From: Octopus sinensis
Taxonomy: Eukaryota
Length of the DNA: 64,000 bases
Assembly (NCBI RefSeq): GCF_006345805.1
Contig: NC_043011.1
Span: 56,680,464-56,744,463 of the forward strand
Direction: 5' to 3'
Position 1 is the stretch's first letter. Each line of letters opens with the position of its first letter. A program made the position numbers and the translations under genes. The notes beneath the pieces were generated by a model that was given only the letters and a program-made list of their open reading frames with translations, did no database searches and was not told the origin of the DNA. Shown one piece after another: positions 1 to 64,000 of this stretch.

Positions 1-539
1 TTTCCAAATGAACTTCTTAGTTTGTATCCCATTATTCAGACATATTTCACTCCATGACTTTGATTAACTCTACAAAATCCAATTTCCAAATTCCATCTGT
101 AGAGTTGACAGCCTCTCAAACTCAGATCTCTCCACTAAACTTCAGACTACTTCTCTCTCAATAACTTGATCTGAAAATGTTAGTTTGATCACAGACAACC
201 GAAGGAGAATATTAACTGTATCAACCTAAGCATCCGTTTCACTCCTCTATATCAAGCAATTCTCGACAAGTTTTCAACAAATAACAACCATTTTGGTTTG
301 GTAAAATCTTAGTTTTTAATTTTAACCATATCATTCAAGGAAATCTAAGTTTTTCTTTTGAGACGTATAAGAAATTACAATGTGTTAAAAAAAAAAAACA
401 GAAATAAGAATGAAAAGATATGATAATATTCTTCGTACATGTTTCTTTTCAAGAATTCTATCTGCAGGAATATGTTTAATATTCTGATTTTATGGGATTA
501 AACAGTTTTGTAAAAGACTATAATTACATGTGCACTCAC

Positions 540-622
540 CTTTTTCTCACATTGCTGTGATAGATTTTCTAATTCTTCCTGCATCACTCTTAACTTTGCT
601 TTTAGAAAACGAATTATGGCTT
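540..622 (-). CDS. TEX9: TEX9 exon (83 nt): [28 protein letters not shown]; gene continues left of the window
   Basis: Acceptor gcatctctttcag, donor GTGAGT; phase 1 to 0. Close to the hallmark TEX9 segment [28 protein letters not shown] (recalled). Confidence 0.93.
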
Positions 623-2243
623 CTGAAAGAGATGCAACCAAATCATTTACAGTAAGCTGTCAATTGTTAACGCCAAAACTAAATGTACATTTTGTTACAT
701 CAGAGAATGCCTGTATTATGGAAACACAAGAGAATAATTGTGTCACAATAAGTCTGTAGTTGCTTTTTATTTATTCAGGTGAATTACAGCTCACTGGCTT
801 TTCACTCTCTGTTTCCTGTGTAGCTGCAAGCTGTACTGACAACATAATGGGCTTACCACCGCCTAGCTTACTTATAACACTCACTTTGACTACCTATCGA
901 TCTGTCTGTCTGCCTGCCTGCCTGTTTGTCTATCTCTGCTTATCTGTCTATTTGTCTGTCTGTCTATCTGTCTATCTGTCTCTGTCTCTCTATCTCTCTC
1001 TCTCTCATACACATCTTCTCTCAGCAATTCTAAATATCTTTGCAAATATTAATTACTTCTGCCAACCACTATGTGCACATCAGGTGGGCACAGAACTGTC
1101 CCCCACCACACACACACACACACACACCTGATTCTAATGATACAAAATTCCCATTTAAAATAACCTAAATTCTAACCGTCCATGAATGACAAAGTTCTTT
1201 CACTAAATTCTTTAATATTTTCAAAATGATTTGCAATGAAGACAAAGTATTTCAATGGAATTATGGTAATAAAAAGGATTTGGAGAACATTTGATAATAA
1301 TTTGATGAAACCAAGTTAAAAAGAACATTTAAAAAAAATTTTTCAAATTTTGGAATTCTGATCTTTAATTTCTTTATTTGTTCCAAAAGCACAGAATGGG
1401 TTATAGTTTGATAAATTCAAATGCAAGAACAGTGATTGATACCCCATTGGAATTGTATTCATGGTGCCAGCATAATAAAAAATTTTCTAGTTTTTGGAGT
1501 CTAGAACCTAATTTCCATAGACAGGAATTTTGAGTGAAAACTCCATGAAGGGTGATATAGCTTGATAAATTCAAATATGAAAATAATGGTTGATACTTTG
1601 ATGGAATCATATTCATGCCAACTTAAAAGAGAAAAATATTCTAAAAACATATTGAAGACACAGGCGTGGGTGAGTGGTTAAGAAGCTTGTTTCACAACCA
1701 GGTGGTCTCGCGTTCAATTCCATTGCATGGTACCTTGGGCAAGAGTCTTTTACTATTGCCTCAGGCTGAACAAAGCTTTGTGAGTAGATTTGGTAGATGG
1801 AAACTGAAAGGATCCCATTTCATATAATGCCTGTATGTTTGTGTATAGCCCTGTCTTGGCATCGTGTAATGGTTGTGTGCCATGAAAAAATATTTTCTTG
1901 CTTAAAAACAGTTGAAGGTTGGTGACAAGAAGGGTATCTGGCTGTAGAAAATCTGCATTAACAAAGTTCATCTGACCCCATTCAAGCATGGAAGAATGGA
2001 TGTTAAAATAATGATGATGATGATGAGGAGAAGGTTAATGAGGAAACAAGAGGTCTAAAGTTTGCAAACTTCCTGTCATTGCTATTTACCAATGCAAACT
2101 GCCACTAGTTTTCTGAGATTCTGCTTTTCTGTCCAACTTCCAAATTTCCAATTTTGCCCCTTGACTGACATGGACTCCATCTCATTGATTGTCAGTGAGA
2201 AAAAGAGGGATAAAAAGAAAAGACAACAGAAGCAAAGTTGTAC

Positions 2244-2443
2244 CTGAGCCTATTTCATTAAGAGTAGGAGGTAGAATATCATCAACTTGCTGTGAGGAGT
2301 CAATAGAAGGGTTCAAATCAGTGTCAGCTTGTTGTTGGTCAGAGATCTGTTGGAAAGTGTCCTGTAGGTCGTTGAGGTACGTTTCATCAGGAACGGCAAC
2401 ATCATCAGCCAGGTTTAATTTTGAACTTGTTGGTTTGGCCCTT
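2244..2443 (-). CDS. TEX9: TEX9 exon (200 nt): RAKPTSSKLNLADDVAVPDETYLNDLQD...DDILPPTLNEIGS
   Basis: Acceptor gtatctttttcag, donor GTACAA; phase 2 to 1. ADDVAVP and DDI...NEIG match recalled human TEX9 ADDVAIP and DDIFSGVSNDIG. Confidence 0.9.
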
Positions 2444-2591
2444 CTGAAAAAGATACATTTAATCACTTGAGTGACAAAGCCCTTTTGCTCTCTCTCTCTA
2501 TATATAAATATAAATAAATAAATATAAAAATATAAATATAATGTATAAAATTTTATTTGATAATTTAAAAATTTCGAATTAATTATTTAAG

Positions 2592-2683
2592 CATCTTACG
2601 ATCGTTTCGCAGAAGAGTTGTCCCTATAATGAAATCCTATATTGATAAGCATTTATAGACAACCCTTCTGCTCTTCAGAGATA
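2592..2683 (-). ncRNA. Minimal type-I hammerhead ribozyme motif with intact core
   Basis: Minus strand: (t)atct-CTGAAGA-GCAGAAGGGTTGTC...GACAACTCTTCTGC-GAA-ACGATCGT-A-agat(g). 14-bp stem II, palindromic stem III, GUA cleavage triplet, 4-5 bp stem I. Confidence 0.8.
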
Positions 2684-2887
2684 TAAAATATGAATATTGT
2701 ATAATATATTGAATGATAATTATTAAAAAAAATTTGAAGTAAAATTGTAAAATGGTGTTTGTTTGAAATGTAAAATAAAAATTAAATATATAAATATTTT
2801 AATAGTATTAAAATTTTTATACAATGGAACACTCAATATAAATTCAGTATATAATATATTCTTATTGAATATATTTACCTAAAGATT

Positions 2888-5090
2888 TATCATCATCATC
2901 ATCATCATCATCATCATTTAACGTCCGCTTTCCATGCTAGCATGGGTTGGACGGTTCAACTGGGGTCTGGGGAGCCCGAAAGCTGCACCAGTCCAGTCAG
3001 ATCTGGCAGTGTTTCTACAGCTGGATGCCCTTCCTAACGCCAACCACTGCGAGAGTGTAGTGGGTGATTTTATGTGCCACCGACACAGGTGCCAGACGAG
3101 GCTGGCAAACGGCCACGCTCGGATGGTGTTTTTTATGTGCACCGACACAGGTGCCAGACGAGGCTGGCAGACGGCCACGCTCGGATGGTGTTTTTATGTG
3201 CCACCGACACAGGTGCCAGATGAGGCTGGCAAACGGCCACGATCGGATGGTGTTTGTTACATGCCCACAGCACGGAGGCCAGTCGATGCGGTACTGGCTA
3301 CGGCCACGTTCGGATGGTTATCTTGTGTGCCACGTGCCACCAGCACTGGTACCACAAAGATACAAATTCCATTGATGTTCATCTATTTTGACTTGTTTTG
3401 ATTTTCACTTGCCTCAACAGGTCTTCACAAGTGTCACAAGAAGGAAGGTATGCACAGGTGGACTGACTACGTCCCAGGTAGGGGCCACAGGTTATGGCCT
3501 GACTAGTCTTGCCGGGTCTTCGGATGGTGTTTTTATGTGCCACCGACACAGGTGCCAGATGAGGCTGGCGAACGGTCACGATCGGATGGTGTTTGTTACG
3601 TGCCCACAGCACGGAGGCCAGTCGGTGCAGTACTGGCTACGGCCACGTTCGGATGGTTTTCTTGTGTGCCACCGGCACTGGTACCACAAAGATACAATTC
3701 CATTAATGTTCATCTATTTTGATTTGTTTTGATTTGATTTGATTTGATTTGTTTTGATTTCATTTTGATTTTCACTTGCCTCAACAGGCCTTCACAAGTA
3801 TCACAAGGAGGAAGGTATGCACAGGTGGACTGACTGCGTCCCAGGTAGGGGCCATGGGATATAGCCTGACTAGTCTTGCCGGGTCTTCGGATGGTGTTTT
3901 TATGTGCCACCGACACAGGTGCTAGATGAGGCTGGCGAACGGCCACGATCGGATGGTGTTTGTTATGTGCCCACAGCACGATGGCCAGTCGATGCGGTAC
4001 TGACTACGGCCACGTTCGGATGGATTCTTGTGTGCCACAGGCACTGGTACCACAAAGATACAAATTCCATTCATGTTCATCTATTTTGATTTGATTTGAT
4101 TTTGATTTTCACTTGCCTCAACAGGTCTTCACAAGTGTCACAAGAAGGAAGGTATGCACAGGTGGACTGACTAGTCTTGCCGGGTCTTCGGAAGGTGTTT
4201 TTTATGTGCCACCGACACAGGTGCCAGATGAGGCTGGCGAACGGCCATGATCGGATGGTGTTTGTTACGTGCCCACAGCACGGAGGCCGGTCGATGCGGA
4301 ACTGGCTACGGCCACGTTCGGATGGTTCTCTTGTGTGCCACCGGCACTGGTACCACAAAGATACAGATTCCATTGATGTTCATCTATTTTGATTTGTTTT
4401 GATTTTGATTTTCACTTGCCTCAACAGCTCTTCACAAGTGTCACAAGAAGGAAGGTATGCACAGGTGGACTGACTACGTCCCAGGTAGGGGCCATGGGTT
4501 ATGGCCTGACTAGTCTTGCCGGGTCTTCGGATGGTGTTTTTATGTGCCACCGACACAGGTGCTAGATGAGGCTGGCCAACGGCCACGATCGGATGGTGTT
4601 TGTCATGCGCCCACAGCACGGAGGCCAGTCGATGCGGTACTGGCTACGGCCACTTTCGGATGGTTTTCTCTTGTGTGCCACCGGCACTGGTACCACAAAG
4701 ATACAAATTCCATTGATGTTCACCTATTTTGATTTTTGATTTGTTTTGATTTGATTTTGATTTTCACTTGCCTCAACAGGCCTTCACAAGTATCACAAGG
4801 AGGAAGGTATGCACAGGTGGACTGACTACGTCCCAGGTAGGGGCCATGGGTTATGGCCTGACTAGTCTTGCCGGGTCTTCGGATGGTGTTTTTATGTGCC
4901 ACCGACACAGGTGCTAGATGAGGCTGGCGAACGGCCACGATCGGATGGTGTTTGTTATGTGCCCACAGCACGATGGCCAGTGATGCGGTACTGACTACGG
5001 CCACGTTCGGATGGATTCTTGTGTGCCACCGGCACTGGTACCACAAAGATACAAATTCCATTGATGTTCATCTATTTTGATTTGTTTTGA
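2888..5090 (-). repeat. Tandem array derived from an RTE LINE 3' end: about six 300-370 bp units containing ~60-bp subrepeats
   Basis: The marker gatacaaattcc recurs at about 3359, 3691, 4057, 4360, 4700 and 5048. (CAT)n tail at 2888-2917. The same sequence is contiguous with RTE ORF2 at 58620-60300. Confidence 0.85.
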
Positions 5091-5336
5091 TGCCCCCTAA
5101 GAAGGTGTTAACCAGTAACTTACTGGTTCAGCAAATGAAGACTTATCGAAGAAATACTAGACTTAAAAATGAAATAAATACTGGGGTTGATTTGTTTAAC
5201 TAAAACTATTCAAAGTGGTGCCCCAGCATGGCCACATTCCAATGACTGAAACAAATAAAAGTCAAAAAAATTAAAGAGAGAATCCAAACAAATGAAGTTG
5301 GAAAAAGAAAAAGGAAAATGAAATAAAATTCCTTAC

Positions 5337-5407
5337 GTGGACGAGACTTTGTGTTTTGTTGAGTTTTGTTGATGTGGAGAAACGCTTGGTTTTGCTGCAG
5401 AGTTCAT
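5337..5407 (-). CDS. TEX9: TEX9 exon (71 nt): MNSAAKPSVSPHQQNSTKHKVSS(T)
   Basis: Acceptor ttctacttcttctcataaccag, donor GTAAGG; phase 0 to 2, matching the next exon. Confidence 0.82.
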
Positions 5408-6747
5408 CTGGTTATGAGAAGAAGTAGAAAAGAATTGAGTGAAGCTGCTAAAGTTTAACATGGAAAATCAAATAATGAATAGCAGAAACATCTTCAATAG
5501 ACGTAGAAACCAGTTGTATTTTTATGTGTAAATGCTCTCTAAGAAGTGAAGGCACATGGCTCTGTGGTTATAGCGTCAAGCTTATGATCGTGAGGTTGTG
5601 AGTTTGAATCCCGGACGGGGCTGCATGTTGTGTTCTTGAATAAGACACTTTATTTCACATTGCTCCAGTTCACTCAGCCGTAGAAATGAGTTGCGACATC
5701 ACATGTGCCAAGCTGTATCGGCCTTTGCTTTTCCCCTGGATAACACTGGTAGCATGGAGAGGGGAGGCTGGCATGCATGGGCGACTGCTGGTCTTCCATA
5801 AAAAATGCAACCTTGCCCAGACTTGTGCCTGGGAGGGTAACTTTCTAGGTGTAATCCCATGGTCAGTCATGACTGAAGGGGGTCTCAGCCCTCTAAGATG
5901 AGCCTCTGTTGTTCATCATGGGGCAGACCGGCTTCAGTTTCAAGAGTGCAATTTTAACTGAGAGACTTTCTTAAATTATTGCTAATTTATAAAGTAAAGT
6001 TATGTCTGATAAAAGAGTTCTCACAAAGAGAACTATTTGATATAAATATTGGTAATAATAATAGTACTGCCTAACTAGCCCTTGTGCCGGTGGCACATAA
6101 AAGCACCCACTACACTCTGGGAGTTATGGGCATTAGGAAAGGTATCAAGCTGTAGAAACTCTGCCAGATCAGATTGAAGCCTGGTCCAGCCATCTGGCTT
6201 GCCAGTCCTCAGTCAACCCATCCAACCTATGCCAGCATGGAAAGTGGACATTAAACAATGAATAAGGATAATAATAATTCTTTCTACTGGAAGCACAAGG
6301 CCTCAAATTTGGGGGAAGGGATTAAGTCGATTACATCGACCCCAGTGAGTAACTGTTACTTATTTCATCTACCCCAAAAAGTTGAAAGGCAAAGTTGACC
6401 TCGGCGGAATTTGAATTCCTAATGTAGTGACAGACGAACTACTGGTATCCATTTCGCCTGGTTTACTAAAAATGTTGCCACCTCACCACCTTAATAATAA
6501 TAATATTAGTCAGATAAAAAGGAAGGAATTGTTCCTTTATTTATTTAGAGATTCAGAAAGCCTTCAAAATTTTCCAAGCATTTGAAATGGATTGGAAAGA
6601 AATAAAATAAAGAAAAATAAAGTAAAAAAAACTTTATTTACTTTCTGTACCTCTATGGAAATAGTTTTTTTTTTACATTATTTTTCTTTATTTAGTTTTA
6701 TTTCATTCTTATTTCATTTCCTTAGGAAATTTAGACTTTCTGTGCCT

Positions 6748-6779
<32 letters not shown>

Positions 6780-6924
6780 AGACTAAGGAGCAATTCTCTC
6801 ATTTCTTCTGACTGACCTTTATTGTATGTATGTATGTATGCATGCATACACACATGCAAGAATGCATGTATATGTGTATATATAATTAGCTTATTTCAGC
6901 TAATTATATATACACATATACATC

Positions 6925-7352
6925 AGCTTTATTCTTTTACTCTTTTATTTGTTTCACTCATTTGAGTGTGGCCATGCTGGAGCACCGCCTTTAGTCGAGC
7001 AAATTGATTCCAGGACTTATTCTTTATAAGCCTAGCACTTATTGTATCAGTCTCTTTTGCTGAACCACTAAGTTACAGGGACGTAAACACACCAGCATCG
7101 GTTGTCAAGCAATGTTGGGGGGGGGGACAACACAGGCACACAAACATATATACACACACACATACATATATATATATATACATATATATGACGGGCTTCT
7201 TTCAGTTTCCATCAACCAAATCTACTCACAAGGCTTTGGTCAGCCCGAGGCTATAGTAGAAGACACTTGGCCAAGGTGTCACGCAGTGGAACTGAACCCG
7301 GAACCATGTGGTTCGTAAGCAAGCTACTTACTACACAGCCACTCCTATGCCT
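6925..7352 (-). mobile_element. tRNA-head SINE (dominant family), full length
   Basis: Head ggctgtgtagtaagtagcttgctt..ccacatggttccgggttcagttccactgcgtgacacc. Other copies at about 1657, 9270, 10530, 12034, 18640, 21400, 22104, 31160, 33445, 34700, 43380, 50460, 52440 and 61700. Confidence 0.85.
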
Positions 7353-7432
7353 ATATCAACAACTATTTCCGTATTTCATCCACCCACACTGAAATAAATC
7401 ATGTCAGACAATGAACAAAATTCATATTTTAC

Positions 7433-7505
7433 CTTTGACTGAGACTTCGAGGCAGATACACCATAATCTCCTGCATCATCACCAAAATCCTCATCCTCAA
7501 GGTCT
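7433..7505 (-). CDS. TEX9: TEX9 exon (73 nt): DLEDEDFGDDAGDYGVSASKSQSK
   Basis: Acceptor cattgacag, donor GTAAAA; phase 2 to 0; open frame. Confidence 0.82.
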
Positions 7506-7544
7506 CTGTCAATGAATATTATCATATATATCTATCTATATATA

Positions 7545-7830
7545 CATTTGAAATTTACAAAAAAACAAAAGACTAAGACAGGTTTATTAACAACAAGCAG
7601 GTGTATTAGTTTGACACTCAGGAAAGTGAGAAAGTCTTTTATGTTTTGAGCCTATGCTCTTCAACAGAAAGTAATAAGAGAAAATAGAGAGAGAATAAAA
7701 AAACTTGTGGATTTAGCGATCAATCATGGCAACTGGTTGGAAAAAGGTAGTTGGACAGGAGAGCTAGGAAGAAGGGGAGATAATAAAGTACTGGTGCTCC
7801 CAAAATGAAGGTGTGTATGTGTGAGAATGT
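7545..7830 (-). mobile_element. Related hammerhead-bearing repeat in a TEX9 intron
   Basis: Same layout and the same downstream motif as 60500-60720; TA-rich flanks. Confidence 0.4.
7636..7671 (-). ncRNA. Decayed hammerhead motif (core mutated)
   Basis: cttt-CTGTTGA-A-GAGC(atag)GCTC-AAA-ACAT-A-aaag. Stems I and II intact; core altered, with two changes consistent with CpG decay. Confidence 0.5.
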
Positions 7831-7992
7831 GTAAGTGTATGCATGTGGATATATATATATATATATTTATATACATGAATAATTTAGATACAGACAAGAT
7901 AAAACATAGAATGAAGACATCAGCAAACTATGTACAGGTTGCATGGAAGTGCTTAACAAAACTTATACAGGATCCACATCCTGTTAATTTAA

Positions 7993-8200
7993 CCTATCAA
8001 GTCCCACTGTCCTATAAATAGGACACTGAGAATGTTAAATAAGCTGTATCACATTGTCTCAGTGTCCTATTTATAGGACACCGAATATTTCAATTTCTAC
8101 TTGAAGTAAAGGAGTTTTAATAATTAATTTTTTTCATTTTAAAATCTGTAAAAATTTAAAAGTAATATTCAAACATTTAAGTATTCTGGGACTTAATGGG
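7993..8200. mobile_element. piggyBac-type MITE (TTAA target)
   Basis: ttaa|cctatcaagtccca ... tgggacttaatggg|ttaa; internal inverted repeats. Confidence 0.7.
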
Positions 8201-8796
8201 TTAAAAGAGAATGAATGCACAAGACAAAGTAGATTTTCTTGTCCTCCTCCTCCTCTCTACCACCACCACCACCACCACAATGATCATCATCTTTTAACGT
8301 CCATATTCCATGCTGGCATGGGTGGAATGGTGTGACCGGATTCAATGGATCAAAGAACAGCATCACGTCCTACTGTTTGCTTTAGTTTCTACAGCCAGAT
8401 ATCTAATTTTCTAATGCCAACCACTTTGCAGAGTGCATTGGGTGCCTTTTCCATGGTACCAGCACTAGTGAGGTCATCACTTTCAACTGTGTAAGACCAC
8501 AGTAGAGAAAGGGGCAGGTTTATTTTAGGAGATAAGGAGAAGTATGAGGGGCCAAGGAGTAGCCAGAAGGAAACAAAAATAGAGGTGATGAGATGTGATG
8601 GTGGACCCTCAAGGTGAGAGAGGACAGGAGGATAGGGAGTGGATGGGTGAGAAGAGGGTGCATGAGTGTATGGGGAGAGTGAGAGGCGGTCAGAGATAGG
8701 GCATGGGTGGAGACAGGATGGTTATGGCTGAAGTATTTTAGATCAGAAATCAACTTGACCAGGGTTGACCCAGGGCTAAAAAACAACAAAACTTAC

Positions 8797-8906
8797 TGTA
8801 GAAATTCATCAGGGTTTATATGATCCAGCAAGTTGGATGTGATGTGTGATGTTTCCAGATTAATTAAACCAACTCTACTCTCTGAAACATCCACGGGTTG
8901 ATCTTT
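8797..8906 (-). CDS. TEX9: TEX9 exon (110 nt): KDQPVDVSESRVGLINLETSHITSNLLDHINPDEFL(Q)
   Basis: Acceptor ttatgtttctttgcag, donor GTAAGT; phase 0 to 2, which exactly bridges the flanking exons. Confidence 0.82.
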
Positions 8907-9855
8907 CTGCAAAGAAACATAAAACCAAACTTTTAATTCTTTTATGAAACTGTGGCCATGCTGGGTTTCAGACCATCACCGCCACCATCACCACCACCAC
9001 TATCATCATCATCATTATCAGTAACAGCAGCATCATTTCAGTGTTCACTTTTCCATGGTGGCAAAGGCCAGATGGAACTTGTTGAGGTGGGATTTTCTAC
9101 AGACAGATACCGTTCCAGTCACTCAACCCTCACCTGTTCCCAGGCAAGGTAGCATTTCCCCATAACCAGACATGTTTTCATGGAAGTTAGAAATGATTGC
9201 CTGCATGATGGTGATACTCGTTTACAACCATCATGTTAAAGCAAGGAAATAATAACATACGCACACACTCACGCACACAACAGGCTTCTTTCAGTTTCCA
9301 CCGACCAAATCCACTCACAAGTAGATTTGATCAGTGGAAACCGAAAGAAGCTTGAGGCTATAGTAGAAAACACTTGGCCAACATGTCATGCAGACAAACT
9401 GAATGTGGAACCATGTGGCTGGGGATTAAATTTCTTACCACATAGCCATGCCTGCACCTATACACCTCTGTGTCTATATGTACATGTGTGTGTGTGTGTA
9501 TACATTTGTTATGTGTAAACAGACATGGAACAGCACCAGTTTCAATATTTTGTCTCAGAGAAACTTCCAAAAGAGATGTTTGTATTAAAAGATATGGCTT
9601 TGATTAGAAGCCTGTTGGAAGTGTTGTGACCTGAGGAAGCCATCAGTTTCTCAGACAGAAAGAGTCTTGTGAGACTGCAAAGACAGGGTTCCATTTCAAT
9701 ACTAGAAATATTACACATGGCAAGGTTAGTCACTTGCCATACAACCCTCCGCTGTAGCATTCCTGCAAACTGGCATTTTGGTTAACCATTCTTTGCAACG
9801 ATTCCTGTAAGGAGGCCAGGAATTTGCATGGAATATTTGCAAACATATCACTCAC

Positions 9856-9919
9856 TATTAGTCCCTCGGCTTCTCTAACCAAATAAGCAGTCCGAGCTTC
9901 AAGTTCCGCATTCAGTTCT
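9856..9919 (-). CDS. TEX9: TEX9 exon (64 nt): (Q)ELNAELEARTAYLVREAEGLI
   Basis: Acceptor cattttctttaccag, donor GTGAGT; phase 2 to 0. Similar to human TEX9 [21 protein letters not shown] (recalled). Confidence 0.9.
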
Positions 9920-10656
9920 CTGGTAAAGAAAATGAAATATCAGTTATTACAGTAAAATAAATATCAGATATGTAACAGAATATTTAAGACATGTCAGATA
10001 CATAATACAATATGAGTAAATATCAGATATAGGGCAGTGAGCTGGCAGAATCATTAGCATGCCAGGCAAATTGTTTCAGTCTTAAGTAAATAAGTACTAG
10101 AGGTAAATGGTATTCCAGTGAGGGTCTTATTTGACTTATTGTAACATTATATGGCATTAGAAGATGATCAGAACAATCCTCTTCCTCATTATTGGTTAAG
10201 TGTTGGAATTATGAAACAGCATGGAAGAGCCATTTTAGCAATCACCATCGTCATCATTACCATCGCTGTCATCATCATCATTTTAACGCCCTTTTCCATG
10301 CTTGCATCGGTCAAAGTTTGTTGAGACAGATTTTCTATGGCGAGATGCCATTCCTGTCACCAGCAGTGACCTCCTGCTTTCAAGCCAGGTGATATTCCCC
10401 CATTGCCAGGCATTTTCTCACAGAATATTGGAAATGAACAATACTGCTTGTATAACAGTGACACTCTTTTACAACTATCACATAATGTCATGACAAGGAG
10501 ACACAAACATACACAACAGTCATATATATACATATATGACAGGTTTCCTTCAGTTTTCCATCTACTAAATTCACTGACAAAGCTTTGGTCAACTTGGAAC
10601 TGTAGTAGAAGAGACTTATTTGCCCAAGGTGCCATGCAGTAGGACCGAACCTGAAA

Positions 10657-10854
10657 CCTTGAAGAATTTTTAGTCGAATGAATTGAGACCAGCCCTTCTT
10701 TTCTTTTTTTTTAAAGCCTGGTGCTTATTCTATCTGTTCCTTTTGCTGAACCACTAAGTTAACTCATGAACTAATCACAATACACAATCCTTCCTACCCA
10801 TCTCATCGTCTTTCTGGAATCTCCTGCTATTTGGCTGCTATTTCATGTACATCA
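10657..10854 (+). repeat. 198-bp direct copy of 11409-11606 inserted inside a SINE
   Basis: About 96% identity by eye; interrupts the SINE motif gaaacc|atgtggttgggaagc. Confidence 0.9.
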
Positions 10855-11149
10855 TGTGGTTGGGAAGCAGACTTCTTAACCAAAAAGCCACACCTGCATC
10901 TATTTGACAGACTTTGTGTATCAAAATATTCACCCCCCCTCCCTGCCTGCTCTCCCCAATCTGGTTACTCGTTCACTGAAGTGTGATGGAAATTTTGACA
11001 CTTCAAGAAATAAATGAAAAGTGAATTTAACAGTTTTTGTGTGATTTTAGATGGTTAAAAGTGTTGCTTCCATAATGTAATTGCTTCTGTTTCAACATCT
11101 GGTCCCTGACCGAATCATCTGCCAGACAAATACAACTCTGAAGTTTCAA

Positions 11150-11190
<41 letters not shown>

Positions 11191-12033
11191 TAGCATTGAA
11201 GTTCCTGTCAAAGACTGAGCTTACGGATTTACTTCTACTACAGACCTGGCAACAACACACGTATGAAAATACCTTGGAAGTTTCTATTCGTTAGCTAATG
11301 ATGTTAAAACAAAGAAATACCACTGTTAGATTACAGAAGAAATATATATATATATATAATCTTTCTTTTAGTTGTTTAAGTCATTAGACTGGCCATGCTG
11401 GAGTAGTGCCTTGAAGAATTTTTAGTCGAATGAATTGAGACCAGCCCTTCTTTTCTTTTTTTTTAAAGCCTGGTGCTTATTCTATCTGTTCCTTTTGCTG
11501 AACCACTAGGTTAACTCCTGAACTAATCACAATACACAATCCTTCCTACCCACCTCACCATCTTTCGGGAATCTCCTGCTATTTGGCTGCTATTTCATGT
11601 ACATCAAGTGACCACATAGCAGCTCTATGGCTGGCTTCTGTAGCCATTGGCTCATTCATATCTACATAAATATTTGTCAGTCTTTGTGAAGTTTGTAAGA
11701 AACGACAGAACTCTATCTGCAAATTGTTTACAATTTGTTCATTAAAACTTTGTGACCTTGTTGGTTGTTGTTTCGCTCAATCAAATGTGAACAAAGAATC
11801 CAGAGGTTAGAAATTATGAACTTGATATTATTTGTAACTTGAAGGTTTTCATCTCAAAATTACTTCACAGAAACATTAAATGTTTTCATACATAGAAACT
11901 AATTAATTTGCAAAATATACACTCGCTTACGTAATCAAAAATATAACGATTACAAAAGTGAGAACTGAATTGACAAAAGAGAGAAGGTGTTTATACCATT
12001 TGCTCATGGATGTTTAGTTTCAATCCACTGAAG

Positions 12034-12412
12034 GGGCTGGCATGGCTGTGTGGTAAGAAGCTTGCTTCCCAACCACATGGTTCTGGGTTCGGTCACACTG
12101 CATGGCATCTTAGTATCTTCTACTTTAGCCTCAGCCCAACCAAAGCTTTGTGAGTGCATTCGGTAGATGGAAACTGAAAGAAGCTTATTGAATGTATGGA
12201 TGTGTGTGTGTATGTTTGTGTCTGTGCTTGTTCCCCACCACCATCACCATTTGATAACCAATGTTGGTGTGTTTTCATCCCCATAACTTAGCAGTTCAGC
12301 AAAAGAGACTGATAGAATAAGTACCAGGCTTAAAACCTAAGTCCTGGGATCGATTCATTCGACTGAAAATTCTTCAAGGTGGCGCCCCAGCATGGCCACA
12401 GTCTCATGACTG
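12034..12412 (+). mobile_element. tRNA-head SINE (dominant family)
   Basis: Same head and body; ends ...ggccacagtctcatgactga. Confidence 0.85.
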
Positions 12413-12483
12413 AGAGAGAGAGAGAAAGAGAGAGAAAAGACAAAACCTAAAATAAATCGGGACTGCTGAAAGAATCGACTCAC

Positions 12484-12599
12484 TGATACAGTTTTTCTTT
12501 GTCAATTAAATCATTGGTGTCTTTTTTGCTTTTAGTTCCTGACTTCTTTGAGGTAGAATTAGTTCTTTTACGAGCTGGAGCGGGAGGAGGAAGAGGCAT
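12484..12599 (-). CDS. TEX9: TEX9 orthologue, first clear coding exon (exon 12484-12620; ATG at 12599): MPLPPPAPARKRTNSTSKKSGTKSKKDTNDLIDKEKLY(Q)
   Basis: Acceptor ttcttttgtgttctttcag at 12621 and donor GTGAGT at 12483; ends in phase 2. DLIDKEKLYQELNAEL matches vertebrate TEX9 DLLALEEEYKRLNAEL as I recall it. The frame is open to the exon start (THPGIFS), so an upstream coding exon is possible. Confidence 0.85.
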
Positions 12600-12686
12600 G
12601 CTGAAAATTCCAGGATGTGTCTGAAAGAACACAAAAGAAAAAAGAACTTGATATTCTTTATCATCTTCACTTGGTTTACATAAGAC

Positions 12687-14123
12687 CTTTTGGGATTACT
12701 GGAACCTCTGGTCACTGTTGCTAATGACAAGAACAAAGAAGATTTAGTTGGAGTTTCTCAGCTGTAAACTCTTGGTGAAGGAGTTTGTATGACACTGAAG
12801 TCAATGAAATTGGTCCCCTAATAGTCAACTGGTATTTTATTTCAGAGAATGATTTTGACTGATCTTGCATTAGACAACAGCATAGTTCTAGGTTCAAACC
12901 AGATTGAATTCTTATAAAGTCCCATGGTATTAAATTTAGTGCATATTTCTCATCTTTTGTTCTTTTTTTTATTTGTTTGTCATTTATCAAACAAATCAAC
13001 CCCAGTTTTTTTGTTTTTAAGTCTGGTACTTATTCTATTGGGCTATTTTGGTGAACCACTAAGTTATGGGGACATAACAAACTGACACTGGTTGCCAAGC
13101 AGTGGGCGGGGGGGGACAAACACACACACACACAGCACACATATATGTATGTATATGTGTGTGTGTATGCATGTATATATATATATATATAAAAATTAAA
13201 TTAGAGATAAAACCACTATTAGGCAAATCAAACAGTGAAAAACATAAACCAAAACATAAAAATAAATATAATTAATATAATATGCAAAATATATAAAATA
13301 TAAAATTTAAAATTAAATTAATTAAATTTAAAAGCCGAAGGCTGCACCAGGCCAGTCAGATCTGGCAGTGTTTCTACAGCTGGATGCCCTTCCTAACGCC
13401 AACCACTCCGAGAGTGTAGTGGGTGATTTTATGTGCCACCGACACAGGTGCCAGACGAAGCTGGCAGACGGCCACGCTCGGATGGTGTTTTTTATGTGCC
13501 ACTGACACAGGTGCCAGACGAGGCTGGCAGACGGCCACGCTCAGATGGTGTTTTCTTATGTGTCACCGACACAGGTGCCAGACGAGGCTGGCGAACGGCC
13601 ACGCTCAGATGGTGTTTGTTACGTGCCCTCAGTACGGAGGCCAGTCGATGCGGTACTGGCTACGGTCACGTTCGGATGGTTTTCTTATATATATATATAT
13701 CATTGTGTGTGTGACTTTGGGTCACCCCACTGCTTGACAACCAGTGCTGATGTTTTTATGTGCTCAGTTCAGCAAAAGGGACCTATAGAATAAGTACCAA
13801 GCTTTAAAATTTACTGGGGTTGATTGATTCAACTAAAAAAAAAATCTTCAAGATCCACTAAATTTAATGCCATGGGACTTTGTAAGAATTCAGTCTGGTT
13901 TGAACCTAGAACTATGCTGTTGTCTAATGCAAGGTCAGTCCTGGTCAGTCAAAATCATTCTCCGAAATAAAATACCAGTTGACTATTGGGGAATAATTTC
14001 ATTGACTTTAGTGTCATACAAACTCCTTCACCAAGAGTTTACAGCTGAGAAACTCCCAATTAAATCTTCTTTGTTCTTGTTGTCGTTAGCAACAGTGACC
14101 ACAGGTACCAGTAATCTCAAAAG
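12687..14123. repeat. Inverted repeat with arms 12687-12941 and 13856-14123
   Basis: Arms align by eye at roughly 90% identity; the ~0.9-kb spacer contains SINE and RTE-tail pieces. Confidence 0.9.
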
Positions 14124-15811
14124 AAAAAAGATAGCAGAGAAATGTGCAGAGAAGGTTAAACTGAAATAAATTCTGCCAACCGACAGCAGCCAGTTTTGGG
14201 GTCTGAGAGGAGATTTTGGTGCTGTTCTACTCTTAATCCACTGTTGAGTATTTAGTGGTTGCGAAGAGATCCAGTTGAGAAAAGCAATTGTTCCAACAAA
14301 ATACAGAAATACAAATTAGCCAAAATAAAATAAAATAAACGAGCATGAGAGATTGATTGGAGAAGGAAAATACAAAACAAAACGAAATTTTAACCAATTA
14401 GAAGAATATTTTGATTAACAAATTCTAAATCACCTCATGCTCCCTCGTTATAGCACTCTTTGATCGTGGAATACTTTTAGTTAAAACATCAAAAAATTTA
14501 TAATAATATTATACTTTCATTAAAGATGTTTTATTGCATAAGATCTTAATTATGAGATCTTAATTAATTAAATGTATTCTATAATTTCCTTATGACATTA
14601 CACCGTTCAAACGTAACATAACACTATGAATGTCTCCTCACATTTCCATTGAAGTATTGGGTTAATGATTCGTACTGACATTATATATTTCATTCTTTAA
14701 TCATGAGACTGTGGTCAGGCTGGAGCACTGCACTCAACATGTTATTGAACCTAAGTACTTCTTTCAGTTTTCTTTTTTTATTGATCCTTGTTTATCAAGT
14801 AGCTGAGTGACATTTTTTTTATGCAACATCAGCCTTTTATCCAATGGTGTTGTGTCAGAGACAGACACTGGACTGTGGCCATACTGGAGCACTCACAAAG
14901 GGTTTTGGTAGAATAGCTCAACTCTTGATTTTTAAGCCTTGTACTTACTCTGTTGGTCTTTTTTGCTAAACCCGAATGTTATGGGGACATAAAAATGAAC
15001 CAACACTAGTGTCAAGCTATAGGTTGACACATATATGTGTGTGTGTGTATACATTCATATACATATGAGAGGACCTTGTCTTGCAAGGTACTTGGTAGCC
15101 CCATGGGGGGGGGTCTGGTACTACATAAAAAAGCATGCAGTACACTCTGTGAAGTGGTTGGCATTAGGAAGGGCATCCAGCCATAGAAACCATGCCAAAA
15201 TAGACAATGAAATCTGATGCAGCTCTCCAGCTTGCTGCTCCTATCAAACTTTCCTACCTGTACCAGCATGGAAAGCAGATGCTAAATGATGATGATGATG
15301 ATGATGATGATGGCAACAATGATGATGATGATGAGTGGTAATGTGATGGAGGGGTGTTGTGGAGAAATTCTTTTTGATTAAATTTGGGGTTACATTATTG
15401 TTCAGAGTTTATTCCTGTATAAAGAACTTTGTAAAAGTGTATATTTAGATGTGTCAGTTACAGGTCATGGGATTTATATATGAATTTCAATTTGTGTATA
15501 TCATTGGAAGAATTTTATCCTTTTTTTTTCTTAGATATTAAACACTCCTACAGAGGGAGAGTTTCTGACAACTAATTTCATAGATAACTTCAGTCAGTTG
15601 AAGCTTCTGAACTCACAATTATTATATATGTATCTATGGTATGCTTACTTTCTCAACTCTGGATGAGAAAAATAAAGTAAATTGCAGTTGGATTTGAACC
15701 TTGAACCTAAAAAGTCATAAATAAATACCACAAAAGCATAGTGTCTAGCACTCAAAACCATTCTGCCAATGGACAAGTCTAATTTTAAAATGTTTCAATG
15801 AAGTTTTATTT

Positions 15812-15864
<53 letters not shown>

Positions 15865-16379
15865 AATGGCACTGTTTATACTGCATTGACATTTCATTTT
15901 GATGTCCCACCTAAATAATTTATTCCATTTTCCAGTTGTTTGACTTCTGGAGACTCATTAAATAAAATTCCTTACAAGAAAGAAAAAAGAGAAAACTAAA
16001 TTATGGTTGGCACCAGGAAAGGCATCCTGCTGTAGGATGTTGTATAGAGGACTCTAATCCTTACCATAGCAGCATGGAGAAAGGAGATTGTGAAAACGAT
16101 GATGTCGGTGGTGGTGGCAATGATGATGGTGGTGGTGGTAGTGGTGCTGCTGCTGTTGTTGTTGTTAAGCAACAAGACGGGTATGGGTGAATAGGTGATG
16201 GTCTGGGGCTTAGGGGCGGGAGACCCCAGACCTTGGAAAAAAAAAATTTGGTCGTCTTGTAGTCGAGGGCTCTTCATTGACGCCCGACACCACTGGGAGG
16301 TGGCCCTCGCTGGAAATGGAGATCTCCAGGTCCAAATTCTTGAACAGCTGCTGCTGCTGCTTTGTTTGTTTGTTTGTTT

Positions 16380-16740
16380 GTTGAGCGAAGCGGTCTTTGT
16401 CCTCTTCGGAGAAGTCCAGAACGTGGTCCTTTGCTATTCGTAAGACCCGCAGAAGAGAAAGCAGGTCAACCCCCGACACCGAGGGCATCAACGGATGGAT
16501 GAATGCGCATCCAGGCTCAGCGGTTGCGTAGAAAGTCGGGGACAAGAAACAGGAAGAAAGAGTGAGAGAAAGTTGGAGCGAAAGAGTACAACAGGGGTCG
16601 CCACCACCCCCTGCTGGAGCCTCGTGGAGCTTTAGGTGTTTTCGCTCAATAAACACACACAACGCCTGGTCTGGGAATCGAAACCGTGATCCTCCGACCG
16701 CGAGTCCGCTGCCCTAACCATTGGGCCATTGCGCCTCCAC
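16380..16740 (-). mobile_element. Third tRNA-derived SINE family
   Basis: Head ggaggcgcaatggcccaatggttagggcagcggactcgcggtcggaggatc..ttcgattccc; second copy at 24250-24640. Confidence 0.85.
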
Positions 16741-18844
16741 TACTGCTGCTGCTGCTAATGGTTTGTAATGATGCAAATAAGAGACACCAGCTGCCAGGCC
16801 ACAAGAACTGATACCAAGTTTCTTCTTTTCTGCTGTAAAAACATTTCCTTCCCCCAAACCCTTCTTCACTTCCTACCTTATATGTAATAAAACAGCTTCT
16901 TACTTAGCTCCTTCCATGACTCCCACTCCTGTTACCTGACTAAATAAACAGACAGGCCCCCCACCCCCTCGTTTTTATGAAGACATCAGGAATTTATTGG
17001 TTTATTTATTTATTTCTTTTAGAGACATTTCAATTCCAAACAGCCATTTAACCAGGATTTGCTCTTATTTATGACTGGCATTTGTTTGGTCGGGTCTGGG
17101 TGTGTATGTATGGATGTCTAAGGGAGTGTTAGTGTGTGTGTGTATGTGTAAGTGCACATGTAATAGCATGTTTATGTGAGCATGGTGTATGTATATGTAT
17201 ATGTGTATATGCATGTTTTTATGAGTGTGTGTGCATGTGCATGCGTGTGTCTGGTATGTTTGTATACATATGTGTGTAAGTGTATGTGTGATTTTATGTC
17301 TGCATGTACGAGTATACATGTATGTATGAGTGTGCATGTGTGTGTGTGTGTGTACGTGCAAATATAAGCTTATATTTATGCATGTGAACATGGTGTGTGT
17401 GTGCATGTGTTTATATTTGTGTGTGTTGCATATATATATACACACACATATATATTTGTGTATACATATGTATGTATGTATATATATGTATATATATGTG
17501 CATGTATATATGTATATATATGTGTGTGTATATGTATATATACATACATATATACATACACACACATATATATATGTATGTGTGCATGTCTGTTTGTGTG
17601 TATGAAGCTTATGTATGATTTTGTATGCATCTATGCTTGTAAGTGTGCCATTGTGTGTGTGTGTGTGTGTGTGTGTCTATACATATGTAAGTATTCTTTT
17701 CTTTCTTTCTTTAACTTCCCAGAATATTGGAAAATACAGAAAAAAAAAACCCAACTAAATCTAAAAAATGAGTGAAGACTTTCCCATTTAACAGCAGTGG
17801 GGGTGCTGGTGGTGGTAGAAGACAACTTTATCACCTGCCTGAAACTTGATACCAAGGAATTGGTGTGGTCTGTGGCTTAGGGGAAGGCAAGAAGGCACAG
17901 CTAAGAAAGGCTTGCTAGTTGAGAAATGCAGCTGAGTGACACTGGCTGGCTGTTAGAGTGAGGAAATTGCACTTCAGCCCATAACCCCACCTCTCTCTCT
18001 CTACCTTATCTCCTTCCTCCCTGCCCCCTATCTGTCTGTCTGTCTGTCTCTCTCTCCCTGATCACACTCCTATTTGTTGTAATAAAATACAGAATTGCTG
18101 TCAAGATGTGGAACATCCCTCATATGTTTTTCTGACAAATATTGGATTGAGAGTCAGTCACAGAGACAACCTTCTCATTCTTATGGCATGATGAACCTGT
18201 CAGAGACTTTCTGTGAATTCTGCTACCATTATTATCAGTCTTTTTATTTTTCCCTCAAGCCTGCTTCTTGTCTCACAAACATTTCCCAGAATCTAGAATC
18301 CTTCTGCTGATTTGAGAAATATTAATTTTTTATGGAAACACAAAGCTAGAAATTTGAGTGGAAGGGAGCATTCAAATAATCGGACCCTAAGCGGGTGTCT
18401 CATACTTTATTTTGGCTGCAAGGAGGTGACCAGTGGGGTCAACATAGGCATTGGAAGGACTGCTTGGATGTGGGTGTATGTTTTGAAGACCTGAAATGAT
18501 CAGTGACCCCCTTGACACAACACCAAGAAGGATGTGTCGTCCATCTGGGTATTGCATCTGTGGATGTATTTTAAACTGTGAAGACTGGAAAAGAGGAAAA
18601 GGTGACTTTGGTGGAATTTGAACTCGAAATAACACATTGTTTTATAGTGTGGCTAAGAAGCTTGCTTTGTAACCATGTCATTTCAGTTTCAGTTCCACTG
18701 TGTGGTACTTTGGGAAGAATTCTTCAACTATGAGCCCTAAGTTGGACAATATCTTGTGAGTGAATTTGATAGACAGAAACTGTGTAGAAGCCCATAGTAT
18801 GCATGTATGTATGTATGTACATACATACATACATACATACATAA

Positions 18845-18898
<54 letters not shown>

Positions 18899-18939
18899 GC
18901 AAATAACACCTGTAAGGAGGTGCTTTATCCATTCACTAA

Positions 18940-19540
18940 GGTAAATGGACCCTTGACCAGGAGGATGCCCTTCCTGATGCCAACAACTCCAAGAGTGTAA
19001 TGGGTGCTTTTTACGTGCCACAAGTACAGGAGCCAGTCAGGTGGCACTGGCAATGACTACGTTTGAATGGTGCTTTTTACATGCCACCAGCATGGGAGCC
19101 AGTCAGGTGGCACTGGCAACGATCACACTCAATTGGTGCTTTTAACATGTCACTAGCACATGACCAGTCAAGCTGCACTGGCATCGACTACACTCGAATC
19201 GTGCTTTTTACATGCCACCGGCATGGGAGCCAGTCAGGTGACACTGCTATCAGTCATGACAATGATTTCACTTGACTCAACAGGTCTTCTCAAGCACAGC
19301 TTATAGCCCGATGATTGAAGGGTACCTTTAAATGGGCCAGTTATGCAACACTGGCATCAGTTACTGCTGTGATCTCACTGGCCTTGCTGGGTCTTCTCAA
19401 GCACAGCATATCTCCAAAGGTCTCGGTCACTTGTCATTGTCTCTGTGAGGCTCCACATTCGAAGGTTGTGCTTCACTACTTCATCCCAGGTCTTCCTGGC
19501 TCTACTTCTTCCACAGGTTCCCTCCACTGTTAGGGTGTGA
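18940..19540 (-). mobile_element. RTE LINE 3' end fragment
   Basis: TVEGTCGRSRARKTWDEVVKHNLRMWSLTETMTSDRDLWRYAVLEKT followed by 3' UTR subrepeats. Confidence 0.85.
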
Positions 19541-19639
19541 CACTTCTTATACATACACACACATACATATATAAACATACACACACATATTATATGTATA
19601 AAACATAAACCAAGACAGAGTCAAACGTTCTTTACACTC

Positions 19640-19870
19640 ATGCAACACCAACCTTGTGGCCTCCAAACACACCAGATTTAAATCTCAAAGACTAATGTGT
19701 TTGGAGCATGATTGAAAGAGAGACTCATCGACATCCTCACAACACATCAGCTTCACTGAAGGCCTCCATTGTCCATATGATGAAACAAATAAGGACCATT
19801 TAGGGCAAGGGTGTCAACAATTCCAGTCCTGTGTGGAAAATGTCATCAAAGCTGAAGGCAGACTCACGAA
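19640..19870 (+). mobile_element. Tc1/mariner (maT-like) transposase C-terminal remnant
   Basis: WPPNTPDLN..D..VWSMIERETHRHPHNT..SLKASI...VENVIKAEG. Confidence 0.75.
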
Positions 19871-20262
19871 AGCTTATATCAACCATATGTTTATTCAAAT
19901 ACTTTCGGTATTTTGCAAGATTAGAGTTGTCTTATTGCATTACCAATTATATCCCCGAATACTTCTCACATCCTCTGTGTGCATGTGTGAGCATATATAT
20001 ACATGTGTGTGTGTATCTGTGTGAGTGTTGGTGTTTCCTGGTCTTCACATTGTTTAGTAGTTGTGAATAAGTGTCACTGTCATACAGGCAGTGTTGTTCA
20101 TTAATAATTGTCTGTGGAAACATGTCTGGTCATGGAGAGATATTATTTTGCTTAGGAACTGGCGAGGACTGGTGACAGGAAGAGCATCCAGCTGCAGAAA
20201 GAAATCTGCTTCATTGAATTCTGTCTGACCTAGGCAAGCAAGGAAAAGTGGATGTTAAAATG

Positions 20263-20462
20263 ATGATGGAGGTGGTGGTGGTGGTGGTGATGATGGTAGT
20301 GATGATGATGATGACGATGGTAGTGATGATGATGATGACGATAGTAGTGATGATGATGATGACAATGGTAGTGATGATGATGATGACGATGGTAGTGATG
20401 ATGATGATGATGATGATGATGATGGTGTTAGTGATGATGATGATGATGGTGACGGTGGTGGT
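20263..20462. repeat. (GAT)n-derived ~21-24 bp minisatellite
   Basis: gtgatgatgatgatgacgatggta-type units repeated about five times. Confidence 0.85.
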
Positions 20463-21299
20463 GAATTTATCTGCCAAGAAATTACAGCAAAAAGTGGAGG
20501 AACACAAAAGGAAATAATGTCAGCATGGAGACGAAGTTGAAGAACAAAGAAACAGGCTCACTCTCCTCTCTGCAAATCTTTAAAAGAAAAGAACTGATGC
20601 CATTGTTAAGACAACCTTCCAACTTCTTTTAGCATCAGATTCCTTTTGACTGATGCCAAACTTGGCTACTTTTCTTCAGTTCTATTGTTTTATTAAGCAG
20701 ATAATTTCTTTGTTTCATAACTTGTTAATTTTTAAAAAATTCTGATGGGAATAGCTATTTATTTTAGCATGTCAATTAACCTTTTCAGGCCTGTTTTACC
20801 TTTTTATATGAAGAAAACAGTTGTTTTCATGATCTAAAATAACTGATGCAGTGAATTTCTGGTTTTTTGCTTGCTTTTCATTAGATATATATACATATAT
20901 ATATTCACATACACATATATTACATTGAACTGCAGCCATGGCTATGGTTCTGGCTTTAAGGATTTTGGTCAAACAAATCAACTCCAGGACTTATTTTAGC
21001 TTCAGGGTCTGACTCCTTTTCTATCTGTTCTTTTTGTCTCACCCCTAAGTTAAAGGGGTTATATACATACAATATACATATAATTTAAATTTTGAATTTT
21101 ATATTTTATATATTTTGTATATTATATTAATTAATTTTATTTCTATGTTTTGGTTTATGTTTTTCACTGTTTGATTTGCCTAATAGTGGTTTTATCTCTA
21201 ATTTAATATATAAATATATATATTTATACTGTAAAATTAGATTTAATCCTAAATCTAATTTTTCCCTGTAAGTTTGGATTTACTTCCTAATATTATTAT

Positions 21300-21337
<38 letters not shown>

Positions 21338-22103
21338 TAGATATGTATACATATATACTTATATATATATATTAGGTACAACATTAAAAGATGATGGCAG
21401 TGATGATGTATCCAGGGCAATAAATAGTAGAAGACAGTTGCTCAAGGTGCCGTACTGTGAGACTGAACTCATAATTGCATGGTAGCAAAATGAGCTTGTT
21501 AACCACACAGCCATGCCTGGATAATATTAAACATATTCCTGTGCCAAAATATAGAGAGAGGTCACAGTTTAAACTTTGGAAATTTACCAATCCCAAAGTA
21601 ACCTGCATAAGTCTTCATGCGATATCAATCCGCAAGTGAATGACAACATCTCTTCAATCTTGATTCCAGATGGTTCTGTTCTTCGACATGTCTATAACAT
21701 TAAATGAATTAATTGTTTCAATCAGGAATCAAGTGAAGAGAGAATGCGACAGTTAGGTGTAGTCTTGCCACACACACACACACACAGATGCATTGTGTTG
21801 TCCAGCTGTCTGCTCTAAAAACATTTTAAGATTAGATACGTAAATGTTCATCTGTAATAGGTCTGAACAGGTTAAAATTTCCAATTTGTCAACTTAATAT
21901 ATCGTATTTAAAATATTAAATATTCACTGAGAAAACATTGTGTTTTATTTCTAAAACAGTCATCAATAAGATTATTAAACATTGTTTCACAATAGCAAGC
22001 AATAAATATGCTTGCAATTGTGAACAACAAACAGAGAAAAAAAAAAGTGATTGTTTTTTCGACCAAAATTGTTAAATGCAAATGCTTCTTGCTCATTATT
22101 GCA

Positions 22104-22492
22104 GTGGTGGCTATATGGTAAGAAGCTTGCTTCCCAACCATATGGCTGTGTGTTCAATCCTGCTATGTGGTGCCTTGAGCATGTTTCTTCTAGTATAGCC
22201 TTGAGCTGATCAAAGCTTTGTGAGTGGATTTGGTAGACAGAAACTGAAAGAAGCCCATCAAATATTTGTGTGTGTGTGTGTATCTTTGTACCTGTGTTTG
22301 TCCTCCACTACATTGCTTGACAACTAGTGTTGGTTTGTTTATGTCCGCATAGCTTAGCAGTTCAGCAAAAGTGACAAATATAAAAAGTACCAGCATTAAC
22401 AAAAGTCCTGGGATTGAATTGTTCAACTAAAAATGTTTGAAGGTGGTGCCCCAGTATGGCCACAGTCTAATGACTGAAACAAGCAAAAGATA
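22104..22492 (+). mobile_element. tRNA-head SINE (dominant family)
   Basis: Same consensus as above. Confidence 0.85.
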
Positions 22493-24249
22493 CGAGAGGT
22501 TGTTTGCTGACACAAGCCATGCTACACAATTAATTGTTAACCTAAGTTGAGAGTTTTAGTGGCGCCATTCCTGTTGAAGTGGTTTCCCCTTTGTGATTCC
22601 ATTCAGTATCAACACGAATCAGAGGTTGGTGTTAGGAAAGGCGTTCTGACAAGGGATGGCCATGCAAGGAAAAGTTGAAGAATCACCAAACTTGTATAAC
22701 TAAGAACAACTGAGAGAAAAAGATGAACTTGATCTTCTGGACTGACTCAACAGAGTTGGAGGGAGGGTGTGAAATGTTTGGGGTTTGGCCATTTTGGCCT
22801 CACTCATTTTTGATGCTGATTTAGTTGGCATCTGGCATTTTAATGTTGCCCTTGTTCTCTCTCTCTCTTCCTTCTCTCTCTCTCTCCTCCCTCTCTCTCT
22901 CTCCTCCTCTCTCTCATCCCCCTATCTCTTCCTGTTTATATGTGGGAGAATATTTCTCTTTTATGTGTTTGAGAAGGAAAGTGTTTATGCCAATCAGGTT
23001 CAGTTGGAATCTCCTTCTCTCTCTCTCTCTTTCCCCTTCTCTATTTGTATGTGTATATTTCTGCATGTGCGGGTGTGACATGTTTGCCCCAGGTGCCAGA
23101 AAGTACTGTCACCAAAGAAGCCATCACCAAAATAGGTTCAATGTCCAGTCAGCCATGCCAAACACCCATGCCCAGTCCATTCAAAGCTGGATATAGATAC
23201 CTGAGCTATGACATACAAAATGTATGTTCTATATTGGCTAACCTTGTTCTAAGCTTTTTTTTTTTTTGGTCTGAAACAGATACTTAACCTTTTCAGATAT
23301 TGCAGATGAATACTATCAAAGCCTCCAACAAAAAAGGCAAATTATGTATTCATTGAATCAACAAATATTTTGTGGCCAATGGAGAATTTTTGGTTTGTTT
23401 ATTATTTGGCAGACATAAAATCTTTACCATTATAATGGATGCACTCACAAAACTGCAACTGCATTCATACGACTGTAGAAGCAGATGATTATGCTTTGAT
23501 AAAAGCAAGCATCATGTTTTGGGAAAAACTTTTGAATGGTGAAGCATTTGGAAGCATTTCAAAGCAAAAGGTTTAGCAAAACACTGTCAAACAGATTCTT
23601 TAAACCTGAGTCTCCCAAAGTCAGATATCATGTGACATGTTAAGACAACAAAGAGACTGTTACTCAATTATTTACCAAATACAGAGAATTCACTTAATGA
23701 GTTGAAAAGGAGGTGTTGAAGAGTCTGGAAGTAAATTAATGCCTGGTGCTATTTTAATTAAGATGGGAAGTACCCATTGCCTACTTTTGATGATTTTTTG
23801 ATAACTATTCAGTCTTGTTTGAATGTTGTCAAGAATGTGTAGAGCCCCAATTGAATGCTCATATCTGGCGCTAGGTTCAAATGGAAATATTTAGTTTCTT
23901 CTTTGGCCACAGTTCTTTTACTCACACGCAGACAATTTATCAAAGTCACGTCAAACAGAAAACTTTCTGTGAATGAATGGACAAAGGTTTATATTTTGGC
24001 AAACATTTAAGACCAACTGAATGGAGAAACAGCCAAATGCAAACACCAAATAATAGAAATTTGTAAAATTTGCCAAGTTTTGTTGGTAACATTTGGTACG
24101 GCTGAATAAACACTTTCTCGAACAAAATGATTGAAAAATATGTCTTTGGTCAAGAATGACACAGGCAAGATTAAATCCTTTGGCTATTCATTCATAGCCA
24201 AAAAAAAAAAGGGGCAAACAAAATAACTCTGATTGCAGTTGCCGTTTGT

Positions 24250-24640
24250 TTGTTGAGCGAAGCGGTCTTCGTCCCAGAGCTCGCAAGATCGCACCTCAGG
24301 ATTGTCTGCAGAAGTTTGAAATGTGGTCCTTTGCTATTTGTAAGACCCACAGAAGAGAAAGCAGGTCAACCCTCGACACCGAGAGCATCGCGGATGGATG
24401 AATGCGCATTCAGGCTCAGCGGTTGCGTAGGAAGTCGGGGACAAGAAACAGGAAGAAAGAGTGAGAGAAAGTTGGAGCGAAAGAGTACAACAGAGGTCGC
24501 CACCACTCCCTGCCGGAGCCTCGTGGAGCGTTAGGTGTTTTCACTCAATAAACACACACAACACCCGGTTTGGGAATCAAAACCGCGATCCTCTGACCGC
24601 GAGTCCGCTGCCCTAACCACTGGGCCATTGCGCCTCCACT
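24250..24640 (-). mobile_element. Third tRNA-derived SINE family
   Basis: Homologous to 16380-16740. Confidence 0.85.
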
Positions 24641-25853
24641 TGCAGTTGCTGTGGAATTTGTCTTCTGTATTGGGAAAAGAACTGTGATACATTCTGACTG
24701 GTTCAATAGTAAACTTATTTGAATAATAAGGTTTTATTATTGTGACTTTGCATTCTTAGAAAGTCACTATTGAGATTTTGCTAGAAATACATCATAAACT
24801 TTAATCAATGCCTTTCAAAACCTCCCAGTTTCAGCAAAATCCTGTATTTTTTTTTCTTGCCTCTCGTTACACTTGGTTCATCTTTTAATATTAATTTAGA
24901 GGGAAAATCCTGATATTGAAGGAGAGAAGTGTGTACAGTGTGTACTTTGTGGTTCTGAAACAATAATGCATGGGAGAAAGCAAGTTTTCCTAATGTGGAC
25001 CTGACAAAGGGACCAACCATCCAAACTGGTATCATAAAGCAATTAAGGATATGGAGAGAGAGGAAGTCCCTGGTCTGTCAGGTGTTCCACTGAGATGCTT
25101 TACCCCCCACCCACACTTTTCTCCTGTACACCTATTCATTTTGCTAATGGAAGCTTCCACCTTTATGTGCCTCTGATTCTGTCCTTGGCATTATGCATCT
25201 CTCTTGCACCCTACCACTTCACATCATCTGTGCTGCCATCAATCACCTCACTAACCCATTCCTATTTCCTCCACCCTTCCCTCCAACTGATTTTCAGGAC
25301 TGACCACACCTCCACCCCTGTTCACCCCTCACCTGCCACTCTCCTTCCACACTCTTACTCACCCACCCATTCACCCTGACTAATTCTCTGCAACCAATTC
25401 TCTTTTGTTCTCCTTTCTATAACTTGAAGGTACACCCTAACACATCTTCACCACCATCACTTCTCTTTCCCAACTGAGGTAACCACATACCTCCTCCACA
25501 GAAAGACACCTGTCACACTTGGCCTTCTATCATACTTTAGCTTCTCATCATTTGGCAAAAAAAAACTGCCTCCCCCAAAACTACTCTCACCTCAGTTGGC
25601 GAGGCCTTGACTTGCAAATTACTTGGCAACCACATTAAGCAACCAGTACACACTCTCAGAGTGGTTGGCATTAGGAAGGGCATCCAGCTGTAGGAACCAT
25701 GCCAAAACTGAGGCATTGGGGCTTGATGCTGTCCTCTGAATTGCCAGCTGCTGTTGAATCATCCAACTCATGCCAGCATGGAAAAATCATCATCATCATC
25801 ATCCTCACTATCATCATCATCATCATCATCATCACCACCACCACCACACCACC

Positions 25854-25913
<60 letters not shown>

Positions 25914-26236
25914 TAACATTTGTTTTCTATACTGGTATGGGTTGGACAGTTTGACAAATGGCTGTGGAGAGGTTGGGTAACTCTGCTCATAGGTAAAAAT
26001 TTTCTCCCATTCAAACCTGAAATTCCTCACTAATGAAATTTTAAAAAGCAAAAGGAGAAAATGGTTTAAGTATTAAAACCAAAGCAGAACTGTATTTGGC
26101 AGATTATAAATAACCCATCATGCCATCTATTTTGATCCTCATGATGGTGAGCCTGATGTTCTAACCACTGAGCCATGTGCCTTCACTACAATATATATAT
26201 ATAAGAGTGATTATACTTTGAACGTATATCTACTAT

Positions 26237-26650
26237 AAGGGCAGCGAGCTGGCAGAATCGTTAGCATGCCAGGCGAAATTCTTAGCGGTATTTCGTCTGC
26301 CATTACGTTCTAAGTTCAAATTCCGCCGTGGTCGATTTTGCCTTTCATCCTTTTGGGGTCGATTAAATAAGTACCAGTTACGTACTGGGGTCGATATAAT
26401 TGACTTAATCCGTTTGTCCTTGTTTGTCCTCTCTGTGTTTAGCCCCTTGTGGGTAGTAAAAAAATAGGTATTTCGTCTGCCGTTACGTTCTGAGTTCAAA
26501 TTCCGCCGAGGCCGACTTTGCCTTTCATCCTTTCGGGGTTGATTAAATAAGTACCAGTTATGTACTGGGGTCGATATAATCGACTTAATCCATTTGTCTG
26601 TCCTTGTTTGTCCCCTCTGTGTTTAGCCCCTTGTGGGTAGTAAAGAAATA
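26237..26650 (+). mobile_element. Second SINE family, head-to-tail partial dimer
   Basis: aagggcagcgagctggcagaatcgttagc...aaata, then a restart at the internal ggtatttcgtctgcc (26467). Confidence 0.85.
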
Positions 26651-28090
26651 CATGTATACACATTCATCTTTAAGTCATGAAGGCTGGGCTTTTCTTTGAC
26701 CAAATTTAACAGCTTTTCTGATAAAGTGAAATGAAGAGAATAAACATGATGTTTCACTCTGTCAACAACTTTCTGTAGCTTTTGTTCCTTCCTCTTAATA
26801 TTTTATTATTGTAAGTTTTACAAGCTATCAATTGCGATAATTTAATATAAGTTATATAATCTAAGAATCTGTAAAATCAAAGAGTTGGCACAGATGCGAC
26901 TCTTTAATTTAATATTATCGTAGGCACAGATGCGCTTTACAGGTTCTTTTGAACTTGTAGTTCACCACTGGAACTAAAAAGGTACAGCATTGATGGTGCG
27001 AAGAAAGGCCCTTTCATTACTACCATTTCTCCCACTGGTCTCATCTATAAGTCAATACATCAATAGATCTGACAACTCATTGATGAAGAAATACCTCTGA
27101 TGATGAAAAAGTCTTGGGATAGATCAGATAAATAACTGGATTGATTGTGTGACAAACAGATATATCTATCGTCGAAAGAATTATTGGAGGAGTTTGAAAT
27201 CGACTGGTAAACATCAGTTTGATTTCAGTGAAACAACTTCCAACATGATAAACAAACGTTAAGTTAGAATCGAAAGGTTAAGAAAATTATCATATGTGAC
27301 GAATATGAGTGACAAGAAGAAGGAAACGGTAGAAAAAGGAAACAAAATTTATAAATAAAACATATTTTTCTCTGTCAGTTCTTTATAAGATTCATAACTT
27401 GTTGATGGTGTTTACTTAAATTTTGGTTATGAGATGAGATGAGAGGTCATGTAGTCCTTCTTATATAACGTTATATTTTGGCAACACATATATTTACATA
27501 ACCTTCCTACTTCACCACAAAACATTTTAGTATCTTTTATTTGTAAAGTGTCATTGGAAACAGTCATCGGAGCTGTCATATTTCCACCACCGTAAACTTA
27601 ACTCAAGTGACAAGCCAGGCCATAACGGCTCACACCAAATAAAGTAATGGCGGCAGTGGATGAAATATTTAAATCACTCGACTTGCTTCCTTCAAATACA
27701 AATTCAATAAAAGAATCTACAGCTTGAACAAAACCATGAAGAAATAGATAGAACTGTGAATTTGTCATTAATTCTATCAACTAGTAAATAGCGTTTAGCC
27801 CCAGGCAGGCTCACGTTGAGCAGAACTACAAACAAAAGTATTCTACTCATAATCATCTCATCTGTATTATCCAATATCACATAAAAGAATTGGGTAGAAT
27901 TTAAGGAAATTTGTATGCATGCTTTTACATATAAATACATACATATATCTTACACATATATACCATTATGCCTATAAAACAGATTTATGAGCTCAATAAC
28001 CATACATATCTTACATCTATTTTCTTTCCTCCAACTCACTCTCTATTTGTATCACATCAAAACTATGACTTAACTATTCCTCTCACACCA

Positions 28091-28143
28091 TCTCCGATGA
28101 AGGGATATTATTATTAATTAATATTCTAGAAACAGCTGTAAGA
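28091..28143 (+). ncRNA. Degenerate hammerhead motif
   Basis: tct-CCGATGA-A-GGGATATT...AATATTCT-A-GAA-ACAGCTGT-A-aga; palindromic stem III. Confidence 0.5.
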
Positions 28144-28266
28144 CCTTCTATCTATAAATGCTCTAATATCTATACAGCCTTGGGTTTTTTATCTCATTAC
28201 GCAAAAAATTCATATATCTCTATATATCTATATATAAATATAATTGAAAAAAATTTTGAGTCAACA

Positions 28267-28589
28267 ACAAGAAGGAGTACAGTTGGACATTTATTTTCAA
28301 TCACCACAATTGTTTCTATGCAACGTAGCTCTCCAGGCATGCAGGTACTTGATTATGCAACCATTTCCCTCCGTTATGAGATCTAGTTGTGTTTCCTCAG
28401 GCGATATGTAAATATTGTCTCCGTAAGTTCAAATTCTTGGCTTCAAGAGCATTCTTTCTGTCTGCTGTGGCCTGCAGTTAGTAGCAGCCACTGAGTTTAT
28501 CAAAAATATGTGGCTGAACTATTGTTTCTACGTTGTGTAGAAACAATTGTAGTGATTGAAAATAAATGTCCAACTGTACTCATTCTTGT
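28267..28589. mobile_element. MITE with ~60-bp TIRs
   Basis: acaagaaggagtacagttggacatttattttcaatcac... is inverted at the right end. Confidence 0.75.
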
Positions 28590-29614
28590 ATCTATTCATA
28601 CTCAACAAAAGCCCAAATGCAAACCTGGAAGTATGTATAATACTACCACTGGATAGCACAGGATGAAATCTGAAGGTGGATGTGCTTTGTACTGTACTCT
28701 ACTATGTTCTTAATAGAATATACCATAACTGTGTGTGTGTGTATATGTATGACTAAAAAGGAAAGAAAAAAGAAAACATACATTCCATAAATTTCTCCCA
28801 AACTGTAATTATTTTCCCTTTGTAAGAAATGTTTTGCTTCATAAAAATGTTTAATTTATATTCCTTGATTGTGTCGAGCTGTTGGTTTTTAAAAAGAATG
28901 AAATAGTGCTAAAATTCATTTGTATATTCTATGCAATTTCTTTCTTCTTATTTCAAATTCAAACTTTACTCACACCAAATATTATGAAGAATTAATTAAC
29001 TCCTTTGTATTAACTGTCTTCTTGTGAATACAATAGGATCTAACCAAACTGTTGACATAAGGCTGAAGTGTTAAATCATTGAAGTTACTTAGATTGATAG
29101 ATAGATAAATGGATAGATAGATACATACATACATACACACATGAATGTATGTATGTATATAAATATTTATACACATAAGGACTCTGGTGAATTCCAGTCA
29201 ACAATTGATATAGTCTAATAATGATCAAATGCATATCAATAACAAATCTAAACTTACATAAACACCAATAAATGTTTCGTCAGAGAAGGGGAATTGCTGA
29301 TGGAATGAACTCACGTATGTTACTGGTACTTGTTTTACCAATCCTGCAAGGAGAAAAATCAAAACTAAATATTAATTTCAAATTTTGGAACAAGGCCAGC
29401 AAGTCTGGGAGACAGGGTCAGTCAATTACACCGGCCCCAGTACATAACTGGTACTTATTTTATTGACCCCGAAAGAATGAAAGGCAAAGCCACTCTTTTC
29501 AGAATTTGAACTCAGAATATGAAGACGAATGCAATGCCACAAAGCATTTTGTCCAGCATGTAATCAGTCCTTCCAGCTGACCACCACCAAAACTAAATAA
29601 CGTAAGACTTTTAA

Positions 29615-29817
29615 CCCTTTAGCATTCACATTATCCCATCAAAAGTAATGTTTATTAATTCATTGTTTTTAACTAATCATTCATTATCTTGTGGCTATGA
29701 GATTTTGACGAGCTAATCGTTAATTTTTTAGAATGACATTGTAAGGTAGGTTTTAGAAATCAGATCTGACCAGGTAGAATATTTTGGCTAGATATGGCCA
29801 GTTTAAATGCTAAGGGG
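29615..29817. mobile_element. piggyBac-type MITE (TTAA target)
   Basis: ttaa|ccctttagcatt ... aatgctaagggg|ttaa. Confidence 0.75.
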
Positions 29818-29844
29818 TTAATCTACTGCGCTGCCATATATGCC

Positions 29845-29990
29845 GACCTGCTTATGTCCCTTGTTCCCTACAGAACATAAGGCTATTGATGACTTTTCTT
29901 CACCATCCTTGACCCTGGGCTGTCTTTTCTGATTCTCTCCAGCTGGATCCCATCTTTTCCAGCTCTGCTTCAGTATCTCACCTCAGATTT
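29845..29990 (-). mobile_element. LINE (RTE-like) ORF2 C-terminal remnant
   Basis: TEAELEKMGSSWRESEKTAQ...; resembles RTE C-termini. Confidence 0.5.
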
Positions 29991-30756
29991 CTATGAATAA
30001 ATCAATGTTTTTGTAACTTTGCTTTTGTCTAGGTAAGAGTGTTGGCCCTTTACAGACTCATTTTTTATTCTGGGAAGAAGGGGTCTGTTTTAGTGTGGCC
30101 TCTGTCCTCTGACCTGTCCAGCATGGGAGGCCCTGCCAAGATCTTGTGCTCCACTGTCATAGCTTTTAGGGTCAGTGAGGCACATGTTCCATTACACTGC
30201 AACAGGAACTGGGCACAAAGTAAGCTTCTTAATCACACAGTCATGCCTAATTAATTAATATTTTGATAGTTTAATTGACATTTTAAAACTCAATTGATAT
30301 TTACTTCAATTATACTTATGAATTGTACAAAGATGACATACAAATTTAGCAGAAGCTGACTTTGAAAACAACTACAACCAAACTAAATATTTAGTCTCCT
30401 TGAAGAATCATCATCATTGTCGCTGTTGTCGTCATCATCATCATGGTTGTCATCACCATCATCATCATCATTGTCATCATCACCTTCATCATCATCATCT
30501 AACGTCCATTTGCCCTGCTGGCATGGGTTGGACAGTTTGACAAGGAGCTGGCAATCTGGAGAGCAGCCCAAGCTCTAATTCTTTGTTTTGGCATGGTTTC
30601 TATGGCTGGATGCCCTTCCTAATGCCAACCAATTTACAGAGTGCACTGCATGCTTTCTATGGGACACCAAGAATGAAAATGAGTTTTATCATCAACTAAC
30701 CTTATTTCTTTCCCTCTCTGTCTGTCTCTCTCTCTCTCTCTGTATATATATATATA

Positions 30757-31131
30757 CACTTGCGTCAGAAATTAATTAGCACTTCTCAAATTTCTACATT
30801 AAATAGGTTAAATCAATTAACCTTATGAGCTGTTCAAAACGTCTTACGCGATGAGAAAACTTAGTATGGTGTGATTTCGGTCCTTGCGAGGCGCTACCTA
30901 TATCTATTAAACAAAGGAAGATTTGTCTGCATTTGCACTCCAAGTTGTTGCACTGCTATGTCAACATCATAAGGCTGTAGACTCTCAAACTGCTCTGCAA
31001 ACAAAGTTACGTCATCGTTCTGCGCAACAGTGAACTCGCAACAAAGCAATAGTTCGAGATATGGCCACTAGGTGACAGCACATACCTTGAGTGAAGAGCA
31101 AATCAAGGGTGCTAATTAATTTCTGACGGTA

Positions 31132-31134
<3 letters not shown>
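30757..31134. mobile_element. Tc1/mariner-type MITE
   Basis: TIRs cact(t/a)(g/c)cgtcagaaattaattagcac; TA flanks within (TA)n. Confidence 0.8.
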
Positions 31135-31159
<25 letters not shown>

Positions 31160-31163
<4 letters not shown>

Positions 31164-31548
31164 GCACAGGTATGGTTGTGTGGTAAGTAGCTTGTTTACG
31201 AACCACATGGTTCCGGGTTCAGTCCCACTATGTGGCACCTTGGGCAAGTATCTTCTACTATAGCCTCAGGCTAACCAAAGCCTTGTGAGTGGATTTGGTA
31301 GACAGAAACTGAAAGAAGCCTGTCATATGTATATATGTGTATGTATATGTCTGTGGTTGTCCACCCACCATAGCTTAACAACTGATGTTTGTGTGTTTAT
31401 GTCCCTGTAACCTAGAGGTTCGGCAAAAGAGACCGATAAAATAAGTACTAGACTTACAAAGAATAATTTCTGGGGTCGATTTGTTTGACTACAGGCTGTG
31501 CTCCAGCATGGCCGCAGTCAAATGACTGATGCAAATAAAAGAATAAAA
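31160..31548 (+). mobile_element. tRNA-head SINE (dominant family)
   Basis: Same consensus as above. Confidence 0.85.
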
Positions 31549-31554
31549 GTATAT

Positions 31555-31628
<74 letters not shown>

Positions 31629-31699
31629 AAGAGACAGAGAGCCATTAGAAGGACTGGAAAAGTATAGGTAGCAGAGAACTGTATCAGATAGCCAGAAGG

Positions 31700-33432
31700 G
31701 AAGCTAGGAGACAGGTATATCTAGCCAAGAGAGAAGCAGAAAAGAAAAAGTTTGCCCATGTTCAGTGACATGAGAACAAAAGGACTGAAGCATTTCAGAT
31801 TGCACGACAGTGTGTGAGAGAAAATTGTGATGTCATAGGAAAGAAATGTGTTCGCATGGATCATGGTGCATTTGCATCTAATGATTCTGCAAAGAACGAG
31901 GCTTGGAAATACCATTATGAAAGACTGTTGAATGTGGAGAATGAATGGGAGGAGGAAAGTCTGCCAAATGTTGACTCAGCTGAGGGACTAGCTATCTGAA
32001 TCAACAGTACCTTGGTAGATAAAGCAATTAAGGATATGAAGAGAGGGAAAGCCCCTGGCCCATCAGGAATCACCGCTGAGATGCTTGAGATATCTGGTGG
32101 TGTGGCTTGTGGTCTAGTCACCCATATTGTAAATCAGGTGGTTCATGAAATGATCATACCCAATGACTGGTGAAGCAGCACCATAATCAGCTGCTACAAA
32201 GGTAAATGTGGTACCTTAGATAGAAATAATTATAGAGGTATCAATTTGTTGGATCAGGGAGAGAGTTAGTCAAGATGAGATGCAGTTTGGTTTTGTGCCA
32301 GGGAGAAGCACCACTGACACTATATTTCTGGTGAGGCAACTGCAGGAGAAATACATAGGCAAAGATAAACTTCTGCGTTTGGCTTTTGTTGACTTGGAGA
32401 AAGACTTTGACGGGGTCTCCCAATCCCTTATCTGGTGGTCAGTGCAGAAACTAGGGATAGACGAGTGGTTGATTAGAGCTGTACAAGCCTTGTACAGGGG
32501 CACTACCTGTAAGGTGTAGGTCGGCAACGAGTACAGTGAAGAATTCATGGTATAAGTAGGAGTTCACCAAGGACTGGTCTTCACCCCGCTCTTGTTCATC
32601 ATAGTCCTCCAGGCAATAACAGATTAATTTAGGACAGGCTGCCTCTAGGAGCTCCTCTATGATGATGACCTTGTGCATATAGCTGAATCACTACCATAAT
32701 TAGAGAAGAAGTTCCAGGTGTGGGAGAATGGTCGAGAATTGAAGGGCCTTAGAGTTAACCTAGCAAAAGCCAAAGTCTTAGTAAATAGGAAGGCAGACAA
32801 ATCACAAACCTCTTCAGGTAGATGGCCCTGCTTGATCTGGGGAAAAGGCGTAGGTAGAAACTACGTAAGATGCACCCTGTATAAGATTTGGACACATAAA
32901 AGATGCAGCAAAATCAAAGGAAGATTTACAGGGAAAATAGCTTTTGTTATTGGAATATGCACAGGTACAATAAATGCTGAAAATGTGCAGAAAATAGACT
33001 CCATCAACTGCCAGAGGGGTAAGCTAGAGGTAGTAGATAGCTTCTGTTATCTAGGTGACCAAGTTAGTAGCAGAGGTGGACACATTGGGCCTCATAGAAA
33101 CAAAGTGGCTGAACTCCTTTCGAGTGTTGGGCCTCACAGAGGCAATGACCAAGACCTTTGGCATTATGTCGTGCTTGAGAAGAAGACCCATCAAGCTGAG
33201 CAAAATCACAGTTACGGCAGATACCAGTGTCATGCAAATGGCACCAGTGCTGGTGGCATGTTGAAGCACTCATTACACCCTTGGAGTGGTGGGCATTATG
33301 AAGGGCATCCAGCCATAGAAACCATACCAAATCAGACTGGAGTCTGGTGCAGCCTTCCAGCATGCCAGCCCTGGTCAAACCATCCAACCCATGCCAGCAT
33401 AGACAATGGATGTTAAATGATGATGATGATAT
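31700..33432 (+). mobile_element. RTE-clade LINE, degraded and internally deleted ORF2 (RT) plus 3' end and (GAT)n tail
   Basis: QFGFVPGRSTTDTIFLVRQLQEK, AFVDLEKDFD, LYDDD and EVVDSFCYLGD motifs, with stops and frameshifts. Confidence 0.9.
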
Positions 33433-35258
33433 ATTTATATATAGACAGCAATGGCTGTGTGGCTAAGATGCTCACTTTATAACCCTGTGGTTTCAGGTTC
33501 AGTCCCATAGTGCAGCACTTCGGGCAAATGTCTTCTACTATAGTCCCAGGTGGACCAATGAGTTGTGAGAGAATTTGGGAGATGGAAACTGTGTGGAAGC
33601 CCATCATATGTTTGTGTCTGCATTTACATTCACCCATAACCTGACAACTGGATTTACTTTGCTTACGTACCTGTAACTTAGCAGTGTGGCAAAAGAAACT
33701 GATAAAATAAGTGCCAGACTTGAAACTACTAAGTACTGGTGTGTATTTGTTTGACTAAAACCCTTCAAGGCAGTGCTCCAGCATGGCCTCGGGCTAATGA
33801 CTGAAAGAAGTAAAAAATATAAAATAATACTCAACCTATTAAATATGATAAGCCTAACTTATCAAAACCTCAAACCGATTCCTTCCAAATCCTCTTCTTT
33901 GATGGTCAACAGTTTCAGTCATCATCATCATTATCATCATCATCATTGTTTAACGTCTGTTTTCCACGCTAGCACAGGTTGGACGGTTCGACCGGGGTCT
34001 GGGAAGCCAGGGGCTGCTCCAGGCTCCAGTCTGATCTGGCAGAGTTTCTACGGCTGGATGCCCTTCCTAACGCCAACCACTCCGCGAGTGTAGTGGGTGC
34101 TTTTTACGTGCCACCTGCACAGGTGCCAGGGGGGGGGGGTCCGGCATCGGTCACGATCGGTTGGAGCTTTTAACGTGCCAGCGGCACGGAAGCCAGCTAA
34201 GGCGGCGCTGGCAACGTTCGGATGGTCTTTTTATGTGCCACCGGCACAGGAGCCAGTCGGGGCGGCGCTGGCATCGGCCACGTTCGGATGGTGCTTTTTA
34301 TGTGCCACCGGCACAGAAGCCAGTTTCAATCTTATGTAATAATGATTTCCAATTTGCCTACAACTCTACAAATCTGGATGAACGTGTATTGTCGATGGAA
34401 TCAGCGTTAGTAATTTGGCTGATGTTTATTTGGAAATTGGAGTCAACAGATTTTATCAGTTTAACATCTAAAAGCTAATTAGAAATAATTCTGTGACGAG
34501 GAAAAGACATTAGTGTTATTTTAATCACTTTTGCAATTATGGGAGAAAACTCCGCATATATTCCATTGTTATTAGACCTCCTCAACAAGGCATACACTTT
34601 ACTGCACATATTGAAGTGGTGAGCGGGGAGAACATTAGAGGTGTGCAGTTTTGTAGAGGAGTCGATGTGGAACAAACACAAAGACACACACTCATAAATG
34701 TATATGACAAGTTTCCGCACAGTTTCCGTCTACCAAATTCACTCACTAGGCATTGGTCAGTAGAACCTTCCCAAGGTGCCACGGTTGCTAAGTGACTACA
34801 GCCATGCCTGCGCCTATATATTTATATTATTTGTGTAAGAAAATCTGGAGGAATGAGATTCAACGTCGACTCAGTCAAGATTTGAACTCAGAACATAAAG
34901 GGCCGTAGCTAAAGACCATCATATATTCCCCTTTTGCACGCTAAACAGATTCTGTAAACCCGTCGTTCGTTCAATATTACCAAAATAAACAGAAGGGATT
35001 TCGGAATGAAATCCGATGCAAGCCAAATCCTAATCCGCGATGAGACTCACGTGTGTTAAAACGGTCTCATAATTTGGTGAATGGTTCTGGTAATATATTG
35101 TTAAACATGGAGAGAACACTTGGTTGATTGTCTCTGATTTTTATAACATTCTTTGTAATCTGATCGTTTCACTTTGCCCAAAAGTGTAAACAATCTATTC
35201 ACCTCTCAGTCATCGGCTAACCAATAATATATTGATTATGTATATATATATATATATA

Positions 35259-35511
35259 GGTACTACTAGCGAACAGTGGTCCCGGTGCGCGCATCCGCGC
35301 TAGCTAGTCGTAAGTAGTCGATCCTAAATAATTTTTAAAACTAAGTAAATAAGTTATTTTTATAAACAAACTAAGTTTTAGGGTTAGGTTTTGGGTTAAA
35401 AAGTTAGATGTAGGGTTAGGGTTAAAAAGTCGTTGAAGGATCGACTACTTACGACTAGCTAGCGCGGATGCGCGTGTGCGCGCACTGGGACCACTGTTCG
35501 CTAGTAGTACC
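35259..35511. mobile_element. Young MITE with ~65-bp CpG-rich TIRs and internal TTAGGG repeats
   Basis: ggtactactagcgaacagtggtccc...tcgtaagtagtcgatcct is inverted at both ends; inserted in (TA)n. Confidence 0.85.
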
Positions 35512-35610
35512 TATATATATATATATGTATATACACACACATACACATGCATACTATAAACTAGATATATATAATTCAGTTTATAGTATTCAGACCTTGT
35601 GCTTATAATA

Positions 35611-35655
<45 letters not shown>

Positions 35656-35680
35656 TTAAAGAAGAAAAACTTGGACTCAC

Positions 35681-35945
35681 GGAGGATAATGTCAGCCGCT
35701 GGTTGTAATATGTAATAAAGACGATAAAAAGTGGATGAGTTAGGCGAGGAGAGGAAGACGGACGGTTTCCTGGCGACATCAACTATTAATAAACAGTCTC
35801 GGTTCGATCTGAATGGGTCTTTGTGGACACTTGAGCAAAACACAAGTAGTACGTGGGTTTCTCCCTGCTTTTTTAAATAAATAGAGCAAACAGCATTATT
35901 AGGATGTGTTGCCAGTTGGAAACGGAGTAACGGGGCTGCAGGCAC
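35681..35945 (-). other. Candidate first exon (TEX9 5' UTR or N-terminal extension); 5' end undefined
   Basis: Donor CCTCC|GTGAGT at 35680; CpG-richer sequence beside X-boxes. The ATG at 35779 gives 33 codons ending in phase 0, in frame with exon 12484-12620. Confidence 0.4.
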
Positions 35946-36062
35946 ATTTAAGGCTCCTTTAAATGATTATTAAAGTTTCTAAAAATTCTGGTTACTATTT
36001 ACTTTACACTGGAGTGTATATAAGAACATTAAATTCAATATAAAGTTACGATCTATGTTTTG

Positions 36063-36076
36063 GTTGCTATGGTAAC
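36063..36076. promoter_or_regulatory. RFX X-box GTTGCTATGGTAAC
   Basis: Near-palindromic 14-bp match to the canonical X-box. Related motifs at 35765-35777 (GTTTCCTGGCGAC) and 35908-35923 (GTTGCC half-site). Confidence 0.65.
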
Positions 36077-38127
36077 GTGTAAACAGAACGGAGAATCGAT
36101 GTAGTAAATTTCTCCCGCTCTCTCCTGCTCCGTTCACTCATTTTTCTTTTCCACCTACCCATCCACCCACCCCCTCTCTTTCTCTCTAACTACGTATTTA
36201 TTCTTTCTCTTTTACTGCTCCGATTCTCTTTGTCGGTTGAATCGTTGATGAATGGCAATATCCAGTCACTATCATTTCTAACCCATTTGTTGCTTGTCTG
36301 GTTTGCTAATAGATATATAGGTATAAAAACCTGTCATAATATTTATTCGTATAAAATTTATTCGTTAAACAACTAACTTGTTACAATATATATATATATA
36401 TATATACATAAACGGTTAAATAGCTTTCTTTACTAGACCAGTTGTTTTTCTTTTTTCTTTCCATTTTTTTTTTCTATCAAATAAATGTTTTGCTTTGGAG
36501 GACGTACAATAATTATTTTAAGGTTCAAAGCATGCAAAGTCAGCAATTATAGTTTCGACTTCCGTCTGAATCACTTCGTCCTTGGTGTTGTCCATAATGT
36601 TTCTTCACTTAAAAAAAAAAATTATTTTGAGATTGCCAATTGACTCTTCTGGGGACAAGTTAGCAAAGTTATTCGGACGTTGAGAGGAATTCCTGGAGGC
36701 ATTAGTTACGATTCTCCTGAGTTCAAATACTCTCTTACAGTTGCAGAGCAGAAGGTACTGCCAAGTTACAGCCATGCTATCAATTCATTCGTATGCATGT
36801 TGACGCTTTTAATGGCATGGCTGTGGATTAACAAGTTGGTACATTTGGGTCAAACCCTCGCCAGTAGTTCGGGTTCAATCCTGTTGTGTGATACATTGGG
36901 TTAATATTTTTTTCTCATAGCATGGGATTGACCAGGGTCTTGTAAGTGAAATTTAGTCGATGGATATTTGGGAAAACCCGTTGAAGTGACGTTTACCATT
37001 TGGAGATGCCTGGCCGAACCCCTGTCCAAATTTAACAGCATCTACAACCTATCGGCTGCCTTCAGTACAAGCCACTATTTAAGCATTTGGATCAGGTCTC
37101 CTGAGAATACCTCATTCCCTTCTATCAGTCTCGGAGGACCCCTAAAAGGCTCATAAGCGGCGTTACTCTCCCTCTTTTGTCTATCGATTGATGGAAATTA
37201 CTAGTGTGACTATCGAGTATTCTGTGTCGCTGACATGTTTCGTTGGATTGCAACCAAGAACTGGAATTATACCGGATTATAAATTCAAAAGGGATCACTG
37301 CCATTCAATTGGTTGGGTTTCGTCTAACAAAGAGAGAACGACATTTTAGATTGATAAATCAGGAGTCTGCAAGCAACTGAAAACTGCTGGAAACATTGTT
37401 TCCTTGGTTAAATCAAATGGTTTGCCTCCATTTTAAATGTTGTATCGTCGAGACTGCATGGTTGTGAAGTTTACTTTGTTTCGAGGTTTCAATCCTAGAA
37501 TATATCACTTTGGCCAAGTGCTTTGTTTGTGAAATTTGGTGTGTGTTGGCAAGAGATGGCAGAATCAGAGCGATGAGTAAAATATATCTTGTGGTATTGA
37601 CTGCGCCATTCTATTTTATAAGATAGATAAACACCTAACATAATACGTAAAGGCAATGCTCCATCTTGGCCGCAATCCGATGCCAGAAACTAGTAACAGA
37701 ATAAAAGAATAAAAATAATATTGCTCGTTTCACGGTGAACTACAGAAGATGCTTTAAATTGAATCGGAATTGTTTTTCTCGCCTGTCTAAGCTGTTTCAT
37801 TTCATTTCAAAAGGTTTTATTATTTTGTAATAATATAATATTTGTGTTTTAAATTAAAACTGAAGACAAGTTATGAAAATAAATTATATGGTTAAGTGAT
37901 AATGCAATATTGGAAGAACGTATTACAAAACTTTCGAATAATGGTTAAAACAAGAGAACTAATAATGAAAGACGAGTAGAATTGATTTGCTGAAAGCTGG
38001 ATTATTTGGTCTGGCTACGTGCCGCTCCCAAATAAGACCAATTACAACATTTGGATTTCAGTAACATGTTTATTTACAAGTCGATGATACAGTTTTTACT
38101 TTACGAAAAGGTGTTACGTTGAATACC

Positions 38128-38357
38128 TATTTCTTTATTACCCACAAGGGGCTAAACACAGAGTGGACAAACAAGGACAGACAAACGGATTAAGTTGATT
38201 ACATCGACCTCAGTGCGTAACTGGTACTTAATTTATCGACCCCGAAAGGATGAAAAGTAAAGTCGACCTCGGCGGAATTTGAACTCAGAACGTAACGGCA
38301 GTCGAAATACGGCTACGCATTTCGCCCGGCGTGCTAACGTTTCTGCCAGCTCGCCGT
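38128..38357 (-). mobile_element. Second SINE family copy
   Basis: Reverse complement of the 26237 element. Related head with a different tail at about 6270-6490 and 29380-29585. Confidence 0.85.
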
Positions 38358-38419
38358 CTTTTACAGTTCACAGATAATACCATTAGGCTGACGCTCAATG
38401 AAAGAGAAATGTTTTATAG

Positions 38420-38452
38420 CATAACGTTTCGGGCAAAGTCTTTCATCAGTGA
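38420..38452 (-). ncRNA. Degenerate hammerhead motif
   Basis: CTGATGA-AAGACTTTGCCC-GAA-ACGTT-A. Core intact; stem II is restored by two transitions (GGGC ttt GCCC); stem I is poor. Confidence 0.35.
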
Positions 38453-38798
38453 GTAGAAGAAAATCCAGGAAGAGTTACGTTGAATACCAGTAGCTAGTGT
38501 GTGAGATGGAAAAGTGTTGTCTTCGTGTTTGGCGACACGGGGTCAGGGAGGCATAGCTGCCGGCTGAGCAAGATAACCTCTACAAATACTCTCGCTCCTC
38601 TATCATCCTCTGGATTGCTTTTCCCGCATGTCTCTGTTAATGACTATGATTTAATGCGAAATTGCATGGAATTTTCCATTAATCTCAATACGACACAAAT
38701 GCCCGAGAACAACGACTGGCTGAAATATGGGCTAAGTTCATCTAATTAGGACTGTCGCCGCCAAATAAGGAAGCTGATATGTTGTGGTCTGTTCTCGT

Positions 38799-38945
38799 CA
38801 CTAGCGTAGCTGAGGGGCGGGGGTAGTGGTGGTCCTCCCCGGGCGGCACTTTTGGGTCTGCTGTAGGCAATGTGTCTTTTTTGTGGGGTCCGGGAACGGT
38901 AAATGGAAGGGCCGCCCCGGGCGGCACACACTAGCTACGCTAGTG
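38799..38945. mobile_element. hAT-type MITE, GC-rich
   Basis: 13-bp TIR cactagcgtagct and a perfect 8-bp TSD gttctcgt (38791-38798 / 38946-38953). An older relative lies at about 39110-39272. Confidence 0.85.
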
Positions 38946-39891
38946 GTTCTCGTTACTTAACTGGCAAGATTTCGAATACCAAGTACATCTACCAAAGGAA
39001 AGTAATCTGTTAAACCAAAACTAAAAGACAACGAGGAACCGTTTGACCGTTTGATTTGCTATAATTAGCAACCAAATCTCTTTCATATCATGAACTACCA
39101 ACAGCCTACGCCAGTAGCGGAGTAGGGTGGTGGTGACAACGCTTTATGGGGGCAACACTTTGATTTTACTGTATAAACCTGTGCAACCTTAGTGTACCCT
39201 AGTCGGGATGGAGGGAGCGGTGGAAAACCCAAGGGTTGCCTCGGGTGGCACACACGCTGTGTACGTCACTGTAACCATCTACCCTTTCTCTCCTTCTTTG
39301 GGTTCTAAACTCCTTATGAAGTCGCAAGGGTGACGTCGTGATAGACGGCATGTCTTGGGTATCTAAAATTAAGTGGAATCCAAAAGGAGGATCAAAAAGA
39401 ATCGATTCTTGGGTGGACTGGGCACTTTATTTGTTGGTCCTGAAAGAATGAAAGGCAAAGTTGATTTCGGCCGGATTTGAACTCAGCATAAACAACTAGA
39501 TTGAATTACCGACGTTGTAACAACACGACCAACAACATTTAGAATAATGTAAAGCGAGAAGTACTTGCGAAACAATGAATAAATAAAGGATGTGATGATC
39601 ACGTCTGGAATGTCTTTCATCATGTGTTCTCAATGAAGGTTGACTAGGGTTAAACAGCAACAACAAGAACAACTATGCGAGTCAAGTGATAATGAGAGAA
39701 CCTCTGTGCAGTCGTTCAACCTTCTAGAAATAACAGCCGAATCTCTTTCACTCAAATGCTCATCTGATGATGGATTGTGTCGGTCCTCACGATGAGCATT
39801 CAATGGTTCGAATACTTGAATTTCTACTCATGAAATTGACGTGTATGTGGCTGAGTATCCGTGACACACTTATACTCAGGCCGAATTAATA

Positions 39892-40100
39892 TCTATTTCT
39901 TTACTACCCACAAGGGGCTAAACACAGAGGGGACAAACAAGGACAGACAAACAAGGACAGACAAACGGATTAAGTGGATTATATCGACCCCAGTGCGTAA
40001 CTGGTACTTAATTTATCGACCCCGAAAGGATGAAAGGCAAAGTCGACCTAGGCGGAATTTGAACTCAGAACGTAACGGCTAACGTTTCTGCCAGCTCGCC
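39892..40100 (-). mobile_element. Second SINE family copy with a 12-bp TSD and an internal deletion
   Basis: Direct repeat gccgaattaata at 39880-39891 and 40101-40112. Confidence 0.85.
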
Positions 40101-42241
40101 GCCGAATTAATACCACTAAAACAAACCAGATCAGTGGTTCTTAACTAGGGTCCAAATGACCCTTGGGGGTTCACGTAAGATTTTGTTGCTAAAATTTATC
40201 TGCAACAAATTGATTATATTTCTACAAAATATTTCAACGTTTTTTTTAATGCAATTCCTTATAATATAAACGTATAAAAATGTAATGAGATTTTTAAAAA
40301 CTTCGAATGGCTATGAGGGTCCAGCCAAGTAAAATAGGTATCGATGGGGTCTAGAGGTAAAAGAAAGAGTTGAGGACCATCGGAAAAGACCTTTGAATGA
40401 TTTTAAGTATAATCCAAAGAAAGAGAGAAGAATCGACAAACTATCAACGGTGTAGCTGGAAGTATGTGAAGGGAAACTCTTGCGTTTGCTGACCCTGGAA
40501 CCCCTATGCAAGTTATACAGCTGACCCTAAAGTACGGCCCTCGTAAAAGCGTCCCCCGGGGCGGATTACTATTTTCTTTAGCAACCTAAACGGACGAAAT
40601 TTAAAGCTGATCTCATTTTATCCAACTCACTTAAGACTTCTTTGCCTATTTGCTGCTTTGAATGATCCCCACCGTCTTTAAAAAAAATAACACTTTAGAT
40701 ATTGTAGGCCAGCATAAAAGCGGAGGTGGGCACGACTGGAATGCTTTTGATCAAGCACAGTGCTGTACCAGTCAAGTATTTGAGTAGGTGTAACATCTCT
40801 CTATATTCTTTCCTCAAATGTGCGGCGTTGTGACTACGTTGCAAAATATTGTTTAGTCCAAGGTTAATCCTGCTCGATACGGCCATAACAGCACTCTAGA
40901 GCTTCGGCGAGAGCAATGATCTCGTGGCACTTAACAAACACAACCATATCCTAGGTTAGGACAAGGGCTCATTGGGTCGTTGTCTGGGGACTGCAGTGGT
41001 CTATGGTTCCAATCTTAATCTATGTATGTTGTGATTGTGTGTAGTCGCCTTCCTGAACGTTACTTTACTCGAGTGTCTATAATGTTATGTCAGCATCAAC
41101 TGGAATCAAGCCATGGGTTAAATAACATTTTTTTTTTTCTTTTTTATGCACATTTGGAAAGAAGGATACAGAAAGATGTTGACCTACCAAAGTAGATGAA
41201 AGAATTTGATTAATATTTTATTTTATTGCCTCGGAATGACGAATAATAAAGTTGATCAAGAGCAAGTTTTGAACTAAGAACGTTCAGAAATGCAATCAGA
41301 TGCCACGAATTATTTTATCCACCGTTCTTCCGACATCATCATGCAAAAGGCATCAGGAATCATGCGGTATTAATTCCAACAAGAGGCGAATTCGCTTCTT
41401 TTTCGTCTCTAAACCTTTTAAGAAAAAAGCTCGAATGTCACAAAATCCCTTTTCCTTTTCCTTAATACATAAAGAACATTCGAAAGCCCAAACAAAGTTC
41501 TCTAAACAAAGCAAAACCCTGAGGACTCCGAAAAACGCGCACCTGGCAGAGGCGGAAATCAAGGGAGACTACTCCATGATGCTTTCGTGTTTAGAACGTT
41601 TTAAGTGAGGTTAAGAAAACAAAATTGTTTAACCCTATGTCAGCCTTCATTGAATGGAGTTATTAACAAAGACATGCCAACCGTGGCCATCTTGTCTTAT
41701 TAAAATTTTGTATCCGGGACCATAATATGTAATGTGTCCTCTTTCCCATTTTAAGACAGCTGGGTGTGAAATTCGATGTAGATTCGACTGCTATTTCTAG
41801 CAGGTCGAGTGACCGCGTGAAGATGCCTCCCTTCACCCCTTCGTTGACTCTTTACAACAAAGTAAATGAACAAATTTTTAAAATTGTAAAAATTGAAGAC
41901 ATATTGTCAAACTAATTAGTATTTACGTCTTAATAATTTATAAATAAACTCAGACAGATCATTAATATTTCTGATCGAACCCAGAAAATAAATCACCAAT
42001 AATTTATGCACTGATGATGATGATGATGACGATAGTGGTGGTGATGGCGGCGGCGGTGGCGGTGGTGGTGGTGGTGGTGGTTGGTGATGAGGATGATGAT
42101 TATGATTATGATTTACTCTGTGGGTTTTAAGGATTTTTAGTTTTAAAAAAGACACCTCCGTGAGAGCAATAACTTTAATATTGGTTTTGTACGGATTTCT
42201 ACGAACAGAATCAAATTAAGGTGACGTGATTAGCATAAGCC

Positions 42242-42276
<35 letters not shown>

Positions 42277-42919
42277 ACACTGTTGTTACCACAACCACCA
42301 CCACCATCATCATCATCATTGTCATCATTAATATTATCAACATTATCATCATCATCACCGTTGTTATCTCCACCACCACCACCACCATCATCGTCATCAT
42401 GTTGTCATCCTTGCCATTGTCACCATTGACTTCAATGTAAGCTCATCACCATTATCTTAATGATATCGATTATTGGGATGGGGATCGGCAGCTGCACCAA
42501 CACTACCACCACCACCACCGTCGCCGCCATCATCACCAATAATACCATAATCGAATGTCTTTCTTGAAAAAAAATGATCCTTCTGTTCTTTTTTTTTCTT
42601 TTTTTTTTTGGAGAATTTGTAATTATTGATCTTTGAAAAAAATCAGCTAACACCTGTTTTACATACAAATCTAATCTGAAAGACAGGTAAAAAGGGGGTG
42701 GGGTGGGGGTTGAATTGGTGGTTTCCAACCAGAAGCTGTTTGGTCAGTTTTGTCTTTTATCTTTTTTGGGAGTTGATAAAATAAAGAATCGGTTGAGCAC
42801 TTGGGTCAGTTTATCTGTACAAGGGGTTAGCATGATAGGGCAGAGTCTGGAACCTCCCCCAAACAATGGGACGGACACACACACATCTACACATCCATGC
42901 ATTTTATCATTCACACATT

Positions 42920-43305
42920 CTCTCTCCCTCCCCTTTCTCCCCCTCTCTCTCTGCCTTCCTCCCTCTTTCTTTCCCCTCTCCCTCTCTCTTCCCTCTCTCA
43001 CTTCCTCTCTCTCCTCTTGCTTCCCTCCTTCTCTCTTTCCTCCTCTTCTCCTCTCTCTTCCCCTCTCCCCTCTCCCCCATATCTTCCCCCTCTCCCCTCT
43101 CTCTTCCCCTCTCCCTCTCTCTTCCCTCTCTCACTTCCTCTCTCTCCTCTTGCTTCCCTCCTTCTCTCTTTCCTCCTCTTCTCCTCTCTCTTCCCCTCTC
43201 CCCTCTCCCCCATATCTTCCCCCTCTCCCCTCTCTCTTTCCCCTCTCCCTCCCTACCCCCCTCTCTTTCCCTCCCTCTTCCCCTCTCGCCCTCCCTCCCT
43301 CTCAT
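42920..43305. repeat. Homopyrimidine/homopurine tract with a 133-bp tandem duplication
   Basis: The rare markers tgc (43018/43151) and catat (43078/43211) recur exactly 133 bp apart. Confidence 0.85.
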
Positions 43306-44342
43306 GCAAATACTATCGATCAATCACCAAGGAATTATCTTCTCTTTCATCTTTCACTTGCTTCCGGCATTGGACAATGGCCTTGAAGGATTTTAGTCAA
43401 AACAAAAAAAAACGACCCTACAACTTATTTGTTGTCAAGCTTGGTATTTACTCCATTGATCTCTTTTTGTTGAATATAAACCCTTTAACACTGGTTGTTA
43501 AACGATGGAGGGTTGGACCGGCACACACAATCAAAGGCATATACGTATATACATATACAACAGGCTTCCTTCAGTTTCCACCAAATCCATCCACAAGGCT
43601 TTGGTCAGCCTGTGGCTATAGTAGAAGACACTTGTCCAAGGTGTCACACAGTAGGATTAAACCCAGAACCATGTTTTGAGTTCAAATCATGTCTATCTTA
43701 ACATTGCCATTCCTCCTGGGCCTTGTGTGGATTTGGTAGAAGGAAACTGTAAGGAAGCTCGTCATATGTGTGTGTGTGTGTGTGTGTGTCTTTGAGTTTG
43801 TCTTTGTTTCCCACCTTGACAACTGGTGTTGGTTTGCTTCCATCCTTATAACTTTGTGGTTCAGCAAATTAGCACCAGATTTAAGGATGTAAATACTGGG
43901 GTTTGATTCATCCAGCTAAAATCTTCAACGTGGTGCCCCAGCATGGCCACAGTTCACTGACTGAAACAAGTAAAAAAAGAAACGTACTTTTGGAATCGTT
44001 TTTCTCTCTCATTTCTAAAAGAAAGAATAAGAACAGAAATGAGTTTTGATTCCAGCAAGAAATGTTTTGCTCTTTGAAATGTGTTCACTGAATTCCAGTG
44101 TGAGACATCAACACTGTCCATACCTTTGCTTTGGCAAAGATGCAAAGTCTATGGACATCTCCTTTAAAAGAATATGTCTTTAGGCAAAATTGCAACTACC
44201 CACGTATCATTAGGAGGCATACACAACATACATACATACACTCATGCATACATACCTACGTACACAACATATATATATATGTACATACATACACACACAC
44301 ATGCATACATACGTACATACATATATACATACATACACAGCA

Positions 44343-44375
<33 letters not shown>

Positions 44376-44557
44376 TTATACATACATACATACATACATA
44401 CATGCAAACAAGAAAATAGATCACAAAACAAGAGTATATATATATTTTATTAATATTTTAACGGAAGTGACAACTGACACAAGGGCCAAGAGTATCTTGT
44501 ATTATGTATATGTATGGAGACATACATACATGTGCATACACATACACCTACGCACAT

Positions 44558-44588
<31 letters not shown>

Positions 44589-44893
44589 GACATACATACA
44601 TGTGCATATACATACACCTACACACATCCAAAAAAAAAAAATTCGAGCGAGGTCATTGCCAGTACCACCTGACTGGCCCCCGTGCCAGTGGCACGTAAAA
44701 GCACCCACTACACTCTTGGAGTCGTTGGCGTTAGGAAGGGCATCCAGCTGTAGAAACTCTGCCAGATCAAGACTGGAGCCTGGTGCAGCCATCTGGTTCA
44801 CCAGCCCACAGTCAAACTGTCCAGCCCATGCTAGCATGGAAAGTGAACGTTAAACAATGATGATGGTGATGATATATACATGTGCATACACCT

Positions 44894-45215
44894 AAAGACT
44901 CCGCCGGTTACGACGACGAGGGTCCCAGCTGATACGATCAACGGAACAGCTTGCTCGTGAAATTAACGTGCAAATGGCTGAGCATTCCACAGACACGTGT
45001 ACCCTTAACGTAGTTCTCGGGGATAATCAGCGTGACACAGAGAGTGACAAGGCTGACCCTTTGAAATACAAGTACAACTCATTTTTGCCAGCTGAGTGGA
45101 CTGGAGCAACGTGAAATAAAGTGTCTTGCTCAAGGACACAACGCGTCGCCGGGAATCGAACTCACAACCTTACGATCATGAGCCGAATGCCCTAACCACT
45201 AAGCCACGCGCCCTC
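44894..45215 (-). mobile_element. Young tRNA-head SINE with a CORE-like central domain
   Basis: gtggcttagtggttagggcattcggctcatgatcgtaaggttgtgagttcgattccc..ttgtgtccttgagcaagacact; near-identical copy at 48137-48458; diverged relative at 5555-5900 (+). Confidence 0.85.
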
Positions 45216-45559
45216 TGCATACACCTACACACATACACACACACATATACATTCACGTTTATGTCGGATTTGTTCATTCAAAGTCACAAATTTTACAAAA
45301 AGAGTTTATAAAAAGTATGAATAAATGGTGAGGTGACCAAGTCATTGAAATGTCAGATGGAGTGTCTTGTAGTATTTGTTCTGATTGTCTGTTCTCTGAG
45401 TTCAAATTCTGATGAGGTCAGTTTTACCTTTCATATTTTCAAGGTTCATAAGTAAAGTACCCCTTCTGTACTTCATTTATGGAAGAATTCTCTCTCTCTC
45501 GCTCTGTCTCTCCTTTTCCCTCCTTCTCTCTTTGTCTTGAGGAAATTGGTTGTGTTCAA

Positions 45560-46560
45560 AACCTGGAGCGGGATGAGCTCCAACAGATTTAAAATGCTCA
45601 AGATATTCTGTAATTGAAAATAATGAACTGGTCAGGAGGAGGGTAGACCCTTCTGCAATAAATGGCATCATCCTGAGTTTATTGTTGTAGATATTTTGGT
45701 CCACTTAGGAGAGATGATGGCAACATGGACTGGATTTTCATTGTTGTTGAAGTCAATCCTGAAATAAATCTAGTTTGCATCTCTTGACTTCAATTGATTT
45801 GCTATGCAGAAGGTAAGATGGTCTGACTTGGTCTTTGTGACCCCATCCATTATGAACTGAATGAAAAGTTAGATGCAGCAATGAAGTAGACTTCCATCTG
45901 ATTCGATCTTTATTCAAGAGACTGAGAAATTATTTACCAATGCTGGCTTCTCATCAAATCTTTGGCTGCTAAAATTGTGCACATTTTGTCATTTCCAAAA
46001 TGTGTGGAAAGATATTGCAATGACTGTATGTCTGAAATTCTGATGAGGAATCGGTCCTGCTTACATAGAGTTATGTCTCCTCTATGGAACTCCTGCCCAA
46101 TGGTTGGAATCTCAACCTCATTGCCAACAAAATATATCTGCAGAAATTTGTAATCAAAGTGGAAGGAACGATTCTTTGTGATGTAAAGTTATCTCTGTAT
46201 TTTCAATGTAGGATTCCATCTTCTGTTATCAGTCTTAATAAGTCCAAAAGAAATCCTTTGGAAGCAAAAGTTGTATTCAGTTGTCTTAGAAAGGAAGCTA
46301 TTTCATTCAGTTCTATTTCCGTTCCACAATTATTTAAGTGGGGATGGCAGGCCTTGATATGGTTTGTAATTTTGTTTCCCTATTTGAATAACACCTACTT
46401 GATGCTTCTCTTTTTCACTTTTTTTATATTCTCCGATCCACACATTCTGGAGACATTCCATTATTCAAGACAACAGGATCACATTCATAATCTATCTTTT
46501 CACAACATCCAAATGCTATCCTTTCTTTAAGTTACAATAAATCCCAGCTTGATGCCTCAT
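45560..46560 (-). mobile_element. Highly degraded non-LTR retrotransposon RT remnant (clade uncertain)
   Basis: Frame-broken resemblance to RT motifs (SLLNKD..WKSTSLL, IDF); many stops. Confidence 0.3.
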
Positions 46561-47702
46561 TGAAGACAGTTCCTTCTTTCTTCTTCGTGTTTATTTTGTT
46601 TTATCATTTTATTGTCCTTTATCGAAGCAACAAGATTTGCGTTCTTGCTATTCACATTCATATTCCATAGCTATTGCATTCCTTTTACAATTCACTGCTA
46701 ACCGTTCCAAATATCTTTTGTTTTGTTTTTCCCGTCTGTTGAGTTTAAATAAAGACTATTTGGACTTCTAGCACAAAGTTGTCCTATTCACATTAAAAAA
46801 TTTTAATTTACAAAAATCAATTTTTGTTCATCAAAAATACACATTACTCTCGGCAAAAACAATTTCCTATATTTACATACAGAAACACATACACAAATGG
46901 GCAGTGAATACCAGTGTAAAATACGATTGGTTATTATTCTCTTTACAGTAACCACCACTTCAATGTACATGCTCTCACTCTCTCTCTCTCTCTCTCTCTT
47001 TCTTTCTGACTCTCTCTCTCTCTCTTTCTCTTTCTCTCTCTTTCTTTTTCTCTTTCCTTCATTAAAAAATATTTTTGTTTCATTCAATAATAAAAATACA
47101 TTCTTCATTACCAATAAATTTAAATTTCTTTAAATTTTCAGAAAAATATCCTATGAACTGTGACATTCTTCTTGAAAAATTGCACCACAAATATGCAAAA
47201 TTTCAGCTCCCTCAGTGCCAAACTGTGGCCTACAACCTGGAAGGAGAATAAATACATTGGTTTTTATATATTAAGATAGAAAATCTGATTGGTGTTTGTA
47301 GCATTCCACAATAAAAAGGAAATCAATGTTACACACACACACACACGCGCTCGCATAAATGCAAATTAAAATGAGCTAAGGGAAATAACTCAATAGTGGC
47401 CAATGTCTTGTATCTGAACAACAGAGACAAATGTAGGTCTATCAAATACCATATAACATAAATTCTTGATTTCTTGGTTTGTTAAAATTATCTCCAGCTG
47501 AAGACGATAGATCTTAATTACTAGATGGCAATTAAGACCAGCTCCCCAGGAGGAGGGGAGGTCATCTCAAGATTTAAATATTCTCCAAAACTGACATGCC
47601 TTTAAGGAAAAGGATAAACTTACTGTCTGGAGAGGAGAGTTATGGACGCATGTTTCTGGCTCAATTAGACTTCATCAGCACAGTTGTCCAACCTTATCTC
47701 CA

Positions 47703-47715
47703 GTAACCAGGCAAC
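47703..47715. promoter_or_regulatory. Possible second X-box GTAACCAGGCAAC
   Basis: Perfect GGCAAC half-site plus a one-mismatch half-site; a strong minus-strand donor (GTAAGT) lies at 47623. Confidence 0.3.
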
Positions 47716-48136
47716 ATATATGCATACATACACACACAAACACATACAAAAACACAGGCACAGACAAATATATAAATGTGTGTGTGTGCGTGTATGTTAG
47801 TGTACATGTATGTGTTTGTTTGTATGTCTTTGTCATGATATTTGCATGTTGATTGTAAACAAAATTATCATTTGTAGGAGAATTGTCATTTGTTTGGGCA
47901 ACCTTCCACCGAAATATGTCCTAGCATCGAGCTGCTTGTGTTTGAAGAATTATGGGAAATATACACCCTTGTATGGAAACAGATGAGGGTTGGCAACAGG
48001 AAAGGCATCCTGCCATAGAAAATTTGCTTCAGTAGGATAGAGGACAATAAGATGATGATGATGATGACAATGACGACGACGGTGATGATGATGATGATGA
48101 TATCGATAATATACATACATACATATATATATATAA

Positions 48137-48458
48137 AAAGACTCCGCCGGTTACGACGACGAGGGTCCCAGCTGATACGATCAACGGAACAGCTTGCTCG
48201 TGAAATTAACGTGCAAATGGCTGAGCATTCCACAGACACGTGTACCCTTAACGTAGTTCTCAGGGATAATCAGCGTGACACAGAGAGTGACAAGGCTGAC
48301 CCTTTGAAGTACAAGTACAACTCATTTTTGCCAGCTGAGTGGACTGGAGCAACGTGAAATAAAGTGTCTTGCTCAAGGACACAACGTGTCGCCGGGAATC
48401 GAACTCACAACCTTACGATCATGAGCCGAATGCCCTAACCACTAAGCCACACGCCCTC
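48137..48458 (-). mobile_element. Young CORE-like SINE
   Basis: About four substitutions relative to 44894-45215. Confidence 0.85.
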
Positions 48459-49129
48459 ACACACATATATATATATAAGCAGCTGTTGCCATTTGTAAAA
48501 TGCATTGACTCTTCAAAATTGTGTAAGATATTCAAGACAATCTTATCCAATAAAGTCATCCATTTTGAAGACAGCAGAGTAAGATTTGAAGTAGATTTGG
48601 CTACCGACAATAGCAGATCAAGCAATCTATGTAGAGGCTTCTATATTGTAGGCTTGCTTTGTAAGATATTGTGATGAGAGGTTGCAGATGAATAGAATGG
48701 TTTGATAGAATCAATATATTGTCTGTTGTTGTTGAAAGAGTTCATTAAATCACACAGAAAGAATGAATGGAGTGGCAGAATTTATTCGCTTATAAAACTA
48801 CAAAACATCACAAATACAATATAATATATTACAATTAATAATTACACACACACACACACACACAGATAGATAGATATAATATACAATAAAGAAAAAGCTA
48901 TAATGATTATAGATATAGATTATTATTAAAAATATATACATACATACACACACACACACATATATAAATATTAGAACTTCTATGTACAAATATATATATA
49001 GATGTTTACAGTATATAATACAAACATCTATATGTGTGTGTGTGTTTGTATATATATGCTTATGTATATATGTTTGTATATACATACACACACACATATA
49101 CATTCACACATACATACATGCATACATCG

Positions 49130-49245
49130 ATACATACATACATGCATGCACGCATACATACATACATACATACATACATACATACATACATACATACATA
49201 CATACATACATACATACATACATACATACATACATACATACATAA
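49130..49245. repeat. (TACA)n microsatellite
   Basis: Directly visible. Confidence 0.95.
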
Positions 49246-50655
49246 GGCAAGCAAGTACAGTACAAATCTAGACTTCCAAATATAATAGGATTTATGAAAA
49301 AGAACAAAAAAATTAATAATATTCTAGGCCCAAAGTTTTCTAAGACAGAATTTTGCAAGAATAGAAAGATGTTTGATAGACAAACACAGTGAGAATTAAA
49401 GATATTTAATAAGGATTAAGTATTTTGTCTTCAAAAGACACTTTTGGCTTGAGAGTTAGAGGAAGCAAAAGTCACAGAAGAATTTATTCCTTTTAGAGAA
49501 TTTATATATTTATATTTGTTTGGTCTTGAGAATATTTTGTTTTTATATTCCTGGTATGGTTGTGTGGTGAAGGAATTCACTTTGTAACCATTTGGATTGG
49601 GGGTTCAATGTCACATAGTGACACCTTGGCGAAGTATCACCTATTTATGGCCCTGGGCCAACCAATACCTTTTAAGGAAATCTTGTAAATGGAAAATATG
49701 TGCAAGTCCATCATATATATAAACATACATACATACGTACGTACGTATGTAGGTACATATGTATGTATGTCGGCTGCATACGGATGGTGCTTTTTACGTG
49801 CCACCGGCATATATATATATATACATAATGTGTGTATGTATTTCGCAAGTGCCGCCAGTGCCATGTACAAAAGCACCCAGTGCCACTCTGTATAATGGTT
49901 GGCATTAGGAAGGGCGTCCAGCAATGGAAACCATACCAAAACAGACGACTGGAAGTCAGTACTGTCTTTGGCCTTCCTAGCTCCTGTCAAATTGTTTAAT
50001 TCATACCAGCATGGAAAATGGTGATGATGAGGCTAAATACTTCACTCTTTCTTTCTCTCTTTCCCTCTCTCTCTCCCCCTCTCTCTCTTTCTTTCTCCCT
50101 CTCTCTCTCTTACAATACAAATATATGTATGTGAGTGTGAAAATATAATTAGATATAAATATGCGGCCAGGGTAGAGAGGATGCTTTAGTCCACCGACAG
50201 ACAACATTTCTTGTGTCCATGGCTCAATAAAATACCTGCAGCCCCATATCCAAAGGCTTTCAAGATTGGAAGGACAACAAAAATATTGATAGAAAGACAT
50301 TTTGGCATCACTGATTGAATGCTGACTTATTTGACATCACACATCTTTTCTCATGTTTCTCTCATTCTCTTCCTTTCTCTCTTTCTTTCCCTCAATCTCT
50401 CTCTCTCTCTCTCTTTTCTTCTCTCTCCTCTCTTCCTCCTCTCTTTCCCCTTCTTTTCTACCTTTATCTTTTACTTGTTTCAGTCTGTGGCCATGCCGGG
50501 GCACCACCTTGAAGAATTTTTAGTCAAATGAATTGACCTCTGGACTCATTTTTTTAAAGGCCTGGCACTTATTCTATCAGTTCCTTTTGCTGACCTGCTA
50601 AGTTATGGGAACCTGAAGACACCAAGTGATGGTGGAGGACAAAAACAGACACAAA

Positions 50656-50711
<56 letters not shown>

Positions 50712-50904
50712 TACATACATAACAGGCTTCTTACAGTCTCTGTCTACCAAATCTACTTACAAGACTTTGGTCAGCCCAATGCTATAAAAGAAGGTACCCA
50801 AGGTGCCATGCAGTGGGAATGATCCTAGAACCATGTAGTTGGGAAGCAGGCTTCTTACCCCACAGCCACACCTGCACCTATCTGCATATTTCTGCCCATG
50901 TGTG

Positions 50905-51280
50905 CTTGTGTGTATGTGTGGTTGCCCTCAGTGCCAAAAAGTACAGCCACCAAAAGCAGGTCCACTCTCTAGTCAGTCATGTCCAATCGCCACATTCCAC
51001 GATAATGTTTATACCAGAAATGTGAAGGAACAATTGAGGAATTGTGGACTCCTGGAGCCACATCGTAGACAAGCAGTAATTGGGAAAGAAGAAACTTCAA
51101 GCAAGAACTGAAACTAGTTGAGAGAGGATTCCTTATCTTTAGTCTTGTTGCAAGACAACCATTGTTTATATGGAGAAAAAACTGGATCCAATCCATGCAG
51201 TGGTGGCAGTTGATGTGAGACATGATGGCCATGAAAATCATTCAGAAAAACATAATGGCACAACCAGATAGAAATGGTTA
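50905..51280 (+). mobile_element. Possible LTR integrase remnant
   Basis: CPQCQKVQPPKAGPL..PIA resembles the junction between the integrase Zn-binding domain and core; otherwise decayed. Confidence 0.3.
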
Positions 51281-52230
51281 TCTCTGTTGTTTGTTGTTAT
51301 GTGTGTGTGTGGTGGGTGGCTAAGGACTGCATCGAGTGACAAGATGGTATGATAGCCATCCAATGCATACAGCATAGAAAATTGAGGATATTGAAAGAAA
51401 TGATGATGATGATGATGATGGCAATGATGACAATGATGATCATGATGATAATAAGGAAGAGGAGGAGGGTAAGAAGAGGTGAAGATATTGATGACAATGA
51501 TGATAATGATGATGACGATGACATCAAAGTTGAGGACAATGAAAATGATGACCAAATTGATGATGATGATGACAAGACTACTACTAACTGATATTGATTC
51601 TGCTGGTGATGGTGATGGAGGTGATGGTGTTGTTGTTGCTAGTGGTGGTGATGGTGGCAACAGTGCAGCTACTACTGCTGCTGCTGCTGCTGCTGGTAAG
51701 GATGATAATGTGAAAAACAAACATTTATATTTCTGAATATCAGCACACATAAATATACATGTTTGTTGCTGCATATACACACGTATGTATATGTGTGTAT
51801 GTGTGTATGTGTGTGCATTTGAGCAAACATATGTGTGTGTGTACATGCCTGTAAAAACACACACAAATGCAGTAGACTGGAATTTATATCAGACAAAGCA
51901 TATACTCCACCAAAATATTAAGTAATAAGATAAAAGACTTACTTCAAAAGAAGAAATTGAAAACATAAAAAGAAAACAAACAATAGGACAATTTGACATT
52001 TATTTGGATGACTTTTCTTTCTTGATGTCCTATTATTTGGTTTTATTCAAATTGTTTTGTCTAAATTCCCTCTTTTGAACTCCATATCTCTCTCCTTATT
52101 TCATTGTTTATTTTTTTTAGCAGATCTGTTTTGTCGGATAAATTCAAGTCTATATTATTTGAGGCATGAGAAGCACATTTGTTTTGCTCGTAAACATTCA
52201 GTGTCTACTAAGTAAATACGCCAGTAAATT

Positions 52231-52231
<1 letters not shown>

Positions 52232-52317
<86 letters not shown>
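52232..52317. repeat. (AAT)n microsatellite
   Basis: Directly visible perfect run; a similar run lies at about 62200-62262. Confidence 0.95.
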
Positions 52318-53089
52318 TTTATAACCAAATTTGGGCCCAAGGTCAGGGTTGGGGGTAAGTCACATTGACCCCAAGTGTTCAACTGGTATTTATTTAGCAA
52401 GAAGAAGAAGAACAACAACAACAACAATGATAATAACGATGAGGCATGGCTGTGTAGTTAAGAAGTTTGTTTCAGAACCCTGTGATCCCTGGTTCAATCC
52501 TATTGAATGGCACTTTGGGCAAGCGTCTTCTACTAAAGCCCTGGGACAACCAAAGTTTTGCGAGTGGATTTGGTTGACTAAATTTTCTACAGCCACCTTC
52601 ACATTCCCTGACTACCATTAGTATCGATCAGGTACCAGACAACGATTCTGGATTATTTTTCAGGTTGTTTTTACTTCATTTTTGAGAGCAGTCGGGTTCA
52701 TTCTTAGTTTTCTTGTTTACAAGAGCAGTTGAGTTTATTTCCGATATTCTCATTTTAAAAATCATCTCTGGCTAATCGTTGAGAGGACGTTGGTATTGCC
52801 TTGGTGGAGGTTTGCGCTCTCTGAGTGCTCTTGTTTTTTGTTTTTGTTCTGGGCATGATGTTCTTATACTTATGTGTTGAGATAGTTCATGATTGGGGCA
52901 TGTGTTCAGATTTCATGTTTAGGAAAGGGCCTATCCTGGTGGGATTACTGTCGCAGGTAGTGGCTCATCTTTGAAATATTTGAGTGCAAAATATAAGGTA
53001 TCCTTGGCCTGAAGAGCAGCTTGTGATTTACCTCTTGTTTGGATAATTTAGTAATTCCGAGGTTCTGCTAGCTATGATACATATGTAGC

Positions 53090-54125
53090 TTAGATTCCCT
53101 AATATTTGAACAAGCACACACACACACAAGAGGTGCAGTGGTATCATACAAAGGTTAACAGAGAAAGTAGTCTTTGTATGTGGCAGATGTACAGGCACAT
53201 TAAACACTAGGAATATGCAAAAAATATATTCCATCAAATATCCAGGAGGCTCCTTAGAAGTAGTAGACAGTTTCCATTACTTAAGCAACCAAGTTAGCAG
53301 TAGAGGAAGTAGTTCCAAAAGCATAGCTGCTAGAATGAGATGAGAACAGGTTGGGCTAAGTTCAGAGAGCTGCTACCTTTGTTAGTAATGAAGAGCCTCT
53401 CCCTCAGAGTAAAAAGCAGATTTATGACACCTTTGTATAAACAGTTATGCTACATGGCAGTGAGATATGGGCTGTGACTGCAGAGGACATGTGAAAGGTT
53501 GGAAGACAGGAAGCCAGTATTGTCTGCTGGATTGGTAATGTCAGTGTGCATGTACAACAGAGAGTAAGTGACTTGAGAGAAAAACTGGGTACAGGAGGCA
53601 TCAGATGTAAAAAAAGTGAGAGAGAAGACTCCACTAAATATGGTCATGTGATGCATTTGGATGAAGATAGTTGCATCAAGAATTGCCGATATCTAATTGT
53701 AGAGGGGATGTGTGGAAGGGGTAGACGAAGCAAGATGTATGATGAAGTGGTGAGAAAGGGTCTCCTGATGTTGGACGTCACCGCAGGGATGACAAGGGAC
53801 TGAGGTTTCTGGTGGTTTGCTGTGCTTGAAGAAACATGCCAAGTTGAGTAAAACTGTGACCATCCATACATACAGGCAGGTCCTCCACATTTCTGTCTTA
53901 GGTGAGAAATCCTAAGCACCTGTGCCAGTGTGACGTAAGAGTGCCCATGCCAGTGCCACGTTGGTGTTAGAAAGTGTATCTAGCCATAGAGACCATGCCA
54001 AAACAGACGAAATGGAACCCAATCAGCTTTCCAGCTGGCCAGCTCTTGTCAAACTGTCCAACCCATGCCCACATGGAAAACAGACATTAAATTGTGGTGA
54101 TGATGATGATGATGATGATGATCGT
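53090..54125 (+). mobile_element. RTE-clade LINE 3' fragment
   Basis: VSDLREKLG...YGHVMHLDEDSCIKNCRYLIVEGMCGRGR; (GAT)n tail. Confidence 0.85.
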
Positions 54126-55139
54126 CATCATATATACGTGGATGGTGCCACATTAAAAGCACTCAGCACACACTGCAAAGTGGTTGACATTTGGACATAG
54201 CTCGGGAGAAGAAAGGAAAATAGAAAGAATATGAATAAAAGTAATAATGATGAGGATGATGATGATGATGTTGATGACATCTTTTATCTACAACAGGGAC
54301 ATAGAAGAGGGGAATGTTTGCAATTTGGGTGGGGGTGGGGTACATAAAAAGATGTAGGGAAAAAGAAAGAAAAAGACAGTGAAATGAGATTAAAAAAAAA
54401 TACTTTGTGTAGAAAGTGTGTGATGACATGGATGATGCTGTCCATCTGATGCAGGAAAAACTCCAACTAGAGTCAATCAAGGAACCCCACAGATCCAGGA
54501 TTGCCCTGACCACTAAAGGTTCGAACATCCACCCAATTGCTGTTCTCCAATCTACAAGTGTACGCTCAGAGTAGCTCCATTCGCATTGGCCATTTTTGCC
54601 ATAATCAACCACCATTTGACAAATTCACTGGGAGACAATTATTCCAAAAATAATAATAATGAAAATAAACATTCCAGGATGACAAAAATAATTTGTGAAC
54701 AACCAATAAACATCAAGGAAGCACATATTCGGAAAGGAAGAAGTGAAAATAAGAATCGAGATTGCCTTTTTTCCGTTTTTTTTTTTTTTTTGCTTGTTTT
54801 GTAGAAGTTGATTGATAAAATTAGTAATCATCATCATCATCATCGTTGTACACTAATTTGAGATCTGCAGACTTTTAGCTCGCGATTCCACATTTCTATT
54901 TTCTGCCTTACATCTGGATATGTTCTTTGAATGTTTCAATAACATTTTCTCTCCCCACCTCTCTCTCTCTCTTTTCTCTTTGTCTCTTCTCTCTCTCTCT
55001 CTCTCTCTCTCTCCTTCTCTCATTTCTTATACACACACACACATAGATACAGGTATGTACATGTATATGTATATACATTGTATATATAAATATATACTTA
55101 TATTTTCCAGCATGGAAAACGGACATTCAGTGATGACAA

Positions 55140-55158
55140 TATATATGTTGTGTGTGTG

Positions 55159-55210
<52 letters not shown>

Positions 55211-55230
55211 CATACATATACATATATATA

Positions 55231-55262
<32 letters not shown>

Positions 55263-55332
55263 ATGTATATATATGTATATATATATATATATGTATGTAT
55301 ATATATGTATATATATGTGTATATATATATTA

Positions 55333-55397
<65 letters not shown>

Positions 55398-55881
55398 TAT
55401 AAACACATGCACACACACACACACACATACACACACAGAGGAATACCCAGTTACTAGAATATTGCATCGGTATTTGAACATATAAATAAATGTGAAAAGG
55501 AAAGAAAAAAAAGGAAAAATAAGAAAAAATAAATAATTGCTGATTGATGTCTAGACTTCGGAAAAAAAACCAACTAAATTTTTAAATTTCTAAAATACCT
55601 TAAGGAAAAAGAAGAAAAAAAAATCCCATAAAAATAGATATAAATAACGAAGGAAATAATTAAATTGGACACAGTTTTATGTTTATGAGTTTATGCACTT
55701 GAATTAGCATCTGCGAAATGAAATTAAATGTTTTTACTGCGTTTTGAACAGAGTGAAAGATTTGTTCATATTGCTGTTTCTCTTTCTCTCCTTATGCGTA
55801 ATCCAATAACAGCTAAGTGCATTTCCAACATGTCTTGTAATTTGCATAATAATTCTGTGTGTGTGAGTGTGTGTATATATA

Positions 55882-55925
<44 letters not shown>

Positions 55926-56186
55926 TGATCTGAATTCAGAGCATTTATTGGAGAAAAATTACCAATTCTTTAATGAGGGTTGAATAAGATAAGAAATTAG
56001 ACAGATTGATTTCTGTTTCTGCCTACAGAAAGAGAGGAGAGAGAGAGAGAGAGAGATAACATGAAAGCAGTTGCTTAAATGCTTTGTTTATTTTTCATCA
56101 GGAAGCTAAAACTGGATGTTTATTACAGGGATACCATACATTCGTGTATATATATATAGTATATATATATATAGATATATATATAT

Positions 56187-56233
<47 letters not shown>

Positions 56234-56343
56234 TATATATATGCATAATATATATATGCATATATATATATGCATATATATAATATAATATATGCATATA
56301 TTATATATGCATTATATATATTATATAGATATATATATATAGA

Positions 56344-56385
<42 letters not shown>

Positions 56386-56430
56386 TATATATATATATAT
56401 GCATATATATATATATAATATATATATATA

Positions 56431-56464
<34 letters not shown>

Positions 56465-56872
56465 TATATATATATATTATATATATATATATATACTATA
56501 TATATATATGCATATATATATGCATATATATATATATATAATATAATATATATGCATATATATATATATATATATATATATGCATATATATATATATATG
56601 TCCCAGATGAACCAACTTCACGGCAGGAGGGGCAGATGAGGCAGCTGCATCGAACTCTCTCATGCACCAAATAGCAGTTGCTAGAAAGCCTCCATGAAGT
56701 GAAACCAAGTAGCAACACCAAATGGCGGTGCCCCAGCATGGCACAGCTCATGAGCTGAAACTGGAATCAATCAATCAATCAATCAATCAATATATATATA
56801 TATAGATATAATATAATGCATATATATATATAATATATATATATATAATGCATATATATATATATATATATA

Positions 56873-56916
<44 letters not shown>

Positions 56917-57015
56917 TATATATATATATATATATATATGCATATATATGCATATATATATATATTATATATATATATATATATGCACACACACATACGT
57001 GTACGTGTGTGTGTG
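55140..57015. repeat. Large compound (TA)n/(CA)n microsatellite blocks (55140-55435, 55860-55925, 56140-56600, 56765-57015)
   Basis: Directly visible; TA runs are punctuated by tgca. Confidence 0.95.
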
Positions 57016-57048
57016 TATAGAGAACGTTATTTTTTTAAAGTGTGTCTC

Positions 57049-57414
57049 TAAAGATTTTTCTATAGAAACTGGAGCCAGCACCGAAAGTTATGGTGTTTCA
57101 TATATGAATACATCCATCCATGTAAACCATGCAAATGAAGATAGAAAAGTAATGGGTGGTGTGTATGGATGTTTCAGGAGTTCTATATCCAACTGTGCTA
57201 CTCTGCTATATTTCGTGACTATTTTAGCAATGTGTTTATGGATGGTTAATAGGTTGGATGTGGTACTGAAAAAAAAGGGCAAGAACTCCTGAAAATGCAT
57301 ATACACCCATTACCAGTTCTTTTCTTTCTTTGTTCACATTGTTTACAGAGACGTATTTTTATACAAAGCATTGTAACTTTCAGTGCTAGCTCTAATTTCT
57401 ATAGAAAATCTGTA
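57049..57414. mobile_element. MITE with long degenerate TIRs
   Basis: agattttctatagaaa..gagc.agcac.gaaagtta is present inverted at both ends. Confidence 0.6.
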
Positions 57415-57789
57415 GAAATAACTTGAAAAGTAATTTAATCGCACTTCTAGTGCCATTTGAATGTGGCTGATGCCAGTGCTGCCTTGACTGGCTTCCATGC
57501 CAGTGGCACTTAAAAAGCACCAACTGATCGTTGTCTCCTCTGGCCTCTGTGTCAGTGGCACATAAAAAGCACCCACTACACTCTCGAAGTGGTTGGCGTT
57601 AGGAAGGGCTTCAAGCTGTAGAAACATTGCCAGATCAGATTGGAGCCTGGTGCTGCTTCCGGGCTTCCCAGACCCCGGTCGAAGCATCCAACCCATGCCA
57701 ACATGGAAAAACGGACGTTAAATCCTGATGATGATGATGATGATGATGATGCTAACACAGGAAGGACACAGTAATGACTTGTAAGCTTT

Positions 57790-58260
57790 CAATATGATTG
57801 GTAGTATATTAGGGTTGCATAACGAAATGTTGTGTCTCAACCAGCAGTTCATCTTTGGTATTATAAGGAGTTTTGTTGGTCGCTTGCTCAACTGTGTCCC
57901 ACACATAATAATCAAAGGGTTTACAGTCCGGAGAGTTAGGTGACCAGAAATTATCTGATAGCCATGACTGGGTTCTCCTGCTTGTGTAGCATTGTGCAGA
58001 TTCCTGTTGCTAGACATAGGGTCTTCAGCAGACCCAGGTCTGCACTACCTCCTCCAAGCACTTGATGTGGGTCTCCATGTTGAGTCTGAGGCCATGTGGG
58101 AAGATGAATGGAGGGATAGCATCACCATCACTAATGATGTTGACTGGATGTTTGATTTTTATCACACTTGGGACATATCCTCAGATGGACACCCAAACAC
58201 TCTGAAAGGTTTGTATTGCAGCTTCCAGTATAAATGCGAAGCAGTACAGCATGATGTTTA
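57790..58260 (-). mobile_element. Tc1/mariner (maT/DD37D-like) transposase remnant
   Basis: KIKHPVNI..DGDAIPPFIFPHGLRLN, QQESA and WSPNSPDCKPFDYYVWDTVEQATNKTPYNTKDEL. Confidence 0.8.
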
Positions 58261-58429
58261 CAAATTTCTGGCAGAGTGAATTGTATCATGGTGCTGTTTT
58301 TCTCACAGACGGTGCCCAACTGACCCTACTATGCTGTGTAGTTGACAAAATCAAAAACAAACAATGCACATGTTCAAAATAAAAAATATAAAACGGTGAC
58401 AATTTACCCATCTCATCCTGTATACATAC

Positions 58430-58472
<43 letters not shown>

Positions 58473-58479
58473 TAAATAC

Positions 58480-58510
<31 letters not shown>

Positions 58511-58525
58511 ATATGCATAAATACA

Positions 58526-58573
<48 letters not shown>

Positions 58574-58619
58574 ACACGCATACATATATATGTATACAGA
58601 TATCATAATCGTCTTTTAA

Positions 58620-60300
58620 AGTCCCCTTTCCATGCTGGCATGCGTTGGACGGCTTGACTGAGGACTGGTGAGCCATAAGGCTGCACCAGGCTCAATCTAA
58701 TCTGGCAAAGTTTCTACAGCTGGATTCCCTTCCTAATGCCAACCACTCCGAGAGTGTAGTGTGTGCTTTTACGTGCCATTGACAAAAGAGTTAGTCAGGC
58801 GGTACTGGCATAGACCATGCACAAATTGTGCTTTTTATGTGCCACGGGTACAGGAGCCAGTCAGGTGGCACTGGCAACGACAATGCTCGAAATGTGGTTT
58901 TTCATGTGTCACTGGCACGGGAGCCAGTTAGGTGTCACTGGAAATGATCACGCTCGAATGGTGCTTTTTATGTGCGTCTGGCACGGGAGCCAATTAGGAG
59001 GCAATGGCAATGATAACGCTCAAATGGTGCTTTTAACATGCCACTGGCACGGGTGCCAATCAGGCGGTACTATCATCGGCCATAACAATGATTTCACTTG
59101 CCTCAACAGGTCTTCGTAAGTGCAGTTTATTTCCTAATGATTGAAGGGTACTTTTGAATGGCCTGGTTATGCTGCATTGCATAGGCCATGGTTACGGTCT
59201 CACTTGGTTTGTCAGGTCTTCTCAAGCACAGCATATCTCCAAAGGTCTTGGTCACTAGTCATTGCTTCGGTGAGGCCCAATGTTCGATGGTTGTGCTTGA
59301 CCACCTCATCCCAGGTCTTCCTGGGTCTATCTCTTCCACAGGTTCTAGGGTGTGACACTTTTTCACACAGCTGTCCTCATCCATTTACAACACATGACTA
59401 TACTAGCACAGTTGTCTCTCTTGCACACCACATCTGATGCTTCTTAAGTCCAACTTTTCCTACACTCTGTCATGTATGCACACTGACATTACATATCCAG
59501 CAGAGCATACTGGCTTCATTCCTTGCAAGCTTACGCATGTCTTCAGCAGTCACGGCCCATGTTTCATTGCCATGTAGTATGGCTGTTCACACACATGCGT
59601 CATGCAATCTACCTTTTACTCTGAGTGAGAAGCCCTTTGTCACCAGCAGAAGTAGGAGCTCTCTGAACTTTGTCCAGGCTATTCTTAATCTAGCAGCTAC
59701 ACTTTCAGAGCATCCACCCCTGCTGACTTGGTCACCTAGGTAACGGAAGTTATCAACGACTTGTAGTATTTCTCCCTGGAATGTGACGGAAGTTGTTCTC
59801 TGCACACTTTCAGTGTTTATTGCTCCTGAGCATCTGCAACATACAAAAACTATCTTCCCAGTTAGCCTTCCTTTGATATTACTACACCTCTTATGTGTCC
59901 ATAGCTTACACTGGGTACATCTTATGGAGTTTTACTTACGCCTTTTTTACAGATCGAGCAGGGCCAACTATTTGAAGGGATTTGTGGTTTGTCTGCTTTC
60001 CTACTTATCAAGACTGTGGTTTTTGCTAAGTTGACTCTAAGGCCCTTTGATTCTAGACCTTGCTTCCACATCTGAAACTTCTCCCCTAGTTCTGATAGTG
60101 ACTCAGCTATTAGAGCAAGGTCATCAGCATAGAGGAGCTCCCAGGGGCATCCTATCTTCAATTTCTCTGTTATTGCCTGGAGGACTATGATGAATAAGAG
60201 GGGGCTAAGGACTGACCCTTGGTAAACCCCTACTCCTACCTAGAATTCTTCACTGTACTCATTGCCAAACCTCACCTTACTGACAGCATCCCTGTACATG
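58620..60300 (-). mobile_element. RTE-clade LINE fragment with a 3' UTR carrying ~60-bp subrepeats
   Basis: GCPWELLYADDLALIAESLSELGEKFQMWKQGLESKGLRVNLAKT and QVVDNFRYLGDQVSRGG motifs. Confidence 0.9.
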
Positions 60301-60499
60301 GCTTATATATACATCCATCTAACTATATATATATATATGCAAAGATACATATCTTTATGTATGTATGTTTGTATGTATATGTATATATATATATATATAC
60401 ACACACATGCAAAGATATATATTTTCATGTATGTGTATATATATATATATGTATATACATACATATATATTTATATATGTGTGTGTGTATATATATGTG

Positions 60500-60714
60500 C
60501 ATGTGAGTTTGACCATGTGTGTACCATTGGCTATTTTTTTCCCCTCCGTCTTCCCTTCTTTGGATCTTTCCTTTTCCTATGTTTCTGACGAAGAGCTCCT
60601 CTCGAAACGTTAAACCCTCCTTCTTTCCTTCTTTCCTGAGTGTCCAATAATACTATACCTGTTCTACATCCTCTCGTTGTTGTGTTTTCTCTTTGTGTTT
60701 TCATGTTTGGATTA

Positions 60715-60720
<6 letters not shown>
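60500..60720 (+). mobile_element. Short hammerhead-bearing non-autonomous repeat (Penelope pLTR- or retrozyme-like)
   Basis: Pyrimidine-rich leader, hammerhead motif, then ctttcctgagtgtc.aa.taatac shared with the 7545-7830 copy; flanked by (TA)n. Confidence 0.45.
60581..60615 (+). ncRNA. Minimal hammerhead ribozyme motif in a microsatellite-flanked repeat
   Basis: gttt-CTGACGA-A-GAG(ctcct)CTC-GAA-ACGT-T-aaac. Confidence 0.6.
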
Positions 60721-60753
<33 letters not shown>

Positions 60754-60963
60754 CTGGTGGCACGTAAAAAGCACCTCCTACGCTCTCAGAGTGGTTGATG
60801 TTAGGAAGGGCATCCAGCTGTAGAAACATTGCCAGATCAGATTGGAGTCTGGTGCGGCCTCCTGGCTTGCCTGTCCCCAGTCAAACCATCCAACCCATGC
60901 CAGCATTGAAAAGGGACGTTAAATGATGATTATGATGATATGCACTTTCATATAGTTGAGCTA

Positions 60964-61145
60964 TATATTCTTGGTTATGGCATATAAACGGTCAGAAAGT
61001 CACCATTATTTTCACATCTGGTGTTGTATTTGGCAACTTAGATGACTCAGCATGTCTGATGAGTCAGCTACATTGCCAATTGCAAGAGCAGACATGAAAC
61101 CGATGCTTACTTTCTGACCTGTTATATGCCATAACCAAGAATATA
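60964..61145. mobile_element. Fold-back MITE
   Basis: TIR tatattcttggttatggcatataa..ggtcagaaagt plus an inner palindrome ttggcaa..tgactca/tgagtca..ttgccaa. Confidence 0.7.
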
Positions 61146-61309
61146 CAAGAATATTCTGCTCAAATCCATAAATGTATTACTGCTCAAAATTTCTTTTAGC
61201 ATCTGCTCTTTTTCTAACTTATGTAGAATTGACCAATATATGTGTGTGTATGTATATGTATATATATATACACACACACCATCATCATCATCATCGTATA
61301 GTGAATGAG

Positions 61310-61480
61310 GAAAGCTTGGTTTGCAATGTTTGCAGTCGTGTCTGCTTGTCAAGAGTAGGACTCATTAGCCAGCAACGGAGCTGCAAATGCAAAATATAAG
61401 TTAGTCCTAGAGCGCACAATGTTCCTGAAGGTCGGCAGTGGTCTTCCTCGGTCACGAGTGGACGGCCATCATATACACAC
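61310..61480 (+). mobile_element. LINE 3' end with a C-terminal Cys motif
   Basis: LVCNVCSRVCLSRVGLISQQRSC followed by a short tail. Confidence 0.55.
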
Positions 61481-61869
61481 ACACCATCATCATCATCATC
61501 ATCATCATCATTTAATACTCACTTGTCCATACTTGCTTGGATCAAATGGAATTCACTGAGGCAGATATTTTTCAGTCCAATGCCCTTCCTGTCGCCAAAC
61601 TTTCAGCTGTTTCCAAGCAAAGTAATATTTTCCTATGGCCAGACATGTTTTTCACAGGAGACTGAAAGCAAACAATTCTGAATGCCAGTGATACATACAC
61701 ACACACTGGGCTTCTTTCCCTTTCCGTTTACCAAATCCACTCACAAGGCTTTGATCAGCCTCAAGCTCTAGTAAAAGACACTTGCCCTAGGTGCCACACA
61801 ATACCACTGAACCCCAAGCCATGTGGTTGGGAAGCAAACTTGTTACCACACAGCCACTCCTGCAATATA

Positions 61870-61911
<42 letters not shown>

Positions 61912-62198
61912 AACTACTACTAGCTAGACTCATTTCAGACAAAATATAGATATATATTTTTAATAATTATGTTATGAATATATATTATTAATAATTGTGG
62001 GAAGTTGTGAAAAAACAAAAGTAAATAATTAGATAAATAATAAATATATAATAACATAATGTAAATAAATAAGTGTTTTAAAATAAAGAAATAGTTAATA
62101 TAAAATGAAATTTTAAAAATTAATGAAATGAAATAAAGTAAAATAAATAAAGAAAATGAAAAATAAAATAAAAATGTAAATGAAACAATGATGATGAC

Positions 62199-62250
<52 letters not shown>

Positions 62251-62779
62251 TAATAATAATAACAAGCACAACAACAACAACAACCTGTTAAACAGATGTG
62301 AAAGAGAAACCAAAGCAGTAGGGAAAATAAAAGATAATTTGTCTCTGAATAATTAATATTACATTAAAGGAATTTATCCCAATAAGTTGTTGATGTAGTA
62401 AAAATACAATTATTAATTATTTATATTTGTAAAGAAAAAAAAACAAGCAAAAATAAAAACACTTTTAAGTCCCACCCACTGCAACAAAAATTTCTTTTTT
62501 GAACTACAGAAAAATAACTCTTAAAATAACATTAATTATCCTTTTAAGTCAGATTTTCATCCTGTAGGGGTGAAGCTGGAGAATGGAATATGCAGCAGTC
62601 ACCAATGTATTTCCATTTATTTTCATTCTATTATACAGATTCATCTATTTGGTGTGATGTTTCTATTGGTTTTTTCTCAAACTTTCACTCCAAAGGATCA
62701 TGGATGAACTGTCTTCTCCACTCTTCATAATTTATTTTATCCCAGTATTTCAGCAACAGTGACATTAATTTTGTAATTG

Positions 62780-63650
62780 CGCTGGCTGTTGTGCACCATG
62801 CCAGAAAGCCAAAGTTCAACATCATATCAGAACACCTTCAGGCACTTTTGCTACTCCTGATGATTGCTTCAAGCACATCCACATAGATATTGTGGGTCCA
62901 TTATCACCAGCTCAAGATAAAATTCATATTTTGACCTACAAAGAGCATCTTTCAAGGAATCCTGAAACCATGTCAGTTAAAGACATCTCATTTCTCATTG
63001 TTGCAAAGGCCCTATTGGCCGAGCAGATTTCACGATTTGGAGCTCTTTTGACCATAATGACTAACAGAGATCGTCAGTTTGAATCTAGTCTTTTGTCCAA
63101 TCTTTCTAACCACCTAGGCACCTGGTGAATCCACACAATGGCTTATTGCCCAACAGGATAATAGAGTGTATTCATTGCCAAATAATAGCAGCTCTTTGTG
63201 CTTATTCTGATTCAGATCGTTGGTGGAAAGTTTTACCCGTTGATTTATTAGGTCTTTGTTCCCCTGTTAGGGATATTCACAAGCAGAATTACTTTATGAT
63301 TCCCCTCTTATTCTATCTGGTCAAATGGTTTTTACTACAGCTCCAGCTATTCAACATTCTGACCAGCAGATTACATCCACCGATTGCTTAGACAGATGAC
63401 AGAATTACCTCTGTTGGCAACGAGACCACAATTGATCAACACTGTTGTTCCACCAGATATTCATGCATGGACACATGTATTCATATATAATGATGCATTT
63501 AGACATCCATTACAGACACCATTTACAGACTCATATCATGTATTGAAAGCAAAGCCCAAGTGCATGGTGTTGAATGTTCAAGGGAAACATCAGACAGCAT
63601 CGATCGATTAAAGCAGGCTTTTATCGATTCGTCTCCTTGTCAGCAACACC
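62780..63650 (+). mobile_element. Gypsy/Ty3 LTR-retrotransposon integrase remnant
   Basis: CAPCQKAKV..HIHIDIVGPL, ISRFG..TNRDRQFESSL and THVFIYNDAFRHPLQTP...SIDRLKQA; stops and frameshifts. Confidence 0.85.
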
Positions 63651-64000
63651 CGACTCTTTTTCTTCCACATCCACACCTCTTATGCATACACATGACACAC
63701 CATCCATTACCAATGCACCTGTCAATATGCCTTCTTCTCACAGAATTAGCCAAAGCAGCAGAATGATTCATTGGCCAACAAAATATGTTCATACTTATTA
63801 TTTGTAGTCAACTTACAAAAAAAAGAAAAAGCAAATAGATAAAACAAACATCTTCAATAATCTACCTGTGGATCTTAAATCACAATTCAGTCGTGAGTAC
63901 AGACAAAATGTTATCCAATGACTGACCATTGTTCGTGTGAGAGTTCAGTGGTCTGACTAGAACTTTCCATGAGCAGATTAAGTTGCTATACACTCACCTA

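What the first reader, a model, noticed from the sequence alone, without database searches (positions are those of the whole stretch)
2592..2683. Intact hammerhead ribozyme motif on the TEX9 sense strand, ~150 nt upstream of a 3' splice site
Seen: the minus strand reads stem I (t)atct, CUGAAGA, a 14-bp stem II (GCAGAAGGGUUGUC/GACAACUCUUCUGC, extending into a further bulged hairpin), GAA, ACGAUCGU, A, then agau(g). All conserved core positions (C3-A9, G10.1:C11.1, G12-A14, A15.1:U16.1, H17) are present. Predicted cleavage is after GUA, between 2597 and 2596. Established: minimal type-I hammerheads with short palindromic helix III occur in Penelope-like elements and metazoan retrozymes or satellites, and cleave best as dimers. 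Inference: this copy is transcribed in TEX9 pre-mRNA close to the acceptor at 2444, so it could cut the intron co-transcriptionally, affect splicing or yield defined intronic or circular RNAs. The long rod-like stem II is unusual for this minimal class.
Basis: partly seen in the sequence, partly recalled or inferred. Interest (0 to 1): 0.85.

Follow-up and report, generated by a model that had tools for sequence, protein, structure and literature searches.

The report
Hammerhead ribozyme in an octopus repeat
The motif is a real, intact hammerhead self-cleaving RNA motif, but it is one of several hundred copies carried by a mobile-element family in the octopus genome that happened to land in a TEX9 intron, so it is an ordinary transposon relic and not a TEX9-specific device.

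Summary
On the minus strand at 2683-2592 every conserved hammerhead core position is present. Helix I has 4-5 bp, helix II 15 bp and helix III 2 bp with a palindromic GAUC loop. Predicted cleavage is at 2597|2596. A descriptor scan finds only this site in the window and none in 200 shuffles. No Rfam hammerhead model detects it.

The genome is Octopus sinensis. The site lies in intron 5 of TEX9, in sense, 152 nt upstream of the exon-6 acceptor.

It is not gene-specific. The motif belongs to a non-coding retroelement of about 1 kb with roughly 350-400 recognisable copies, variable 5' truncation, (TA)n targets and inverted partial copies, all Penelope-like insertion features. The window holds a fragment (2499-2789) plus an inverted 3'-terminal piece (2781-2890). 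The same insertion, with an identical ribozyme, is in O. vulgaris TEX9.

The ribozyme block is the best-conserved part between subfamilies (2/92 against 28/273 differences). However, the more numerous subfamilies carry U at 11.1, and copies show no covariation. Folding predicts an inactive monomer and a favoured double-hammerhead dimer, and TEX9 holds no second copy. Efficient cleavage of the TEX9 intron is therefore unlikely. It is a new member of a known kind, of modest interest.

The parts
2592..2683 (-). Complete minimal type-I hammerhead motif. Helix I is 2683-2679 with 2596-2592. The core is 2678-2672 and 2608-2606. Helix II is 2671-2657 with 2623-2609. Helix III is 2605-2598. A17 is 2597. 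Predicted cleavage is at 2597|2596.
   Evidence: Sequence read. The descriptor scan gave 1 hit against 0 in 200 shuffles. The motif is identical to the subfamily A consensus, 0/92 differences.
2624..2656 (-). Distal bulged hairpin that extends helix II into a 63-nt rod.
   Evidence: MFE structures. Its sequence is as conserved between subfamilies as the catalytic core.
2499..2789 (-). Fragment of the hammerhead-bearing non-coding retroelement, whose full length is about 1 kb. It is 5'-truncated about 95-135 nt upstream of the core. It lacks the last roughly 150 nt plus the terminal module, and ends in (TA)n/(GA)n.
   Evidence: BLAST and alignments against 29 other genomic copies.
2781..2890 (+). 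Inverted copy of the element's 117-nt 3'-terminal module ('T'). It lies head-to-head with the forward fragment.
   Evidence: T matches L001 1697-1806 at 95%. T has at least 561 genomic candidates and follows hammerhead copies on the same strand elsewhere. The same inverted arrangement occurs at L004, L029 and L014.
2444..5336 (-). TEX9 intron 5 (GT 5336-5335, AG 2445-2444), which contains the insertion.
   Evidence: Exon mapping with the O. sinensis TEX9-like protein.
2244..2443 (-). TEX9 exon 6, immediately downstream of the hammerhead-containing intron.
   Evidence: 100% tblastn match to residues 146-211 of P0001. It joins in frame with exon 622-540.

Best explanation
The site is an intact copy of a minimal type-I hammerhead ribozyme. 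It belongs to a dispersed, non-coding, AT-rich retroelement family of about 1 kb in Octopus sinensis. A rearranged fragment of that element inserted into a (TA)n microsatellite in TEX9 intron 5 before O. sinensis and O. vulgaris separated. The fragment consists of an inverted 3'-terminal piece plus a 5'-truncated forward piece.

Shown:
- The motif, its coordinates and its improbability by chance.
- Membership of a multi-copy family with variable 5' ends and a shared 3' part.
- Presence at the orthologous O. vulgaris site.
- Sense orientation in TEX9.
- Stronger conservation of the 92-nt ribozyme block than of its flanks between subfamily consensus sequences.

Inferred:
- The element is mobilised by Penelope-like elements, whose insertions have these hallmarks.
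- The ribozyme, if it serves anything, serves the element's RNA and acts as a double hammerhead. In that form two RNAs pair through the palindrome ACGAUCGU and swap helix I strands.
- In TEX9 pre-mRNA the single copy would cut only rarely, after pairing in trans with another family transcript.
- Occasional intron cleavage would have little effect on TEX9 splicing.
For: Motif and chance:
- Sequence read; descriptor scan gave 1 hit against 0 in 200 shuffles.

Family:
- The 116-nt query has at least 663 first-look candidates, and 41 scored copies are 97-100% identical.
- A 24-mer inside helix II occurs 344 times at up to 2 mismatches, with 0 in the control.
- The exact 25-mer of the 3' half occurs 133 times.
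- 5' ends are scattered from -28 to about -570 while the 3' parts are shared.
- No ORF was seen: no long homologous frame in the 30 copy-bearing loci.

Penelope-like hallmarks, as described in PMC8557442:
- Inverted 5'-truncated copies upstream (window, L004, L029, L014).
- (TA)n on both sides of the O. vulgaris insertion.

Architecture:
- Short helix I, enlarged helix II and a 2-bp helix III with a palindromic loop, matching the Penelope-like-element hammerheads of PMC4209133.
- The genome holds many classical hammerheads of that type and thousands of GIY-YIG candidates with frames up to 883 aa.

Orthology:
- Window 2890-1 aligns to O. vulgaris TEX9 locus L061 44790-47696 at 97.2%, and the ribozyme is identical.

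Constraint:
- Consensus A against B shows 2/92 differences in the ribozyme block and 28/273 in flanks (Fisher p=0.014).

Dimer:
- Monomer MFE is -30.0 kcal/mol in a non-hammerhead fold. The hammerhead fold is -25.5. The homodimer double hammerhead is -65.8.

Splicing:
- A slow-cleaving hammerhead placed in an intron left splicing intact in vivo; only a fast ribozyme blocked it (work summarised in PMC2995048).
- In Xenopus about 43% of related hammerhead-bearing repeats lie in introns.
Against: - No Rfam hammerhead model detects the site. A likely cause is the 53-nt insertion in helix II. This genome's own long-helix-II variants lose about 14-17 bits relative to the best short one.
- No autonomous partner was found. 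None of 30 GIY-YIG loci has a hammerhead or any similarity to the element within 1.5 kb.
- In the flank-selected sample, 20 of 35 copies carry U at 11.1 (G.U instead of G-C). The 14 copies with C at the eighth helix II pair (subfamily B) also have a C/U mismatch there. They still multiplied, so a perfect ribozyme may not be needed.
- Copy number does not jump at the cleavage site: 344 copies of a 24-mer before it and 391 after it. There is therefore no sign that cleaved RNAs were the usual templates.
- No covariation in 33 copies.
- Penelope-like-element hammerheads cleave poorly in vitro.
- Activity was not and could not be tested here.
Confidence: 0.78

Rival explanations
1. The copy has been co-opted by TEX9. 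It cuts intron 5 co-transcriptionally and thereby tunes splicing or mRNA yield, or produces defined intronic or circular RNAs.
For: It is intact, in sense, and 152 nt from the acceptor. There are 0 differences in 92 nt against the subfamily consensus while the flanks differ at roughly 3-10%. It is identical in O. vulgaris while the surrounding alignment is 97.2% identical. Intronic ribozymes with gene-level effects are known, for example CPEB3 (PMC10919898).
Against: It is one of hundreds of near-identical copies. The zero-substitution count is subject to ascertainment, because only intact copies get flagged. About 2.6 changes would be expected between the two species, which is not significant. 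The monomer is predicted inactive and there is no partner copy in the gene. A slow ribozyme in an intron does not disturb splicing.
Confidence: 0.06
2. The conserved unit is the 63-nt rod hairpin itself, for example a recognition structure for the mobilising reverse transcriptase or a source of small RNAs. On this reading the hammerhead core is a relic that no longer cleaves.
For: The distal hairpin and its loops are as conserved between subfamilies as the core, which a ribozyme alone does not require. The major subfamilies have U11.1 and a helix II mismatch. There is no jump in copy number at the cleavage site. Only weak miRNA-like Rfam noise hits fall on the hairpin.
Against: All 13 core nucleotides, helix I and the palindromic helix III are also invariant between subfamily consensus sequences. 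The youngest subfamily has the canonical G10.1-C11.1 pair. The stem is only 15 bp with a bulged tip, which is not a typical miRNA precursor.
Confidence: 0.12
3. The motif is a chance resemblance to a hammerhead in AT-rich intronic sequence.
For: No Rfam hammerhead hit. Helix I is short and AU-rich.
Against: There were 0 matches in 200 shuffles of the whole window on both strands. The motif is shared by hundreds of copies. The helix III 8-mer ACGAUCGU also occurs in an Rfam-detected hammerhead of this genome, L038.
Confidence: 0.02

Closest known systems
Minimal hammerheads of Penelope-like elements (Cervera and de la Pena 2014, PMC4209133; Lunse et al. 2017, cited from memory)
   Same: Type I topology. 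Helix I of 4-5 bp without a recognisable loop 1. Enlarged helix II and G10.1-C11.1. Helix III of 2 bp capped by a palindromic tetraloop, which permits a double hammerhead. Many copies per genome. Carried by a retroelement with 5' truncation, inverted partial copies and a preference for (TA)n.
   Different: Helix II has 15 bp plus a 33-nt distal hairpin, against 6-8 bp. [quoted passage not shown] The carrier is a non-coding element of about 1 kb, and no pseudo-LTR next to an RT/GIY-YIG frame was found.
Metazoan non-LTR retrozymes (Cervera and de la Pena 2020, PMC7229834; Li et al. 2026 preprint 10.64898/2026.07.22.740005)
   Same: Non-autonomous, low-GC, hammerhead-bearing repeats proposed to depend on Penelope-like elements. 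Monomer copies are dispersed and often intronic.
   Different: Retrozymes are tandem repeats of 170-400 bp, each unit carrying a canonical hammerhead with loop-loop contacts, and are expressed as circular RNAs. Here copies are dispersed and up to about 1 kb. Only one tandem pair was seen among the places listed, with 431-nt spacing. No loop 1/loop 2 contact is evident.
Newt satellite 2, axolotl and Schistosoma repeat hammerheads
   Same: A weak helix III with a palindromic loop. Poor cleavage as single motifs and efficient cleavage as dimers.
   Different: Those sit in tandem satellites, so the partner motif is on the same transcript. The TEX9 copy has no partner in cis.
[quoted passage not shown]
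   Same: Sense-strand hammerhead inside an intron of a protein-coding gene.
   Different: Those are single or few-copy, deeply conserved, stable as monomers and have Rfam models. This one is a repeat copy, was tested only in a sibling species, depends on dimer formation and is not detected by Rfam.

Membership tests
Hammerhead ribozyme, type I | Conserved core C3 U4 G5 A6 N7 G8 A9, G12 A13 A14, and H17 not G | tested here: met
   CUGAAGA at 2678-2672, GAA at 2608-2606 and A17 at 2597; descriptor hit.
Hammerhead ribozyme, type I | Three helices around the core, with G10.1:C11.1 and A15.1:U16.1, and helix I open | tested here: met
   Helix I has 4 Watson-Crick pairs plus 1 G.U. Helix II has 15 bp starting with G:C. 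Helix III is A:U, C:G and a GAUC loop.
Hammerhead ribozyme, type I | Match to a curated covariance model (Rfam RF00163, RF00008, RF02275-7) | tested here: not met
   No hammerhead hit at gathering score or at E<=10. The family is also absent from the 65 RF00163 hits in the genome.
Hammerhead ribozyme, type I | Site-specific self-cleavage after H17 | not testable with these tools
   Needs transcription and cleavage assays. An indirect test, a jump in copy number at the cleavage site, gave 344 against 391, so no signal.
Hammerhead ribozyme, type I | Helices supported by compensatory changes among relatives | tested here: inconclusive
   In 33 copies, 94.2% of cells are paired against 94.4% in shuffles, with one double change. 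Mean column identity is 95%, too uniform to decide. Four of the five helix II states that differ between subfamilies keep pairing.
Penelope-like-element minimal hammerhead | Short helix I, enlarged helix II, and helix III of 1-2 bp with a palindromic loop (dimer design) | tested here: met
   The cofold predicts the double hammerhead at -65.8 against 2 x -30.0 kcal/mol.
Penelope-like-element minimal hammerhead | [quoted passage not shown] | tested here: not met
   A9 is followed directly by G10.1, which pairs with C11.1.
Penelope-like-element minimal hammerhead | Location in the pseudo-LTR of an element that encodes RT and GIY-YIG endonuclease | tested here: not met
   The carrier has no ORF. 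Thirty GIY-YIG loci show no hammerhead and no similarity within 1.5 kb. Only insertion hallmarks link it to these elements.
Non-LTR retrozyme | Tandem repeats of 170-400 bp, each unit with a hammerhead | tested here: not met
   Copies are dispersed. One same-strand pair 431 nt apart was seen among the listed places.
Non-LTR retrozyme | Expression as linear and circular RNAs | not testable with these tools
   No transcript data are available.
Conserved intronic hammerhead (HH9/HH10 type) | Single-locus conservation across distant species | tested here: inconclusive
   Present and identical in O. vulgaris, a sibling species 2.8% diverged here. More distant octopods could not be examined.

The most novel reading that the evidence does not exclude
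The sense-oriented, perfectly preserved copy 152 nt upstream of the TEX9 exon-6 acceptor has been co-opted. In tissues where family transcripts are abundant, it would pair in trans through the ACGAUCGU palindrome, cut intron 5, and so couple TEX9 output to transposon expression.
Probability: 0.04. Interest if true: 0.7.

Novelty: new member of a known kind. Interest (0 to 1): 0.3.

Why it matters
Minimal dimer-type hammerheads in animal retroelements are well documented. I found no description of them in octopus. The only paper that mentions both terms in a relevant way concerns Penelope-like elements in general, and a detailed 2026 O. vulgaris repeat annotation does not mention ribozymes.

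The family offers three things. It is a compact example of a hammerhead whose helix II has grown into a 63-nt rod. Its subfamilies differ at the normally invariant 10.1-11.1 pair. It is also a natural case of a single ribozyme copy in the sense strand of an intron.

For TEX9 itself the finding is probably of no consequence.

Tried and rejected
- Rfam at three stringencies found no hammerhead. I did not build a covariance model of my own. The other hammerheads of this genome are nearly one sequence family, so a model built from them would test sequence and not fold. A model that included the query family would be circular.
- I searched for the autonomous partner through GIY-YIG loci. There are many loci, but none is linked to the element.
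- I looked for reverse transcriptase or endonuclease frames next to hammerhead loci. Only low-complexity frames turned up.
- I tried to fetch 40 loci selected by the 3'-terminal module, to map 5' ends relative to the cleavage site. I replaced it with k-mer counts on either side of the site, which showed no jump.
- The covariation test on 33 copies gave no signal.
- Chance occurrence was rejected.
- Classification as a tRNA-derived SINE was rejected by inspection: the 5' end is AT-rich with no tRNA-like part. This was not formally tested.

Full report
OBSERVATION

The minus strand of the window between 2683 and 2592 reads UAUCU-CUGAAGA-G[CAGAAGGGUUGUCU ... GGACAACUCUUCUG]C-GAA-A-C-GAUC-G-U-A^AGAUG. 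All conserved hammerhead positions are present:
- C3-A9 at 2678-2672.
- G10.1:C11.1 closing a 15-bp helix II (2671-2657 with 2623-2609, two G.U pairs).
- G12-A14 at 2608-2606.
- A15.1:U16.1 and C:G around a GAUC loop at 2605-2598.
- A17 at 2597.
- A helix I of four Watson-Crick pairs plus a terminal U.G (2683-2679 with 2596-2592).

A descriptor with these requirements finds this one site on both strands of the window and none in 200 dinucleotide-preserving shuffles. The stretch folds with z = -4.3. No Rfam hammerhead model reports the site, at gathering score or at E<=10 in searches of 401 and 121 nt. The genome's own hammerheads with about 60 nt inserted in helix II score 31-34 bits against 48 bits for the best short one. 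An insertion penalty of that size, together with different helix sequences, plausibly explains the miss. It remains a failed membership test.

GENE CONTEXT

Two minus-strand exons, 2443-2244 and 622-540, have canonical splice sites and join in frame. Their product matches 'testis-expressed protein 9-like isoform X2 [Octopus sinensis]' at 100%, and TEX9 of other molluscs, echinoderms and vertebrates at 41-53%. With that protein, seven exons map to 12599-540 on the minus strand. The motif lies in intron 5 (5336-2444), in sense, 152 nt upstream of the acceptor.

IT IS A REPEAT COPY

- The 116-nt stretch has at least 663 first-look candidates in the 2.72-Gb genome. The 41 copies scored are 97-100% identical.
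- A 24-mer inside helix II occurs 344 times at up to two mismatches, with 0 in the control.
- The exact 25-mer CUUCUGYGAAACGAUCGUAAGAUGC occurs 133 times.
- Alignment of 30 loci shows that the family extends about 570 nt upstream and about 330 nt downstream of the core. 5' ends are scattered between -28 and -570, and the 3' part is common. This is the pattern of target-primed reverse transcription.
- In many copies the 3' end continues into a 117-nt module, T, which itself has at least 561 candidates.
- The full element is therefore about 1 kb, AT-rich and without a reading frame.

The window holds only -95/-135 to +180 of the element (2789/2814 to 2499). Directly upstream is an inverted copy of T (2781-2890, plus strand). 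The same head-to-head arrangement occurs at L004, L029 and L014. At the orthologous O. vulgaris site the insertion is bounded by (TA)n on both sides.

Craig et al. list these as hallmarks of Penelope-like elements: inverted 5'-truncated copies, insertion into (TA)n, and hammerheads near the 3' end (PMC8557442). The link to those elements is an inference. The genome has thousands of GIY-YIG candidates with frames up to 883 aa, but none of the 30 loci examined contains a hammerhead or any similarity to this element within 1.5 kb.

AGE AND ORTHOLOGY

- Window 2890-1 aligns to the O. vulgaris TEX9 locus (L061 44790-47696) at 97.2%. The insertion is at the same place and the ribozyme is identical. 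The insertion therefore predates the split of the two species.
- About 2.6 differences would be expected in 92 nt at that divergence, so zero is not significant.
- Against the subfamily consensus the copy has 0/92 differences in the ribozyme, and 20/202 in the flanks as computed. By hand from the alignment, leaving out the junction and the poly-A tract, the flank figure is roughly 3-5%.
- With the clock used for O. vulgaris repeats (PMC13282606), the hand estimate suggests an age of the order of 10-15 million years.
- Because only intact copies attract notice, I do not read the zero count as selection at this locus.

IS THE RIBOZYME MAINTAINED IN THE FAMILY?

A sample chosen by a flanking query, not by the ribozyme, resolves four subfamilies:
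- A (the window's): G.U at the eighth helix II pair, and C11.1.
- A2: G-C at that pair, and a G.U at the fourth pair.
- B: a C/U mismatch at that pair, and U11.1.
- C: A-U at that pair, and U11.1.

Consensus A and consensus B differ at 2 of 92 positions in the ribozyme block and at 28 of 273 in the flanks (Fisher p=0.014). No core, helix I or helix III position differs between the consensus sequences. This argues for constraint on the source copies.

Three observations weaken the case for a strictly required ribozyme:
- The conserved block includes the distal hairpin and its loops.
- The more numerous subfamilies have G.U at 10.1-11.1, roughly 60% of the exact 25-mers.
- Subfamily B also has a mismatch in helix II.

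Among 33 copies there is no covariation beyond shuffles. Counts of 24-mers just before (344) and just after (391) the cleavage site give no sign that cleaved RNAs were frequent templates.

HOW IT WOULD WORK

- Helix III is only two pairs with a tetraloop.
- The monomer's minimum-energy fold (-30.0 kcal/mol) pairs the 5' strand of helix I with the helix III and cleavage-site region. The hammerhead fold is 4.5 kcal/mol worse.
- Two molecules together are predicted to form the classical double hammerhead, with an intermolecular 8-bp helix III (ACGAUCGU, -10 kcal/mol) and swapped helix I strands, at -65.8 kcal/mol.
- This is the behaviour described for newt, axolotl and Penelope-like-element hammerheads, and the last of these cleave poorly even as dimers in vitro.
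- TEX9 contains no second copy, neither in the window nor in the whole O. vulgaris gene. Cleavage of the pre-mRNA would therefore need pairing in trans with another family transcript.
- Published work summarised in PMC2995048 shows that a slow hammerhead placed in an intron leaves splicing intact, and that only a fast ribozyme aborts it.
- In Xenopus about 43% of related hammerhead repeats lie in introns.
- I therefore expect at most rare cleavage and no appreciable effect on TEX9.

COMPARISON AND VERDICT

The motif works like the minimal hammerheads of Penelope-like elements and shares their architecture. It differs in three ways: helix II is extended to 15 bp plus a distal hairpin, there is no bulge after A9, and its carrier is non-coding.

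It is not a retrozyme in the defined sense, because the copies are dispersed and not tandem. It is not comparable to the deeply conserved intronic hammerheads of amniotes.

It is a new member of a known kind.

Noticed in passing
window 2889-2950, and about 15 further places such as 57688-57750, 15265-15312, 33921-33982, 25884-25945, 44821-44873, 60890-60942: The 3' end of another high-copy repeat (ccaacccatgctagcatggaaagcggacgttaa) followed by an (ATG)n tail. It is probably one of the abundant octopus SINEs. It abuts the inverted T module in O. sinensis.
   Followed up: no
window 3068-5083: A GC-rich tandem array with units of 62, 303, 352 and 367 bp. The whole stretch 2890-5090 is missing from the orthologous O. 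vulgaris intron, where 23 bp separate the flanks. Intron 5 is therefore about 2.2 kb longer in O. sinensis. Similar sequence flanks other loci (L003, L023).
   Followed up: partly
genome loci L031-L060 (for example G000:C13:29988995-29989039): A classical minimal hammerhead family (GUAC CUGAAGAG ACCC AGAA YGGGU CGAAA CAUGUGUY GUAC). Eight copies are above the Rfam RF00163 cut-off. Three relatives (L038, L047, L054) carry about 60 nt inserted in helix II, and L038 has the same helix III 8-mer ACGAUCGU as the window motif.
   Followed up: partly
genome: About 60% of the family copies with an otherwise exact 3' half have U instead of C at position 11.1. This gives a G10.1.U11.1 wobble at a pair that is almost invariant in known hammerheads. 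The change is fixed in whole subfamilies and is not scattered CpG decay.
   Followed up: partly
G000:C5:121106654 and 121107085 (same strand); G000:C2:24529836-24529883; G000:C9:3956686-3956958: One tandem pair of family hammerheads 431 nt apart, and several back-to-back inverted pairs. These could supply a partner motif in cis and would be the best loci for testing dimer cleavage.
   Followed up: no
genome: At least 4846 first-look GIY-YIG candidates, several inside open frames of 600-883 aa without stops. This suggests recently active Penelope-like or Naiad-type elements. No hammerhead lies within 1.5 kb of the 30 best.
   Followed up: partly
window 12600-64000: TEX9 occupies only 1-12599 of the window, and its last exons lie beyond coordinate 1. 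The remaining 51 kb upstream was not examined.
   Followed up: no
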